This document shows positions 1 through 64,000 of a stretch of DNA of 64,000 nucleotides, in pieces. Position 1 is the first letter of the stretch. Each line of letters starts with the position of its first letter. Origin of the DNA: Phoronis australis (taxonomy: Eukaryota > Animalia > Phoronida); contig NMRA01000067.1 in assembly GCA_002633005.1 (NCBI GenBank), forward strand, positions 923,107 through 987,106, written 5' to 3'. The position numbers and the translations under genes are program-made. Under the pieces are notes generated by a model. The model saw nothing but the letters and a program-made list of their open reading frames with translations, was not told the DNA's origin and made no database searches.

Positions 1-319
1 CTTCCTTCCCATGGCAGCGCAAGATGTTTACTGGAGGTCTAGTGTATTACACTGATTTGATTATAAAAGCGCGCACCAAAGCGTGTGCAACCACCCAGCT
101 AGTCCTCACTCACAAAGTTGTAAATGCCACCCACACATTGGCCATCCAAGCACTTGCCACAAGACCTGTGCCGCGTTAAAGATGATCATGAACTTATGTC
201 CATTTTACAGATTTTACCTGATTTTACTTGTCTCAAAACATGACTCTCCACACCCAAATATCAAATTTAAAATATTGGGTTATTTGTGATCTTATGATAT
301 GCAAATAATAAATGTTTTG

Positions 320-392
320 CATGGGCGGCACAGCACTGAAATATTAGTGGGGGGGCTACAGCTCTCTAGTCCCCTATGGTGCGTTACTCATG
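320..392. mobile_element. 73-bp MITE with 5-bp TSD (hAT5-type), copy 1
   Basis: CATG...CATG termini; TTTTG on both sides (315-319, 393-397); reverse-complement homolog at 11784-11854. Confidence 0.7.
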
Positions 393-1396
393 TTTTGTTG
401 CTGTGTTCACCAAACACTTCTTCCACAACATTGCTGATCATGTGCACGCGTGGCATCATACAACATAAGCGACACTTGGTGAAAAGGTAATAACACTGCC
501 TGCAAAACTTCAATCGATGTTCGTGGAACCTTTTTGTAACGGACTGCAAAGCAATGTTCAGGAATCTGAATATGGTAATGTAATAGACGTTTTGGGAAGA
601 AATGAAACGAATTAGAAATCGCTACTGAAAATATTCAATACAGGAAACTGAAGTCCACGAACTGCTTTAACATCCAGTGTCTCCTAAGGCGGACCCTTAA
701 GGCGCATTCCAGCACACCGTGGCTCGAGCTGTGAATTGTGCATTTGTCAAATTTTGGTAGTTCCTTTCTATAGTGGGCTTTTGTCTCATTTTCTAATTTT
801 TTGGGAGCTTTTGTCTTTTTTTCGTTTCTGTGAGGCAGACCTTTTTGCCCACTTCGCCAAATGGGGGGGGGGCTCAAATGGGGTGCGCGCATGTGAAGCA
901 TGACTTCACTCCCTATGCTTAAAAACAGAATTATGACAGCTTCACATTTTTCTTTCCCCGCCCCTGGTCCCAGCACTTCCACTTCCCCATCCATGACATC
1001 CACCCAATATTCTACATTTCAGCCAAGCTACAATTCATTCCTATTCATAAAGAAATAACACTACATTAAACAATTGAAGAGAGGATTCCAGACAGTTATG
1101 GCATTACTATGAATAACAATGACCATCAGATGTGATATTGAATGCCAGCTAATGACTGATTTAAAGGTGACTATTAAGCTATGGTGGTGAACCCATTAGC
1201 CTAATTATATCATGACACATGGTAAATGAGCATATACCCTTCACTCAGCTTGCTCCAGCCAATGGTAGAATAAAGGGCAAGATCTGACTAAATGTAGGCC
1301 ATAATTAGGCCCCTCAACCCAGGCAAACTACATAAGTTTGTTAAGACACGACCAAACAAGGAGTTTACTATAATTTGGCAGTAATCTTTCTCATAT

Positions 1397-2533
1397 ACAT
1401 ATTTCATTGAAGACATGACTTTGATCTGTTTTCACGAGTTTAATTTCAGTTCTTTCAAACTCTCTAAATGGAGATCATCACAACAATGCAATAAAAATCC
1501 AATGGACGTCAGTAAGTAACATAATTTACAAAGCGATATTTTGAGACACATATCCCATCTTCAAGCTACAATTCACAACTAGTTCACAGTGAAATGCACA
1601 TCAGAAATGTCAAATGCAATATATCACGTGAAGTTGGCATGCGCAACTATAACAATAAAAACATATAAATATACACGCGTTGCTGTGCATCATACTGCAC
1701 ATATCACCTAAATAATGATAGAGTCCTTCAAGTTCCAGTTTAAGCTGCTCATTCAAACTGGGTTTTTCAAACATTATTAGACTGTAAGAGTTGTTAATCC
1801 TAAAGACAAGCTAGATGTAATTATTTATTACAAGAATATGAAGACCTCTAATTTAGTGATGAGAAATAATATTAGTCATGAGAAGGTCCGCACTGTTGCT
1901 AGATGTAATGTTATTTATGAGTTTACTTAATGTCCCGCGGTCGAATGTTTTCGTCCTCATCAGTAACAAAATTACATAGGGCACTGGGTCTGTTCCTTGT
2001 CTCGACAACTTTCAATGCATTTACAAAGTGGCTGAGTAAAAGACCATTTTCAAAACGTTCATGGTCGCAAGATAACTCGTCAGGAGATTGTTGACAATAC
2101 AATCATTCGCTACATTGAAAATGATGTACACAGGTTACGAACATTAGAGTAATAATGTTTGAAAAACCCAGTTTGAATGAGCCGCTTAAACTGGAACTCG
2201 AAGGACTCTATCATTATTTAGGTGATATGTGCAGTATGATGCACAGAAACGCATGTATATTTATGTTTTTATTGTCATAGTTGCGCATGCCAACTTCACG
2301 TCTTATATTGCATTTGTCATTTCTGATGTGAGTTTTACTGTGAACTAGTTGTAAATAGTAGCCTGAAGATGAGATATGTGTCTCAAAATATGGCTTTGTA
2401 AATTATGTTACCTACTGATGTGGACTGGATTTTTATTTGTGATGTAAAGACAAGATCTCCATTTAGAGAGTTTGAAAGAACTGAAATTAAACTCATAAAA
2501 ACAGATCAAAGTCGTGCCTTCAATGAAAAACGT
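1397..2533. mobile_element. Foldback-type element with ~380-bp imperfect inverted arms
   Basis: 1397-1779 is the reverse complement of 2150-2533 (e.g. TTTAATTTCAGTTCTTTCAAACTCTCTAAATGGAGATC vs GATCTCCATTTAGAGAGTTTGAAAGAACTGAAATTAAA); ~370-bp spacer; no clear TSD. Confidence 0.85.
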
Positions 2534-3377
2534 AAACTAGGAGTTAGGTGATGTTTCGATGAGTTTGCCAACCGGTCCACACTAACAAACTAATTCACAC
2601 AATGAACAGAGGTTAAGGACATCTCAAACTTCATTCACAAAAATTGGCCATTCTTGCAATTATAATTCACAAATGTCTAGCAAAATACCATATCTTCATT
2701 CTCGGGGAACTTCAAATACGAAATATATACTGTGTAAGTGAGACAAAAAGATTTAACAGAACCACCTTGGAACTGCACAACCGTAGGGAACTTTGTTTAT
2801 TACTTATCCGAGGTCAAAGGTTACAGCGCTGTCACTCAAATCAAATATCCCGCCAGGCACAGAGCAGCTCCGTATGTACCTTCAGCCCTTTCATTCACAG
2901 AGTTACCATAATATTGCATCAATGACATGTACATATGACAGAAAGATGCCGGAAAAAATGGAAACAGAACGTAGCTTTGAGAGAGTTGTGTGTCTGCATG
3001 CATACGACTGTTGAGAACAAATGCTACGAGGTGCCTCACACCTGTGTGACTTTGTCAGCAAATTGTGAAAAGAGATAAATGCTTACTCAAATTCCAATGA
3101 CATTCAAATATAACATTACAAAAATTAATGTTAACGATAGTGTTGAGGTACTTAATTTTATATGGCACACATACACATTGTCAGTCACCCAGTGCAGGCC
3201 CTATTCATATTAATTTTAAGTACGTGATATATACATGTATCAGTGATTGGAACTTAATCGGCAAAAATAGACTCCCACGGTTTCCACGGTTTCCAGAATT
3301 CCTGTAGTTCATCTGAAGTTTTTTGCTTAAGAATATACTTAGCGGTAGAATTAATTTTCAAATAATTAATTAAAAAT

Positions 3378-4190
3378 TTAAAGTAAAGGCATTCTTTTTA
3401 AAATTTGAAACGTATATGTAATATTTTGCATGCAATAGAAACCAATGTGAGTACTTTGTTTTCTTTTCTGAACGGAGTTCCAAAAAGTATTGTCTTTTTT
3501 CAAATAGAGTTTGGAGACGACCTTTGCTGATAAGAGACTCAAAATGATGCACCAAAAAGAGTGCCTGATGCAATCTACAAATAAGTGTTCAATTGTCTCA
3601 CATTCGTTCTTATAGAAAGTACAAGAATTAGAAACAACATAATTAATTTTAAATAACCAAGCATTTGTAGGAGGGATCCTATGCAGCACTTTGTATTGAA
3701 ACTAGTATATTTTTGTATCGTTTACACTTAAAAGAGGGATTTTATAAAACTTACTCCACATACAAGATTATCAAAAATGTATCCTACATCTTCAAACTTC
3801 TTTTGAGCACTAGACTGCAGAGAATTCTTATTTAATACATTATAAATAAGTTTACATCCATGTTGATCAACAAGTAGAGTGGACAATGAAAAGGGAATAT
3901 TGATCCGACAACTTTTTCAATTGGTAGTTGGGACAATTTTTTTTAAGAAAGGCCTTTACTGAACTGACCAAAGGTATTGCAAAAAATTAACTTTTATTTT
4001 TGTTGTTCAAATTAAAGTGATTATATGAAAGGAATACACCGTTACTATCCAAAATGTCCGTCAAACAAAATATATTTTTTATCAAAAAGGATTCCACGTA
4101 AAAAGGTTGCTTGCCTACTAGAACTTTACTGTAGTGTAAAATATTTACAGAAACAATACTGCATTCATGCTTGTCCACATCATAATACTG
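3378..4190 (-). pseudogene. Degraded 3' fragment of an L1/Tx1-type LINE ORF2 (C-terminal zinc-finger region)
   Basis: LHRIPPTNAWLFKINYVVSNSCTFYKNECETIEHLFVDC (zf-RVT-like) and upstream KQPFYVESFLIKNIFCLTDILDSNGVFLSY; frameshifts and stops. Confidence 0.75.
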
Positions 4191-7100
4191 TTTTCTACTT
4201 AAAGATGCCCAATGTTGTAAGACTAAATAAAATGAATAAAAAGAAGTTATTCAGACAGCCTATTGAGAGGACTAAATGAGAAGCTTGCTTATTGGGAACA
4301 TCCAGGTTTATGGGTACCTTAAATGATAAAATTTAACACTGTTCTGATGTCTGTTTGTTTAGATTATTACGGTAAACATTCTCCAGTTTGGTACAAGGAA
4401 AATTAATTACTTTTTTTTCTGAACAAGGCCAGAACTAGAACCAAACTTAAGAAATTCCCACAGACACCTATGTGACAGTCATCAGCCTGTAGGAACCAGG
4501 AGCTGGCCAAATTCAAGGCATGTGATAACATAGACCAATTAGAAGGTTGGGAAAAAGCGTTGTGTAGCACTGCACAAAGAAATTAGTGGAGCAGTCCGAA
4601 CTGAGGAAAGGGGGAGGGATTTGAAACAAAGATGGGTCCATACGCACGCACAAAAGTTGAACAAGTAAAATACCATATTTGCTAAACAAAAGTTCAAGAA
4701 TATCAATGACAAAACCTCATTCTCCTCCATGTTGTGCACTGGGGCATGCTTGAAACTGTTGCATCGGAAGCTATTTTTGACAATTTTATGAACTGCCAAG
4801 CCTCTCGAGACTGCATATACAACACAATACATTTGAGATAAACTCTGAATGCAAAACTATCCCATGTCGCAATCTTCGGAACCAAGGCAATTCAAATTTG
4901 GTTTGAATTTCAGTGCACCAAATTTTAGATACTTTCCAAACTTGAGAGCTTTTTCCCTCCCCTAAAATTCGCAAACTCCCAGGTGTTGGGAAGACAATTA
5001 TAAAAACTCAATGGGTGGATGAAACAAAACAAAACAAAACAAATTGAAGACACATTGCTTTAAACAGTAAATCACCATGGTCACACCTCCGGCTTAGATG
5101 CAACAAGCATGTTTTAAGAGAACTCTTAATTGAGAAATAACAAGAAAATTTGAAACTATTTTTGCGTTGTATAGTAATGGATGGAAGAAGCTATAACTAA
5201 GAGTTGAGCCAATACTAAGGGGATGCTTTGTAGAAAAAATGCAGCAAGACAATTAAATACATGTTTGTGTTGAATATTCATCCAATGGAATGGGTCTATA
5301 TTTCAGCTTCCGAAAACCCATAGAAAATTAATTTAGTAATTACAGCATTTACATTTCAGAAATAATAATAATAAACTCATACATTGGCAGGAAGTGTAAG
5401 TCATGATTGAGTAGCAACATACGGCCTCCCTCAGGTCACTGGTCGGTTGGGCGAGACAGTTGGAACCCCGATTAAAAGTGCAAATTTGTGGGTCACGGTT
5501 GTTGCTTCGATGTATAAAAACTTCATGTGTGTTCACAGCTCAAAACTGATTGTAAATCACAGAACACCAGCAGAATGAAAGTAATAAAACAATTAGTAAT
5601 GCTGCCTCCTGTAACAATGGACAGAGATTCATTTTCAAAAGCAAGAAAGTGACGCTGAAGGGGAATAACTTTCGCAAAAAACATCACCAAGAAAATTTTG
5701 ATTAGTAATATTTTGTCAAAAAACAAATTGGACATTTGGGATGTGATCTCGAAGTGTCAAATCCACTCAAAAATCAACTGGAGTCGGGACACTGTCATGA
5801 CAATGATACAGGCAGACATACCATAAGTCACAAAACTCAACATAGCAGCTATTACCAACCCTTGCTAGAGCTGATAACCCCTTTGTGAATCAGCCATATG
5901 TAAGATTTCCCAATTAGTGGTGACCTGGGACTATTTTCAGTGAATAGCCAACTAATGTAAGCTGAAAGCATTGCATGGAGTTCAATATGAAATCTACCAA
6001 TCTGTTTTCTAGATGCCAGCTGGAAAGCTGTCCCTCCAAAACTACTGTACAAACCTTCACCCCCCTCCCCCCCTGCAAGTTTAGGAGGCATGCATTGCCT
6101 CCACGCCAATTTTTTTAAAAATGCGATCAGGGCTTATTAAAATATGCAGTGGACTACAGGATAACCAGACAAAAAGGCAGTATGCACACATACATATATA
6201 TGTGGGAGCAAGTGACTGTGCTCTCAAATATTGGCTTTTGGTCGGTTGTTTACATAGGCTGGAAAAGGACAAACTTCACACCTCAAGAAACATATTACAT
6301 TTTCACCAAAATTTGCCCCAGCATAACAGCAAATTCTGTAGTTCTGTCTCCTGAATTTTAAATCTCATTTGCTAATCTTCAATTCTCACCTATATTTCTA
6401 ATGGAGAGCTGATGGCAAGAAATTAAGCTCATGCACGGTAGCACATATCAATTCTAACAATTTCTTCATACTGTTTGTGATTCTTTGGAAATTCACAAAA
6501 GTTCAGTTGTCCATCACTTGAGTACTACTGCAGTGAAGTACTTTGGGTGAAGGGCTGTCATGCACTTTGCTAGTGTTCCAAAGTATCTAAAAATCAGAAA
6601 CAGCCAGAAAAAATAACTTGGCCACTGGTTTCCAGACTTTCATAAAAACACCAGAAATGCAATAAAACATATCCTGCTGACAAGAAAAAACAGGATTGTG
6701 CAATAGTAGATTGACACCTGTCACTCAAACACAGTAGTTCACACAGCACTGCTGGTGAAGGAATTTCAACTTCTTCCATTAGCATTGCAATGTAATCCAA
6801 CGTGCTGCTTGTGGCAGACATTTCAGCAAATAAACAGCACATCGTATATATTTATATTTTACAAAATTCTTCCTTAAATCGCACCACCTCACCCATACCT
6901 AGAGACTTGGTATAAGGCCTGAGCAGCAGCGAAAATTTCTAGATTGCACTTTTTTTTGAAGGAGTTCGAGTTACGGAAATTGAACTTTATTTTCTTCCAA
7001 GGTATCACCAAAATTTAAGATGATAAAACTACATGCACTGAACCACAACTTTCATGCAGCCAGTAACTTGACAATCAATTGACTCAGGGTTCTGAGTGTA

Positions 7101-8663
7101 CCTTGCCTACCCACATCACAAAAACTTGCCACTTGAGCCATGGTACACTGAGATGGTACACCTGTGCTACAAGTAAGCACTCTGACTTAGCTCCACCTTT
7201 AGTACTAACAACATAAATCTTCATATTCATTGGTTAATTTGAACAAGTCATTTAGAACCCATATCCATAATGGAAAATGGTGTAACAAGTTTGGTTTTCA
7301 AGCCAAAGCTCCAGGCGACAATACTAAAAACGGAACCTATTGAAAAATGAAATCATACTTGAAGAAGGAATTGTTTACACCTATGCTGACAGAGGTCTCT
7401 GAACATCTAAAGAATGCTCAGGTAAGCCACCAATTACCAAATATTGACAGACTGGCAATTGTTTTTATATAAAGCATCAGTATATAAAGAAGGTAACCAT
7501 AAGCGACTATAAATTACATCATCAAGCCCCCCAGGTGTGCCATTCTTGATTTTTCTGTCACTCAAATTTCATCAGGGCAAACCTTTCTCGGCATCAAACC
7601 AACATTCAACCCTCAAAGTTTGTTATTCTCCTTGGAAACTAAACTGTTACCAGATTCTCCCCATCACTGCACGTAGTTGTTTTCTCCTCCATGAGCAGCA
7701 CTTCTGCTGCCTTCGACATTGATCTCTTAATATCCAAACTTATACTCCGGAGGTCTCTCTAGCAAATGAAAACCAAACTGTAGAACATTTCCGTTTTCTT
7801 GCCTTCAAGAGCTCGGGGACTACACTAACATTAGTAATAACTCATTAGTAAATTTTCTATGTAATCTAGATGTTGAGAAAATATGATAAGTGTTAATATT
7901 GAATTATCAAAAGGTTGGGACAAAGCAGTGATTAAACACAAGGGACAACAAATTAAAATTCATAGAAAACTTGCACAAAGCTATTTCAATGGAACTAATT
8001 ATGCAACAAATACCTGAAGTGGATACCAGAGAAACAGATTGATGGCGTTACAATACAAGTTGCCTCAGTGTAAAAGTACAGCATGCGCGACAACAAGGAT
8101 AGTGACCAACTGCTGGGCTGCACAGACAGGCTGTTAACAAAAAATAAGACGTTTACATGACTCTGTGTGTATGGGTCATTAATTACTGTTCTTTGACTGT
8201 AAGGAAGTCATTATTGAATAAACAGGGTATTTGTGATTAACAGCTTCAAACTAGCTCTTAAAATTCAGGCAGTTCAAAAAAATTCCCATCAAATGCATAC
8301 AAAAATTTCACATTTCAAATGAAAATTATAGTACATGTATCAGGGAAGAGTGAACTTAATATCACACCACCTGGTTAATTACAGCTAGAATTACTTGATT
8401 AATATAATGAATTCTCACCAGCCGAAGCCTACAGTAAAGTTAACTGTTGCCACACAGATAGACAAGTCAGTCGTTACAGTGAGGGCAATGGTTTACTTTG
8501 TCATACAAGTATATCTGACACTCTCCAAATGAGTTAAAACATAAATAAAAGTCAGAAGCAATTAGGACATGAGGACCCATTATGAAACAACTCTGTTCTT
8601 CCCCTCGACCATATCCCTTGGAATGTTCTTAAAGTGGATTCACCCAATTCAGAGTTCTTCAAA

Positions 8664-9162
8664 GGCCCTTTCATATTGACTTAACTCCGGTCTGAGCGGA
8701 GTGTCCACGTAAACAGCGCAGTTAACTGGACCATTCACACTGGCTTCGGTAGTTAATGAACATCAAAGTAAGCGGTTGGTGCCACTGTCGTCATCGAAGT
8801 TATCGCAAGATAGTGTTGCACGCTAAGATTTTTTTCAATGTTTCAATTTGGAAATATTTACATGTGCTAAGTGACATTAAACTTATTTTTAAATCGATTG
8901 GTTATTATTAGAGCAAAATATAAGCAGCTAATAGTGACGGCACTACTCTGTAACTGTTGACGATTACAGTGGCACCTGGCGATTTCGATTGGACCGGAGT
9001 TAAGTGTTCATACTGCACCGCAGCGTCGACGCTGCGGTCTTAAATCCACCTAACTGCGATGTTAACTGGAGCTGTTAACTGCGATCCAGGACCGGAGTTA
9101 AGCGTTCATACTGACCGCAACTCCCCAAACCATCGACGCATTGTGGTTAGTATGAAAGGCCC
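8664..9162. mobile_element. PIF/Harbinger-type MITE
   Basis: TIRs GGCCCTTTCATATTGAC / GTTAGTATGAAAGGCCC; internal repeats TTAACTCCGGTC / GACCGGAGTTAA. TSD not clean. Confidence 0.7.
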
Positions 9163-11783
9163 TTTAGACCAGACTCCAATCAGCTAATGTAATACATGCC
9201 ATAACATATCAGTTTTTTCCGATAAAGTGCTGAGGGGTGCTTCTTTGGAAATGATGAAAGAAAAGGCTTTTTAGAAGGTCAGGATGTGACTCAGATGATG
9301 GTTAGATCACATTCTTCCAAAATGTTTGTCGTTAACTTTTGTGCAAAGTTGGCAGTTTTAGATTCACAAATGATGCTCAATTTGTTTAAAGGCAACCAAA
9401 TGACCTGACAAAATTATATCGAGATGGTATCATGGTGATAGTTGTACACATTGGCCAGAGTATTTCCAGTCATCATGCAAGATACAGTTCAGCCTCTTCC
9501 AAAAATTGCTGACTGTGCTCAGCTGACACAAGTAATATCTTTGTACCCCTAACAAGGTCAACAGCAACAGTAAATGATCAAAATATCACGTTTGACATGT
9601 CCCAACGATTTGTTTCAGTTTCAATCATTACGGTTTGCACAACAAATGGTTATGATTCTCTTTTGAAATGACTTAACCTTGAACTGTCAGGCCATACTGA
9701 AAATTAAATATTTTCAACGGATATCATTCTGTGCATGCCATGTTCGGAAGGCAGAATTCAATAATTAAATCCTCCCAACAGACCAGCCCCGCAGGCGCTA
9801 TTACAAGACTCGTAATGACAGGTTGCATGTTATAGAGTGCATAAGTCATCAGTGTCCAGTAACAGTAGGTAATGTACGCCAGTATCTATCTTAAAGTTTC
9901 CGGAAAAAAACAAAAAACACTCTCAATGAGGGGGGGGGTTTAGGGAACAAAAAGTGGAAATGCCCTGTACCGCTTACAACGCTTATGGTGACTCCACAAC
10001 ACTTTAGCCATATATAGGGTGTCACAGAAGAACAAGTATAAGAAAATGGTTTTATTAGGAATTAGTGGTGTTTTTTTATTCCAGGAATCCCAAAGAAGAA
10101 TGACAGTTGACTAATCACAAAGAAATGATGAACAGATTTTTTTCAGACTCTGCACAGCTGACTCTTCATTACAGCCTTCCCATGTTTCACAGAGCAAACA
10201 CTCTATACTACATTCTGTATTGGAATTGAACAATTTCTACTGTAGTACGCATAGAAAGTTTTTTAAAAACATTTTTGGACACAGACGCATCAATTTTATC
10301 TACACCGGAACCATGAAACCCGATGCTCATGAAATTGAAATCTGAAATTTGGGTTTAAGTTGTCTCTCTCCAATTACCATGTATAATCGGGCATGAACAA
10401 CATCACTCTTAAAGGCCGCACAGGATTAAGACTTTAATCACCAATGCATTCATTACGTCATAAGCAAAATGGTAAATAAATGAACATAGCAACTAAAAAA
10501 GCTTTTTTTTAAATGGTCAGTTATTTTCTCACTGCTTTAGTTTTGTTTTGGTTAAAAGACAAATCCTGCCATCTGGCCTCTCATGGAAGTTTGTAGGCAT
10601 TTTGAAACACAAAAACTGTTTTAAGAGTCAACTGGCGCTTTTTCCAACATCTAGGCATTGCAAAACAAACTTTGTGGTTATAGTAAAAAACATTTATTCC
10701 AAGTAAAATCACAATCCCAGGACTTATACTTTGTTAACATTTGTGGGACACCCTGTATTACCAAGACTCAGTAATTGGAATCAAGGCCCATTCATGAATG
10801 TAAATGCCCAGCACCTAATATAATGAACCATTAATTCAAAAAATCAAAACTTGGATATCAATCTTAGCTTAACTAACTTCATGGTTCAGCACTACATTGA
10901 CTTTAATGCAGGGTCTTCAAATGAACAGAAAAGCTCAATATCCAACTACTGTAGCATTCATAACGAAATTATTGCTTGGCAATTACCATTTTACAATTTT
11001 TAGCCAATAAACTACAAACCAATAAATTATGCATACTCCCTTAAAAGAAACACCTCCATGCCAATATTGAATATACATTAAGTTTGTAAGATTCAAACTC
11101 CCAAAAAGAACCCTTTTGCAGGTAAGTTTGATGGAAATGCTGCTTTTCTAAGGGAACCTAGTTGTGAAAGTCACCCGTTAGAGTAACACACCCAATTTTT
11201 TATGGGAGTACCTAACTGGGCTAGAAATGGTAGGTCATTCAGGTCTGTTGATTCAGGACATCAAATACACAGGAATTCTGCACTAGAAAAACCCTGAACT
11301 GATGTTTTAAAACAGGTGCCATGTTACTGCCAAGTTATCCTATACCACAAGTTTGCTTAGAACTGAAAACTCAAACATAAACAAAGGATGCTGAATGTCA
11401 AACTGTCAGGATTAAGCAGACTGAAATATTATTTACAGGGGCTGCAGCATACAAACTGAACAGTAGAGCACCATCACTTTCTTGGTTGATCCCAATGCAC
11501 AAACCCAATTCCAGTTCACCGAACATTGGACAAACAACTCTTTAGCACTGCCAAAAATATAAAAGGCACTTTCGCTTGACCAAATTTGTAATTGCGGTTT
11601 GCATGTTGACCAAGACTAACAACTCAATGTCTTTCATGCATAGACATTTTGATCATTGCATTGAACATTTTCTGCACTGTTTGATTATTCCATCATTTCA
11701 CAACGGCCATTTAATGACATCATGATGGTCACTATGCATGTATAAAAAAATCATAGGAAATCATTGTTGTGTTAAACACCCAA

Positions 11784-11854
11784 CATGGGCGGTGCACCAT
11801 AGGGGGCTGGGGAGGCTAAAGCCCCGCTCATTTTTCAGTGCTACGCCGGCCATG
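11784..11854. mobile_element. 71-bp MITE with 5-bp TSD (hAT5-type), copy 2
   Basis: CATGGGCGG...GGCCATG flanked by CCCAA on both sides; homolog of 320-392. Confidence 0.7.
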
Positions 11855-13346
11855 CCCAAACAACAACACAGAATGCTGTCCACTGTTCTATTACCATCTA
11901 GTGTCAACATGTAGTTCATTAAGTCTCTGCAGAAATGGCATTTAGAATCAGCTGATTGCTGACTTACATTTGGCACCAAGAGAATGTCGAGGTGGTGAAT
12001 ACATGATGTCATTAAGTAGAACAATCACCAGTGGCAAAACTAATAAAAGTGGGAAAAAGACAAAATAGCATAAGGTTCATTTAACAGTCGTCGTCAGTTA
12101 GGAAATTAGCAGCTTTCACTTGTTTTCCTTACAAATGAGCTGTGTAGAAGGGAAATTAACATGATTTGTTAATTGAAATTCAACGATGTACGATGTACGT
12201 GACGACTTTCAGTCAAGGTTACTCCGGTGGTCAATGGGTGAAACTACTACAAAAACACCAAATACATAATCGACTTTTTATACAACTCACGTCATAATCT
12301 CTATGACAACTCAGAGCAATAGAGCTACAACATGAGCAATTTTTGCAACTGCATTTCTGCAACTTTTCATATACTTCTTGTCCCTTAAAGGCAAAGCTCA
12401 CTTAAAAAATTCAAAGTTTCGGTTATTTAAAAAATAAGAATCTCCACTTCCACCCAAATAAATTTGTTGGACATGACTCCAAACATCAAAAAATGTTTTA
12501 GTCATTCATTTTTATAAAAACCTTTTTTTGCTTTTTCAAAAGGCTCATTTCTCATGCTTTTCCAAAAACACTGCCACAATGTCCTAAACACATCTCATAG
12601 TCTTGTTCAAGTCATCAAAAATAACAATCACAAACCAATTATACTTTAATGCTTTTTACTGTGTCTTTTGAGACTTAGAAAATACACAATCACTTTTACA
12701 TGAAAAAATGCCAGAAACTTAGATAACAACCAACACACAAATTAGAAATTCACTGACTTGCAGTAGATTTCATATTGTGTGATTTCATTAAAATCAACCA
12801 AAGCATAGCGCAGCAATAAACTTCAGTGCATTGCTACCATCAAGAAGTTATGAACTCACTAAAGACCTAAAACGTTTTATAGTCACTACATAACTGCTTT
12901 TGGTCAACTTTCCATTGAAAATAATTTCCAGCTCCAGTTTTACTGACAGAGGAACAAAACATTCTATAATAAAATAACTGAACTAATGTCTCTGTGTGTA
13001 TGTGTGTGCAGCAAAAGTTTGAACTTTTTCTTAAACTTTCAAGGTATCCTACATGACTATTGTTCTCTATGACAAAATCATTTTGTGCAGGGATGAGATA
13101 AGAGAGCATATTTGTGATTCAAGCTGATGTGTTACCCAGGGTTCTGTATAATCAGCAACCACTCAAGTGTAAGCTGTGAAGAGATAGTGTTAGTTTCAGG
13201 GACAGCATCAAAATCACACCTTTGAAATTTCTTAATTCATTTGATTTTTTCACTCAGTGTAAATGATTCATTAAAGGCTAAAGCTGTATCAAGACGGGCA
13301 GGAAAACTGTTCACCTGAATCTAGGACCAATATCATTACTCCCAGC

Positions 13347-13837
13347 CAGGCCTTCATCCAGGATTTCGAAAATAGGGTGTCCAAAATGAGGTTCCCAATA
13401 TTCCAGGGCGTCCATAATTCCGATGCGTAACCCCCCATCCCCAGTAATCCCCCCAAACACACAGATTTTTTTTACAAAAAAATCCATAGACCAAGGTTTT
13501 TCATCTAAGTTTACAAAACAGCCTTCTGTAGTGAGCATTTTTAATAAAAAATTGGTGTAGACCAAGACTTTTATAATGCTATCAACCAAGTGTGAGCATA
13601 GCAACATTGTATATACTTTGTATATACAATGTATATTTCTTCCTGCTTTGAAAAAGAGCCCCCACTGTGAGCCTTCAGAGGCTTCCTAGTAATCATTACA
13701 ATGTGTGTGTCCAAACTTGAAAGGTTCCTATTGACAGTGGGCGTCCAAATGATACATTGGGCGTCCTTGCCAGGGCGTCCATATTAGTGCTGGGGCATCC
13801 ATTTGGACGCCCAGGACGTACGCTGCATGAAGGCCTG
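13347..13837 (-). mobile_element. hAT-type MITE family A, copy 1
   Basis: TIRs CAGGCCTTCATCCAG / CTGCATGAAGGCCTG; 8-bp TSD CTCCCAGC (13339-46, 13838-45); homologs at 28587 and 62189. Confidence 0.92.
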
Positions 13838-13895
13838 CTCCCAGCCTGAATGTCTACACAACAACACAAGTATATAATTGTGCTCTTAAAAATAA

Positions 13896-14115
13896 ATGCC
13901 CCAGGTTTGTAGCCACACAGGAATTCAGATGTGGCGCAAGCAACCCAAGAACAAGTTACCCAAGTACAAGTTACTCTACCTCAATAAGGTGAAGTAAGTT
14001 GTCACAAGTGTGGGTAAGTTGCACTAGTTTAAATAGCACCCACAAAGGCTAACTCCACACCTAGCGAAAACTTGTTCCAGGAGTAACTTGTTCAAGTTTA
14101 AGTCTGTGTGTGGAC
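13896..14115. repeat. Dispersed MITE fragment, inverted homolog of 24243-24404
   Basis: Shared motifs GAACAAGTTAC, GCCCCAGGTTTGTAGCCA / TGGCCACAACCTGGGGC, AGTCTGTGTGTG / CACACACAGACT. Confidence 0.6.
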
Positions 14116-14696
14116 AGTATTTTACTGAACACATCCAACTTCATGACAATGACTGATGACTGCTGACGAATGCACCACCCCCATGTGCTATATACTGACA
14201 ATAGACCCCACAAGCTGCATTGAAGAGCATCTGCACATTCTTGAATCAGAAGTCAACAATTATATTACAACTAAGGTGGTGGCTCCTGCCAATATTCATT
14301 TCCTTGTCTCAATTCACTTTGAATCTGATGCTTTGCGACTTGTTTTTTGCCTCACTGGTATGTTTTTTTTTCCACTCGTGATGTTTTGAATCATAACCAT
14401 AGGTTTGGAAGTGTTTGTGTATATTGTAAATATAATATTGATTAACGACAAACTGCTTGTTTTCTATTTCTGTTAACTTTGGCCTAAAAATAAATTTGCT
14501 GATTGATGCTTCACTCTAGAAATGCATAATGCATGATAATTAAAATGGCAAGTTACATAAGTTCTTGCCTGATAAAGCCACTTTAGAGATTAATACGCAT
14601 TAAGTTTGGCATTCAGCAAAATCTCTACAAGCAGCACATTAGTATTTGAATAGCAGTCAGTTTAACTTCATGTTGTGAACAATACGCAAAAACCTA

Positions 14697-14965
14697 GAAG
14701 CAGGAAAAGTGTGCATATTATAGGTGCATGGAACACCTACTTGCCAAATTTCCTAAAAATCTGTTAGAGGAACATTGAGGCAAATCTTAAAAAAATAAAA
14801 TTGCCAGTAGGGAACACACCAGTAGTCAGATCCGTCCGAAAATTTTTTTCATGCCATCTTATCCATAATAGGAACACACCCACAAAATTTCATGAACATA
14901 CATCAAGGGGTTTTGGAGATAAAGCAGTGGACGCCACCAGACGGACAGAGATGATGACATATTGC
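14697..14965 (+). repeat. Helentron/HINE-like dispersed repeat
   Basis: AAAATTGCCAGTAGG, AAATTTCATGAACAT...GGTTTTGGAGAT, CAGACGGACAGA; related segments at ~17230-17420, ~61330-61420 and ~63820-64000. Superfamily is inferred. Confidence 0.5.
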
Positions 14966-17900
14966 CAACACATAAATACGTGGGCGCGTAAAAATCATCC
15001 TGACTATTGGATGGGCAGACGCAATCTTTATGATGTAGCTCGGTGCAGACGTCAACGTGGAAATGTGAGTATATTGCCTACGCTTGCTGGATTGAAATGC
15101 ACAGTTAAAATATGGTCCAGCACACAACACGGACGAACCTCGCCTTCCAGCCTCATAGCCCAACACTACAAAGTTTTCTTAAGTAACCCAGATTGCTACA
15201 TCAACTGAAAGTATACGCGAGAGAAAAACTCTCAACATATGAAACAAAATATATCTCCTTATCACATGCCAAATGCAGTGGAAGATGATCATAAAAGTTG
15301 TTTTTCTGGAAATTGCATTTTACGGGTGTGGCTGAATACGCACTGTTGATGTAAAGTGAAGTGAGGAAGCTGCTGCTTACAATGACACTACTATGACACT
15401 TTAGTGAAGTTTCCTTGGATGCATCAGAAGAGCAATTACATTATTGTGAAGTTGAACTACATGTATTTACATGTATCAAACACATCGTGATGGTATCCTT
15501 CTCTGTGTCTTGAAATTTTCCATCCGCATAAATCAGACAAAATAACTGTCAGTCAATATTACCTCAGTGATATTTTTAAAATTTTTGATTTACCTTCAAA
15601 CAAAAAAATACCAGCTTTTTAAAAAAATTCTAAATATTCACAGGTATTTGATCACCCAGATGTTTGGTTGAAAACAAACATCTATTTCACATCCTTCCCT
15701 GAGCCATAGACAACAAAAGTGCGCAGTTTTTGAAAAACTACCCAAGTTAACAAATTTGGTACAAGCTACGACCTTGGGTGAAATAATTATTTTCCACTGT
15801 TCCAAACTGGAGTTTTTACCATATTTTTTTGAAATATTTCTGGGATTTCGAAATACAAAGGATTAAGCAGTTTATTGAGACCAAGTTAAAAGCTTCATGA
15901 GCAGTTTCACAAGGAATTATATTTAACAGACAACTACAGAATCATTAACATACTTGTTTGGTAATAGCAAATCCTAATTCACCGTTCTACATGGATGACT
16001 ACAAACAAACTCCCCAGATGGCAGTGCAGTCTAGACAACAAGAACTTTACTTATTACAAACCAACAATAATCGATTTCTATCTGCAAACAATTATTTTGC
16101 CTGACCATTTATCTGTACGCAAAATGAAGTTTTGTCGAAAAACAATTGTTTTATCAAGCAATTCATATGATGTTTCCTTATTAGTCTTTAACCGACAAGC
16201 TGACAATAGGGTTTTGAGGGTCAGACATAAAGACTCTGCAGTTGATTAAATAAAAGTTAAGCAAGGCAACTGAACTAAGTGCACTGTGGGAGTTGTTACA
16301 GAGGTGAATAACCTTACTATGAAGAAAATGCGTCACAAACAAGAAAATAGTGTCCTTGACATTGGGTGTGACTGTTTTCAAGGACACCAAAACTGGAGAC
16401 ACCCAGAGCATTGTTATGAGTCCACCGTGTCCATCGCCAACGTTTAAAATATAAGCTGAGCTCATATTTTTTCAAACCATATCCATTCTGTAGTCAGGTC
16501 CATCTGAAATATCAACAACAGTTGTGCTTCCCTGCTTAAGGAAACACAAGTCAAATTTCATGTAGACTTGTGGACAACTGTACATATTGGGCACTGACTA
16601 TAACAACTAATGCCGTATTAAGGAACGTCACAATTTTCAGATTTTCCCAAAAAACCAAACAGGCAGTGCTTTCCTCAATATCAGCACATATGCCGCCAAT
16701 TTTCATGTAGTTCCATTAACCCAAGTAACGCTTTGAACTGAGCCACAATAGGTTTGCACAAGAACTTGTCATTGAGAAGTCTTTTTATCAGGAACACTGA
16801 TTTAAGGTCATTACGGGAGAATTAGAGCAATTTCACATTAAGCGATGACATCACAGCAATAAACGACTAATTTTAAAAACAAGTTGACATATCGTGGACT
16901 AACACTGGTGATAATTCGAACTGTTTGGTTCATGAAATTAAATTCCTAGTAAAATAATAAGGTTAGGATAATTTTTATGCCTAGATATGGGATAAAAAAT
17001 AGCCAAAGTTTTGTTACAGTTTTAGTCATCAGGTACTCGATGACAAAAATGATTCCATTTGGCTTTTGAGCTTGGTAGATAATTGGAACCTGCGAGTTGT
17101 GCGGCTGGAAAAAAGACCATGGGAATGCTGAACATTGGACTAGTCTGATTCTGAATTTAGCTTCGATTTTGAAACTGCTGTAGTCTAACAGCTGAAACCA
17201 AACCGGAGGTTTTTGTAATGAACGAGGCGTGACCAGTCAGTAGTCAGATCCACCCAAAAATAAACAGCTGTGGACTCATCTCTGAATTCGGGAGCACATG
17301 TACTAAAATTCATGAAGATTCACCAACGAACTTAAGTTGGCAGTTCAGTTACGAGCAATGGAAAACAAAATTGCCACTAGGAGCTGATATAATTATAGTT
17401 AAACCTGTCCAAAAACTAACCACAGTCAGCTTGCTTCAATAGCTGCAAATTTGCCATATTTCATAAAGAATCATAAAAAACTACAAGTATTGAGGTAGAT
17501 GCAAAGAAAACTTAAGCGTAGATATATCCCAAAATAAATACCAGGTGGAGTTGCTTCTATTATAGAAACCGAAGTGCCAAATTTCAGGAACTTGGTAGAA
17601 ATTTAGGCAAAAGCAAAAAAACAAAACTTCCATTGAGGGGTGCCAGAGTAGTTGGATTCATCGCAAAACATCACCAGCCTCAATAGCAACACATCTGCCC
17701 AATTAAAGAATAACATATTGAGTGGTTTGGTAGATTAAAGCAGTGTTTTTACACTGGGAACAGTGGCATTGTGCGAGTTGTATGGCGCGAGTTGTGATGG
17801 TGCGATTTGCTCAGTCATGTTCACACACTTACACCCAATCAGATGTTCCGTGTTAGTTGTCTGTCTGCCATGTAAATGCAACAGAGAGGTAGATGCCAGC

Positions 17901-20034
17901 ACAAAAAACAACTCGATTTAATACAAATATCTACTAAGGGAGCATAGAATATGCCGAATTCACCCCAAATTGTTGAAATGTTGTGTTGCTTGAATAGAAA
18001 CATATTTCCCAAATTTCATAAAACTATGGTAGATACAGCATCAAACATAAAAATTAAACTAAAGGAGCCGTAGAGGTTATGTAAGATCCGAAAGGCATAG
18101 CCATCCTTCATCAGCTTGACAGGAACAGTATCTGCCAAATTACATGAAGATCCTACAGCGGACACCATAAGCCAGACTCCTAACAGATATGACTGGTAAT
18201 ATGCACCCACACGCCAACAATTACAATGGGAAGAATCTCAAGGATCTGCAAGGTTGCCCACTGTAATACTTAAGATTCCTACTCAAGGTTGTAACATGTG
18301 TAGCAGCTGGTGCAAATTTCTGCCCATTAAGTCCCTACATATCCCTACAAACTATTGCTATGAATACCCCCAGGATGACAGACAACATAACACGGTGAAA
18401 GCTTTTTACAAGTCCAACTGAATACACACAAATTATCCTGAAAAGCACCATTTTTATTAATCATGTGTAAATAAGTACTAGTATCAGTGTCTCAGTAAGG
18501 AAACATTTATTAGCAAACTGAGTAAACTCTGTGATTGCCCTCAGAAAGTTGAGTTCATCAAAAAATTTAAGATTTGCAACCATGCGAGATATTTCTTATT
18601 TCAAGGCAACACTTACTTGACTGGAAACAAACCACGACAAGCTGAAATCAACATTTTTGGACAAAGTTTTGCCACTTTTCCTCAGGATGCACTTTTTCTC
18701 AGAAAAATTATTGTAAAATATTCAGAAGTAGGAAATAAAATCCATGAATTATGACAAATTATTGATTTTAAATCATTTTCACACAGCGAGTTTCCCATGA
18801 AAAATCTAAATTTCGAGAGAAACTTCAAAAATACCCTTAAAACGACAACGACTGACAGAACTTCATGTTTTTAATCTTTGCTGATAATGTTTATATATCT
18901 CTATTGGTTATCATGTTCGAAATGAGGATGTTTTGTGCTGCATCATGAATGATACCTGTGGCTAGCGAGATTTTCCCCACTTCTGATTGGACACCATAGT
19001 GTCTTTATTCCGCTGCACACTCAGCAATGCTAAACACCATTTCACCAAACATACAGCAAAGGCTAGACTTCCCTGCCTAAACGTGCGGGAAAAGTTCAAA
19101 ATTGATAACACGTTTTTAGGCAACATAGAAGGCAATGAAAATGTAGCAATTTGAGGAGTGTTCGGCTTCTGAACGGCTAAAACTTTAATTTGAAGTCAAG
19201 TTTGGAGAATGACATCCAGGTTCCAGATGAAGTTGAATATTGTTTTTCATTTTGTAATTCTGTTTTTGTCTTACTATATTACAATAATAAATAAATTATA
19301 AATAAATAAATAAGTTGACACGGACTTTAAATGAATTTTGAGAGCTGGGCGCCAAATCATACCCTATGCTGTGATTCTCAAGGTGTTTCCGTCACAACAA
19401 AGTCAAGTGATGGAGAAAATATTCTGCGGTAATTGTGCTTGCGCTGTTCTAGGGATAAAAATGAAAAAATACAAGCAAGAACCATAGTTGTCACATGAAA
19501 CCGGGGACAACTAGAAACTTTGCCAAAAGCTGTAGACCTATTCATCAAGCTGGGCCCTCTCTTCTACTGAAATATTTGGTACTATGACGCAGACTGGGTC
19601 ACAGGGTTATCTGAAGCAACAGAGAACATCCAAGACTGTTATTACAGTACCATCTGAATTGACATAAAATCAACTCTGAGGATGTTTTCACACAGCCAAG
19701 CCATTTTCACCAATAAACACTAAAGAACCATAGATCAACTGAATGTAACAGTTTTGCAGACAGATTTAAGCAGTTTTAACAATTAGGATTAAAATCAATT
19801 TTGGTTAGCTAAACATGTGGAAAAGCATTTCCCATGATCAGAGTAAGGCATTCAGTATCAGGAACATTCTGGAAAGTTATGTGTGATTAGAGCCAGGTAT
19901 TTTATCAGAATAAAATGACGTTTTCATGAGCAATTGGCACCAAGCATAAATGAACTGTGTGGTGTAATCAAAGGGATCCAATTGTAAACAATCTATGCAT
20001 TAATATCATAAAATTACTGAATTATGTGCGTTAA

Positions 20035-20438
20035 CCCTGCAAAACATACTGTAGCCGTGGATTGCTTCCAATGGCTGACTGCAAGAAAACCTTTCAACAA
20101 ATACCCTCTGCAGACTATAATAGTATAACCACAGGCTAATAGGGATACTGCAACAAGATTTTTCAATAAGTGTGCTCTGCAAAACATACTACAGCAGTGG
20201 GTTGATTTAGATATTATACCTGAAGGAAGACATTTTAACAAATGTACTCTGCAAAATAAATTATAACCACAGGCCGATTCCGATACTGGAAGAAGACTTT
20301 TCAACAAATGTGCTGCACAAAACTTACTATAGCCGTGGTTGAGATGGACGAGATGACTGCAAGAAGACGTTTTAGCAAATACGGTCTGTAAAACATTATG
20401 GTTGCGAGTTTATTTGAATACTACGGCTGCAAGAAGAC
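20035..20438. repeat. Degenerate tandem repeat, ~6 units of ~70 bp, alternating A/B subunits
   Basis: Recurrent core CTGCAAGAAGACTTTTCAACAAATGTGCTCTGCAAAA; intervening parts alternate CATACT(G/A)TAGCCGTGG and TATAACCACAGGC. Confidence 0.8.
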
Positions 20439-23400
20439 AAATGCTGGATTGCACATAAAGTGAAAAGGAGCTAAACGAAGGCAGCTTCTTGACAGTGAAC
20501 ACACAATAATATGAACAACATTATGAAGGTACACATCTATCTGGTGAATTTGCGAATTCTGATTACAGGGTGAAACAATGCCTAGTCAGAGATTAAGGAC
20601 ATGTTCCAAAGGACATATCGGTAGGCTGTTCTAAACAATATTTAGAGTATATTTACCCCTTTGCACTCCATGGCTTGGCTTGCATCTGCTGGCTTCAGGA
20701 CCCTTAGACTGGTCTTTTTTAGGTGACACATGTTCGACTAAATAAAGTAGCAGTCAACCTCACCGTGCCTAATTGTTTAACTATTAGGCTGATAGCAATG
20801 TCTGGCAAGTATGTAAGTCCACTTGCTCACACTTTAATAGATGCATTTGTCTTGCAGATCAGTTCAAAATCACTGGCAGGGTAGACAAGGCCGATGGGTC
20901 TGGGTATTAATAGACAAGTAGTGCTCTTAGCACAATGTTTCGTCCTTTTTACTTGTCCTGTTTTTTTGTAAGCCTCACTATTTACAGGAAACCTTTGACG
21001 CAGGATTTAAACAGAGGTTTATCTCAACCAAATCCCTCAGGTAATCAAAAGTGAACAAAATATTGTAGGAAGAAACGAGCACAGCAGAGAATAAAATTCA
21101 AGGAAAATATCCTTCAACAAGCTATGCTGGGGTCCAGTATTGAGGCTGAAAGCTGAACTATTAATTAAAGTGCTTCAAAATTAAGTTGAGTCTAGGAGAG
21201 CACTAAGGGTCAATTGGAAACCCCCTTGGAAAACAGATAAAAACATACGGTAAGTTTGCAGACGTATTGAACTGGGAAGGCAAAGCATTCATTAGTTGGA
21301 ATCCTGGATTTCGGCATCATTCAAGTTTCCTGACGCAAGGACACATGCTGTGATATGGTAGAATCACACAAACTAAAATGAAATGCTAAATCATCATGAG
21401 GGACCATCTGGAATTGGCGCATGGGGCAACTCCGGACGGTCTGGGGTCAACAGGTAACCAGATATATTCCGCCGATTACATTTCATTGATTGTAAAGCCG
21501 ATGGTTTGATGATAAGAGCTGCCAGAAGAAATATGATGCGTTTACAATTTCCCCCTTTTCATATACGTAAATAAAACAACAAAAATGGATCACTGAAATT
21601 TTCGGATATGATAACATCCTTTGTCAACAGAAACAGAAATAAAGTAAAATCAAACACTACATGACAACTGACATCTGATATATGGGGTAATGAGCATGAT
21701 ACATTGTTGCAGAAAAAAGTAAAGGATATAATTTAAGAAGTCTTTATGTTCAATCCATTAGATTCAAGTGTATTGAACAATTTTGGATAAATAACCTGCG
21801 TGGTACATATTTGCTCTCCATTTTTAACAATAATCGTTGTGAGCACAGCAGTCCCTTCAAGAATCGTGCATCGTCGTTGCGCACACGACACTGAAAACTA
21901 GAGTCTCCCAAAACAAGTTGACAGTTGGATGGTTTAAAAGTGCATCATTCTTAAGTTCTCCTGTGAGTCTGCACTAGTATGATAAACGAGAGTGGTTCTG
22001 CTTGCTGGGTCAGCTGTAGGTATCATTATCTCTTTTATGACACACAACATGTGACTGGACAAAGCCTTTCATATTAGTATAGATAAGCCAGTGAAGCCTG
22101 TGACCGTGACGCACCTGTCAAGTCCTCACAACACTGCACGTTATGAACTGACAAAACCGACCTTTTTCATTTTTTGAAAGCTCCTAATGTTCTTACGAAG
22201 GCCCACAAGTTCTAAAAAAACTTTCTGATGGCCACTACTGTATAGCACTTACAAATGATAAAGTAGTTATTTGGTGTAAATTCTTTAGAATTTATTTTAT
22301 TATTTTAACAACAATCATTACTTGTCAGCATTATATTCAATTAGTCACCAAGTACAATATATTTGATCTCATTAGCTATCTGAAAATATACTTGAAAATC
22401 TTCACATAAAAATTGCATTTAAAAGCATAAGCTTGCACACTTCCATGATCATAGCACCACCTGGCAATAACATCAATATCACATAAAGACCAAAGCTAAT
22501 TTGAAAGCTCAATTGAACTTCACTGACATGCCCCTTTACCACTCAGATTTAAATGATGGTAAAGGATATCAATACACACATGCTTTCTAGTGTTTGACAC
22601 ACTTGGATTTCTAATGAATGTGGATTGGCAATTATCTGTGCCTTTCATATTGCCCAATAAATTACAAATTAAACCAGTAGGAGAATCAATTTCATTCAAA
22701 TACCAATTGACAACCAATTGCTGCATTCCCATATAGTGATGACATAACAAAAATACATCTTGTCATTTAGGATGAAAACTGTGTAGTCTGTGCTAAGCAT
22801 CCTTGGCCACTAGGTGGGGGGTCTGGCTGTTATGCTTAGAAGCCAGCCTCCCCTCTGAGAGAAGCAAAATAATGTGGAGTCAAATCTGAGACATTTTGCA
22901 AGAGGCCACAGACAAAGATTAGCAATTCCTTGTTTCAATGTATCTGATCAAATTTCAAAGTTGAAGTCCATAAAATTGTAAACTATGATATGAATTTTCA
23001 TCTAGCATCAGTTTTGTACCAACAAGCCTGCAATTTTTGTGACAATTGGAAATTATTTATCATACCTACCAAATAATTTCATCTGTGGTAAATACACTGG
23101 ATGCCAATGACAGCAGTTTTTGTCAGTGTGAAAAAGACCCTACTCACTAAAACAGTTTCAGGAAATGTAATTCGTAACAAAGTGTTCAGTCAACAAAGGA
23201 GTCCAAAGATAAAATACGAAACTATTTAAGACATTTGTAAAACAACAAAACTTTAGCAAACCTCTTTATTTGTCAGTTAACCCAGTTTTTTTAACTTCAC
23301 TTTCTGTAACAGTCTATAAATAAAGAAGCATTGACTGGTGTTGGCTATTGCCCAATGAATGTTGTTGGAATAGCCTGTTTCTTGCTTAATAACATTTCTG

Positions 23401-24242
23401 TGGTATAAACTGAACATGAAAAATGTTGTAGCATTACATAAAGGCTAGAGAGAAAAAGGAATGCCAACCTTGTTCAATAATTTCTCTGCCTGGTATTCCT
23501 AAGAATCAAAAGCTGAATTTTAAAATAACACTCGTTTTCTAGACATTTGTAAGACTGCATGCGTATGTTTAGGCCCATGCACTAGCATGAGCAGGCGGAT
23601 TAGTTTGTAATATGAAAAGTAATATATATAAACAGGGTCAAGCACATTCACTGTGCCACTAGATATGCCTGACAAACTTTTTGACTTCTGCACAACAATT
23701 AGCACTAGCAGTTTTACTTGTTTGTAATTCTTTTCACTTTTTAAAGGCATTCTGGCATTGGAAGAAAAACTGAATTATCTAATTAAAAACAACTTCTCAA
23801 AGTACTCGTCTTAGAAAGTAGACTAGTTTGATAAAAAAATCCGTTAGGTATATTGTGTTCTACAAATACAAAACTTCTGCCTCCCCCAATGCTGTTAATA
23901 TTGTACATTGAATTAAAGGACCTTCAGCTGAACCCAAGCCCACAGATTGATTCTGTCATGAAATGAATACGTCAATTAACTTTGATTTTATTACACTCAA
24001 CTGTCAGATGATCAAGCCATCTTAGTGCGGATAAATTTGAGGCAAATTAATTAGAAAGCAAAGGTTGCTCAAAATTAGCGTCCAAGGAAAACATTTAATG
24101 TGATTGTTTGTCTTGCAATAGTGGAGAAAACTGTCTAGGCGGGTGGGCTAATCAGAATGATAATTTGTAAGGCACAATGGTTTCACAAGAATTTAATTGA
24201 GGGATTTCATCTATAGTGCTCCTGTTAAGCATTTAGTGCCAT

Positions 24243-24404
24243 ACACACACAGACTCATGGTATACTAGAACAAGTTACTGCTAGAACGAGTTGTCGCTAG
24301 GTTTGAGGACTGGGTGGATGCCAGTGCTACTTACTCCGCCTTATAGAAGTGGAGTAACTTGTTCAAGGATGACTTGCACTACTTCTGGCCACAACCTGGG
24401 GCAA
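24243..24404. repeat. Dispersed MITE fragment, inverted homolog of 13896-14115
   Basis: See partner at 13896-14115. Confidence 0.6.
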
Positions 24405-26252
24405 GGCGGAGTTAATTATAAGCTGCAGCTACAAACAGAAGGGTTTCCTTTTGCGCACCGTACTCGCATTAGGTGTCACACTGTCACATTAAAGCGGCAA
24501 CTTCCGCCTTCTATCCCAGATATCGGCTATGTGTGTGTGTGTGTGGGTGTGTGCACGTGCGTGGGCGCTCTGCTTAAAAGTGGGGTAGCATGTACCCAGT
24601 GCACGTAGTTCTAAGGTAGGCTGTGTTTGGATGGGACAATGTCAGCTTATTATAAAACATCTGGTGACAACACAATGTTCAGTAACTGGAGTGCAACAGA
24701 ATGGAAGCCAAGGGTACAATACAACATGCTGTCAGGTGCCAGTAGTCATGATGAAACAACTATCAAAAGATTGAAAATGAACCTCAAAATGCATCAGAGT
24801 AAAGATAGCTAAAATCTATTGCACAAAAATTTTTGAGGCATGAGCCATACGATCACCATGAAGTCAAATCTCCTCATAAAAACAAATTATAAATCAGGCT
24901 AAACATCCTTAAACTAGTTTGTGACATCACTGTGGGTGGATGCATTTGGAAGTGACCAAATTGTTGACATGCTTATACCTAAAGCAATAAATTAACTGTT
25001 ACTACTCCAGAAAACAGCATTAGTGCAAATTTGTCACTTGTGCTCAGAAGCTTTTAAAATTAGGATTACTGTGCAGTCCTAAATGAATGAGTTTGAACAA
25101 TAGTCTTTACCTCGGGTGTCCTCTTTTACACACCATGGTTTAGACACAACAGATATGACAGGGTAAAAAAGCTGGACTTGGTTAGCTCTACAATGTCTTG
25201 AACCACGCGTTCCAACTTTTTAAAACATATCTATAGCGTTGATATGCACCCAGCGTGTGCACTGCATACACCACGGATACAAAAGATGATCATTATTTTA
25301 AACATTCTCACTAGAGGGAGCAACTCTCTAGGTGTAGGGGTTGCCACAGCAGGCAGATCCATCCAAAAATTATTGTCAGCCATGCCTTGTTGATCTTTGC
25401 CCACTTTGTTTCCAGAAATCAAAATGAAAGTCAAGGCCCACACATCCATTTCAAAGTAATGATGACCAAAACCAATCATTATTGATATTTTGCCAATCTC
25501 CCCCCTCTATGCTAAACATTGAAAACCCTGATGACTTGAAGACTGCACCTTTAAGAAACAATGATGTCGACAGTTGTTGGTCAGAAATTGAAATTGTGTA
25601 CTTGCTAGTAGTCATTATTTTCTCAACCACATAATCTAAATTCCAATAACTGGCAGTCTAGATTATTACACTTTCATCATTTCCAAATAGGAGAGAACGT
25701 TTCCCATGTTAACTGCCATTTTCATCTTCTCATGTAATATATCGTTGCTATCAATTCTTAATTTACTTTCTAAACTTCCTGTTAAGTACCTTTCTCTTAT
25801 TTCCTATGTTGAACAGCTGATTAACCACTTTAATAATACAGTGTTCAGCAGTTCAACAAGCAAATAATCATGTAGCTGGTCATGCACTTACAAACAAAAG
25901 TTGGTCATGTACTTGCCTCAGTCTTCAGACAGCCTGAGGCAACAATGAAAATTCACATTATTCTCGTACATGACGTGGTAGCAAAAAATTGTACGCTGGA
26001 TAATGACGTCACATTAGCACGCGACGTTGCTATTGTCGAAAACTGTGCTTGATGTCATGCAACATTCAAATTTATCCAGTGAATAAGTTCTTGAAATTTC
26101 ATGCAGCCCTGAGCCCTGGAAAACAAATCTAGACTCAGCACATCACTCACATTAAACTTCAATTGTTCAAGGATTATTACTAAGGCAGAAATTTGACTAA
26201 AAGAACAACTTACAAAAGATTACAGAAGACTTTCTCACACAAAAAATGATTA

Positions 26253-28230
26253 CCATATTCACCCTAATATGATAAGCACCCGGGCACTTAGAAAAATTTG
26301 TTTCGGGTTGGGGGCTTACTGTAACCTAAGGTGGATCATTAGTTAAAGCGGGACTCAGAAAACGGGTGAAATTGGAAGTTAGAATTCACCAAACTTATGC
26401 TCTGTGACGTATCTGTATAACCTTTGATAGAATTTCTCTAAAGCTCAGTGGTGCATTGCTTAATCAAACTTCATTGTTAAATTACGTAAGGCCATTTTAC
26501 AGAAAATTGGGCTGAAATACCGAGCCGAGTCGCCAATGCACCACTGCCTCACGATCGTAGATATGGCAACTTGAATAAAAATACAGTTTCAACATAACAA
26601 ATTTACCTGAAAACCTCACTAAATTTTTCCAAAGCGTTCTTAAGATTTCTAAGTTCCTGTGGGGTCAGGGATTAACAACAGGTTAAGTCCAAGACTGTAC
26701 CCTGAAACGCAAGAAAAATCATCTCGGAAAACATAATCATGTTGTCGTCACATGACGTTTATGTTGACTGGAATTGTAGCGTGCGTTTCCTGGCCACGTG
26801 CTTTTAACACCAAGCTTTCTTATTTGTGAGACAGAATGAGAACCTGAATCTTCAATTAAAGGCAGCAATGAAATTTGGAATCCTGTTCATGTGGAGAATT
26901 TCTCCCTTACACTGGGTCAGGGCTCAGATTCCCTAAGCCCCAGGCCCAGTCTCTAAACTTTGTACTCGAAACGAATTTCGAAACTACTTTTGGCAATTTC
27001 TCTGCTCCTTTTGTGCAAATTTAAGATAATTGGTTATCAGACTGTGCTCGAATACGTTATAGTTTATGCATAGGAGTTTCTAGTTCAAGTTTGCCCTTGA
27101 AGACCCTTATATTCGTGCTACAAACTCGAGTAAAAACTCGAAATTTCGAGTTCAAACTCAAACTTATTGCTTTAATATTGGGTTTACAAACTGTGAACTA
27201 AGGGCAATAAATTATCTACGTAAGTTATTGTGTACTCGAGCATAGAATAATAGACACTTATCTTGAGTTCGCCCAAAAGTAGAGTAGAAAATGCCAAACC
27301 AAATTTCGAGTTCCACTTCGAGTAAAAAGATTGGAGACCGGGCCCCAGACAACTTTTATGATCTCTATTCAGCCCACCCTTTGTAATGATGATCTGAGCT
27401 AATTAAGCGGTAATAGTTAACACTACTTTCTTAACAATGGTGGTCGTTATTACACCCAAATTGTTTTTCTCTGACATTTGCACAGAGTTAAAGCCTGCAA
27501 TGTGGAGAGCAGTTTTAACTTCTTGGTACATTTTAAATATTACAAAAAGAATAAAAATTTAATTTGCGTTATCTTGACAAAGGGCCACTTCCCAAAGGAA
27601 CATTGGTTTTAAGTATGTTTCATACCTGTTTTCATTACTTTATTTTAACACTCCTGTCTACTTGCTTTTTTGCGGATGAGGGTGGCTATCTTTTTATTTT
27701 GTGTTTAAACAAAGCATCAAACAACTTAGAAGTCAGTTAATTGTGAACCCATACCTGACTTTTCCAGAGTACAGCTACATGTCACAGCAATACTCCACGT
27801 GATACTAGTTCAAGTTCAATATCTTTATTCGAACTCAAATCATAAAATATATACAAATGTGCACATATGGTGATAGCCAAACTGTGCTAGATTTGGAACC
27901 TCTGGACAATTTTGGTTGCAGTAACTACATAACTATTCTAGCTTTTCCCAAGTCATAAAAAATGTAATCAAAGTTCTTGCCCACAGACCAACCTCCTCCA
28001 CTGATTGCACTCTGTGTGCCACAAGTGCTCTAGAAATTAGGTGCACAATGATTATTTCAATACTGCCGATCTTGTTTACAAATTGAAGACATTACTGTAG
28101 AATTTTAGTACACTGTAGATAAGTCATTTTTACATGTACATGTTCATGGGCTGAGCGCTTGTTTCAGCGAAGTCTGAAAACACGAGGGAGGCGCTTATAA
28201 GGGCACGGGCGCTTATTAGGGAAAATACGG
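26253..28230. mobile_element. Non-autonomous Tc1/mariner(pogo)-type element, TA TSD
   Basis: TA|CCATATTCACCCTAAT..ATAAGCACCCGGGCACTTA and TAAGGGCACGGGCGCTTATTAGGGAAAATACGG|TA; 26285-26720 is homologous to 31700-32135. Confidence 0.75.
26944..27345. mobile_element. Harbinger-type MITE nested in the Tc1/mariner-type element
   Basis: GCCCAGTCTCTAAACTTTGTACTCGAA vs TTCGAGTAAAAAGATTGGAGACCGGGCCC, with longer imperfect inverted arms; CAG on both flanks. Confidence 0.65.
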
Positions 28231-28586
28231 TAACAAGATTGTTTAGTTTAGATTCAACTAAGTTAAAAACAATCCAAGAGAACTTTTTCAAACATTTTAA
28301 AAACATGCTAACTTTCCTAATCTCTATGTTCTTACGTATTATGGTAAACTACACTTTAAACAATTTGTGACACTTAAAAATAACTAAACTTTCATAAAAC
28401 TTTGATCTATATGATTTTGAAATATGAAAATTTGGTCATAAAGAACTTAACAAAATGAATGTTGTCAAAGTATGGCCTTTTAAAGAATCAAAAAAGTGAG
28501 CAGTTGATAATTCATTCCAGGCTCAGCTATTGAGTTATACATAGGGGGTAATAAAACAATTATCTTCCCAGCCAGGTCCATAAACA

Positions 28587-29062
28587 CAGACCTTTATGCA
28601 GTGTACATCCTGGGCATCCAAATGGACACCCTAGCACTAATATGGACGCCCTGGCAAGGACTTCCAATGTATCATTTGGACGCCCACTATCAATAGGAAC
28701 TTTTCAAGTTTGGACACACACATTGTAATGATTACTAGGAAGCCTATGAAGACTCACAGTGGTGGCTCTTTTTTCAAAGCAGGAAGAAATATACAATGTA
28801 TATACAATATCGCTATGCTCACACTTGGTTGATAGCATTGTAAAAGTCTTGGTCTACAGTTTTTTTTAGAAAAATGCTCACTACAGAAGGATGTTTTGTA
28901 AACTTAGATGTAAAAACCTTGATTTATGTATTTTTTTGTAAAAAAATCTGTGTGTTGGGGGATTGCTGGGGGTGGGGATTACGCGTCGGAATCATGGACG
29001 CCCTCCAATATTGGGAACCCCATTTTGGACACCCTATTTTCGAAATCCTGGATAAAGGCTTA
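28587..29062 (+). mobile_element. hAT-type MITE family A, copy 2
   Basis: Homologous to 13347-13837 in the opposite orientation; TSD CATAAACA / CATAAACC. Confidence 0.9.
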
Positions 29063-30381
29063 CATAAACCCTTTAAGCTGTACTTACACAGGACAACTGG
29101 GACAGTTGTATACCAAGAGCAGTGTTCACAAAGAAACCATGCAGTTGATAATTTTCCAGACTGATAGAAACAGAAAAGCAATTAGTTTTCTTTGAATTCA
29201 AAACGTAACCTGAATGCCCTATTGTCTAGAATTTTTTTAATGTTTTAGTCAGAAGCTGCACATTTCTATGCAAAACCAGGAGAATCCTGTTTGTTTTTCT
29301 TTCGAGGGCTTAGACATCTGGTCAATTGTTAGTTATGCATATTGTTTTATTTACATGAATGAGACACAAACAAGTAACACACATGAAGCAAAGAAGACAA
29401 ATAAGAACAATCTGAATTCACTTGGGTTTCCGAGGTCCCAAGAGATACAATAAACATTCTTCAACTCAAGAAGCAATCGTATCTCAGTCTGCAAACAGTG
29501 GGTTACATCAGTGGCCAGTGGTACATCCACTGTTACAATTATAAGCTGAATTTTGGTTTTGATTTTTTACATCATGTTTGTCCATAACACTTTAGCATTA
29601 TTGAAAACGACTGTGACAGGTTGAAGAATTAATTAACATGCCTGAGGAAACGTTTTGGTACATACGCATCACAAGAATAGTTGTACGGGATCTACACTTA
29701 TGAAATGAAAACAGCTTCACATCCTGGCGTTTTCCAGAATTAACCAAAAGAGCTCATAATCAAGTTGGCAATACAATCTTCTGACTTTTTGTCTGTATGT
29801 TAAAAGTTACAGTGCATTATTTGCACGAGTAGGCTCAGACATTGAGACACAGCCACGGTTAGTGGCATTTACAGGTCATACCAGTCACACCAGCAGATCA
29901 TGCAAGTCAGCAAGTTCACTCAAACCACAGATGCTAATTGAGGTAAATAGTCCCCATCAGGCCTCATGGGAAATATGAAAGTTGGACTGGCGGAATGGCA
30001 ACAACTAGTATAAGAAGAAGTCAAAATGCTTAGAAACGATTTTACAAAAAAGGACTTTTATAACTTCTTTTTGCTGAATAAAAAGAAGCACAATTGAAGT
30101 CCAAGATAATATGTGCACAGAGCCATCTATTGTTATTTATGAAACATTAGGTCATTTCTCACTATTTTTAATCCCATGGTAAAAGCACGTGGAAATACTG
30201 CTAATTTTCATGAGTTTTCTACAAAGTTTCCCACCATCAAAGTAGTCACCATGTACTACTATAAGTTAAATACTCATTCTTTACGAACCATTAAGGCGTT
30301 TTCCCATTGATCCCAACTTGTTTGATTCTATAGTCCAACAACAAGTAGGGATGAACACCTCTGCAATATCTTACACAACTG

Positions 30382-30900
30382 AAGCGTGGGCGCCCGCTAG
30401 TGTGCACTCGCGAACACAAGGAACAGCTCCTGAACAGCTGTGAGCGCTCACTGTGCGATCCAGTATGGCCACTCTGAAGCAGATAGTGTTGAACGTCTTA
30501 GCCGATGAGCTTAACACTAACAGTCCTTCCTATGCGTACTGAGCGATAAATATGATTAATCTTTGCCAATAATTATTAATATCGGCAGCCCAAGACAACA
30601 ACCGTGAAGGCTTCAGCCCGACAAGAATCGAAAATTACGTCGAGGAAACTGTTCCTCGCTACAGCGACCCGCAATTTAAGTCGCAGTTTCGGATGAGTCG
30701 GTCAACTTTTAAGGTTAGTTTTCGTGTTGCAGAACCATAATGGGTTCATATGTTCCAGACGTGAAGCTTTCGCAAGACGCCATCTTGGAAATCTAAGCGA
30801 ACATGCTCTCGAGGTTGTTCGCGAGCGCTAACGTGAACACAGCTGTTCAGGACGAGGGCGCTCAAATCGCTCGCGGGTGCTCACTCTATTGAACACGCTT
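30382..30900 (+). mobile_element. Internally deleted Harbinger transposon with transposase N-terminal remnant
   Basis: Ends AAGCGTG / CACGCTT; TSD CTG; remnant RIENYVEETVPRYSDPQFKSQFRMSRSTF (~30624-30710), typical of Harbinger/HARBI1 N-termini; empty-site paralog near 63150. Confidence 0.85.
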
Positions 30901-31464
30901 CTGATTAACTCCATTCTGGCATTGATGGTTGGAGGGTAGGCTCTCTTTTGTTCGATAATTGCTCTAACCTCTGATCAGATCCTATCTAGCCTAACTGGGC
31001 TGTGCTGCCAAAAATGAAAGTTAAGTTATAACATATTTGAACATAAACCAATAGCATTTCTGAATTCCTTGTCAAATGCTGATCATGTTTAGTTTTTGAA
31101 TTACCAAAATCACCAACTACAACAGAAGTTAAGACAATCCATTCTGTCAGGTTTCAGTAACCCTTTGAAGCCTGGGAGACAATAAAAGACTGTGCTGGGC
31201 AGTTAACAAAAGAGCCAGATGTTATCAGAACCCCTCACATCTGGAAAAGTTGCTGAACTGACAGTCGTCATCATGGTTTGCCCATTTCTATGTGACAATT
31301 TTATATGCATTACATACAGTAATTGGATCGTTAATCTGCATTTTGGATAAATTGAAATCTTAGGGCTATCCTGTCAAAACTGTCGTTATGTGGATTTAAG
31401 GCACTGATATTTAGCCAATCATCTCTATTGCATCTCCCATTCATTGTATTTAAAATAAGTCTCA

Positions 31465-33170
31465 ACATGTTGTGAACACATCCACTACCACAAGAAACTG
31501 TAGGAACATCACATTTATCCACCTTCACTCTTATCAGGCTTCTATTGTGAGTCAGCATGCGTTAATAATTGGCTGATAAGCCACCTATGGAACTACTTTT
31601 GGCTGAATGGATGACCAGGCCATCAAATGATAATTAGTCAAGACCAGTTTAAATAATGCAACAACCTTGGTGGAAAGCTGTATACTGTATTGGCTCCAAT
31701 AAACCCTTAGAAAAATTCATTTCAAGGTTGAGGGGACTCTTATTGTAGCCTAAGGTAGTTGAAACCCAGTTTCCAAAACCAGTAAAATCGGAAGCTAGGA
31801 TTCATCAAATTTACGCTTTGTGACGTATTTGTAGCCTATGACAGTCTTTCTACAAAATTGTGGTGCATTGCTATCACACTCCGTTGTTAAATTACGATCA
31901 TTTTTCAAAAAATTGTGCTGAAATCCCAGGGCGAAAACGTGCCGACTGATACGTCGCTGAATCGCGAACGTCGATAGGAAAACTTGAATTCTTGAATAAA
32001 AATATAGTTTCGACTCAACAAATTACCTGAAATCTTCCTTGTTTTACAATTTTTAAAGTTCGTGTGGAGTCCAGATTAATTGCGATTAAATCCAAATCTG
32101 CGCTACATCGTACCCCACAACACGAGAAAAATCTTTGGATGAACACGAGACGTTTGTTTTGAGCTTCGTCTGCATATGACAGTGAGTGAGCGAACGCGTG
32201 CGGGTCATCGACGACAGACAGGCGGAGGATTACGCAAGAAAATGGCGTTTATTAGATTGTTTTTCACTTAAACGGCTGCAACGTGCAAGGTGAGTACCGG
32301 TTAACTCACAGATTTTGTGTGCACAGGCCGACGGTCGTTTGCTCTACCGTAGAGTAAAACATTAATAGTCCTAGGCTCGATCTACATGTTGGGGACGAGG
32401 TGAACTACCTGGGCTGTGTGCAATTTCTGGGTCTAACGGAGACACTGACGCAGTGGTCAGCCAGCTCGCTGTATCAAGACTATCGTCAAAATCCAAATTC
32501 GTTTTATCGTGTCCATGTCAATAATAACGGCATGCTAAAGTTTCTTAATGTTCGTACTTCAGGAACATAACAATCACGTGTTTTGTATACATAAGTACAC
32601 GCCGCAGATCACATCTCGGAAATTTCCAATTTGACGGATGACAATGAATGAGCACAATGAAATTAAACAACATCGTTTTATAGTTTGTAAGAGTTATAAT
32701 AAACATATTTTGAATATTACAATGCATGTGTTCCAAAATCTAAATAACGTGGGTGCTATATTTTTGTATTCGTGCGCGCCGACTGAAAGTAATTGTGAGT
32801 GTTGCTGTGTTGCTAAATCTCTTATTCTGGCCCGATTTGAAAAATTCAAAGTTGTACCAACATTATTTCTCTCCTCTTTTCAAATATTACACTCAATACT
32901 ATGTAAAACGCTGTCCGTAAAAAGTACGTTCATCTAGGCTAGATTGTAATCAGCTGATCGTATCCGCATGAGCGAAACCAATTATTCTCGCTCGTGACTC
33001 AATGAATAGAGCAGCTAGGCACGATCCCTTTGATCGTGAGCTGAGCACGACACAGCCAAGGTGGATAGATAGGATCTAGTTCAATCGGCCAAACCCCACA
33101 GTTTTTCCTGATCAGTGGGGTTTGACAAGATCTCGTTTAGTGGGAGTCTTTATAGCATGAAATCAGAGTT
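31465..33170. repeat. Left arm of long inverted repeat pair (partner 46800-48303); contains Tc1/mariner-type terminus at 31685
   Basis: Extended reverse-complement match with indels (about 32300-32600 absent from the right arm); TA|CTGTATTGGCTCCAATAAAC terminus. Confidence 0.9.
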
Positions 33171-33262
33171 TGTAAACTTCGAACTTTTAGAAATAGTTCT
33201 CTATACCACTACAGTAGTGAGTCTCGCGTTACAGTAATCTATAATTGTTAGGCTACAATAAA

Positions 33263-33516
33263 CAAGGTACCTAAACTACACGGTCAATGGACTCATCCGC
33301 TTCCTGGGTCAGCTGACATCACCATTTTGTCCGTGACCCGTGTTTGGCGGTCCGTTAACCGTGTTTCCTCGGGAATATGAGTCTGTGTCCCGTGTATTTG
33401 GGTGCGTGGATCATGTTTTGTGAGTCAGTGGACGGTGTTTGCAGGTCCGTGAGTCGAGTTCATGCGTCCGTGCCCCGTGTTTATGAGCCCGTTGACCGTG
33501 TAGTTTAGGTACCTTG
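33263..33516. mobile_element. MITE with 25-bp perfect TIR and 5-bp TSD (hAT5-type)
   Basis: CAAGGTACCTAAACTACACGGTCAA / TTGACCGTGTAGTTTAGGTACCTTG; ATAAA on both sides; diverged relatives at 46416-46640 and ~48460-48634. Confidence 0.85.
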
Positions 33517-34016
33517 ATAAACGGAGCTTACATATCACAAAAGTATCATAGCAGGTTGGCAATAAGGGGCAGACTTTCGCTTTGGTGATTAAGCCAAATC
33601 AGGGCCTAGTGGGCCAGCATTGCGCGGGGGGGTGGTTAAAATTTCTAGAAAAATAAGGTGAACCTTTTGATATCTTACAAATGACTCAACATTAGTTTTC
33701 AGCAAGGCCCTGGACGCTGCTTAATTATGGTGAAGGGAAATCTGTATCCGTGGCAACGATGGCTCTCAGGTCTATGTTCCAGAGATTAGACGAAATTAGT
33801 AATACCAAAAATGAGGATGCCGTGCACGGTTGCTCACAAAGAACGAAACTCAGAAGTAATGTGGTCCACAAATAGAACACTCTCACATTACCTCCTGCCA
33901 TATTTTGAAATCAGGCTTTATTAAATGAGTGATTACACCTCATTACATACTCGAACGGAAATATTTGGTAGAATGGCTTTGCGTAATTTTTCATCTGATT
34001 GCATTTTAGTTAGTTA

Positions 34017-34259
34017 GTGGTGTGGTGTCTTAGACACAGGGTTAGATGTGTAGTTAGTGTAGCTTAGTGTAGTTAGTGCTTGCACTTTCTAGCTTTCAGC
34101 TTCTACGACCACCTAGTCCTCTGAGACGAATTAGGAAGGCATATATAAGACCCGCCTTGGTGGCTTTTAACTACCTCTAATCAAGACTCTTGCAGTACCT
34201 CCTCGTGGTACACCATGGTAACTGGGCACCTTGCTGCCCCAGGCTAAATTTTGCAAGGG
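34017..34259 (+). ncRNA. HDV-like self-cleaving ribozyme at the element 5' end
   Basis: P1 GTGGTGT(34017-23)/ACACCAT(34210-16) with G1-U wobble; P2 CTCTTGCAG(34187-95)/TTGCAAGGG(34251-59); P3 ACC/GGT with L3 TCCTCGT(34200-06); P1.1 CC(34201-02)/GG(34217-18); P4 CTGGGCA..TGCCCCAG; J4/2 GCTAA with candidate catalytic C34244; J1/2 about 160 nt. Confidence 0.88.
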
Positions 34260-34668
34260 ATCTCGGAAGAGGTTAGGCTCTTAAAGGTGCAACGTGCATG
34301 ACCCATCGGTGTATGGATATGCTCTGGCGTTCACCAACCTAACTCCCAGCTATGGGCAAATAGCACCCTTCATTGGTTGGGCTCAAGACTTACTACCTTG
34401 TCCCGTAAAATACTAGCTTTTTGTGGCTGAGCGGACGTGGTGCCTTTCAGATGCTCTCCACATCCCTGGCACTCAACGGTCAGAAGAACTGCAGGGAGCT
34501 GCAGGTGGAGCCGACCCCCCCATCAGAGTGGACGAAGTGTCTGTTGGATACCTTACTTGTCCTACGCACTCAACGTTCAGAAGGGCAGGAGACGACGGAT
34601 TGTCTTCTTGGTCAGGGGTCCGGGAGAGGTCACTCCCGGCTGCCACATTGTGTCAGTGAACATACCGG

Positions 34669-34907
34669 TGCGTGGCAGTTTACCGATTCTAAGCCATCAC
34701 CTCATCGGCGTCGGGTGGGCGTCAGGGGCCACGCATGACGGTGGGAGGGGTTCTTTAACCCTTATTGGTCAGTTGCCGCCCGCCTTAAGCCTGGCAGCCC
34801 CAGGCCAGTAGGGAACTGACCCGCCGCGGTTAGCCTGCCCCTTTGGGCGTAGGGGGCTTAGAGGTTGTTACAACCTCGACAGGCTTATCGTTACTCCATC
34901 GCCTGCT
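34669..34907 (+). promoter_or_regulatory. Dicistrovirus IGR-type IRES-like triple pseudoknot upstream of pol
   Basis: P1.1 TGCGTGGC(34669-76)/GCCACGCA(34728-35); PKII CGGCG(34706-10)/CGCCG(34822-26); PKIII GGTGGG(34740-45)/CCCGCC(34779-84); SL-IV GGGTT-CTTT-AACCC; stem GGTCAGTT/AACTGACC; SL-V GCCTGG-CAGCC-CCAGGC; domain 3 AGCCTG/CAGGCT with CCCCT-TTGGGCGT-AGGGG and SL-III GAGGTTG-TTA-CAACCTC; PKI GGGCG(34845-49)/CGCCT(34900-04); then in-frame GCT. Confidence 0.8.
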
Positions 34908-37900
34908 TCAAGACTTATTACAGAAGTAAACGTCCATACGGATGCTGGACGGCGCTACTGGGAAAGTGCAGCCGGACAGAACATCCGCCGTGGCGCCAGA
35001 AAGCGCGGACCTAGAAAGAAACGTAGAGGTAAAAGAGCTGGCAAACGAGCCCGTCAACTCAAGTACGAAAGACTTCAACTCAACCGTCTCAGGATTGGTT
35101 ACTGTAATATACGTGGCATACGGGGCAGCAAGCATATACTGGATAAAATCTGTGCGGGCTACGACATTCTCCTGTTTCAAGAAACCAAACTCAAAGACCT
35201 AACAGACTTTGAACTCGAAGGTTTCATTTTTCCTAGAGAGGGCATCACCAATGGCCTGGCGTACGCAATCAACAAACACAGCCACACCATGGTAGAGCTT
35301 GTGGATACTCACAGTTTCACTACCACTGACAGGCAACTACAGATTATAAGTATCACTGATCCTGGTTTCTGCGACCCATTCACACTAGTCAATCTGTATA
35401 TACGGGGAAACTCCTCCCCTAGTTGCGACCATTGGAATTTTCTTCACAATCTGCTTCACATCTATCCCGACATTCTCATTGTTGGTGACTTTAATGCTCG
35501 TCATTCCAGCTGGGATGTCTACGGTGTGAACCCAAATGGTAAAGGTCTCGCCGAATGCCTTCCAGAACTAGATTTATATATTCTCAACTCTGGTGAACCC
35601 ACTAGGATGGCTGAGAGACCGGGTGACAAGGACTCGTGCATTGACCTTGCTCTGTGCAGCGACAATCTTCGCGACCGTGCTAAGTGGCGCAGGAGTTGTC
35701 AAGCTGGAAGCGATCACTACTTGTGTGAAGTTCAACTACACCACCAATTAAAGGCTCCAGTAACGACTTACAAACGGCCCTACAATAATACCGAAGGGGA
35801 TAAAATCTGGAAATCAGTGTGCAGACACGCCAAAAGCTTACATAAGCACGTATGCCACCACAGGAAGCAGAACCCCCCTACTTGGTGGAATAAAGATGTT
35901 GACACTGCCTGGGCCAACAAGCGCTCCAAAGAGCGGGATTTTGATCGTGCACGTCAAAACTGCACACCGGAAGAGTTCACGGTCGTCAGAACAGCCAGAA
36001 ACAGGGCCACTGCCCTGTTCAAACGCTCAGCATCCGAGGCTGCCAATCGTCGATGGGATGAGCTTTGCAGCCGATCCAACTTGACAGCTACAGATTTCTG
36101 GCACTTCCATCGTAACATGGACAAGAGACGTGCTCCCCCCAGATCCATCCTACTGAATGCAAGCAACACCATTCTCAGGAATGACAGGGAACAGGGTGAG
36201 GCTTTTCTCCTGCGTTTCATCCAGCAAAGTGACCACAGTGATGAATCTGAAAGAAACCTCCTCATCCAACAACTAGATGGACTTTGCAAGACAGCTGAAC
36301 AGGACAGTCAATTCTCTGCAGCAGAGGTTGCGGAGGCTATCAAAACTTGCAAAGAGGGTGCCCCTGGCCCCGATGGCGTGAGAGTCCTGACACTCAAGTC
36401 TTTGCCTGACTTTCTGCTGGCCAAGCTTGTGAAGTCCTACAACGTCAGTTTGGCCACTGGAATCATCCCTCACATCTGGACAGATGCCTTCTTAATTCCT
36501 GTACCAAAACCTGGAAAAGACCATCGTGCACTCAAGGGATATCGCATCATAGTGATGCAGAACGTCATTGGAAAAATCCCTGAAAGGATCATGGCGCAAA
36601 GAATCACCAAGTTAATTGAACCCTGGCTCCTCCCAGGAATGGGTGCTTATCGACCTGGTAGAGATTCATGGGCCAACGCAGCTTCTGTTGCGGATGAGAT
36701 ATGGCAAGGTTTTGAAAACAAAGAAAACACTCTCCTCGTTGGCCTTGATCTAGAAGATGCGTACAATTCTGTTCAACTTCCAAAACTTGCGGATGGCATG
36801 CTTCATCTCGGTATTCCTGTACGATGCATTAGATGGGTGATGAGTGCCCTCAACAGCCGGCGATGCATGCTAAAACATCGTACATGGCGTTCAGAATGGG
36901 TATCTGTCAACACAGGCTTACCCCAAGGTTCACCTCTGTCCCCAGTGCTGTTCAATATCTACACCCTCCCACTCGCCAGACTGAACCGCGCTGACTGCCG
37001 ACTTCGCACCTTTGCAGACGACATGCTGCTGTCATCGCAAGGACAAACACATCATGAGATTCTCCACAAAGCACAGTCTTCATTGATAAAAATATGCGAG
37101 TTTTGTGCTACCAGCGGAATGAGCTGCAATGGAGACAAATGTGAAGCTCTCTTCTGTACTCTGGACAATCGCCTCAGTGTTGATGATTTCCCTTGCCCTA
37201 CCTACGATGGGAAGTTGATTGCTACATCTGACCACATGCGTCACTTGGGTGTAGAACTTGACCGCAGGCTCAACTTCACAACTCAAGTTAACAGTATGAT
37301 CAGCCGTGCCAACAGAGGAATCAATGCCCTTAGGGCTGCGGCTGGTCGGAAGGCGGAGGAAAGGCACCTCGTCATGCTTTATAAAGCCCTGGTCACTTCG
37401 ATCTTCGACTACGCTCTCCCCATGATCAACATCAGTAAAAATCAAATCAACAGACTTGAGAGGCTCCAGAACATTGGTCTTCGCGTCATCACTGGATGTA
37501 CGAGAACTACGTCAGTCACAGCATTACGTTACCTTGTCGGTATTCCCAGCATTGCAGACAGACAATCCCTTCTACAAGGTATTACTGTAGCCAAGGCTGT
37601 TCAAAGCCCCTTCCATCCATTACACAGTCAAGTGAAGACTGCACTTGACAGGTGCGTGAACTCCGTCCCTGCAACAGAAACTTATGGACTTCGTCCTAGA
37701 CCTTTTCGCAATGCCTCCCACCAAAGACTTAGCAGGTGCTCGTGGACTGTCGCTGCTGTTAACGCAACCATGGGTCTCATCGGCGAACACATGATCGCGC
37801 AAGTTGCTGCTTGGCTGCCAGTACAAGAACTTGGTGAGGAACCGAATGTCATCATTGCTTTCAACAGGGAAGCTCGGGAATGGCCTCCTGGAGTAGCCCA

Positions 37901-38606
37901 AGCATTGTGCCGTCAGCAATGGCGTGATCTTGGCGGTATTAATGCCATCATTGTAGCAACTGATGGATCCTTCGATGGTGAAACTAATCGTGCGGGATGG
38001 GGCTATCAAATACGCTGTGCTAACAACGTCATTGCAGAAGGTAGTGGCTGCCACCATATATCCACAAGCAGTACGCGGATGGAGTTTGAGGCTATACAAC
38101 GAGCCCTAACCAAGCTGTCACTCCTAGACCTGGAGAATCACACCATTATCTTTGCCACCGATTCCATGGCAGTGTTGATGAAAGTTCAATCTGGAAACCT
38201 CCCAGCCAACTGGGGTGTCTTCCGATCACGCCACCCTCATCATGTGGTGATCTGGTCTTTCGTACCTGGCCACGCCGGTGTCTTGATTAATGAGCGTGCA
38301 GATTACCTCGCTGGCTCATGCACCACCAACCAACCCCTCTACTTATATTCGGCTGACGTTAAGCTGCTGGCTCGCAAACGCAACCACGAGCAGACTGCAT
38401 CCCAGCTGGCTGAGTTCAATGATGGCAGCCGCCTGCTCGAAGCCGGTATTATTTATGGCCATGCTGCGAAGAGTCACAAGAAGGGCCGTGCCCAAGTGCT
38501 ATCTAATCATATGCTTACAGGCAACGTCAGCCCTGGAGTTCTGCGCCTTCTGCTGTCACGGGGATGGTCTGGGGAGGGGATTAATGCACCAGCATATCCC
38601 CAATGA
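34905..38606 (+). CDS. Retrotransposon pol: APE endonuclease, reverse transcriptase, RNase H; 1233 aa if initiated at non-AUG GCT 34905 (ORF track starts at internal ATG 35289)
   Basis: Frame is open from 34812 with no ATG before 35289. The upstream part encodes APE N-terminal motifs RIGYCNIRG and DILLFQET. Downstream: VGDFNARH, CIDL, GSDH (APE); LDLEDAYNSV, GLPQGSPLSPVLFNIY, FADD, HLGVELDRRL (RT); ATDGS, MEFEAI, TDS, VPGHAGVLINERAD (RNase H). Exact start is inferred from the IRES model. Confidence 0.92.
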   Translation, partial: ASRLITEVNVHTDAGRRYWESAAGQNIRRGARKRGPRKKRRGKRAGKRARQLKYERLQLNRLRIGYCNIRGIRGSKHILDKICAGYDILLFQETKLKDLTDFELEGFIFPREGITNGLAYAINKHSHTMVELVDTHSFTTTDRQLQIISITDPGFCDPFTLVNLYIRGNSSPSCDHWNFLHNLLHIYPDILIVGDFNARHSSWDVYGVNPNGKGLAECLPELDLYILNSGEPTRMAERPGDKDSCIDLALCSDNLRDRAKWRRSCQAGSDHYLCEVQLHHQLKAPVTTYKRPYNNTEGDKIWKSVCRHAKSLHKHVCHHRKQNPPTWWNKDVDTAWANKRSKERDFDRARQNCTPEEFTVVRTARNRATALFKRSASEAANRRWDELCSRSNLTATDFWHFHRNMDKRRAPPRSILLNASNTILRNDREQGEAFLLRFIQQSDHSDESERNLLIQQLDGLCKTAEQDSQFSAAEVAEAIKTCKEGAPGPDGVRVLTLKSLPDFLLAKLVKSYNVSLATGIIPHIWTDAFLIPVPKPGKDHRALKGYRIIVMQNVIGKIPERIMAQRITKLIEPWLLPGMGAYRPGRDSWANAASVADEIWQGFENKENTLLVGLDLEDAYNSVQLPKLADGMLHLGIPVRCIRWVMSALNSRRCMLKHRTWRSEWVSVNTGLPQGSPLSPVLFNIYTLPLARLNRADCRLRTFADDMLLSSQGQTHHEILHKAQSSLIKICEFCATSGMSCNGDKCEALFCTLDNRLSVDDFPCPTYDGKLIATSDHMRHLGVELDRRLNFTTQVNSMISRANRGINALRAAAGRKAEERHLVMLYKALVTSIFDYALPMINISKNQINRLERLQNIGLRVITGCTRTTSVTALRYLVGIPSIADRQSLLQGITVAKAVQSPFHPLHSQVKTALDRCVNSVPATETYGLRPRPFRNASHQRLSRCSWTVAAVNATMGLIGEHMIAQVAAWLPVQELGEEPNVIIAFNREAREWPPGVAQALCRQQWRDLGGINAIIVATDGSFDGETNRAGWGYQIRCANNVIAEGSGCHHISTSSTRMEFEAIQRALTKLSLLDLENHTIIFATDSMAVLMKVQSGNLPANWGVFRSRHPHHVVIWSFVPGHAGVLINERADYLAGSCTTNQPLYLYSADVKLLARKRNHEQTASQLAEFNDGSRLLEAGIIYGHAAKSHKKGRAQVLSNHMLTGNVSPGVLRLLLSRGWSGEGINAPAYPQ

Positions 38607-38607
38607 T

Positions 38608-38644
38608 CCTGTCCGTGACAGGTATTACAGGTATTACAGGTATT
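38608..38644 (+). repeat. Retrotransposon 3' end: CCTGTC-CGT-GACAGG hairpin plus (ACAGGTATT)x3 tail
   Basis: Begins one nucleotide after the TGA stop; three 9-bp units at 38618-38644 abut the TSD. Confidence 0.85.
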
Positions 38645-39348
38645 TAGTTATACTTACATTGCTTAAATCACTGGACATGGGAACAGCCCACTATTCCGAA
38701 GGTTCGCTACTTCGAAGTTTCGATATTCCGAAGGTTCAATGACAACGAAAATATCTAAAACTTCTGACTCAGGTGCAACTGTTACACTTTTACATCCAAA
38801 AATAAATGACACTTCTGTTAAATAGATGCAAGTATACCAAAAATAACGCACGAGTAATAAATCACTTTGTTTGAATTTCATGCGCATGCGATATCGTCCG
38901 CATGTCTTAGGAGCACTGAAAAATAAGTACGTACTAGCATTTCTGAAAGAATGTGAAGTATTATGTTGATGAATAATCAACCACAATATATTCATCAAAT
39001 CCATGTCAAGATTGCATCGTTTCACAGCCCGACTAAAGAGTTTAGGGCTGACTAAAAAGTTTAGGGCAGCTGTGCTGCAACCTTACCTACCAGAAGTACT
39101 CGCACGGCAGGGTCAAAAATAAATGTTAAGTTAGTAGGCGAATCCTGTCCCTGCCAGTCTTCATGAAAGTCTCATTCAGTCTTCTTAAAAGAGAATGCCA
39201 CCCGATTTAATTAGTCTTTTTTACCGTCTTAATCGGTCTATATCCACATCGCCTATTATAAGGTCAACCTCACCTTGCCGAGAGGTGTCATGTTAACCTG
39301 TGAGGAAGGTGAGAAACGACGCAGCGACGTCAGTGGTTCGTCTGCAGA

Positions 39349-39689
39349 ATGAATGCCGCTATATTGCGGTGCATGATTCCCGCTTGTCCAAACTATGAAG
39401 CTGCGAAGAAAGCGGGTATATCATTTTTTCAACTTCCTCGAGAGCCCGAAATGCTTAGGAAGTGGCTCGCGATAGTGAAGAATGAAAGGTACGCTGTTTA
39501 AATAGCAAGTATGAGGCCGTGAAACATCTCCATGTCTGTGGCCGGCATTTTGTCCCCAACAGTGATTTCTCTGATGAATTCCAGCTTACCAAAGAACTAT
39601 CCATACGTTCCGTTACCTGTGCATGTTCACAGCGCCAGTCTCTAGTATTTCTTGATCAGTGTATTCCGGTTCGAACTGATAGCCTGTGA
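39349..39689 (+). pseudogene. THAP zinc-finger coding remnant (DNA-transposon derived)
   Basis: RCMIPACPNYEAAKKAGISFFQLPREPEMLRKWLAIV, then after a frameshift KHLHVCGRHF...DQCIP: C2CH THAP signature with conserved P, W and F. Confidence 0.75.
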
Positions 39690-41999
39690 AACCTAACGAT
39701 CCGACCCGTGAAGTCTTCGTCGGATGAGCTCTTGATTAAGTCGGGATTGGCGCCGGGCGAGTTGCCATGTAAACGTTTATCATTTTGTTTTCTGTTTCAA
39801 AATGAATTATTCTCATCCTAACCAATGCTTATATGAAACTGAAACAAAGTCTGTCTCATTAGATACAATTTGTAATGCCTTGGAGTGCTCGTGAGTGCAA
39901 ATGTTTTGAGCAGCCAGCAATGAATAAACCACTGCGTTACCCGGCCAGCTTTTGATGCCGGCAACAAAGGCAATTGACCGGGCACCGAGGCCAAGTGAGC
40001 GCATGTTAATTCAATGTTTGCTGACAGAAACAATTACTCGATTTTATATGCTATGGTTACATGTTAATGTTAGGGGAATCTTTATTCAGAAATGCAAAAT
40101 TAAAATACATTATTCAAATCAACAACCTTTGCCGTGACGATCTGTGGAAGGGGAACCCGACTTCGCGGCCCCCGACAAGTAAGTAGATTTTCAGTTTCGT
40201 GGCTAATTCACCAATTACGTGCACATTATTTCTTTGGCTCACTCTCATAGTCTTTTTGTGACAGGAGGCTTAGTTTCAAGCTGGTTTATGTTCGTGTCAA
40301 TCCTGGCAGCCGTGACGGGCCTGATCGTGTTTCGAGCCACTGGCCGGGATAACGAGCGTTTTGTGTGTTTAGAACTAAAAAAATCACAAGTATAAACAAC
40401 ACAGGTCTAGATTCTCCTGTCTATATTTCACGGAAGAATACTTCGAATTTATCTCCGAACAGACCCCAAACTCCTGCTACTGACTTTGGTAAATTGGCCT
40501 GCCGAACTTTGTAGGCTACGGTGTGTCCAAATACCAGTCAATCCGTAACAGCGAAATAAAACAACACAGAGCCAGTTGTCAATCAAGACACGGAAGTTCG
40601 AACCACGGCATAAATATGTCATAAAACATCACAAAACAGCGATGTTTCAATTCATTCTTAAACGACCACCTTACGCAACTTTGAAGTGGAAAACACATTT
40701 ATTTTACATGCAAGATGTCAGATTATATCCTATTACAATATCACCTACACTATCGCACTGCAGCACTGGTCGGTCCCGCTGTTTGCGCGCATCGTCCCGG
40801 CAGGCAAGCCTGACTTGGAAAGGCCGTCAAGAACTATAACGGCTTCTTTCACTATGCGTCTCATTTTTTATGGCCAAAGATAGCGGTGGGATTCAGCACG
40901 CACATAGGGCCTACGTATGAGTAACCTGTCCATCATGTTTTGGTGTCAAGGTAACATGCACTCAGAGTGGGAACTTACGCACGTGCACCACTGAAAGTCA
41001 CACGTCAAAAGAGAACTGCGACAGTCATAAGTAAAAGAAACCGGCGTGACGCTGTACTTTTAAGCTGTTGTTAGGAAAGACCCAGTGCTTTACGATATTC
41101 CTCCCATTCCATTGGTCCCCCAAAACTGCGATGTCAAGTGTACTTCGATACTTTCCGGCTCCCTGTTGCCAAGGCCCGAGTGTGCCATGTCCGTAGCTAG
41201 CTGCGTGCACCTCCTACCAACTATCGCCAATTTTCAGTCAGTCTGCACCGTAGATATTTTAGGCTCGAATGGTAAGAATTTTGTTCAGGCTGAAACTGTC
41301 CAGTGAAGAAACAAAATTTTTCTGGATGGCTAAAAACGGAATATGGAAGCAATAGGCCTAATTCACAGTCAGGTTGACGCAAGAAATCGTAGTCAAGAAC
41401 AGCCAGCGACGATGCAATAAGCGAAAAACAAAATTTGACTAGAAGTTTTTTATTACTTCAAGATGATACACAAACATACATTAACATATTGCCAACCTTT
41501 GAATTCAGAAATCGAGAGGCAGCAAATCGGTAACCCATTGAAGCACACTGTCCCTTTGGTCGCTACATATCCTTGATAACCTGGCAATAACATTAATCAA
41601 AACAGGGAGAATTTGACATCTTTCTGTTATGGGAATTAATTCTTCAAAATATGAGAGCTTTCCCATGTAAAGAGAATTTGCAGGGTTGGCAAAACCATTG
41701 TCACATTTCTGTGGCCTGATTATTTTGAATATATGTTTATCTAGTGCACTGCAGACGGAAACTCAGCGTGGGAGACAGCGTCACTGAAACCGGAGGTATT
41801 GACGCCGGTGGGGTTCTTAAACTTTGCAAACAATAAAATGACAAAAACGTTCAAGTATTATAATTTGAAGTAATAATTCGTTACTTAATTGTATTGTAAT
41901 TCACATTGCCAAACCGGCGTCCGGAGGCCTGCAGCGTCGTTGCACTCGATCGTTGTGACCATCATCTGTATCTAAAAGTCGGGAATAGCACGTTTCCTA

Positions 42000-42193
42000 A
42001 CACTGGGCGCTAAATCTTCAATCTTAAAAAGTCGGGGATGGGCGCTTAACCGAGAGGTGGGCGTTTAACTGGAAATCTTCAAAAATCGCAGAGGGGTGGT
42101 TAACCGAGCAGTGGGCGGTTAAATCGAAAATCCACCAAAAGTAGGGGGTGGGCGGTTAACGGAGCATGGGCGTTAACCCAAACGTTTACAATA
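42000..42193. mobile_element. Orphan right terminus of a Tc1/mariner-type element with GGGCG(G)TTAAC subterminal repeats
   Basis: Several GGGCGCTTAAC / GGGCGGTTAA motifs ending GGGCGTTAACCCAAACGTTTACAA|TA. Confidence 0.55.
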
Positions 42194-43026
42194 GTTTGGC
42201 TAGGTAAAAACATTTACTTCTAGACTGACCCTTATTACCCTATGGTAGGCGACCACGCACGTTCAATACTGATGAATAACATAACACCTCCTCTGATAGT
42301 CTGCACGATCCTGTCATCTACGCAAACACCACGATGATTATGTGAAGCACTTTGAATCCGAAGCAGATTCAAAATTAATATCAACTAGTGCAGTGAACAC
42401 AGCAGGATGCCAAGAAAATGTTCAATCATTCTGGCGTTCAAGGCCAAATATTAGTATGATTTGCTAAAAAGAGTGTTGCTTGGAAACTTTAAAGAAGTGG
42501 CAAGAAGCTTTAGTATGTCTAAAAATTTTTAAAAAATTGCCGACTGATAGTTTGAATTAGGTTTATTACATAAGAATCACAAAGGGTATAGTAATGCACT
42601 GTCTATAGGTGATGGGGGGAGGCGCGGTGGGGTTTGAGTGGGGTGTAATTTCTAAAGGCAACTAATAAGTCGTGTTTATTTCAAATAAAATATTATTTAG
42701 CTTGCCAAATGTTGATTTTTGGTTGAGTTTTTGTAATTTTGGGTTAGGTTTTGTTATTTTGGGTTGAGTTTTCGTTTAGACATCAAATTTCACAATGACC
42801 TCATACCAAACAATAGACAAACATCAGAAGTGACTTAATACAAACCGCAATTTTGAATTAATCAAAGAATAAATGTCCGGTCTTGTTCCCATCAACATTT
42901 CACAATCCTAACAATATAACATAATAATTCCAACAAAATAACACAATAATCATCGAGTGAAATACAGAGTCCCCGGTAAATTGTGGTTTTGAAATACAAG
43001 CACTTTTGAGAAGGTCAATGTGCAAT

Positions 43027-44858
43027 CCCGGGTGAGAATTATACACGTTTGACACGCTTTTGAGCGTGTCAAACGTGTAATACGTGTCAAAATTGCCACG
43101 TTAACGTGTAAAACGTGTAAAAACATGACACGCTAGCGTGTCAAAAGTGTAAAATTTGCCACGTTAGCGTGTCACGAAACGTGTAAAATTTGCCACGTTA
43201 GCGTGTCAAACGTGTAAAATTTGCCACGTTAACGTGTCAAACGTGTAAAATTTGACACGCTAGCGTGTCAAACGTGTAAAGTTTGCCACGTTAGCGTGTC
43301 AAACGTGTAAAGTTTGCCACGTTAGCGTGTCAAACGTGTAAAGTTTGCCACGTTAGCGTGTCAAACGTGTAAAGTTTGACACGCTAGCATATCAGACGTG
43401 TAAAATGTGACACGCTACGGTGTCAAACGTGTAAAATTTTGACACGCTAGCGTGTCGAACGTGTAAAATATGATAGAACTCTTCAATAAAGATACAATTT
43501 AAATAGGCTTGGCAGTTCTGAAAAGGCCACTGGGAGGTAATCACCCAATTTGAATGATTAAACATGTTCCCTTAGTAACAACAGAGTTTGCAACAAAAGT
43601 TTTCACTGCCTATTCAAATATCCAAATACTGAGTTAGAGTTGGTTTAGCTGTCAGAGAGTGCAGTTGAGTCAGGAGAGCACTTATGAAGTATGGTTTTCG
43701 AGTGTGGTGCAGCTCTAACAGAAGTTTAGTAACTATGTATATACTCTGGATGACAGTGGCTTGATAAACTTTTCTTGCAAATGGTCCTTCTTTTTACAGG
43801 TAAGTTTGATTGTAACAGAAAACAAGAGTCAGTAGAAACTGTTGACTACGCAGTTAATATATGAAGTTGGAACGCCTCTCATCTTCAGTAGTATATCAAT
43901 TCATAATATTGTTGTTATTGGATCAACTCACATTTTGTGTCAGCTTGAATGAGGATAAGACATTGTGTTTAGAGGTTTGGGCTGCAAAATCAACATGAAC
44001 TCAATGTTATGACAAATGTTGAATCACTCTTGGTAATTCAAAGATGTTACAAAGTGCGTCTGTTCTTTACTTCATAAACTGTTTTCAAGCAACTGGCCTG
44101 ACTCAAAAGCTTAGACTTATATGCATATATATAGCAGCTTAAGCACTTCAAATTTGTATGTTGAACCATTTTCTTATTTCTGTGTTAATGTTATTCTAGA
44201 TGAAATGAAATTTAGTGACAACAGTATGTGGTAAGAGTTGGATAGTTACATTATCCTTTTAATGATTCTATATCATTATCACATTTTGGATTATTTACAT
44301 CAACAGTAACAATAAACTGTGACTTAAAGAAGAAATCCCTTTATACATTTGCTTTCAGTATGGATTCCCATGGTGGATGGTGAGCTGCTATAAACAAGAA
44401 CATTATGGCTTGTACACGGCCTCAGGCTAAATGTAGGGTCGCTACCATGGCAATGACACAGATTACAGGCTAGGTGTCAAAAGCGCCACGTTTGACACGC
44501 TAGGGTGTCAAAAGTGCCACGTTTTTGCCACGTTTTGGCAAGCCACATTCGACACGCTATCGCCACATTTGACACGCTAGCGTGTCAAAAGTGCCACGTT
44601 TTTGCCACGTTTTGGCACGCCACGTTCGACACGCTATCGCCACGTTTTACACGCTTATCGCCACGTTTGACACGCTAAGCGTGTCAAACGTGGAGTATTG
44701 GAACGAAAATTACACGTTTTTGCCACGTTCTTGACACGTTTGACACGCTACATTTTACATGTTTGACACGCCACGTTTTACACGTTCGACACGTTTTTAG
44801 AGCGTTCCAATACTCCACGTTTTTAGAGCGTGTCAAACGTGTCAAATTCTCACCCGGG
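43027..44858. mobile_element. Non-autonomous EnSpm/CACTA-type element with minisatellite subterminal repeats
   Basis: TIR CCCGGGTGAGAAT / ATTCTCACCCGGG; 2-bp TSD AT; arrays of ACGTGTCAA/TTGACACGT-based repeats at both ends. Confidence 0.85.
43090..43470. repeat. 31-bp minisatellite (TTTGCCACGTTAGCGTGTCAAACGTGTAAAG)n
   Basis: Period 31 read directly (43281 to 43312); related inverted array at 44470-44845. Confidence 0.92.
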
Positions 44859-46415
44859 ATCTCTTAGGTTACTTTGTATAAGTCAGAGAACCCATAATTT
44901 TACCTTCTTGTTTCATACAAAATGCGACAGGCATCATAATAAAACATCAAAGAAACACAACCTTAATGCATTAACCAATTACGAGGGCAAGTTCTATTTG
45001 ACTGTTACAATCTGATCCATTGTTTGATTTGAAATTTATTATAATAAAATCTGTATTTTCCTTGGCGGTCCTACTGCCTTGATCCTGGCTGAAACTGACC
45101 CTTCTTGATAAGTAACTTAATTGGCCTGGTCAGAAGCAAAATTGAACTCAGTCAATTTTTCTATAGTACAACAACCATTTACAGAGTGATTAATTAATGG
45201 AAGGAGACTGATTTTATTGCAGTATTAAGTAACCTAAATTATGGTGGTTTGTTGTAGATTCGTTTTATGTTTTGTAGACTAAATTGTACTTCCTGGTTAA
45301 CTTAGTTTTTATGTCAACAAGAACATTTTTCTGGATTTTGAGTGCGTGGAGTAAGGATAAACATCTCCTGCATATGGGACATATGTGCATGCGATGCAGA
45401 TGGTGGGCACATATCAACGACCGCTCCCGTTTCTCGTTATATGTGTTAATTAGGATCAACATAGCATACTTACCACTTATTACATCTATTTATTTGGGAT
45501 ATCTTATTCTTTTGTTTACATGTGGGGAAAGGAGTGACCTGGATGAGTACCATTGCCGCTCAGGGTGGTGTGGTATACTCATAACAGTGTTTCACCATTG
45601 ATGGGATGAAGTATTCATTGTGTAACTGGATAAACTAAGCTTAATTAATTACTGATAATTGGAAACCTGTAGGCTGCATTTCGTTAATTTATTACAAGGG
45701 CAGTTGGCAGGTGTTGGTTTCTTGCACAACCATCAACTACCAAATTTTATGTATTCATTTTATTTGGCACATCCCAATTATCAGGCAAATATATTTGATT
45801 TATTTTTTTTGCGAAATAAGTGGAGAATTACCATATTCAAATTGTACAATGTCTCGTCGGTTTTGTTCTTGAGATAATGGTTACATTACTAGCAGAGACG
45901 ATCAGGGCCCTCATTAGCAACAATAGTCTCTATAAACCCAATGTATTGGCATTATCCATGGGGGAGTTATTGACATGCCTACCTTTTGAGTTTAATGCTC
46001 GTTATTCAGAAGAGAAAATTAGTTCTCATTCAAACATTTAATGTAGTACATTAAAATTATGAACACTGACTGAAAAAAATATAAAAACATCAAGTAAATT
46101 CAGAAGTTTTCAACAAAAGTAAATGTATGCGATCGGTACATGGCACAGTCAAAACCACGAAAGTCAAAAACGTCTGAAAACACACATTATATCGAATAGA
46201 TAAAAATTGAAATTCAGTGCTTTTATTCAAAATGATCCTGATGAATCTGTTGAAGAGGGAAGTTGTATGCCCTTCTGTGCTACATCATCACCAGTAATTG
46301 CTGATCTTATGCCTGTAGAGCTTTACAATTAGTTGCAATGCAGGTATAAAATTTAAAAAGTTGAGTGTTGTCCATTAAGTGTCCACTTATTAAAGACAGC
46401 AATGTGTTAGCAACC

Positions 46416-48303
46416 CATGGTACCTACACTAAACGGTTAATGGACTGCTAAACACAGTGTCAGACGCAAAAACACGACTCCCGCATGTGCCGGCAAACAC
46501 TGTTCACTGACTCACATACATGGGTTCGGACTAAAAAACATGATTCGTTTACCCAAAATACAGTCACGGACTCACATTCATGTAGAAACACGGCACACGG
46601 ACCGTCAATCACGGTTCATGGATGAAATATGGAAATCAGCTTCGACAGCAGTGTAATGGGTGCGAGATTAAATATAATTTTGATCCTATGTGTGTATGTA
46701 ATGTGATATAATTGTTGTGAATTGGACACTATAAACATTATAACTGTTTATTTGTTCTACAATTTACTGGTGTCCAAAATCTTTTTGTAACGTCAATTTT
46801 CAATTCTGATACATGCTATGAACATTCCCACTAAATAAAATTGGTTCTAACCCCGGTGTTTAAGGTAAACGGCGGGGTATGGAAAATTGAAGTAGACCGT
46901 ATTTATCCACCTTGGCTGAGACGCGCTCGGCTCATGGTCAAAGGGATGCCGCCAAGCTGCTCTATTCATCGAGTCACGAGCGAGGATAATTGACTTCGCT
47001 CATGCGGATATGATCAGCTGATTACAGTCTAGCCTAACCACTGTACTTTTTATGGAGAGAATTTTACGTAGTTTTTACTGTAATATTTGAAAAGAGGAGC
47101 GTAAACAAATACGAATACAACTTTGAATTTTTCAAATCGGCCCAGGATAAGAGATTTTGCAACACAGAAACACTCACGATTACTTTCATTCGGCGCGCAC
47201 GAATACAAAAATATAGGACCCAAGTTAGGATTGTATAAATGTAGAACTACTCCGTGTGTTATTTAGGTTTTGGAAAAAATGCATTTTAATACTCAAAATA
47301 CGTTTTGTATAGCTATTACAAGCTCTAAAACGACTTTGTGTAATTTCATTGAGATCGTTCTTTGTCATCCGTCAAACCGGAAACTTCCGAGATGTGACTC
47401 TGCGAGCGCACTCACCTTGCACGTTACAGCCGTTTAAGTGAAAAACAATCTAGTAAACGCCATTTTCTTGCATAATCCTCCGCCTTTTGTAACAAAAAAG
47501 TCTATCGTCGATGACCCGCACACGCACGCTCACTCACTCTCATACGCAGACGACCTTCAAAACAAACGTCACGTGACAACAACATGTGTGTTCATCCAGA
47601 GATTTTTCTCGTGTTGTGGAGTACGATGTAGCGCACATTTGGACTTAATCGCAATTAATCTGGACTCCACAGGAACTTTAAAAATTGTAAAACATCAGGA
47701 AGATTTCAGGTAATTTGTTGAGTCGAAACTATATTTTTATTCAAGAGTACAAGTTTTCCTATTGACGATCGCGATTCAGCGACGCATCAGTCGGCAAGTT
47801 TTCGCCCTGTGATGAGCACAATTTTTTGAAAAATTATCGTAATTTAACAACGGAAGTTGATAGCAATGCACCACAATTTTGTAGAAAGGCTGTCATAGGC
47901 TACAAATACGTCACAGAGCGTAAATTTGATGAATCCTAGCTTCCGATTTTACCCGTTTGGGAAACCGGGTTTCAACTGCCGTAGGCTCACTACAATAAGC
48001 GTCCCCTCCCCGTGAAATGAATTTTTCTAAGCGTTTGTTTGAGCCAATACAGTATACAGCTTTCCACCAAGGCTAGGTGATGCAAGACATTATTACTTGT
48101 TCTTTGTTGCATTATAGTAACTGGTCTTGGCTAATTATCATTTTATGGCCTGGTCATCCATTCAGCCCAAAGTAGTTCCAGAGGTGGCTTATCAGCCAAT
48201 TATTCACTCATGCTGACTCACAATAGAAGCCTGATAAGAGTGAAGGTGGATAAATGCGGTGTTCCTACAGTTTCTTGTTTTAGTGGATGTGTTCACGACA
48301 TGT
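46416..48303. repeat. Right arm of long inverted repeat pair, ending in a CATGGTACC MITE-like terminus
   Basis: 46800-48303 is the reverse complement of 31465-33170; 46416-46640 resembles 33310-33516; terminus GAGCCAATACAG|TA at 48052. Confidence 0.88.
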
Positions 48304-48709
48304 AGTGAGAGTAGCGACTTCGGTTATCTTCTGCATTCTTCTCAAAATGACATGGACCGTTCCAACTCCCTAAAAACCTTTGGTTTCAATTTCATTCATG
48401 CATAGCAATAATTACTATTTCGCGCTAATTACCTGGAAAGCCAATGCTTTATCGGAGTGAACCATGTTTGGCGGTCTATGTGTCATGTTTGTGAGTCTGT
48501 GACCGTATATTTTGGGTGAATGAATAGTCTTGGTGTTGTCCGATTGCACGTATGCAAGTCAGCGAATAGTGTTTGCAGGTACATGAATTGTTTTTGTGTG
48601 CGACATTGTGTTTAGCAGTGTAGTAGCTACCTTGCTATTAGATGATCATTGCGGTTGTCTACCCCCACAAAAGAGGAAAGTTGATTTCAGGATGTGAACT
48701 TGCTTACAA

Positions 48710-49130
48710 CCCTGATGAAAAGTAGTTCATGAACTTTGAAATGTTCAAGAAGATTCATGAACAGGGTCGTGATCATTCATGAACAGTTCATGATCAGAGT
48801 TCATGAATTGTTCATGAACATAAAGTTCATAAAAAAGTTCATGAAGTCTATGAATGTTCATGAACTATTCACACTGATTCATGAAATCATGATCACAGTT
48901 CATGAACATGCGAGAATTATTCATGAATTCTGTGGACAGTTCATGAACTGTTTTTAAGATCATTTACTTTTGATTCCATGAATTCATGAACCATTCCACT
49001 TTTTGATGAACTTCCTGACGGTTCATGAACCGCCTTGAGTATTTCATGAACTGTTTATAGTTCATGAATTTCTCAAACCCAGATGACCAATCAGTTCAAG
49101 ACCTTTAATGCAGGTAATTCATGAACTTAG
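48710..49130. repeat. GTTCATGAAC-rich subterminal array, probable left end of an EnSpm-type element
   Basis: Starts CCCTGATGAAAAGTAGTTCATGAAC; dense palindromic TTCATGAA repeats; matching right end not found. Confidence 0.7.
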
Positions 49131-50249
49131 CGTTCACCCGACAGATTTCTTTCTTGGTGCACTTATGAAGTTCCCTTCAGGGTCATGATTATTGAAGAAC
49201 GTAGACTAAAATTCATCAACTTAACAAAAAGAAAATGTCACTAGTAACTGCAGTACTCAATGTGATTGAATAATAATGAACATGTTATGAAGAGGTATCA
49301 TTGACATATTTTCAATATCTTAACGACTTTAATTGTGTTATTTACAACTTATAACCATTCATTCAGCAAGATAAGAGTACACAATCACCATTCAAAAATT
49401 GTCCAATCAAATATATATGCATAGGCAGAAAGTAGTTTTTACATGGTCTGGTCTTAAATTTCATGGCTTTCTCAGTTCACAGCCAACCTAATAGAAGGAC
49501 TTCAGTAAACAGAAATTGCAGTTCAAACACCTTGGAAATAAAACATTATAATACACACACCATCACATCAGTTATCTGATAGTATATCGCTCAGGGTAGA
49601 TTTCAGTACCTGTCTCGCAACTAGAAAAATCACCAAAATCACGGATTCTTATTTAAAATACACGGCTTGAATATCTTGCATAATCTCGCTCTTGCATTTA
49701 GCCAGGTCCCGGCATTACTGAACTCTACCCAAATTTTGAGTGATGCAAAAATATGATTCATACTGATTTCAGATTTAGTTGTCAAACAATAGAACCAAAT
49801 TTTTAATTCATAGGTTGGAAACTCAGTAACATGCAAATTTACTCACAGGTGTCGCAAAGTTCACTACATCAAGAGCAAGTATTTAGAATTCTTCTTTTTT
49901 ACTGAACATGCCTATGAATAGCATTAGCCTAACAAAAGTTACTGGGGATATGTTCAAGAAGTTTTATGAAACATGATTCCACCCAACTATTTCTGAAAAA
50001 TAAGTGAATCCCATTTGCTTGAATATACAAATTCTCTGAGAATAAACACAAAACTTGTAGTTACTGAGATTTTTATACATTATGTCTTGACCATGGCGTT
50101 TTAATTCAGATGGAAAAAATATGGCAGATTATCAGTAGTCCAGACAGCTTTAAGATGAGCAACAAAATTAACAAACTGTTGGCTTGGTTAAAGTTATTGA
50201 TTTGCAAAAGGTGACCGAAGAAAGTGTTCCTAAAGACAAACTGGAGAAG

Positions 50250-52369
50250 AAATGCACGCATTGAATAAATTTACTTCTCGTCAATAACTTCACTTAGTGA
50301 TGGCTACATAGAAAAGAAAAGTAAATAAATGACAAAGGTATGTCAAGGTGTGGCATGGGATTGTGTGGACGGTAGAGAAAAGGTAAAAACTCAATTAAGG
50401 CTTGGAAAATTATTAATTTCTTTCCAATGGAGAGAATTTCTAGCTGGTAGCCCAATTTGCAACACATGTTGTTCAAAGAAAGACAATTTTCTGATAATTA
50501 TCAAATTGAGTTTCAATTTGTTTTTGCATCCTCTCTCATCTTTGCCACATGATGATTGACATTAGTTCACACATGCAAAAACATTAACAATCCTACCACT
50601 TTCAAGGATTGGCAATCAATAATACCTGAAGTGAAGTAGAATTGAATATAAACATGGCAGTATTTTCGTGATCCAAAATCACATTGGTAAACTAATATAG
50701 GCATCATGATACTACAAGCACATTGATCCAGTCGAACCAGTGCCAAACAGCACTGAAAACACTTCCAATACTAGGGATTATCTTCATGTCAAATGACGTA
50801 ACTCTGTTTCAGTTAGCCAGCTTCTAAAGTTTGTGAAGGAGTTCCACAACAGACCTAGAGACCTTGCTTTTCTGGGAAAACAGAGGGAATTCGCAAGATC
50901 TGATTTATTTCACGGAATTGGAGATTTCATAGTAAAATGTCCATACTTCAGTAGCAGATACTACAATTCTAGAATCTGGTTTTTAATCATCAAAAAATAA
51001 GAATATTATCCATCAAATTTTACATGATGTGGCCACAAATCGAGCGTGGATTGATTTGTGACAGACATGCTCTTCATTCCTTCTGAAGGTGGCACTGTAG
51101 GTATGCAGCAAGTCATCCGTGAAACGGCGCTGCATTATAGTTCATCAGAAATATTAAGGTAATTTCCAGATAATTACTGTTATTTATCACTTGAAACTAG
51201 TAAAACACAACTGCATAATAAGCAGAATTCTATGTTTGCTTCAATGTATTTCTGTTTTTAACTCTTTCACCTCCAAGTAACTGTCGGCCATTGTGTCCCT
51301 GAACCCCAAGTAACTTAGTACACATGGGCTGAACTGAGGTGCTTGTTTTCAAAATTCCATAAACAGTCCATTTATCATTGAATTTCAAAGTGTAATACAC
51401 CAAAATGTAGAGAACAGAATGAACTTTATCTACAAATTCACCAAAATTAAAAAATCCCACTCTCTCATGTGATGCAGGTAAGTAACACCTGAAATGCCGG
51501 TGTTTGTTTGCCAATTTGCCAATTCAATGTATCGTTTAAAGAATAAAAATGATTTATGAGTAACAGTGTCGTGAATATTCTTCAGTAAAATTTCTTAAGA
51601 TACGTTTTTAATCACATTTCACATCTTCTATTTACATTTGAAGTCCATAAAGTGACTTAAATTAGGCGATCGTTAAGTTCAACGATTCAAATTTGTCCAC
51701 TTCCGGTTGTGACTCGCGCTTCCTTTGGGCGTTCAAATTAATTACCCTGACAATTTCACCGAATATTTCATCAATATAGAAATTTTTAAAGTACTCAACT
51801 TGCTTATCGTAACCATCGTAAACTCTAGAAGACTCCACATGTTCAGAAAATTTGCGAAGATGTCGAAGTTCAACGGCGTTTGTTTGACCCAATTGCGAAA
51901 TTCGCGACCTGCAAAGTTTTCCTCCGGTTCAAAGCCATGTAATTCAACTTCTTTGTCGTAATAGTCAACAAAATCTGGCCAGATTTATAAGAATTCCTTT
52001 TTGGGTTATCTTGTATATTAATTAAGTAAAAAGTATACAAATTATTGCCAATTTCGTCATTTGAAAAGTCTACGTCTGAATCGCCGTCGGCCGACATTTT
52101 GTTTTCGCGAGTCATCGATCTAAATTCTTGGAAAACCCCTTCAATAACTCACGTTACCTCTCAGCAACGAATCAGAAAAGCTGTTAGAAATGAAGGTAAG
52201 GCTATATTTAAATTTGTGACGTACACAAAAGAATTCCCCTAATCAACCAATCAAATATTCTGTTGCTTGGAAGTTCGGCATATCGTGAGACCGATAAAGC
52301 GGTCCACGGTGTTGAATGGAGGTAAGTTTCAGAGACCGCTTAAGCGGTCTGCGGTGTTGAAAGGGTTAA
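50250..52369 (-). mobile_element. Degraded piggyBac transposon with transposase pseudogene
   Basis: Terminus TTAA|CCCTTTCAACACCGCAGACCGC on the minus strand (52369 to 52344) with duplicated subterminal repeat; acidic start MSADGDSDVDFSNDEI; VEYFKNFYIDEIFGEIVRVINLNAQRK resembling piggyBac YF..FF.DE...IV..TN.YA; decayed DE..PF.G and KW.D motifs downstream. Left boundary approximate. Confidence 0.75.
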
Positions 52370-55300
52370 ACAGAAAACCGGGGTCTCTGGAGACTGTATG
52401 GCGTAAGCACACATTTGTTGCAATGGATTGTCTAAATCTGGTTTTTACCTGCTAAAGGATGTGGATTGTCCTTATTTTAGGTAAACGTTACCCCTGATTT
52501 CTGGTTTCACATTGAAATTAATCTCACATCCATTAATTAAAATGGGAAATAGGTTCTTCAGCTCAGACAACAATAGAAACGATGTCTTCAAGGGAGGCTG
52601 CTAAGAAGAAAGATCTCAACCCTAATGGGATCAGATCATTCTTTTCTTTTTGAGGATAACAGGCAATTAAAAATACTTCATCAATGCATCAATTTTTGAA
52701 AAAAATAGAGACAAGAAGCTCATGTTATCATGTCGTAAGTCCATTTGCAGCTAAGATAGTCGTGCACACAGTATTACAACTACAACAGAATGTTTTTTAG
52801 AAGAGCAAAAATGTCAATTGGATAATTATTCATATTCAAATATAATGACCACCTTCACGATCCACATTGAAAATTCAAATAAATGTTGTGACTGCCTTAG
52901 CTAAGATCATACGTACTAATATGTGGTCCTAGTCAACATTTGATAAAACAAGTCAGTGGAACCATTGCGCTACTTTATTTTAAGTGCTTAATAATTTTTG
53001 AGTGAAAATTAAATAATTTTAAATGTAAATAAAAGGCTTCAGATTGAAAATACACTCTATCAAATTCAAACTCCACAGCTTGCTGAACACAAGAAATAGT
53101 GACTATAATTAGACACATACAGCATTCTAACACAAAACAGCATTGCTAACAAAACAAAACAAAAATATCATCACTTGAAGAAAGTAGTCTCACAGCATGC
53201 ACATAAGTCCAGGGATATTAGCTTCCACCAAGCTAAAAGTCATCAAAACAAAAAGTCATTACATAGCAGCTAGAAACGATTAAAAATGTGACATTCGCAA
53301 AATCCTGGGTGCCTCAAGTAAGCATTACAAAATAATTTTTCAAAAGCCACTGATAATATCTTTCTTGGTTTTTCATATTCAAACTTATTCCAACTCAATT
53401 TTCTCTACATCAATGCCTAGTAATCTCAATTTCACTAACTCATTGACTCATCTTTACAATTTGGATATATTCTGCTAAAACCACTTTTTAATGACTGAAA
53501 TATTTTAATTCAAACACTTCATTTTTCACTTTCAATGCTAACCTGAACAAAAGTCTTAAGGTAAAAGGTTTGCATGCATGAGTAGTTTAACTCCTTCTTT
53601 GAGTAGTCATAGTTCTAAATCATATGTATTATCACAAACACATTTCATAAACATCTCCTACTAATTAGTTATATCACCAGTGCAGAAAGAGGGCAGAACA
53701 CAGCCCCAAGCAAAACTTTTTCGGGAAAACAACGAACAATAAAATCTGTTATTATAAAGCAATAAATTCAGCACAAACCATTCCCGATGCTATAGGAGCA
53801 ACTATCATCTTCAGACCATCCATCCTGCTCCAGGTCCAGCACCACTCACTCTGCCAACATGTGCATGATTGCAGGTCAGATGGCAGCGCCACCAGTTGTA
53901 CGGTGGACAAACACAGCAGTATATTGATTGTTAGTCATTGTTTAATTGTTTCATGTTGACTAGGACCACATATCAGCGTTTGGTTTAGTTCAAGAAGTGT
54001 ATTGACAATTCATCAAGTGACAGTGTTATTGATTTAAATAAATCCAACAGTATTAATTTATCAGGTAAACAGATATATCACCCGCACAGTGGAAATAACC
54101 ATGGCATTACATATTTTTGAATTACCTAATTCACTTGAAAAAATCTAAAGATGTCAATACCATCAAGTTCTCTTACTTTAAAAGCACAATTGGATATTGC
54201 CAAAGACAATACCATCATTCTGGTTTACCTTTGGTGAGCCAATCAAAATCAAGGTATTGGTTTACCAGTGATTAAACGTGTAAAATCAATCTACTTTTTC
54301 AGGAACTAAAATTGAGATTTTATGAAGAGTTAAAGAAACATTAAACAGAAAAAATTTGTAGAGTTAACATTACTGGAGACAGCACATTTTAAATATTAAC
54401 AGTAAATTTCTTGGCTTTGAAGATTTATAGGCCATTATCAAGCAGTCTGTGCACATTAAAATTAAAAAAAAAAAAAAAACAAATTCATATCAAAACAATG
54501 GTATCAATAACAAGATAAATTTAGTTTCAATGCAAATATTGAAGGTGAAATCTTAAGAATGTTGTCACAGTTTTCTAAATGACAATTTCATTACCACTTA
54601 AATAACTTATGATTTTTCACAGAAATACCTAACAGTCCCAGTTTCGACAGTCCCTCACCTAAGAGTGGGACAATTTAAAAAAAATTATTCCAAACATCGT
54701 TTTGGAAACTAGAGCATTTACGTTATCTGAAAGTTTTATTAGAATGCAATGGGCCAGTTCTGAAATATGATATTACCAAATTTGGATATCTTATCTTCAG
54801 TTATGACATTTACTTAAAGTCCGAAGCGAAATCAAGGTCAATTGTTGCCAATGAGTAATAATTTTCTGATTTCAGACAAGTAAGGACAAAGGTCTAAGAT
54901 CCATTGCCTTACCTTACAAACAGTTTGTAGAAGAGTTAACTAAAGCAAAAAGTACATCGGAACTGGGTTTTGATAAACAAAAGGCAACTTGCCTATGGAC
55001 ATTTGTCCTGGAGCAGGTGATGATTCAGACTGTGCCTGACACTTGGACATTAAAGTGGTAAAAAATGACACTCAGTGCATGCGCAGCAGATAAAGTGTGC
55101 CTGTAAGATGCATATTGTGTAGGTACGTAATGTGCTATTAATGTCTATGTCATCAAATCTGTGGTATATTCATCGTTCATGATATATTTTACTAAGTATG
55201 TTGGTTCAATAGACGTATTATTGATATTATTACTTAAAGTTTATTACAAAACTATAGTTACAAACCTAGATATAGAAACTCAGTAACTGCTAAAGTCAAA

Positions 55301-56699
55301 GGACAACAGTATTAATTTGAGGTTTGTTACATACCCCTGCCTAAAAATTTTTAGTTCAAAATTTCACAAATGTACAAATTAGTTTATTGTACTCAGTCCA
55401 CAACACTTAATTGTAGAAAGGAGTATCAACAAATGAGGGGATATCAAGAACTTTTCCGAAATAAAATCGACATTCTGCTCCTTTGTATTCAACAGAAAAG
55501 CAGACAGCCTAATGCTCCCACATTTAACAGACACAAAGCAGGAAATTCATTAAAACACAGTCAGCTAATTCTACAATTACAGTAGTTCCAAAACAGTCTT
55601 TCTAATTACAATTGCACAATTCCAAACCAAGCATTTCAGATATTCTCAGATTCAGGAATAAGAGTTAGTGTAGATGAGGTAGATGTTGCAAATTAGCGCC
55701 ACTAATACGCAATTAGTCAACTTAAATATAGCTCATCAAACTAAATGCTGCTACAAATTAGACATACAACAACAGCTTCAGACAAAAGGATATTATTACA
55801 GCAAAGTCGAATTGTAGTACGGCCCGAAGCTAACTAATGGTTAGATTTCAATTTATACATACATATCACATTTCATCTAGACCCACAATTTCATAAAAAA
55901 CTTTAGTTTGCTGACATCAAGTAGTAGCCACATACACCCAGAGCCGACGAAAGTTAAAGAATTGCGACTCAACTGTGAATAAGTTCTCAACAAAAATAAG
56001 TACTACGGAAATATGAATGCCTGTAGGTTTTCTTAGGTCATTATTCATTAGCCCTCCACATCAGTGTCATTAATAATAAGAATAATAATGGGACAGTGGT
56101 GATGGAAAGGCCAATCCATTACTTAGGCCTTCTGCAGGCCCTGATTGCAACAGTCAGATTTCACTGCCCAGTGTTCTCCACATCTGAAAATCTAAACAGG
56201 TTGCACGCGCTGAGCAGCAAACATGCGGGAAGCGTGCGGCAGTCAACGTTCTCTCAAAGCTAGTGTGCACCTTATTTTTATTCAAGTATTGGGTTGTCAT
56301 AAAAAGCAATGCAGTCAAAAACATCACAAAAAATCTATTCTAAGTAAAAAAACAATGCAAAAGTTCCCCTCTTGGTAAAAATTCCCCTTTTAGAAGGAGC
56401 AGTCACCTTTCCCCTCAGATGAGTGAGGGCCTTGGAATTTTACACATTTTTGAAGGAGAAATTGAAGAAGTATATGCAAGTTTCCGAGGCATGACATTTC
56501 TTTTTTTGGCAACCTCAGATTTCATTTGGCGACCTAGGATTTCCACCAAATCATCAAATGCATCAAACTAGGTGTGGAGCACTGCGATTACATGAATTGC
56601 CAGGATAAACCATTGACTATTATCAAGGTGATAAACAAGAACAAAGAGGGCATTAACTTGCCTTCATAACATTTAATATATATTGTAATTTTATTTCCT

Positions 56700-59690
56700 T
56701 TAAGGGTGTATGTTGTGAATTGACAAATTAAACGTGGAACTATGAAAGTGGATGGCAGCTCAACAAAGAGAAATGTCTTAACCACGCCACTTAACCCTAG
56801 ACTACCACTGGACATGAAGGTTTCAAATGCTGTCAAATTGCAAATAGTTTTCTCTTTAACACTTGTGCTATGATTTGTAGCGGAAGTTACAGTAGCACAA
56901 GTTATCTTGTGGTCAAACATAGGATTATGATGAGAACAACTACTGCTGTTTGAATCAATGAGACATCCGCATAAATGAAGCTTGACACAACAAAAATGAC
57001 AGCTCAAAAGGCTTGGTATCAGGAATATACCGCAGCATGCAAAAGTCCCTTTGCCCAAAGCCCGTTTTGATAATTCAGCTCTTTTCGGCCAATGTTTCAT
57101 TGAGATATGATCAACACCCATGGTAGAGAATATGTTGTTGTGTAGTAAAAGACTTCCGCTATTACAGGCTTGGTTGAGGAATTTCATAACTGTGGTAGGC
57201 GTGGCCGAAATGCCGTAGGTGGATCCAGGGGGATCAAGGGGTACCGGAAGCCCTTTTTCCACTTGATTTTACCAACATCAAATTTAGAATTTTCAAATAG
57301 TTGACTTGGACACTCCTTTTTAAAAAAATCCTTGATCCGACTTCCACTATGTGAAAAATTCTGGATCCGCCTAAAAAGTTACTGCATTTGTTGGAACTAT
57401 CCATTGTCAAACTTATTATTATTATTAATTAACAAGGCAGATGAAGTATTTCATTGACACTAAACTTCCGTTTGCACTATTGGTCTATTTAGTAGGTTTT
57501 AATGATAAGGCATTACCTGTGGACATTCGCACGTTGCAATTAATTTTCTGTCAAAGATAAAATTGCATTCCGTTATCGTTTTGCAATTATAACCATTATT
57601 ATGACACTCACTACTTGAAATGCACCCAAAGTTATATAATCTCATTTTCAGTTACAATACTGACACCAAGAAAAGCGCAAATTATAAAGGGGCTGGAAGC
57701 AGACTATATCATTCGCTCATTGTTAGCCAACACATTAATACCAGACATCATGCAATGCTGCAGCATTTTTGTTTGCCTCCACAAAAGAGGAGAGTTCAAT
57801 ACAGACCGAGTTAATTGGTGTTTCTGAATTAAACATTTGCTTGTTAAAGTGGAACTTGCAAGCTAATTACTTACCTCCATGATTGCTTGGTCAAATTATT
57901 TAACAACACAACATATAGCCATGATGAGAATGTGAAGTAGGTTGAAAATTGTCAAATGTTTTTAAGAATGAGTTTTGTGTCCAAAAACGATCTGCCATAA
58001 ATCATTGAACCGTATTCAGTAAGTATGATGACATGGTTCTGGGGAATAACACTGATGCATGCTATGTGACCCCTCCCAAGGTACGACATTGGCGCAAAGG
58101 TCACCTGTTCGCAAAATTTTTCGTTTTTGCATTTACAAGTTGTCAGTGAATACAACTGCTTTTTGTTTAGTGTAGATGATGTTGAAATAGCATACATTAG
58201 CATAGTTAGTGGCATGCAAATACACCTTTAAACAGCACAAACCCAACCTAGGCACTCAGGGTGAACTCAAAGGCAATGGTACACCATGCCAAACTACTTT
58301 TTTCTTTTTAATTTAGATCTGAGCTACCACTTAAAGCTTTCTAAATCATGCGTAAATTTACCTTCAAATAAAAACCTAATTTGTTTAACCTTGCCAGAAT
58401 TGTTTCTGTCAGAGGACAGTTTAATCCAGGTTGGGACAATTGGTATTGCTGATTCGTACATTTCCTTGCGAGGACATTTTGTTGTTAAAACCACAGGCTC
58501 TCTGTACATTCAAGGAGGTGGGCTCACATCCAATATCACAGGTATGATAAACCATGCCCATCAATCTACTTGCTATGAAGCAACTGCTTTTTGAGCTTTC
58601 TAGACCATGTGTAAATTTCACTGGCTCTAAATTCCTTTTTGCAGCTCGGATGTGTGTCTTTTATAATTCCTTGACATCTGTTTACCATAGAGCAAAATGG
58701 AGGTTCTTATTGGTATCGCATTTGATAACTCACCACCATCAACAATGCCCTCTATCTCGAATATCACCATCTGGCCTGCTACATCTGAAACAAAGCGCAC
58801 ATTGTTTTCTTAAAGAAGCCTTTTGCCATTGTTTAGTTGGCATTGTTGAATTCTTAGCCAAAGCCATTTGGAGTTTTAAAATAATACCTACCTCATCTGA
58901 TCTTGAACTGTTGCCCTGGAGAAGGCAACTCAAGTTACAGACAATGCATAGTTTTACTCAAACACGCAATTTCAGGGCTGACTAACCACACAGTGCTTGG
59001 AATGACCAATGACAAAAAAGAGGAAAATTATCCAGGTGATGTATTGTTCCACAAATAAACAGGCTTGTGTGATAAAGTTGTGTGATACAGCTATAAAATT
59101 AAACCGAAATAACATTGTTGCATGAATAAAGTCAAAATAATGACAAAAAGAGACGAAAAAGAGGAACCTGGACATTGCTGTAGGATACTACATAACTTAA
59201 GTTGATGCACAGATACAGGGCTAGCGGTTCCACTGTATAAATGACCTGTTGCTTTAGTCAATTCATTCTACAGTCATGAAGGTACTAAACACTTACCTCT
59301 TCAGTTGCCACTTGTCTGATTCCTTCTTTGTACCTTTTGTCTACTTGCCCTTTCACTTCTCTCCAGTCGATATCGATGTGGTATTAAGGGCATGTTCACC
59401 GACAAGTGGCTCAAGATCTCACCTGGTATACAGCTGGGGGGAAGCGGAAGAAGTCCTCGCAAACAATGACCTGAAGATAAGTTTAAAAACCCCATTTCTT
59501 AACTACTTGATGAAAACACTGCGTTTTTGGACGACTAAGTGCAGACAGCCAAAGCACGTGCAAATCTCACCGACGTCTAGTGGGTTTCTTTTCAAACATG
59601 CATCTTGATTTTGACTAGTTTAAACACAAAATAATGAAACAAGAGCAACACGAAGCGTTACAAAGTGCCCATGACTGCAACACAAATGGA
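56700..59690 (-). pseudogene. Heavily decayed ISL2EU/Harbinger-like coding relic (THAP, YqaJ-like nuclease, HTH and DDE_Tnp_4-like traces)
   Basis: Frame-broken motifs read by eye: PTRRR..LWLSALSRP..VIVCEDFF; IGCEP / VVLTTKCPRK; LKMRL; IVPTNAVTF; LAEKS; SVKEKTICNLTAFETF. Needs HMM confirmation. Confidence 0.45.
57216..57373. mobile_element. Short MITE inserted in the decayed transposase
   Basis: TAGGTGGATCCAG / CTGGATCCGCCTA inverted termini; no clear TSD. Confidence 0.7.
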
Positions 59691-59739
59691 TCCTTCTAAT
59701 GGTGTATTAAGTATCATAAGAACAGGATCCTCATTCACC

Positions 59740-60350
59740 TAGGGTCCTCGATGCCTTGAAATTTGGGCCAAATGGCCCCATTCCCTTCTTAAAAATATCT
59801 AAAAATTCCCCTCAACGGGTCGAAAATTCCCCTTTTGACTGATTAAAAATTCCCCGTTTAGTTCTAACCTCAGATAACCATAAAATACTGCATTTAAACC
59901 ACTGAATTTAATCACAGGGTCGCCAAACACTTGAAACGTCACAAACTGGTTTCCCTACAATGAAAGCGCCACATACAGGAGTGCTGTAACTAGTTTTACA
60001 TTATTTCACTCTCGCATATTGAAAACGCAAAACTAAAAAAGACAGCATTTGTTCATTTGCACCTCAAAATGGAACACAATCAAACTCTGCAAGGTAAAGA
60101 AGAATTACAAAAAGCCACGTGGCGGAGCGCAGAAACATAAAGGGACTGTCTTCAATGACGAACTTGCTGTGCACTCCACTCAGAAGCAGTCTCAAGCACC
60201 ACGTTTGAACAGCAAGTTCATCAGGATTATCAAAGATGTTGTTAACAAGACTAATCTCAATGGCCGCCGCAATTATTGTGTCATGGACCATGGCGACACC
60301 TAACGGGCGTGTGTGGTCCAACGAAGTATGCGAGGCATCAACTAGCATGG
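59740..60350 (+). mobile_element. Possible left end of a hAT element
   Basis: TAGGGTCCTC start with AAATTCCCC subrepeats (related end at ~56360-56435); KKPRGGAQKHK resembles N-termini of ZMYM1-like hAT transposases. Confidence 0.35.
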
Positions 60351-61185
60351 CCTATTTTATTTTGTCAAATTCAAAAGTGTGAAGTGCGTTTAAAATATTG
60401 AGAATAAAAAATATAAGCAGTATATTGGGAAAATTCACACAAAGGCAAAATCAAGGAAAAATGCGGGCAGCAAAGGTAATAAATTACTGGAAATACATCA
60501 TAACAAGAGGGTGACTCAGTTATCAGTGATGGCCAGGTGAAAGTACTAGCGACTGGAGGGTGGGCAGGTACAGAACCTGCAGGATTTTGTTCAAGAGGGT
60601 CAGGGAAGTAACAAACATAAGATAGGTCTGCTGAAGAAGAGGTAGGAGCTAGGAGCAAAAACGGGGGCAGGGGAATGAGCGCCTCTCAACCAAAAGGTTG
60701 GGGGCGGAGGTTAGCTTTCCACCTCAGTATTCCAGGTGTTAATCATCAATTGATTAACAACTAATAATTAAAACTTTCAACACACGAACTTTTTCAAATG
60801 CTTCCTACGCCAATGTCCACAAACAGCTTGAGCTCTTATCGTATATTCACACCTTATGACATTCTACATTCGATGAGTAGGGGGGGGTCTGTGCCCGCTT
60901 GCACGAAACAGTCTTTCTTTAATATCAGCTTATGCCGTTTTGTAATAATATAACTGAAAACTATGCCCTTAATTCAGTCATAATATTTAGGGTCTAAAAT
61001 TAAGGGTATTGCATGAAAAGATCCCGCCTACGTATTAGTTACTTTCAATATTATTGAGAATTTAATTTAAAGTTGATTCTCAATCTGTATCAAAGCTAAA
61101 AATTGACTTAGTAATGAGACTCAAACAGCATAAGGAAGGATAATCGGTGTTTTCACCTGACAAATATGCAGTAGATTTAGTTGAG

Positions 61186-61650
61186 TTCTTATTTAAGACC
61201 GTTTCGTGCAACCCGCGGGGCCCTGGACCCCCGCATCTGTTGGGAGGGGGTGAAAACCAGCCACGGATGTAATTCCTGCCAGCAGTCCACTAAACCTGCT
61301 TTGCATGTCCTCAAAAAAACAACCAATTTGATAAATTTCATGCAAATCCACCAAGAAACTCCAAAGATATAGAGGTAAAAAAATAAAATTGCTAACAAGG
61401 GGTACTAGTGGTAGTAAATTTTTTTTTGAAACTCATGGCCGGCTGTAGTCAGATTCATAAGAACACAGCTGTCAAATCTAATTATGACCCTGCAAGGGGA
61501 TTATCAGATACAACGGCTGCCGGACACTAGACAGGGACGACATGTAAATATGTAGAACCATAAAAATGAAACAGGAGAGAGTTGGCTATTTGGGCAACCT
61601 TGGCGCAAAGCTATATACTAAATATATAGCGTTACGCCGATATAGGTAAA
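61186..61650 (+). repeat. Helentron/HINE-like element with 3' palindrome
   Basis: AAATTTCATGCAAATCC core shared with the 14.8 kb and 63.9 kb repeats; terminal hairpin GCTATATA-CTAAA-TATATAGC at ~61610-61630. Confidence 0.45.
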
Positions 61651-62188
61651 AATCTGACCAGATAAAATCTGACATAAAATCAATGTCATTAAAAACTAAA
61701 ATCTTCTTGAGTAAATTGAATTATTTAACGGTGTTGGAAAAATTGGCGTTCTACCGTTATTATGCTGCTAAAGTTGTGGAGCGATCTTTCGCATCAGCTT
61801 TCGGTGCTATGAAATATTAATTGCGTCACCTATTGACCAGTTTCTTTTTTCGCTGATTCTTCAATCAACTGCTCTTCTTTCACGAGGTTGCATAGATGTC
61901 ACAACAAATTATCGGAACTGGTTTCATTTAATTACAAGTTTTTCGTATTTTAATACCAGCAAACCGAATTTCAGAATTAATTTTGCTGCTGCGAAGCTGT
62001 CATCTCCCGAAAGATGTCGCAAATCGGGTGCAAGCGCGTGACACGAGCATACTGTTTTCAGAACGACAAAATACTTTTCATTGCTACAAAAGGCGAAGAA
62101 TTACGCAAGAAAATGTTTATTAGATTGTTTTTCACTTAAACGGCTGTAATGGGCAAAGTGATTGTCAGTTAATTCCCAGATTTTGCAT

Positions 62189-62683
62189 CAGGCCTTCATG
62201 CAGCATACGTCCTGGGGGCATCCATTTGGACGCCCTAGCACTAATCTGAGCTCCCTGGCAAGGAGGCCCAATGTATCATTTGGACGCCCATTGTCAATAG
62301 GAACCTTTCAAGTTTGGACTCACACATTGTAATGAATACTAGGAAGCCTCTGAAGGCTCACAGTGGGGGCTCTTTTTTCAAAGCAGGAAGAAATATACAA
62401 TGCATATACAAAGTATATGCATTGTTGCTATTTTGACACTTGATTGACAACAGCATTGTAAAAGTCTTGGTCTACAGTTTTTTTAGTAAAAATGCTCACC
62501 ATAGAAGGCTGTTTTATAAACTTAGACGTAAAAACCTTGATCTACGCATTTTTTGTAAAAAAAATCTGTGTGTTTGGGGGTATTGATGGGGGTGGGGGGT
62601 TACGCGTCGGAATCATGGACGCCCTGGAATATTGGGAACTCCATTTTGGACACCCTATTTTCAAAATCCTGGATAAAGGCCTG
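62189..62683 (+). mobile_element. hAT-type MITE family A, copy 3
   Basis: CAGGCCTTCATGCAG / CTGGATAAAGGCCTG; perfect 8-bp TSD TTTTGCAT; inserted in a fragment homologous to 32230-32320. Confidence 0.92.
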
Positions 62684-62904
62684 TTTTGCATGCACCCCGT
62701 CTGGTCTTTCACATGACGACATTCTCTCGTTCAGTGACTTTACCAGACGTAGAGGGTTGTGAGCATGTAATAACATCTAGCTCCTTTGTTAACTGCCAAG
62801 AACAGTCTTTTATCTGTTATGACAACAAGCAGGCCAATTACCTACCATGCTTATAACAGACCAGGTGTCAACACAGTCAAACCCAGAGCGAATTGGTACG
62901 TTTG

Positions 62905-63230
62905 GAAAGAATAGATTGTCGTAACTTCAGTAGTAGTTAGGCAATTTTGGCGATTCAAAAACGAAAAATGACCAGCATTTGACAAGGAATTCAGAGATGC
63001 TATATTGGTCTATGTTCAAATATGTTATAACAGAACTTTTATTTTTAACAGCACAGCCCAGTCAGGCTAGATATGATCTTATTGGAGATTAGAGCAATTA
63101 TCGAACAAGAGACCTGGCCCTCCAACCATAAATGCCAGAATAGAGCTAATCAGCCGTGTAAGATATTGGCTACAGGGGTAAACTTCCCAACTTGTTGTTG
63201 GGCTATAGAATCGAACAAGTAATGTGATGA
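62905..63230 (-). repeat. Dispersed repeat homologous to 30315-30381 joined to 30901-31145 (empty site of the Harbinger insertion)
   Basis: Reverse complement reads CAATATCTTACACGG-CTG-ATTAGCTCTATTCTGGCATT without interruption. Confidence 0.85.
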
Positions 63231-64000
63231 GCTACATGTTGATACAAGTTTCACTGTGAGGTGACAAGCAGAACTGCCCTGGCTGTGTGCAGTTTCGAGG
63301 TCTGTTGGCATTGAACACAGACAGTGGTTCCTAGCTGTATTTTGAAGACAGTCAGTCTTCATACAGCTAGCTGGCTGGCTGTTAGGGCTGATTTAGGGGC
63401 TCCTGCACTCTCTAGCTGCCCAAGAAATCAAAGCAAGGCTGTGTCACACAATTCAAACAAGAGCAACGTGGAGCGTTGAAATGCGCCCACAATTGCACCG
63501 CATACGGTATCCTTCTAGGTTTGTTTGTTGGTACCATAAAGTGGCCAGTAGAGGGCATACTTTGCAAAATGGAAAGGCATGGTCATTGTCTCCTCAATAG
63601 GCTACGGGCAAAATGTGAGAAATCTTCATGATACAAGCACATCCTATACACCAGTTGCTTAAAGCACCACAGAAACATAGAATTAAAAACAAATTTACCA
63701 ACATACGAGATTAGCACAGCATTAGAATGCCAGAAACAAATTTCTACTAGGAACTTTTCCTTCACAGTCATGAAGTAACACAAAGTATACACCTGAAGAC
63801 CTATGAAAATACAGAGGTCAATGTAAAATACTAAAATTGCCACTAGAGGCAAATACTAAAATTGCCACTAGAGGCATACCGGTAATCAGAATCATCCTAA
63901 AGTCGTCATCGTCCGTTGTCAACATCACATAAATACACTTGCTAAATTTAGTAAAGATCCTGCAAACGGTTTGGGAGATACAGCCATGGGCGCAAAAAAA

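Follow-up and report, generated by a model that had tools for sequence, protein, structure and literature searches.

Retrotransposon copy and its boundaries

The window, a stretch of 64,000 nucleotides of Phoronis australis contig NMRA01000067.1, contains a full-length copy of a non-LTR retrotransposon of approximately 4.63 kb (34017..38643), recognised from its Pfam domains, its TSD, and its presence in multiple copies. All features described here lie on the forward strand, apart from the TSD, to which no strand is assigned. The GC content of the element is 50 %, compared with 39 % for the window. The features of the element class are found here, these being APE and RT domains (together with RNase H), a TSD, a 3′ tail, and many 5′-truncated copies; L001 and L021/L022 are examples of decayed or 5′-truncated relatives. 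No named clade was returned by the protein search or by Atlas for this family, whose one ORF encodes APE, RT, and RNase H.

The TSD is 7 bp in length (TTAGTTA), with its 5′ copy at 34010..34016, adjoining the copy junction at 34017, and its 3′ copy, a perfect repeat of the first, at 38644..38650. The short 3′ UTR (38608..38644) has a hairpin (38608-22) and then a tail made of three 9-nt tandem units (38618-38644). Because the 3′ copy of the TSD shares 1 nt with the tail, its last T, the 3′ end of the element is uncertain by 1-2 nt. For other copies, the 3′ end falls at 38636-38641, with different flanks, and relatives close with short tandem units of other kinds.

DNA contigs of other copies were found, supporting the multicopy nature of the element, and these give a 5′ boundary that is independent of the TSD. 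Two loose contig ends from run X1 and three from run X4 fall exactly at 34017, and pieces of other copies start at the same nucleotide (X1 records 4 and 5; X4 record 11). The RNA read pile (run X8) is 3′-biased and 520 of its 728 reads are only 95-99 % alike, which likewise points to many copies. The initial annotation had proposed a recent insertion, based on an intact ORF and a perfect TSD, and both are indeed present; the copy is young, since the ORF is intact and another copy differs at 5 out of 449 bases.

Coding frame

From stop to stop, the open frame covers 34812-38606 (1264 codons) and holds all three domains in a single frame: an APE endonuclease domain at 35106..35717 (amino acids 99-302, Exo_endo_phos/APE; PF03372, E 7e-12, and PF14529, E 2.4e-15), a reverse transcriptase domain at 36501..37256 (amino acids 564-815, RVT_1; PF00078, E 2.7e-28), and an RNase H domain at 37944..38315 (amino acids 1045-1168, RNase_H; PF00075, E 4.5e-09). 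Of the 11 aligned sequences, only the window copy and L002 retain long intact frames, the other nine copies being decayed.

Codon 160 of the open frame (35289) is its first in-frame ATG; the N-terminal APE motifs, invariant in nine aligned relatives, lie before it. The earlier observation that the frame has no AUG ahead of its essential APE motifs is therefore supported. The in-frame TAG that precedes the open frame (34809-11) is inside the IRES-like RNA structure described below. The frame that is predicted to be translated is 34905..38606, with 1233 codons and a TGA, of which the predicted first codon is GCU (34905-07).

Predicted HDV-like ribozyme at the 5′ end

The first nucleotides of the element (34017..34023) are read as the 5′ strand of ribozyme helix P1, with all seven bases pairing with 34210-34216, the first pair being a G.U wobble, and cleavage predicted directly 5′ of G34017. 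A peripheral J1/2 region of 163 nt follows (34024..34186), which includes a 9-nt tandem repeat (34048-34078) and is poorly conserved (39 % identity with L002). The predicted core (34187..34259) contains P2 (34187-94/34252-59), P3 (34197-99/34207-09), L3 (34200-06), the 3′ strand of P1 (34210-16), P1.1 (G34217-18 with C34201-02), P4 (34222-42), and J4/2 (34243-51), which would hold the catalytic cytosine, C34244. All five helices of the HDV-like nested double pseudoknot, P1, P1.1, P2, P3, and P4, can thus be read in canonical order across 34017-34259.

L002 carries an orthologue of the core with 61 of 82 columns invariant, which makes this part the most strongly conserved of the element when the two are compared; over their coding DNA, identity is only 55 %. 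Compensatory changes between the window and L002 are seen in P2 (C-G to A-U, and U-A to C-G) and in P3 (A-U to G-C). Over the 600 nt upstream of the P1 3′ strand, perfect 7-bp pairing with it is offered only by the sequences starting at 34017 and 34022. The initial annotation put nucleotide 1 of the element at the cleavage site of a predicted HDV-like ribozyme, and this placement is supported: the helices are all readable, the core is conserved in L002, and at 34017 the TSD adjoins and the contigs of other copies break. The position of 34017 matches the cleavage site of the predicted ribozyme.

No Rfam family reached its gathering score in a scan of the window. Two different HDV-like families do match weakly at the homologous position, drz-agam-2-2 in the window (13.9 bits against a gathering score of 38, E 0.9) and HDV-F-prausnitzii in L002 (12.4 bits against 44, E 8). 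A loose HDV descriptor gives two full matches in the window, against 0.23 per 128 kb in 60 shuffles, and is not significant by itself; the case is made by conservation, compensatory changes, and copy junctions. The ribozyme model matches 2 of 64 sources, both being training sequences. In the L027 group the 5′ end is of another kind, and neither the ribozyme model nor Rfam gave a match there.

Conserved IRES-like RNA in the 5′ UTR

Two conserved hairpins lie between the predicted ribozyme and the IRES-like core. One, a small hairpin (34349..34364), has an AUG that begins a 3-codon mini-uORF (from 34352); its motif is present in all four lineages, occurs twice in L002, and shows a change of the closing pair from G-C to U-A. 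The other (34620..34639) has a stem that covaries in the alignments and a loop of AGGNCA.

The region proposed previously as an IRES, 34669-34904, proved to be a conserved and covarying RNA structure with hallmarks of type 6 that ends at the in-frame GCU. Helices based on covariation span 34668-34904, one nucleotide more than first annotated. No other part of the 5′ UTR is as well conserved: identity to the window is 68-72.5 % here, 55-59 % in coding DNA, and 39-51 % in the remaining UTR; 34609-34858 matches 18 of 63 related metagenome loci at 70-82 %. Across the alignment, the 77 proposed pairs are 92.3 % paired and 28 have compensatory changes, a number reached in none of 500 shuffles, while slid controls give 4-8. 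Minimum folding energy does not set 34669-34904 apart (z -1.08; 28 of 200 shuffles fold as well), and no Rfam IRES family was found at E<=10 in 286-nt searches of the window and L027.

Domain 1 (34668..34736) is composed of helix A (34668-76/34728-36), helix B (34683-87/34721-26), and hairpin C (34693-99/34713-20), with compensatory changes at 6 of 9, 1 of 5, and 4 of 7 pairs, respectively. The 3′ side of helix B contains GUCAGG (34721-26). This conforms to the L1.1b motif of type 6d IRESs, G(U/A)CAGG (PMC10275262), and is present in 9 of the 11 sequences, L001 and L002 having GCCAGG; L1.1a is matched at only 4-5 of 6 positions. Neither U[G/A]A[U/C]C nor UGCUA, the L1.1 motifs of types 6a, 6b, and 6c, was found in the IRES-like RNA.

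The loop of hairpin C provides the 5′ strand of pseudoknot PKII (34706-10), which pairs with 34822..34826, so that the PKII strands enclose domain 2. The PKII partners change together across the lineages, giving four cognate pair sets; three decayed copies (L014, L041, and L047) have a central mismatch. Domain 2 (34740..34821) includes helix F (34767-73/34815-21) and two hairpins. The SLIV-like hairpin (34746-63) has the loop CUUU in the window, AUUUU in the L027 group, a U-rich loop in L001, and GUAU in L002. The SLV-like hairpin (34790-34804) has the loop CAGCC (34795-99), which is invariant in all 11 aligned sequences. A candidate PKIII (34740-45 with 34779-84) is compatible with the alignment and is invariant, never covarying; an alternative, helix G, fits equally well (90.9 %).

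A contig from organism C (X7 record 29) has the 38-nt SLV region in common with the element and nothing else, and there it sits in different surroundings. This sequence match suggests that the SLV-like hairpin may travel as a module.

Domain 3 (34828..34904) has helix I (34828-36/34881-89), hairpin J (34837-57), hairpin K (34861-77), and a linker, with compensatory changes at 6 of 9 pairs in I, 2 of 6 in J, and 4 of 5 in K. Hairpin J resembles an anticodon stem-loop, with a 7-nt loop in which GGGCG (34845-49) could form PKI with CGCCU (34900-04) at the 3′ edge. This candidate PKI is 90.9 % paired and never covaries, with two of its five pairs broken in L047, and the alternative helix D fits equally well, also at 90.9 %; with helices D and G the fold would be purely nested. 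PKI is the pseudoknot that would fix the reading frame.

Predicted start site

From the reading frames, the predicted first codons across the 11 sequences are GCU, GCA, GAA, or ACA, each in frame and flush with the end of the structure; the two intact copies have GCU and GCA. In 9 of the 11 sequences, the frame has a TGA inside the structure, 8-9 codons ahead of the predicted first codon. Between the upstream stop and the predicted first codon there is no in-frame ATG in 10 of the 11. In L002, an in-frame AUG is present 16 codons upstream of the predicted start, inside hairpin J. The first in-frame ATG downstream is 43-128 codons past the predicted first codon. The CCU and the first conserved residue are 27 or 30 nt apart, and the indels upstream are not multiples of three.

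Proposed mechanism and alternatives

The favoured interpretation, which is considered probable, is that this is a full-length retrotransposon with a 5′ HDV-like ribozyme that cuts at 34017 and a type 6-like IRES that starts the AUG-less frame at GCU 34905. The ribozyme would cut the RNA of the element from longer transcripts, leaving it uncapped and with a 5′-OH. Ribosome binding may fall to domains 1 and 2 of the IRES-like RNA, by way of the L1.1-like loop and the hairpins that resemble SLIV and SLV, and domain 3 may place CCU (34902-04) as a codon mimic, such that GCU would be decoded first without initiator tRNA. The initial annotation further suggested that initiation would be independent of factors and could favour translation when eIF2alpha is phosphorylated under stress.

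The initial annotation presented the ribozyme and the IRES as a coupled system. Both predicted modules are present in the element in the window, but the L027 group has the same IRES-like RNA and no detectable ribozyme of this kind. Judged from these sequences, the coupling is not universal, as this RNA is found in the L027 group behind a different 5′ end.

Some probability, although a low one, is given to the conserved 5′ UTR RNA being real and having a role other than as an IRES, for instance in binding the element's own protein, in RNA stability, or in export, with translation from a near-cognate start or aided by the ribozyme. The pseudoknot in the 5′ RNA of R2 is a binding site for that element's own protein. 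In-frame near-cognate codons (AUC, AUU, GUG, ACG, or CUG) are found 2-7 codons upstream of the predicted start in every lineage, although they vary in kind and place among the lineages and lie in paired regions. Initiation by scanning would also have to contend with a 5′ UTR of approximately 890 nt with eight upstream ATGs (between 34017 and 34904), which is unfavourable. The lack of covariation in the candidate PKI, with helix D as its alternative, and the absence of an Rfam match to IRES families would suit a non-IRES role; however, the CAGCC loop, the U-rich SLIV loop, and GUCAGG occur in the right order and topology, and the end of the RNA is flush with the frame. Ribozyme-promoted translation of retrotransposons has been reported in the literature (Ruminski 2011, as cited in PMC13725137 and PMC4908430).

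It is improbable that the RNA is an IRES of a factor-dependent or other mechanism, with its partial likeness to type 6 being due to convergence or to a shared domain 2 only. Its larger size, elaborated domain 3, lack of 6a-type L1.1 motifs, and lack of covariance-model similarity would be in keeping with this, as would the sharing of the 38-nt SLV region alone with the organism C contig. However, AUG and initiator tRNA are generally required by IRESs of other classes (10.1101/2024.04.17.590008), and an AUG-less start flush with the structure is the behaviour of type 6.

[quoted passage not shown]

Literature searches gave no account of a retrotransposon that carries a type 6 IRES. If the IRES reading is true, this would be the first type 6 landing pad seen outside viruses.

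Comparison with known systems

In type 6a/6b IRESs, domain 2 is within domain 1, SLIV is U-rich, and SLV has a CAGCC loop (10.1101/2024.04.17.590008); their first codon is commonly GCU, GCA, or CAA (PMC10516663). The RNA described here has the same three-domain layout as these Dicistroviridae IGR IRESs (cricket paralysis virus, Taura syndrome virus), with domain 2 embedded, the same U-rich protruding hairpin followed by a helix enclosing the CAGCC-loop hairpin, the same pseudoknot between the loop of domain 1 and a strand after domain 2, and the same 3′ edge, directly followed by a first codon other than AUG (GCU or GCA). Its setting is different, a cellular retrotransposon's 5′ UTR rather than a virus, as are its GC-rich composition and its length, approximately 240 nt compared with 176-205 nt. 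Domain 3 is here a three-way junction with an extra closing helix and a hairpin loop that bears the candidate anticodon mimic. There are also no 6a L1.1 motifs and no match to an Rfam IRES model.

With the type 6d (nedicistrovirus-like) IRESs it has in common a pyrimidine-rich SLIV-like hairpin and, on the 3′ side of the internal loop of domain 1, GUCAGG (9 of 11 sequences). Type 6d IRESs, however, lack the SLV that is present here, have a UACUA loop motif, and are approximately 165 nt in length.

The predicted ribozyme has the same nested double-pseudoknot fold as the HDV-like ribozymes of R2, RTE/drz-Agam-2, and L1Tc, with the catalytic C in J4/2 and the same cleavage at the first base of P1, which sets the element's 5′ end; here the position is read from the copies and the chemistry is predicted. 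Large structured J1/2 domains are known in drz-Agam-2 ribozymes (PMC4908430); a long J1/2 is common to both, that of the present element being very long at 163 nt, and the match is below Rfam thresholds.

For L1Tc, the idea that a ribozyme yields an uncapped RNA that is then translated from an IRES has already been proposed, and the logic of Pr77/L1TcRz, a 5′ ribozyme followed by cap-independent translation of one APE-RT-RNase H frame, is the same as that suggested here (PMC3383444). The IRES of L1Tc is hypothetical and undefined, whereas the candidate in the present element, located 400 nt downstream of the predicted ribozyme, is a conserved RNA with clear limits, and its IRES class can be recognised.

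The retrotransposon and its copies

A eukaryotic non-LTR retrotransposon lies on the forward strand of the window as a single copy (34017-38643), with a GC content of 50 % against 39 % for the window. Its single open frame (34812 to the TGA at 38604-06) encodes an APE endonuclease (amino acids 99-302), a reverse transcriptase (amino acids 564-815), and an RNase H (amino acids 1045-1168), and the short 3′ UTR behind it holds one hairpin (38608-22) and, at 38618-44, three identical 9-nt units. The sequence TTAGTTA flanks the copy on both sides (34010-16 and 38644-50). The Atlas search gave no clade name for the element, and no Pfam match was found for five neighbouring ORFs.

The source organism has multiple copies of this element family. 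RNA-seq reads on the element are mostly just 95-99 % alike, their depth increases toward the 3′ end, and they exit the element at 38636-41 into differing flanks. In public metagenome assemblies, relatives were identified at 45-55 % protein identity (32 proteins, 63 loci), with decayed or 5′-truncated copies predominating; among the aligned sequences, long intact frames are found in the window and in locus L002. The sole relative among the prokaryote genomes searched is a 34 %-identical fragment (L065) on a 1-kb contig with no UTR, assigned to the metagenome-assembled genome of a symbiont that oxidises sulfur, and is most simply explained as host DNA misbinned into that genome. No relative was found among viral contigs by protein alignment.

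In the 3′ ends compared (L001, the sublineage represented by L027, and L045), there are lineage-specific short tandem units, of 9 nt in the window and L001 and of 5 nt in the L027 group. The tail of the family seems to have been rebuilt by slippage on these units.

A pair of 48-nt inverted repeats, 83 % complementary and 186 nt apart (33249-33530), resembles a small element of the terminal-inverted-repeat (MITE-like) kind, and has RNA reads on both strands, leaving at 33516. A short repeat of very high copy number (33888-33966) lies shortly before the insertion. Its contig word depth is 250-900, compared with about 20 for the retrotransposon; variant letters are numerous, and each of the four DNA runs shows loose ends at 33888, 33921, and 33964-66.

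A very likely HDV-like ribozyme at the 5′ end

In the initial annotation, nucleotide 1 of the element was placed exactly at the cleavage site of a predicted HDV-like ribozyme, and the other copies bear this out. In DNA contigs from the same organism, other copies match the element from 34017 on and have unrelated sequence before this point. Contig loose ends are present at 34017 (two in DNA run X1 and three in X4), and one DNA piece of another copy covers 34017-34465 with five differences. These junctions identify the 5′ end of full-length copies as the first base of P1, in the first of its two registers.

A complete HDV-like core can be read at 34187-34259. P2 has 8 bp and P3 has 3 bp; L3 is 7 nt long and of the HDV type; the 3′ strand of P1, also 7 nt, precedes a GG that can form P1.1 with two Cs of L3; P4 has 7 bp and one bulge; and J4/2 contains C34244. 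Within 600 nt upstream, the only perfect partners of the P1 3′ strand are 34017-23 and 34022-28, both starting with a G.U wobble, and the J1/2 strand would therefore be about 163 nt. Mosquito drz-Agam-2 ribozymes are described as having a large structured J1/2 and cleavage at the first base of P1 (PMC4908430). The P1 3′ strand also includes an ATG at 34215, in strong context and in the main frame, with a stop after 10 codons.

The same ribozyme core is carried by L002 (409-488), with 61 of 82 columns invariant, at 55 % identity between L002 and the window in coding DNA. One P3 pair is G-C instead of A-U, and in P2 three pairs are altered yet still paired. This core has a weak Rfam match to another HDV-like family. 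The first ~16 nt of the element are missing from L002, which takes P1 out of the comparison.

The case for the ribozyme is carried by the contig junctions and the conservation of the L002 core, not by our HDV descriptor or Rfam. The descriptor is too permissive to serve as evidence (0.23 chance matches per 128 kb, with a second match in the window, at 33610, that is apparently spurious); it found five core loci in the window, where 0.75 were expected, and when relaxed it matches many places, including domain 3 of the IRES-like RNA. At the gathering score, Rfam gave no hits in the 64 kb, and drz-agam-2-2 matched below threshold (13.9 bits, E 0.9). Based on the junctions and the L002 core, it is very likely that the ribozyme is real; its cleavage and a capless end are predictions. 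The RNA-seq data (runs X8-X10 and X6) cover the 5′ third at only 0-5x, on both strands, with no pile of read starts at 34017, and are uninformative on the RNA end; at this depth, no splice joint into the element was observed in these runs.

A conserved structured RNA before the open frame

When the 5′ UTR was compared by BLAST with the 63 metagenome loci, the region 34609-34858 was present at 70-82 % identity in 16 loci, and two further loci have its 3′ portion. In an alignment of 11 sequences of the IRES-like RNA (34668-34904), identity to the window is 68-72.5 %, against 55-59 % for coding DNA and 39-51 % for other UTR sequence, and there are indels of 1, 4, 5, and 7 nt, therefore the region is non-coding. 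RNAalifold predicted 66 pairs, 28 of which have compensatory changes. Our own pseudoknotted model has 77 pairs (92.3 % paired), 28 altered on both sides; none of 500 shuffles reached its covariation, and sliding the partners gave 4-8. The thermodynamic z-score of the RNA is ordinary. It is certain that this conserved, covarying RNA is structured.

In this model, all on the forward strand, domain 1 consists of helix A (34668-76 with 34728-36), helix B, and hairpin C. Domain 2 contains a G-rich strand (34740-45), a hairpin (34746-63) whose loop is U-rich, and helix F (34767-73 with 34815-21), within which are a C-rich strand (34779-84) and a hairpin with an invariant CAGCC loop (34790-34804). 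A 5-nt strand (34822-26), which pairs with the loop of hairpin C, is followed by domain 3, made up of helix I (34828-36 with 34881-89), hairpin J (34837-57), hairpin K (34861-77), a linker, and CGCCU (34900-04). The hairpin C loop and 34822-26 co-vary between lineages as four distinct cognate sets, and the loop from L001 favours its own partner by about 3 kcal/mol. In the candidate pseudoknot PKI, GGG of the 7-nt loop of hairpin J pairs with CCU (34902-04), immediately before GCU. Because the strands of PKI and of pseudoknot PKIII are invariant, both are unproven, and a nested alternative, pairing 34740-44 with 34899-903 and 34779-81 with 34811-13, is just as compatible.

Just 5′ of the IRES-like core is a conserved hairpin (34620-34639) with a covarying stem and the loop AGGNCA. 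An extra upstream stem-loop, SLVI, is indicated for some viral type 6 (dicistrovirus IGR-like) IRESs in a figure legend (10.1101/2024.04.17.590008). A small AUG-containing hairpin (5-bp stem, loop GGNNAA), with a stop 2-3 codons after the AUG, is conserved in every lineage (34349-34364 in the window, ~600-690 in L002, where it is duplicated, ~447-470 in L001, and in the 5′ UTR of L014 and L033), and is a candidate mini-uORF or protein site.

Some loci have rearranged or partial versions of the RNA. In L005 (3580-3664; equivalent to L004), an inverted duplication of its start forms a perfect long hairpin; this duplication caused miRNA-like chance matches when nine loci (62.6 kb) were searched in Rfam, which returned nothing else. 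In L021 and L022, the shared sequence is limited to the 3′ part and starts within the CAGCC hairpin; what lies upstream is unrelated, probably as a result of 5′ truncation inside the IRES. A 444-nt contig from DNA run X7 (organism C) matches only 38 nt around the CAGCC hairpin (34764-34801), with six differences and other flanks, and may represent a more distant IRES-like element in a related organism.

Probable initiation without AUG

The claim that the ORF has no AUG before its APE motifs holds. The earliest in-frame ATG (35289, codon 160 of the open frame) is downstream of the N-terminal APE motifs, which do not vary among nine aligned relatives and which we take to be catalytic, as in APE-family nucleases generally. 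In nine of the 11 aligned sequences (the L027 group and L001) there is an in-frame TGA inside the conserved structure, 8-9 codons before the predicted first codon, and the next in-frame ATG after it is at least 43 codons downstream or absent. Conservation at the protein level begins 9-10 codons past the predicted first codon. Together, the TGA, the ATG-free run, and the onset of protein conservation leave for initiation only a short stretch without AUG, located at the 3′ edge of the structure. CCU and the conserved protein block are 27 or 30 nt apart, therefore multiples of three start exactly at CCU, and CGCCU is directly followed, in frame, by GCU in the window and by GCA in L002. Near-cognate codons are present in frame a few codons upstream of the predicted start, and L002 has an in-frame AUG within hairpin J.

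Read-through from the upstream frame, past the in-frame TAG at 34809-11, was rejected; this frame is open from 34431 and contains no ATG, the L027 group has AAA or GAA in place of the TAG, and the 1-nt indels mark the region as non-coding. Likewise, an upstream ORF1 was rejected, as the 96-codon ATG frame at 34451-34738 is not kept in relatives.

Co-occurrence of ribozyme and IRES-like RNA

The ribozyme and the IRES-like RNA had been proposed to form a coupled system. The two occur together in the window and in L002. In the L027 group, the IRES-like RNA is present behind a different 5′ end with no match to our ribozyme model or to Rfam. The modules are therefore not always found together. L001 is 5′-truncated and says nothing on co-occurrence.

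The 5′ end of the L027 group (L027 3484-3640, L014 3234-3400, L005, and L041; alignment A3) has a P3-L3-P3′-like motif resembling that of the window's ribozyme. Its first bases have a 7-bp long-range pairing with a site ~130 nt downstream, and P1.1 is poor. These features may mark a divergent HDV-like ribozyme in which P4 is very large; Rfam and our own model give no support for it.

Overall reading and significance

The observation made in the initial annotation was confirmed. A wider reading, given an even chance here, is that a cellular non-LTR retrotransposon family carries in its 5′ UTR a genuine type 6 initiator-tRNA-free IRES; in two or more lineages this IRES would be coupled to an HDV-like ribozyme making the element RNA capless, and it would have been exchanged with dicistro-like viruses. 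Type 6 IRESs are the simplest known eukaryotic translation start and, to our knowledge, are known from RNA viruses only.

If true, a type 6 IRES would be known for the first time from a source other than RNA viruses, and cells would hold a reservoir or source of this IRES class. In a 2024 preprint, viral IRESs are described as obscure in origin and as lacking sequence similarity to cellular elements (10.1101/2024.04.17.590008). The origin and exchange of type 6 RNA would then be directly testable through a genome-resident, vertically inherited relative. It would also explain how ribozyme-processed, capless, AUG-less retrotransposon RNAs are translated, the same question applying to R2, RTE, and L1Tc; would change the annotation of retrotransposon ORFs, since an AUG start would not be required; and would give mechanistic studies a type 6 variant that is GC-rich and distinct in structure.

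It is already known that HDV-like ribozymes set the 5′ end of non-LTR elements, and it has been proposed that capless ribozyme-processed element RNA requires an IRES (PMC3383444; PMC13725137). In a 2013 review, such IRESs in non-LTR elements were raised as conditional speculation only (PMC3894237); this aside excepted, there is no report of a type 6-like IRES in a retrotransposon among the matches listed in the literature searched. The word retrotransposon is absent from two recent surveys on the diversity of type 6 IRESs.

Comparison with type 6 IRESs

Type 6 IRESs are described as having a hairpin SLIV whose loop is U-rich, a hairpin SLV with CAGCC conserved as its apical loop, and a PKI directly 5′ of a non-AUG first codon (10.1101/2024.04.17.590008; PMC12221177), commonly GCU, GCA, or CAA (PMC10516663), with G(U/A)CAGG reported as the motif of loop L1.1b in type 6d (PMC10275262). 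No Rfam IRES model matched the retrotransposon RNA, even on 286-nt searches, and a search for viral relatives with an 18-mer of the SLV hairpin gave a single match, by chance, in a phage contig. Unlike viral type 6a and 6b IRESs, the RNA is longer and has a more elaborate domain 3, and unlike type 6a it is missing the L1.1 motifs.

The retrotransposon RNA has the type 6 parts in the same order, PKI as a candidate, and the predicted first codon is GCU (window) or GCA (L002); CCU is the codon mimic of cricket paralysis virus. The best reading is that the conserved RNA is probably a type 6-like AUG-independent IRES. As in type 6d, GUCAGG is found on the 3′ side of the internal loop of domain 1, in nine of the 11 sequences; with the CAGCC hairpin and this L1.1b-type motif in common, IRES RNA would, if the reading is true, have been exchanged between retrotransposons and dicistro-like viruses.

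Follow-up and report, generated by a model that had tools for sequence, protein, structure and literature searches.

The window analysed here, a 64-kb stretch of Phoronis australis DNA (64,000 nucleotides), carries on its plus strand a single-ORF non-LTR retrotransposon of the LINE kind, with the Pfam domains Exo_endo_phos, RVT_1 and RNase_H all in one ORF. The frame is open from 34812 to 38606 (1264 codons) and is the sole long ORF of the window. The element and its parts are as follows:

34017..38644, plus strand: LINE, a single-ORF non-LTR retrotransposon, recognised from the Pfam domains in one ORF; tentative at its 5' end and closed at its 3' end by a brief tandem tail
34809..34811, plus strand: in-frame stop TAG within the leader, closing the ORF frame upstream
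34905..38606, plus strand: predicted coding sequence, with a basic N-terminal region, APE, RT and RNase H, and the stop TGA at 38604-06
38620..38644, plus strand: 3' tail made up of AGGTATTAC repeats (two complete units plus a partial one)

The tandem AGGTATTAC tail in which the element ends comes 14 nt past the ORF stop. A possible 5' end near 34017 is suggested by contigs from four public sequencing runs (X1-X4), which cease to match upstream of that point; these runs, possibly the source of the assembly itself, carry the stretch near-identically, along with a few divergent low-depth contigs. The GC content of the element (about 0.50-0.61) stands against 0.40 in the flank, and self-comparison revealed no second copy within the 64-kb window.

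The ORF is peculiar in how it begins. There is no in-frame ATG ahead of the endonuclease domain, and the first in-frame methionine lies inside the APE domain itself. The leader from 34017 to 34904 holds eight ATGs, none of which (0/8) opens into the 1264-codon ORF, and the sole ATG-bearing upstream ORF, of 95 codons, matches no Pfam family. The stretch directly ahead of the predicted coding sequence had been singled out, in a sequence-only reading of this DNA, as a dicistrovirus-type intergenic region (IGR) IRES. Our analysis supports the core of that proposal and qualifies parts of it: domains 2 and 3 of the leader are a conserved, covarying structure of predicted type-6b-like form, placed exactly where the AUG-less LINE ORF must start.

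Predicted architecture of the leader and its comparison with type 6b IRESs

Type 6a and 6b IGR IRESs are described as comprising three pseudoknots, an SLIV hairpin whose loop is U-rich and a stem-loop SLV with the conserved loop CAGCC (Abaeva, Pestova, Hellen; bioRxiv 10.1101/2024.04.17.590008 / PMC13273307). Type 6b is further distinguished, in the accessible text of PMC13273307, by an SLIII that protrudes from PKI, a continuous P2.2 helix and larger L1.1 loops with the motifs UGGUUACC (L1.1a) and UAAGGCUU (L1.1b). Every pairing that the sequence-only reading had named can be found where it had placed it, and to these we add the helices P1.1 and P2.2. The predicted elements, all on the plus strand, are:

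34669..34904, plus strand: IGR-IRES-like leader with predicted domains 1-3 (236 bases), delimited from its helices, the descriptor test and conservation in the relative L002
34669..34735, plus strand: predicted domain 1, closed by P1.1 (34669-76/34728-35, 8 bp; added in this analysis)
34697-02/34713-18, plus strand: possible P1.2, with apical loop CAUCGGCGUC
34706..34710, plus strand: PKII 5' strand CGGCG, 5 bp with CGCCG at 34822-26
34740..34745, plus strand: PKIII 5' strand GGUGGG, 6 bp (one G-U) with CCCGCC at 34779-84
34746..34763, plus strand: SLIV, a 7-bp hairpin with loop CUUU
34767..34821, plus strand: P2.2, a continuous 8-bp helix GGUCAGUU/AACUGACC (34767-74/34814-21; added in this analysis) enclosing the PKIII 3' strand and SLV
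34789..34805, plus strand: SLV, a 6-bp hairpin with the apical loop exactly CAGCC, followed by C-AGTA
34830..34887, plus strand: domain 3 three-way junction, with P3.1 (34830-36/34881-87), P3.3 (34837-41/34853-57) and SLIII (34861-77, 7 bp)
34845..34849, plus strand: PKI 5' strand GGGCG, in the P3.3 loop
34900..34904, plus strand: PKI 3' strand CGCCU, after a 12-nt variable linker (34888-99)
34905..34907, plus strand: predicted first codon GCU (Ala), directly after PKI and in the ORF frame

Domains 2 and 3 bear out the particulars claimed for them in the sequence-only reading: the SLIV loop CTTT, the SLV loop CAGCC followed by AGTA, a domain 3 with an additional SLIII, and a PKI of GGGCG and CGCCT followed by GCT in the ORF frame. 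The P3.3 loop that presents the PKI 5' strand reads TTTGGGCGTAG as DNA and UUUGGGCGUAG as RNA. Computed without pseudoknots, the folding energy of the whole region is ordinary (z = -0.71). Domain 3 taken alone has z = -3.0, with the minimum free energy (MFE) fold being the proposed one, and the part comprising P2.2 and SLV has z = -2.1, with P2.2 present in both the MFE and the centroid folds. For PKIII, the MFE fold contains a competitor, a nested CCC/GGG pairing.

In the centroid fold P1.1 is the sole stable helix of the predicted domain 1, and AGUUUACC, which occupies 34677-84, the position of the type 6b L1.1a motif UGGUUACC, agrees with that motif at 6/8 bases by eye; the 3' strand of P1.1 is preceded by GUCAGGG. 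The PKII put forward in the sequence-only reading (34706-10/34822-26) does exist as a pairing, but it is no better than chance, since a duplex at least as long arose in 3554/5000 shuffles of the domain-1 loop, and it faces a rival 6-bp pairing of GGUGGG at 34714-19 with CCCGCC at 34820-25, which is not above chance either. A G-to-A change at 34823, seen in the relative L002 and in one divergent contig, suits this rival pairing (U-G becoming U-A) and would break the PKII first proposed unless compensated.

For comparison with the viral class we drew 23 type 6b stretches of natural origin out of IMG/VR by the above motifs, 17 of which were distinct and complete and were aligned. In these 17 the elements run in the order PKIII 5' strand, SLIV, P2.2 5' strand, PKIII 3' strand, SLV, P2.2 3' strand and PKII 3' strand, and onward through P3.1, P3.3 (whose loop contains UGGG), SLIII, P3.1, a variable linker and a terminal ..CCU to the first codon. 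The order in the candidate is the same. A hand alignment further shows that the candidate has the invariant GCAGCCC, GGG and CCUG, along with most of CUAUUUAG, which is the form of SLIV in real type 6b IRESs; its own SLIV loop is similar, not identical. The GGG of the PKI 5' strand is present in 17/17 and CCUG is invariant in the real type 6b IRESs, while the presence of GCAGCCC in 17/17 loci is to be read in light of the fetch pattern, which itself demanded GCAGCCC.

The likeness to the type 6b IRESs, which are those of the Aparavirus type (Taura syndrome virus, IAPV), extends across the predicted three-domain order, the U-rich loop of SLIV, the CAGCC of SLV, the continuous P2.2 and the placement of the putative PKIII strands 5' of SLIV and 5' of SLV, as well as to a P3.1/P3.3/SLIII junction, in which UGGG in the loop pairs with ..CCU directly before a non-AUG codon (GCU) and after a variable linker. 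In contrast, the viral versions are AU-rich and occupy the spacer that separates ORF1 from ORF2 in a picorna-like RNA genome, whereas the candidate is GC-rich (0.61) and belongs to a cellular LINE, in its 5' leader. Its helices and spacers are also longer than those of the viral versions, for instance in the 6-bp SLV stem and the 8 nt that follow SLV, and its predicted domain 1 contains a loop of roughly 50 nt with only the 6/8 match to L1.1a.

Covariance models of the family match the candidate locally at most. The Rfam cripavirus model RF00458, the first check suggested by the sequence-only reading, yielded no match at E<=10 on either 2.5 kb or 271 nt of the candidate region. As a control, the same model recovered 2/19 real type 6b loci, which scored 28.9 and 28.5 bits, both below its gathering score of 44.5; because it misses 17/19 real loci, its silence on the candidate says little. 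A covariance model of type 6b domains 2 and 3 (R1) gave no full-length match at the candidate, only local ones: in the 65 kb searched it ranks SLV first in the window (9.5 bits, E 0.53) and domain 3 fourth (7.6 bits, E 1.7), and it ranks SLV first in L002 too. The SLV and domain 3 matches are collinear, and the three-way junction is aligned to the viral consensus just as we propose it. A corresponding model of type 6b domain 1 (R2) found nothing at the candidate, its best matches in the window being AT-rich chance ones elsewhere.

We also used structural descriptors. A first version was passed by 1/200,000 shuffles, yet by 0/17 real IRESs; as it had been tuned to the candidate and admitted no real IRES, it was dropped as a test of the family. 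A looser descriptor, which ignores SLIII, domain 1, the reading frame and conservation, is satisfied by 17/17 real type 6b IRESs, by the candidate and by 61/300,000 dinucleotide shuffles of the region; among the remaining 361-nt tiles of the window, taken on both strands, none satisfies it.

Conservation of the leader in a metagenomic relative

A metagenome scan with the N-terminal protein recovered at least 30 loci, and among the matches listed L002 is the only one that reaches the leader. Its protein is about 36% (35-37%) identical to that of the window, and its contig ends inside the leader, just before SLIV, with the PKIII 5' strand falling beyond that end. The comparison is one of the DNA of two lineages, and L002 is itself decayed, bearing a coding stop and a frameshift. 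Against the background of this protein divergence, window positions 34760-34858 are 85% identical to L002 over 100 nt. In a global alignment of the two, the most conserved 50-nt bin is 34785-34834 (0.82), as compared with 0.34-0.74 in the 21 coding bins.

Across the shared part of the leader, the pattern of change tracks the predicted structure. The stem of SLIV has wholly changed and the hairpin has been kept, with AGGGGUU/AACCCUU in the window corresponding to GGAUGGG/CCCAUCC in L002 and with U-rich loops in both (CUUU and AUUUU, respectively). The changes in all three helices of domain 3 are compensatory. From window to L002, a C-G pair of P3.3 becomes U-A, while in P3.1 a U-A becomes C-G and an A-U becomes U-A; SLIII is formed by GAGGUUG/CAACCUC in the window and by AGGGA/UCCCU in L002. 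P2.2 has 7 bp in L002, and SLV retains there its CAGCC loop and five identical base pairs, having lost the outermost one. Set among these changing stems are segments that are identical between the two, namely GCCGCCCGCC, GGGAACUGACC, UGGGCGUAG and the UGGGCG loop. The PKI strands GGGCG and CGCCU are likewise identical in L002, as is the 3' strand of PKIII; being invariant between the two elements, the strands of PKI and PKIII provide no covariation support for these pseudoknots.

Evidence on the level at which selection acts comes from the reading frames. A 1-nt indel after SLV causes the shared GGGAACUGACCC to be read in different frames in the window and in L002, and the ORF frame has one stop in the leader of the window and three in that of L002, the last of them standing just 7 codons ahead of the post-PKI codon. 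Shared bases read in different frames place the constraint on the RNA rather than on a peptide. The linker ahead of PKI, in turn, is free in both length and sequence (12 nt in the window against 8 nt in L002). L002 has GAA directly after CGCCU, a codon that opens the frame of the conserved N-terminal peptide of the family.

The SLV 16-mer matches 24 loci in viral contigs, with matches of just about 17-21 nt that we take to be due to chance. A 22-mer search of prokaryote genomes gave no matches, and the protein scan of those genomes returned distant bacterial endonuclease relatives alone, 23-30% identical. The CAGCC hairpins of the loci L008 and L012 lie within the ORF1 coding sequence of unrelated two-ORF elements. 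Finally, one divergent, low-depth contig from the same species covers 34733-34960 with 28 differences and 4 gaps, and several of its changes break pairs; given its frameshifts, we take it for a dead copy that is mute on constraint.

Candidate start site, proposed mechanism and rival accounts

The codon after PKI also coincides with where related proteins begin. The more distant relatives P0007, P0022, P0029 and P0036 start with AUG, and their methionines fall within about 4 alignment columns of the alanine encoded at 34905 in the window, of the glutamate of L002 and of the alanine in the 'SPA' of P0003. In all these proteins the same conserved basic N-terminal region comes next.

We therefore consider the best account of the leader to be that it is a type-6b-like IRES, which would drive non-AUG initiation at the GCU at 34905 of the LINE ORF, and we put the probability of this reading at roughly 0.7. 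The sequence-only reading had likewise supposed that this LINE is translated by the viral mechanism. That idea draws strength from the architecture of domains 2 and 3, the compensatory conservation in L002, the AUG-less ORF and the alignment of the start with those of relatives. Weighing on the other side are the silence of Rfam, the weak local matches of R1, and a domain 1 and PKII that have neither statistical nor comparative support. Whether the resemblance reflects true common descent with the viral type 6b IRESs, with the LINE family using the structure for the non-AUG start of its sole protein, is a narrower question, on which we see the balance as even.

The mechanistic steps are modelled on the action of type 6a and 6b IRESs as set out in the accessible text of PMC13273307. 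By analogy with these, the leader RNA would fold into its three domains and bind ribosomes directly, dispensing with the initiator tRNA, with domain 1 contacting the L1 stalk of the 60S subunit. PKI would enter the A site as a mimic of the tRNA-mRNA pair and be shifted by eEF2 to the P site, upon which Ala-tRNA would read the GCU at 34905, such that the protein would begin with ASRLITEV. In this manner the LINE could be translated despite some 890 nt of leader with its 8 upstream AUGs, independently of the cap and of eIF2.

The alternative that fares best, though we regard it as unlikely, is that the leader RNA, though conserved and structured, serves another end, for example assembly of the RNP, recognition by the protein that the element encodes, stability or export, or else that it is an internal promoter at the DNA level, with initiation occurring at a near-cognate codon or by another cap-independent route and with the IRES likeness being convergent or partial. 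The covariance models of viral IRESs, which give no significant full-length match, and the unsupported domain 1 and PKII are compatible with this, and both elements do have near-cognate codons after the last stop and ahead of PKI (AUC at 34887 in the window and AUU in L002). However, these near-cognates are non-homologous, standing 6 codons ahead of the predicted start in the window and 3 in L002, and a promoter constraint acting on DNA would not yield compensatory changes in stems. Moreover, such a role would leave unexplained why conservation falls precisely on the elements by which type 6b contacts the ribosome, namely the CAGCC, the U-rich loop and the UGGG/CCU by an in-frame codon.

A second alternative holds that the leader is coding, i.e., that the protein starts at an upstream AUG corresponding to window position 34735 and that the window and L002 have since gained stops. 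It derives from P0015, a JGI protein from a decayed L002-like copy, which reads from an ATG equivalent to that position, at the place of P1.1 and S2.1, through the entire leader into the APE domain and has W, Y and W at the three stops of L002. The sequence-only reading had named an in-frame AUG upstream of the APE motif in other copies as evidence that would refute it, and such an AUG is present in one related, decayed copy, P0015. In keeping with a coding leader, ATGAC is retained at 34735-39, and the distance from GGUCAG to the first codon differs between the window and L002 by 6 nt, a multiple of 3. Yet the ATG of the window is out of frame and runs into a stop after 7 codons, stops interrupt that frame three times in L002 and once in the window, and the 1-nt indels shift the frames such that the peptides are unrelated where the bases are about 80% identical. 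P0015 itself shows a mark of decay, with RKWGL in place of the conserved RKRGP, and is the sole leader-reading protein, being one among 33 candidates of near length, with none among 751 longer ones. P0015 shows six visible differences from L002, and by back-reading from the protein five of six structural positions survive them. Further, an intact ORF of 1264 codons would be improbable in a copy dead for long enough to have lost its start. We hence treat P0015 as a caveat and not as a refutation, and judge a coding leader to be quite improbable.

Least probable by a small step further is a chance resemblance in the GC-rich leader of a dead, AUG-less copy, for while the folding energy of the whole region is ordinary, single pseudoknots are frequent in shuffles and the very many windows scanned in the sequence-only reading mean that a rate of 2 in 10,000 per region would produce matches somewhere, chance would account neither for the conservation and compensatory change in L002, nor for a site exactly before an intact AUG-less ORF with the codon in frame in both elements, nor for a predicted start aligned with the N-termini of relatives.

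Relationship to known systems and significance

The sequence-only reading had known this class of IRES from RNA viruses and not from retrotransposons, and in the literature that we searched, likewise, no IGR-type IRES is described for any retrotransposon. Precursors do exist for the notion of a LINE using an IRES of the dicistrovirus type: a 2016 server prediction placed 'cripavirus-like' IRESs in the spacer that parts ORF1 from ORF2 in vertebrate L1 (PMC5381506), and a 2013 review speculates, in a hypothetical sentence, that non-LTR elements might hold IGR IRESs, with a point, likewise hypothetical, on the annotation of AUG-less ORFs (PMC3894237). In the accessible parts of these sources, unlike here, the proposal consists of three stem-loops or a conjecture, comes without loop motifs, PKI/start geometry or comparative support, and the ORF2s concerned have AUGs.

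Among viruses, recombination has carried IGR-like IRESs into Tombusviridae and Marnaviridae and to the 5' ends of certain dicistrovirus-like genomes (PMC13273307, in its accessible text). These parallel the candidate as modules found outside the intergenic site, including in a 5' leader. Their hosts, however, are all RNA viruses, whereas the element described here is a reverse-transcribing cellular one. The same 2026 NAR article, as far as its accessible text goes, makes no mention of transposons, and it describes the viral IRESs as having no sequence similarity to elements of cellular mRNAs and their origin as an open question (PMC13273307).

Factorless initiation without a start codon, so far described for RNA viruses only in the literature searched, is likely here. 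If the LINE family does possess a true relative of the type 6b IRESs, and uses it, then the simplest initiation device known from eukaryotes would have crossed between RNA viruses and host retrotransposons. Either the element would have captured a viral IRES in the course of reverse transcription, or such elements would have been the source for viruses; in both cases this would be the first cellular relative of a viral IRES and would point to a concrete route of exchange via reverse transcription. In practical terms, the annotation of AUG-less LINE ORFs would change, the LINE would be translatable independently of the cap, scanning and eIF2, and structural work would gain a GC-rich and structurally robust variant of a widely used factorless IRES.

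A thematic parallel within the retrotransposons themselves is offered by the HDV-like ribozymes, which R2, RTE and L1Tc-type non-LTR elements carry at the 5' end and which are tied to processing and AUG-independent translation. Both are structured 5' RNAs of a non-LTR element that would serve an ORF without a conventional start, but the ribozymes act by self-cleavage as opposed to the tRNA mimicry proposed here, and their fold differs. At the 5' end of the present element no HDV-like ribozyme fold was found, other than a sub-threshold match to drz-agam-2-2. This match spans 34126-34257, upstream of the IRES-like part, with 13.9 bits against a gathering score of 38 (E 1.4) and most of P1 unaligned.

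A repeated motif pair in the IRES-like leader

The leader preceding the coding region of the element, a single-ORF LINE on the forward strand, carries the hexamer GGUGGG twice (window positions 34714-19 and 34740-45), and its partner CCCGCC is likewise present in two copies (34779-84 and 34820-25). Therefore, both PKII and PKIII, two of the predicted pseudoknots of this leader, could be formed by a single motif pair, GGUGGG/CCCGCC.

Against 19 natural IGR IRESs of the aparavirus type (type 6b) drawn from our IMG/VR set (L057-L079), the Rfam cripavirus IRES model RF00458 detects just 2, and both matches score under the model's gathering score. Rfam 15 is effectively without coverage of type 6b IRESs.

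The region upstream of the leader

Among upstream ORFs that have an ATG, the only sizeable one spans 95 codons (window 34451-34738), and Pfam returned no family for it. Its closing TGA overlaps the 3' strand of P1.1, the first predicted helix of the leader, an arrangement resembling that of dicistroviruses, in which ORF1 stops at the edge of the IGR.

Other non-LTR elements are known to carry HDV-like ribozymes at their 5' ends. Within the 5' region of the present element, Rfam yields a match to the HDV-like ribozyme drz-agam-2-2 (window 34126-34257; E 1.4), which is sub-threshold at 13.9 bits versus a gathering score of 38 and in which P1 is mostly unaligned.

Sequence flanking the element

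Just 5' of the element, window 33900-33966 is a high-copy repeat: read depth reaches 419-770 against ~22 around it, an excess of ~20-30x over neighbouring sequence in all four public read sets, in which many different contigs also link this stretch to other sequence.

Approximately 700 nt 3' of the element lies a further coding stretch:

39349-39498, 50-codon ORF, partial THAP zinc finger (PF05485 in Pfam, E 4.4e-7)

The encoded portion is the first half of the THAP zinc-finger domain, and the ORF probably represents an exon belonging to a host gene or to a transposon-derived one.

Separately, window 33328-33501 holds an irregular array of 5-6 copies of a ~17-36 nt unit of the type GTCCGTG..CCGTGTT; a further copy of its 17-mer occurs at 38610-26, directly past the element's stop codon.
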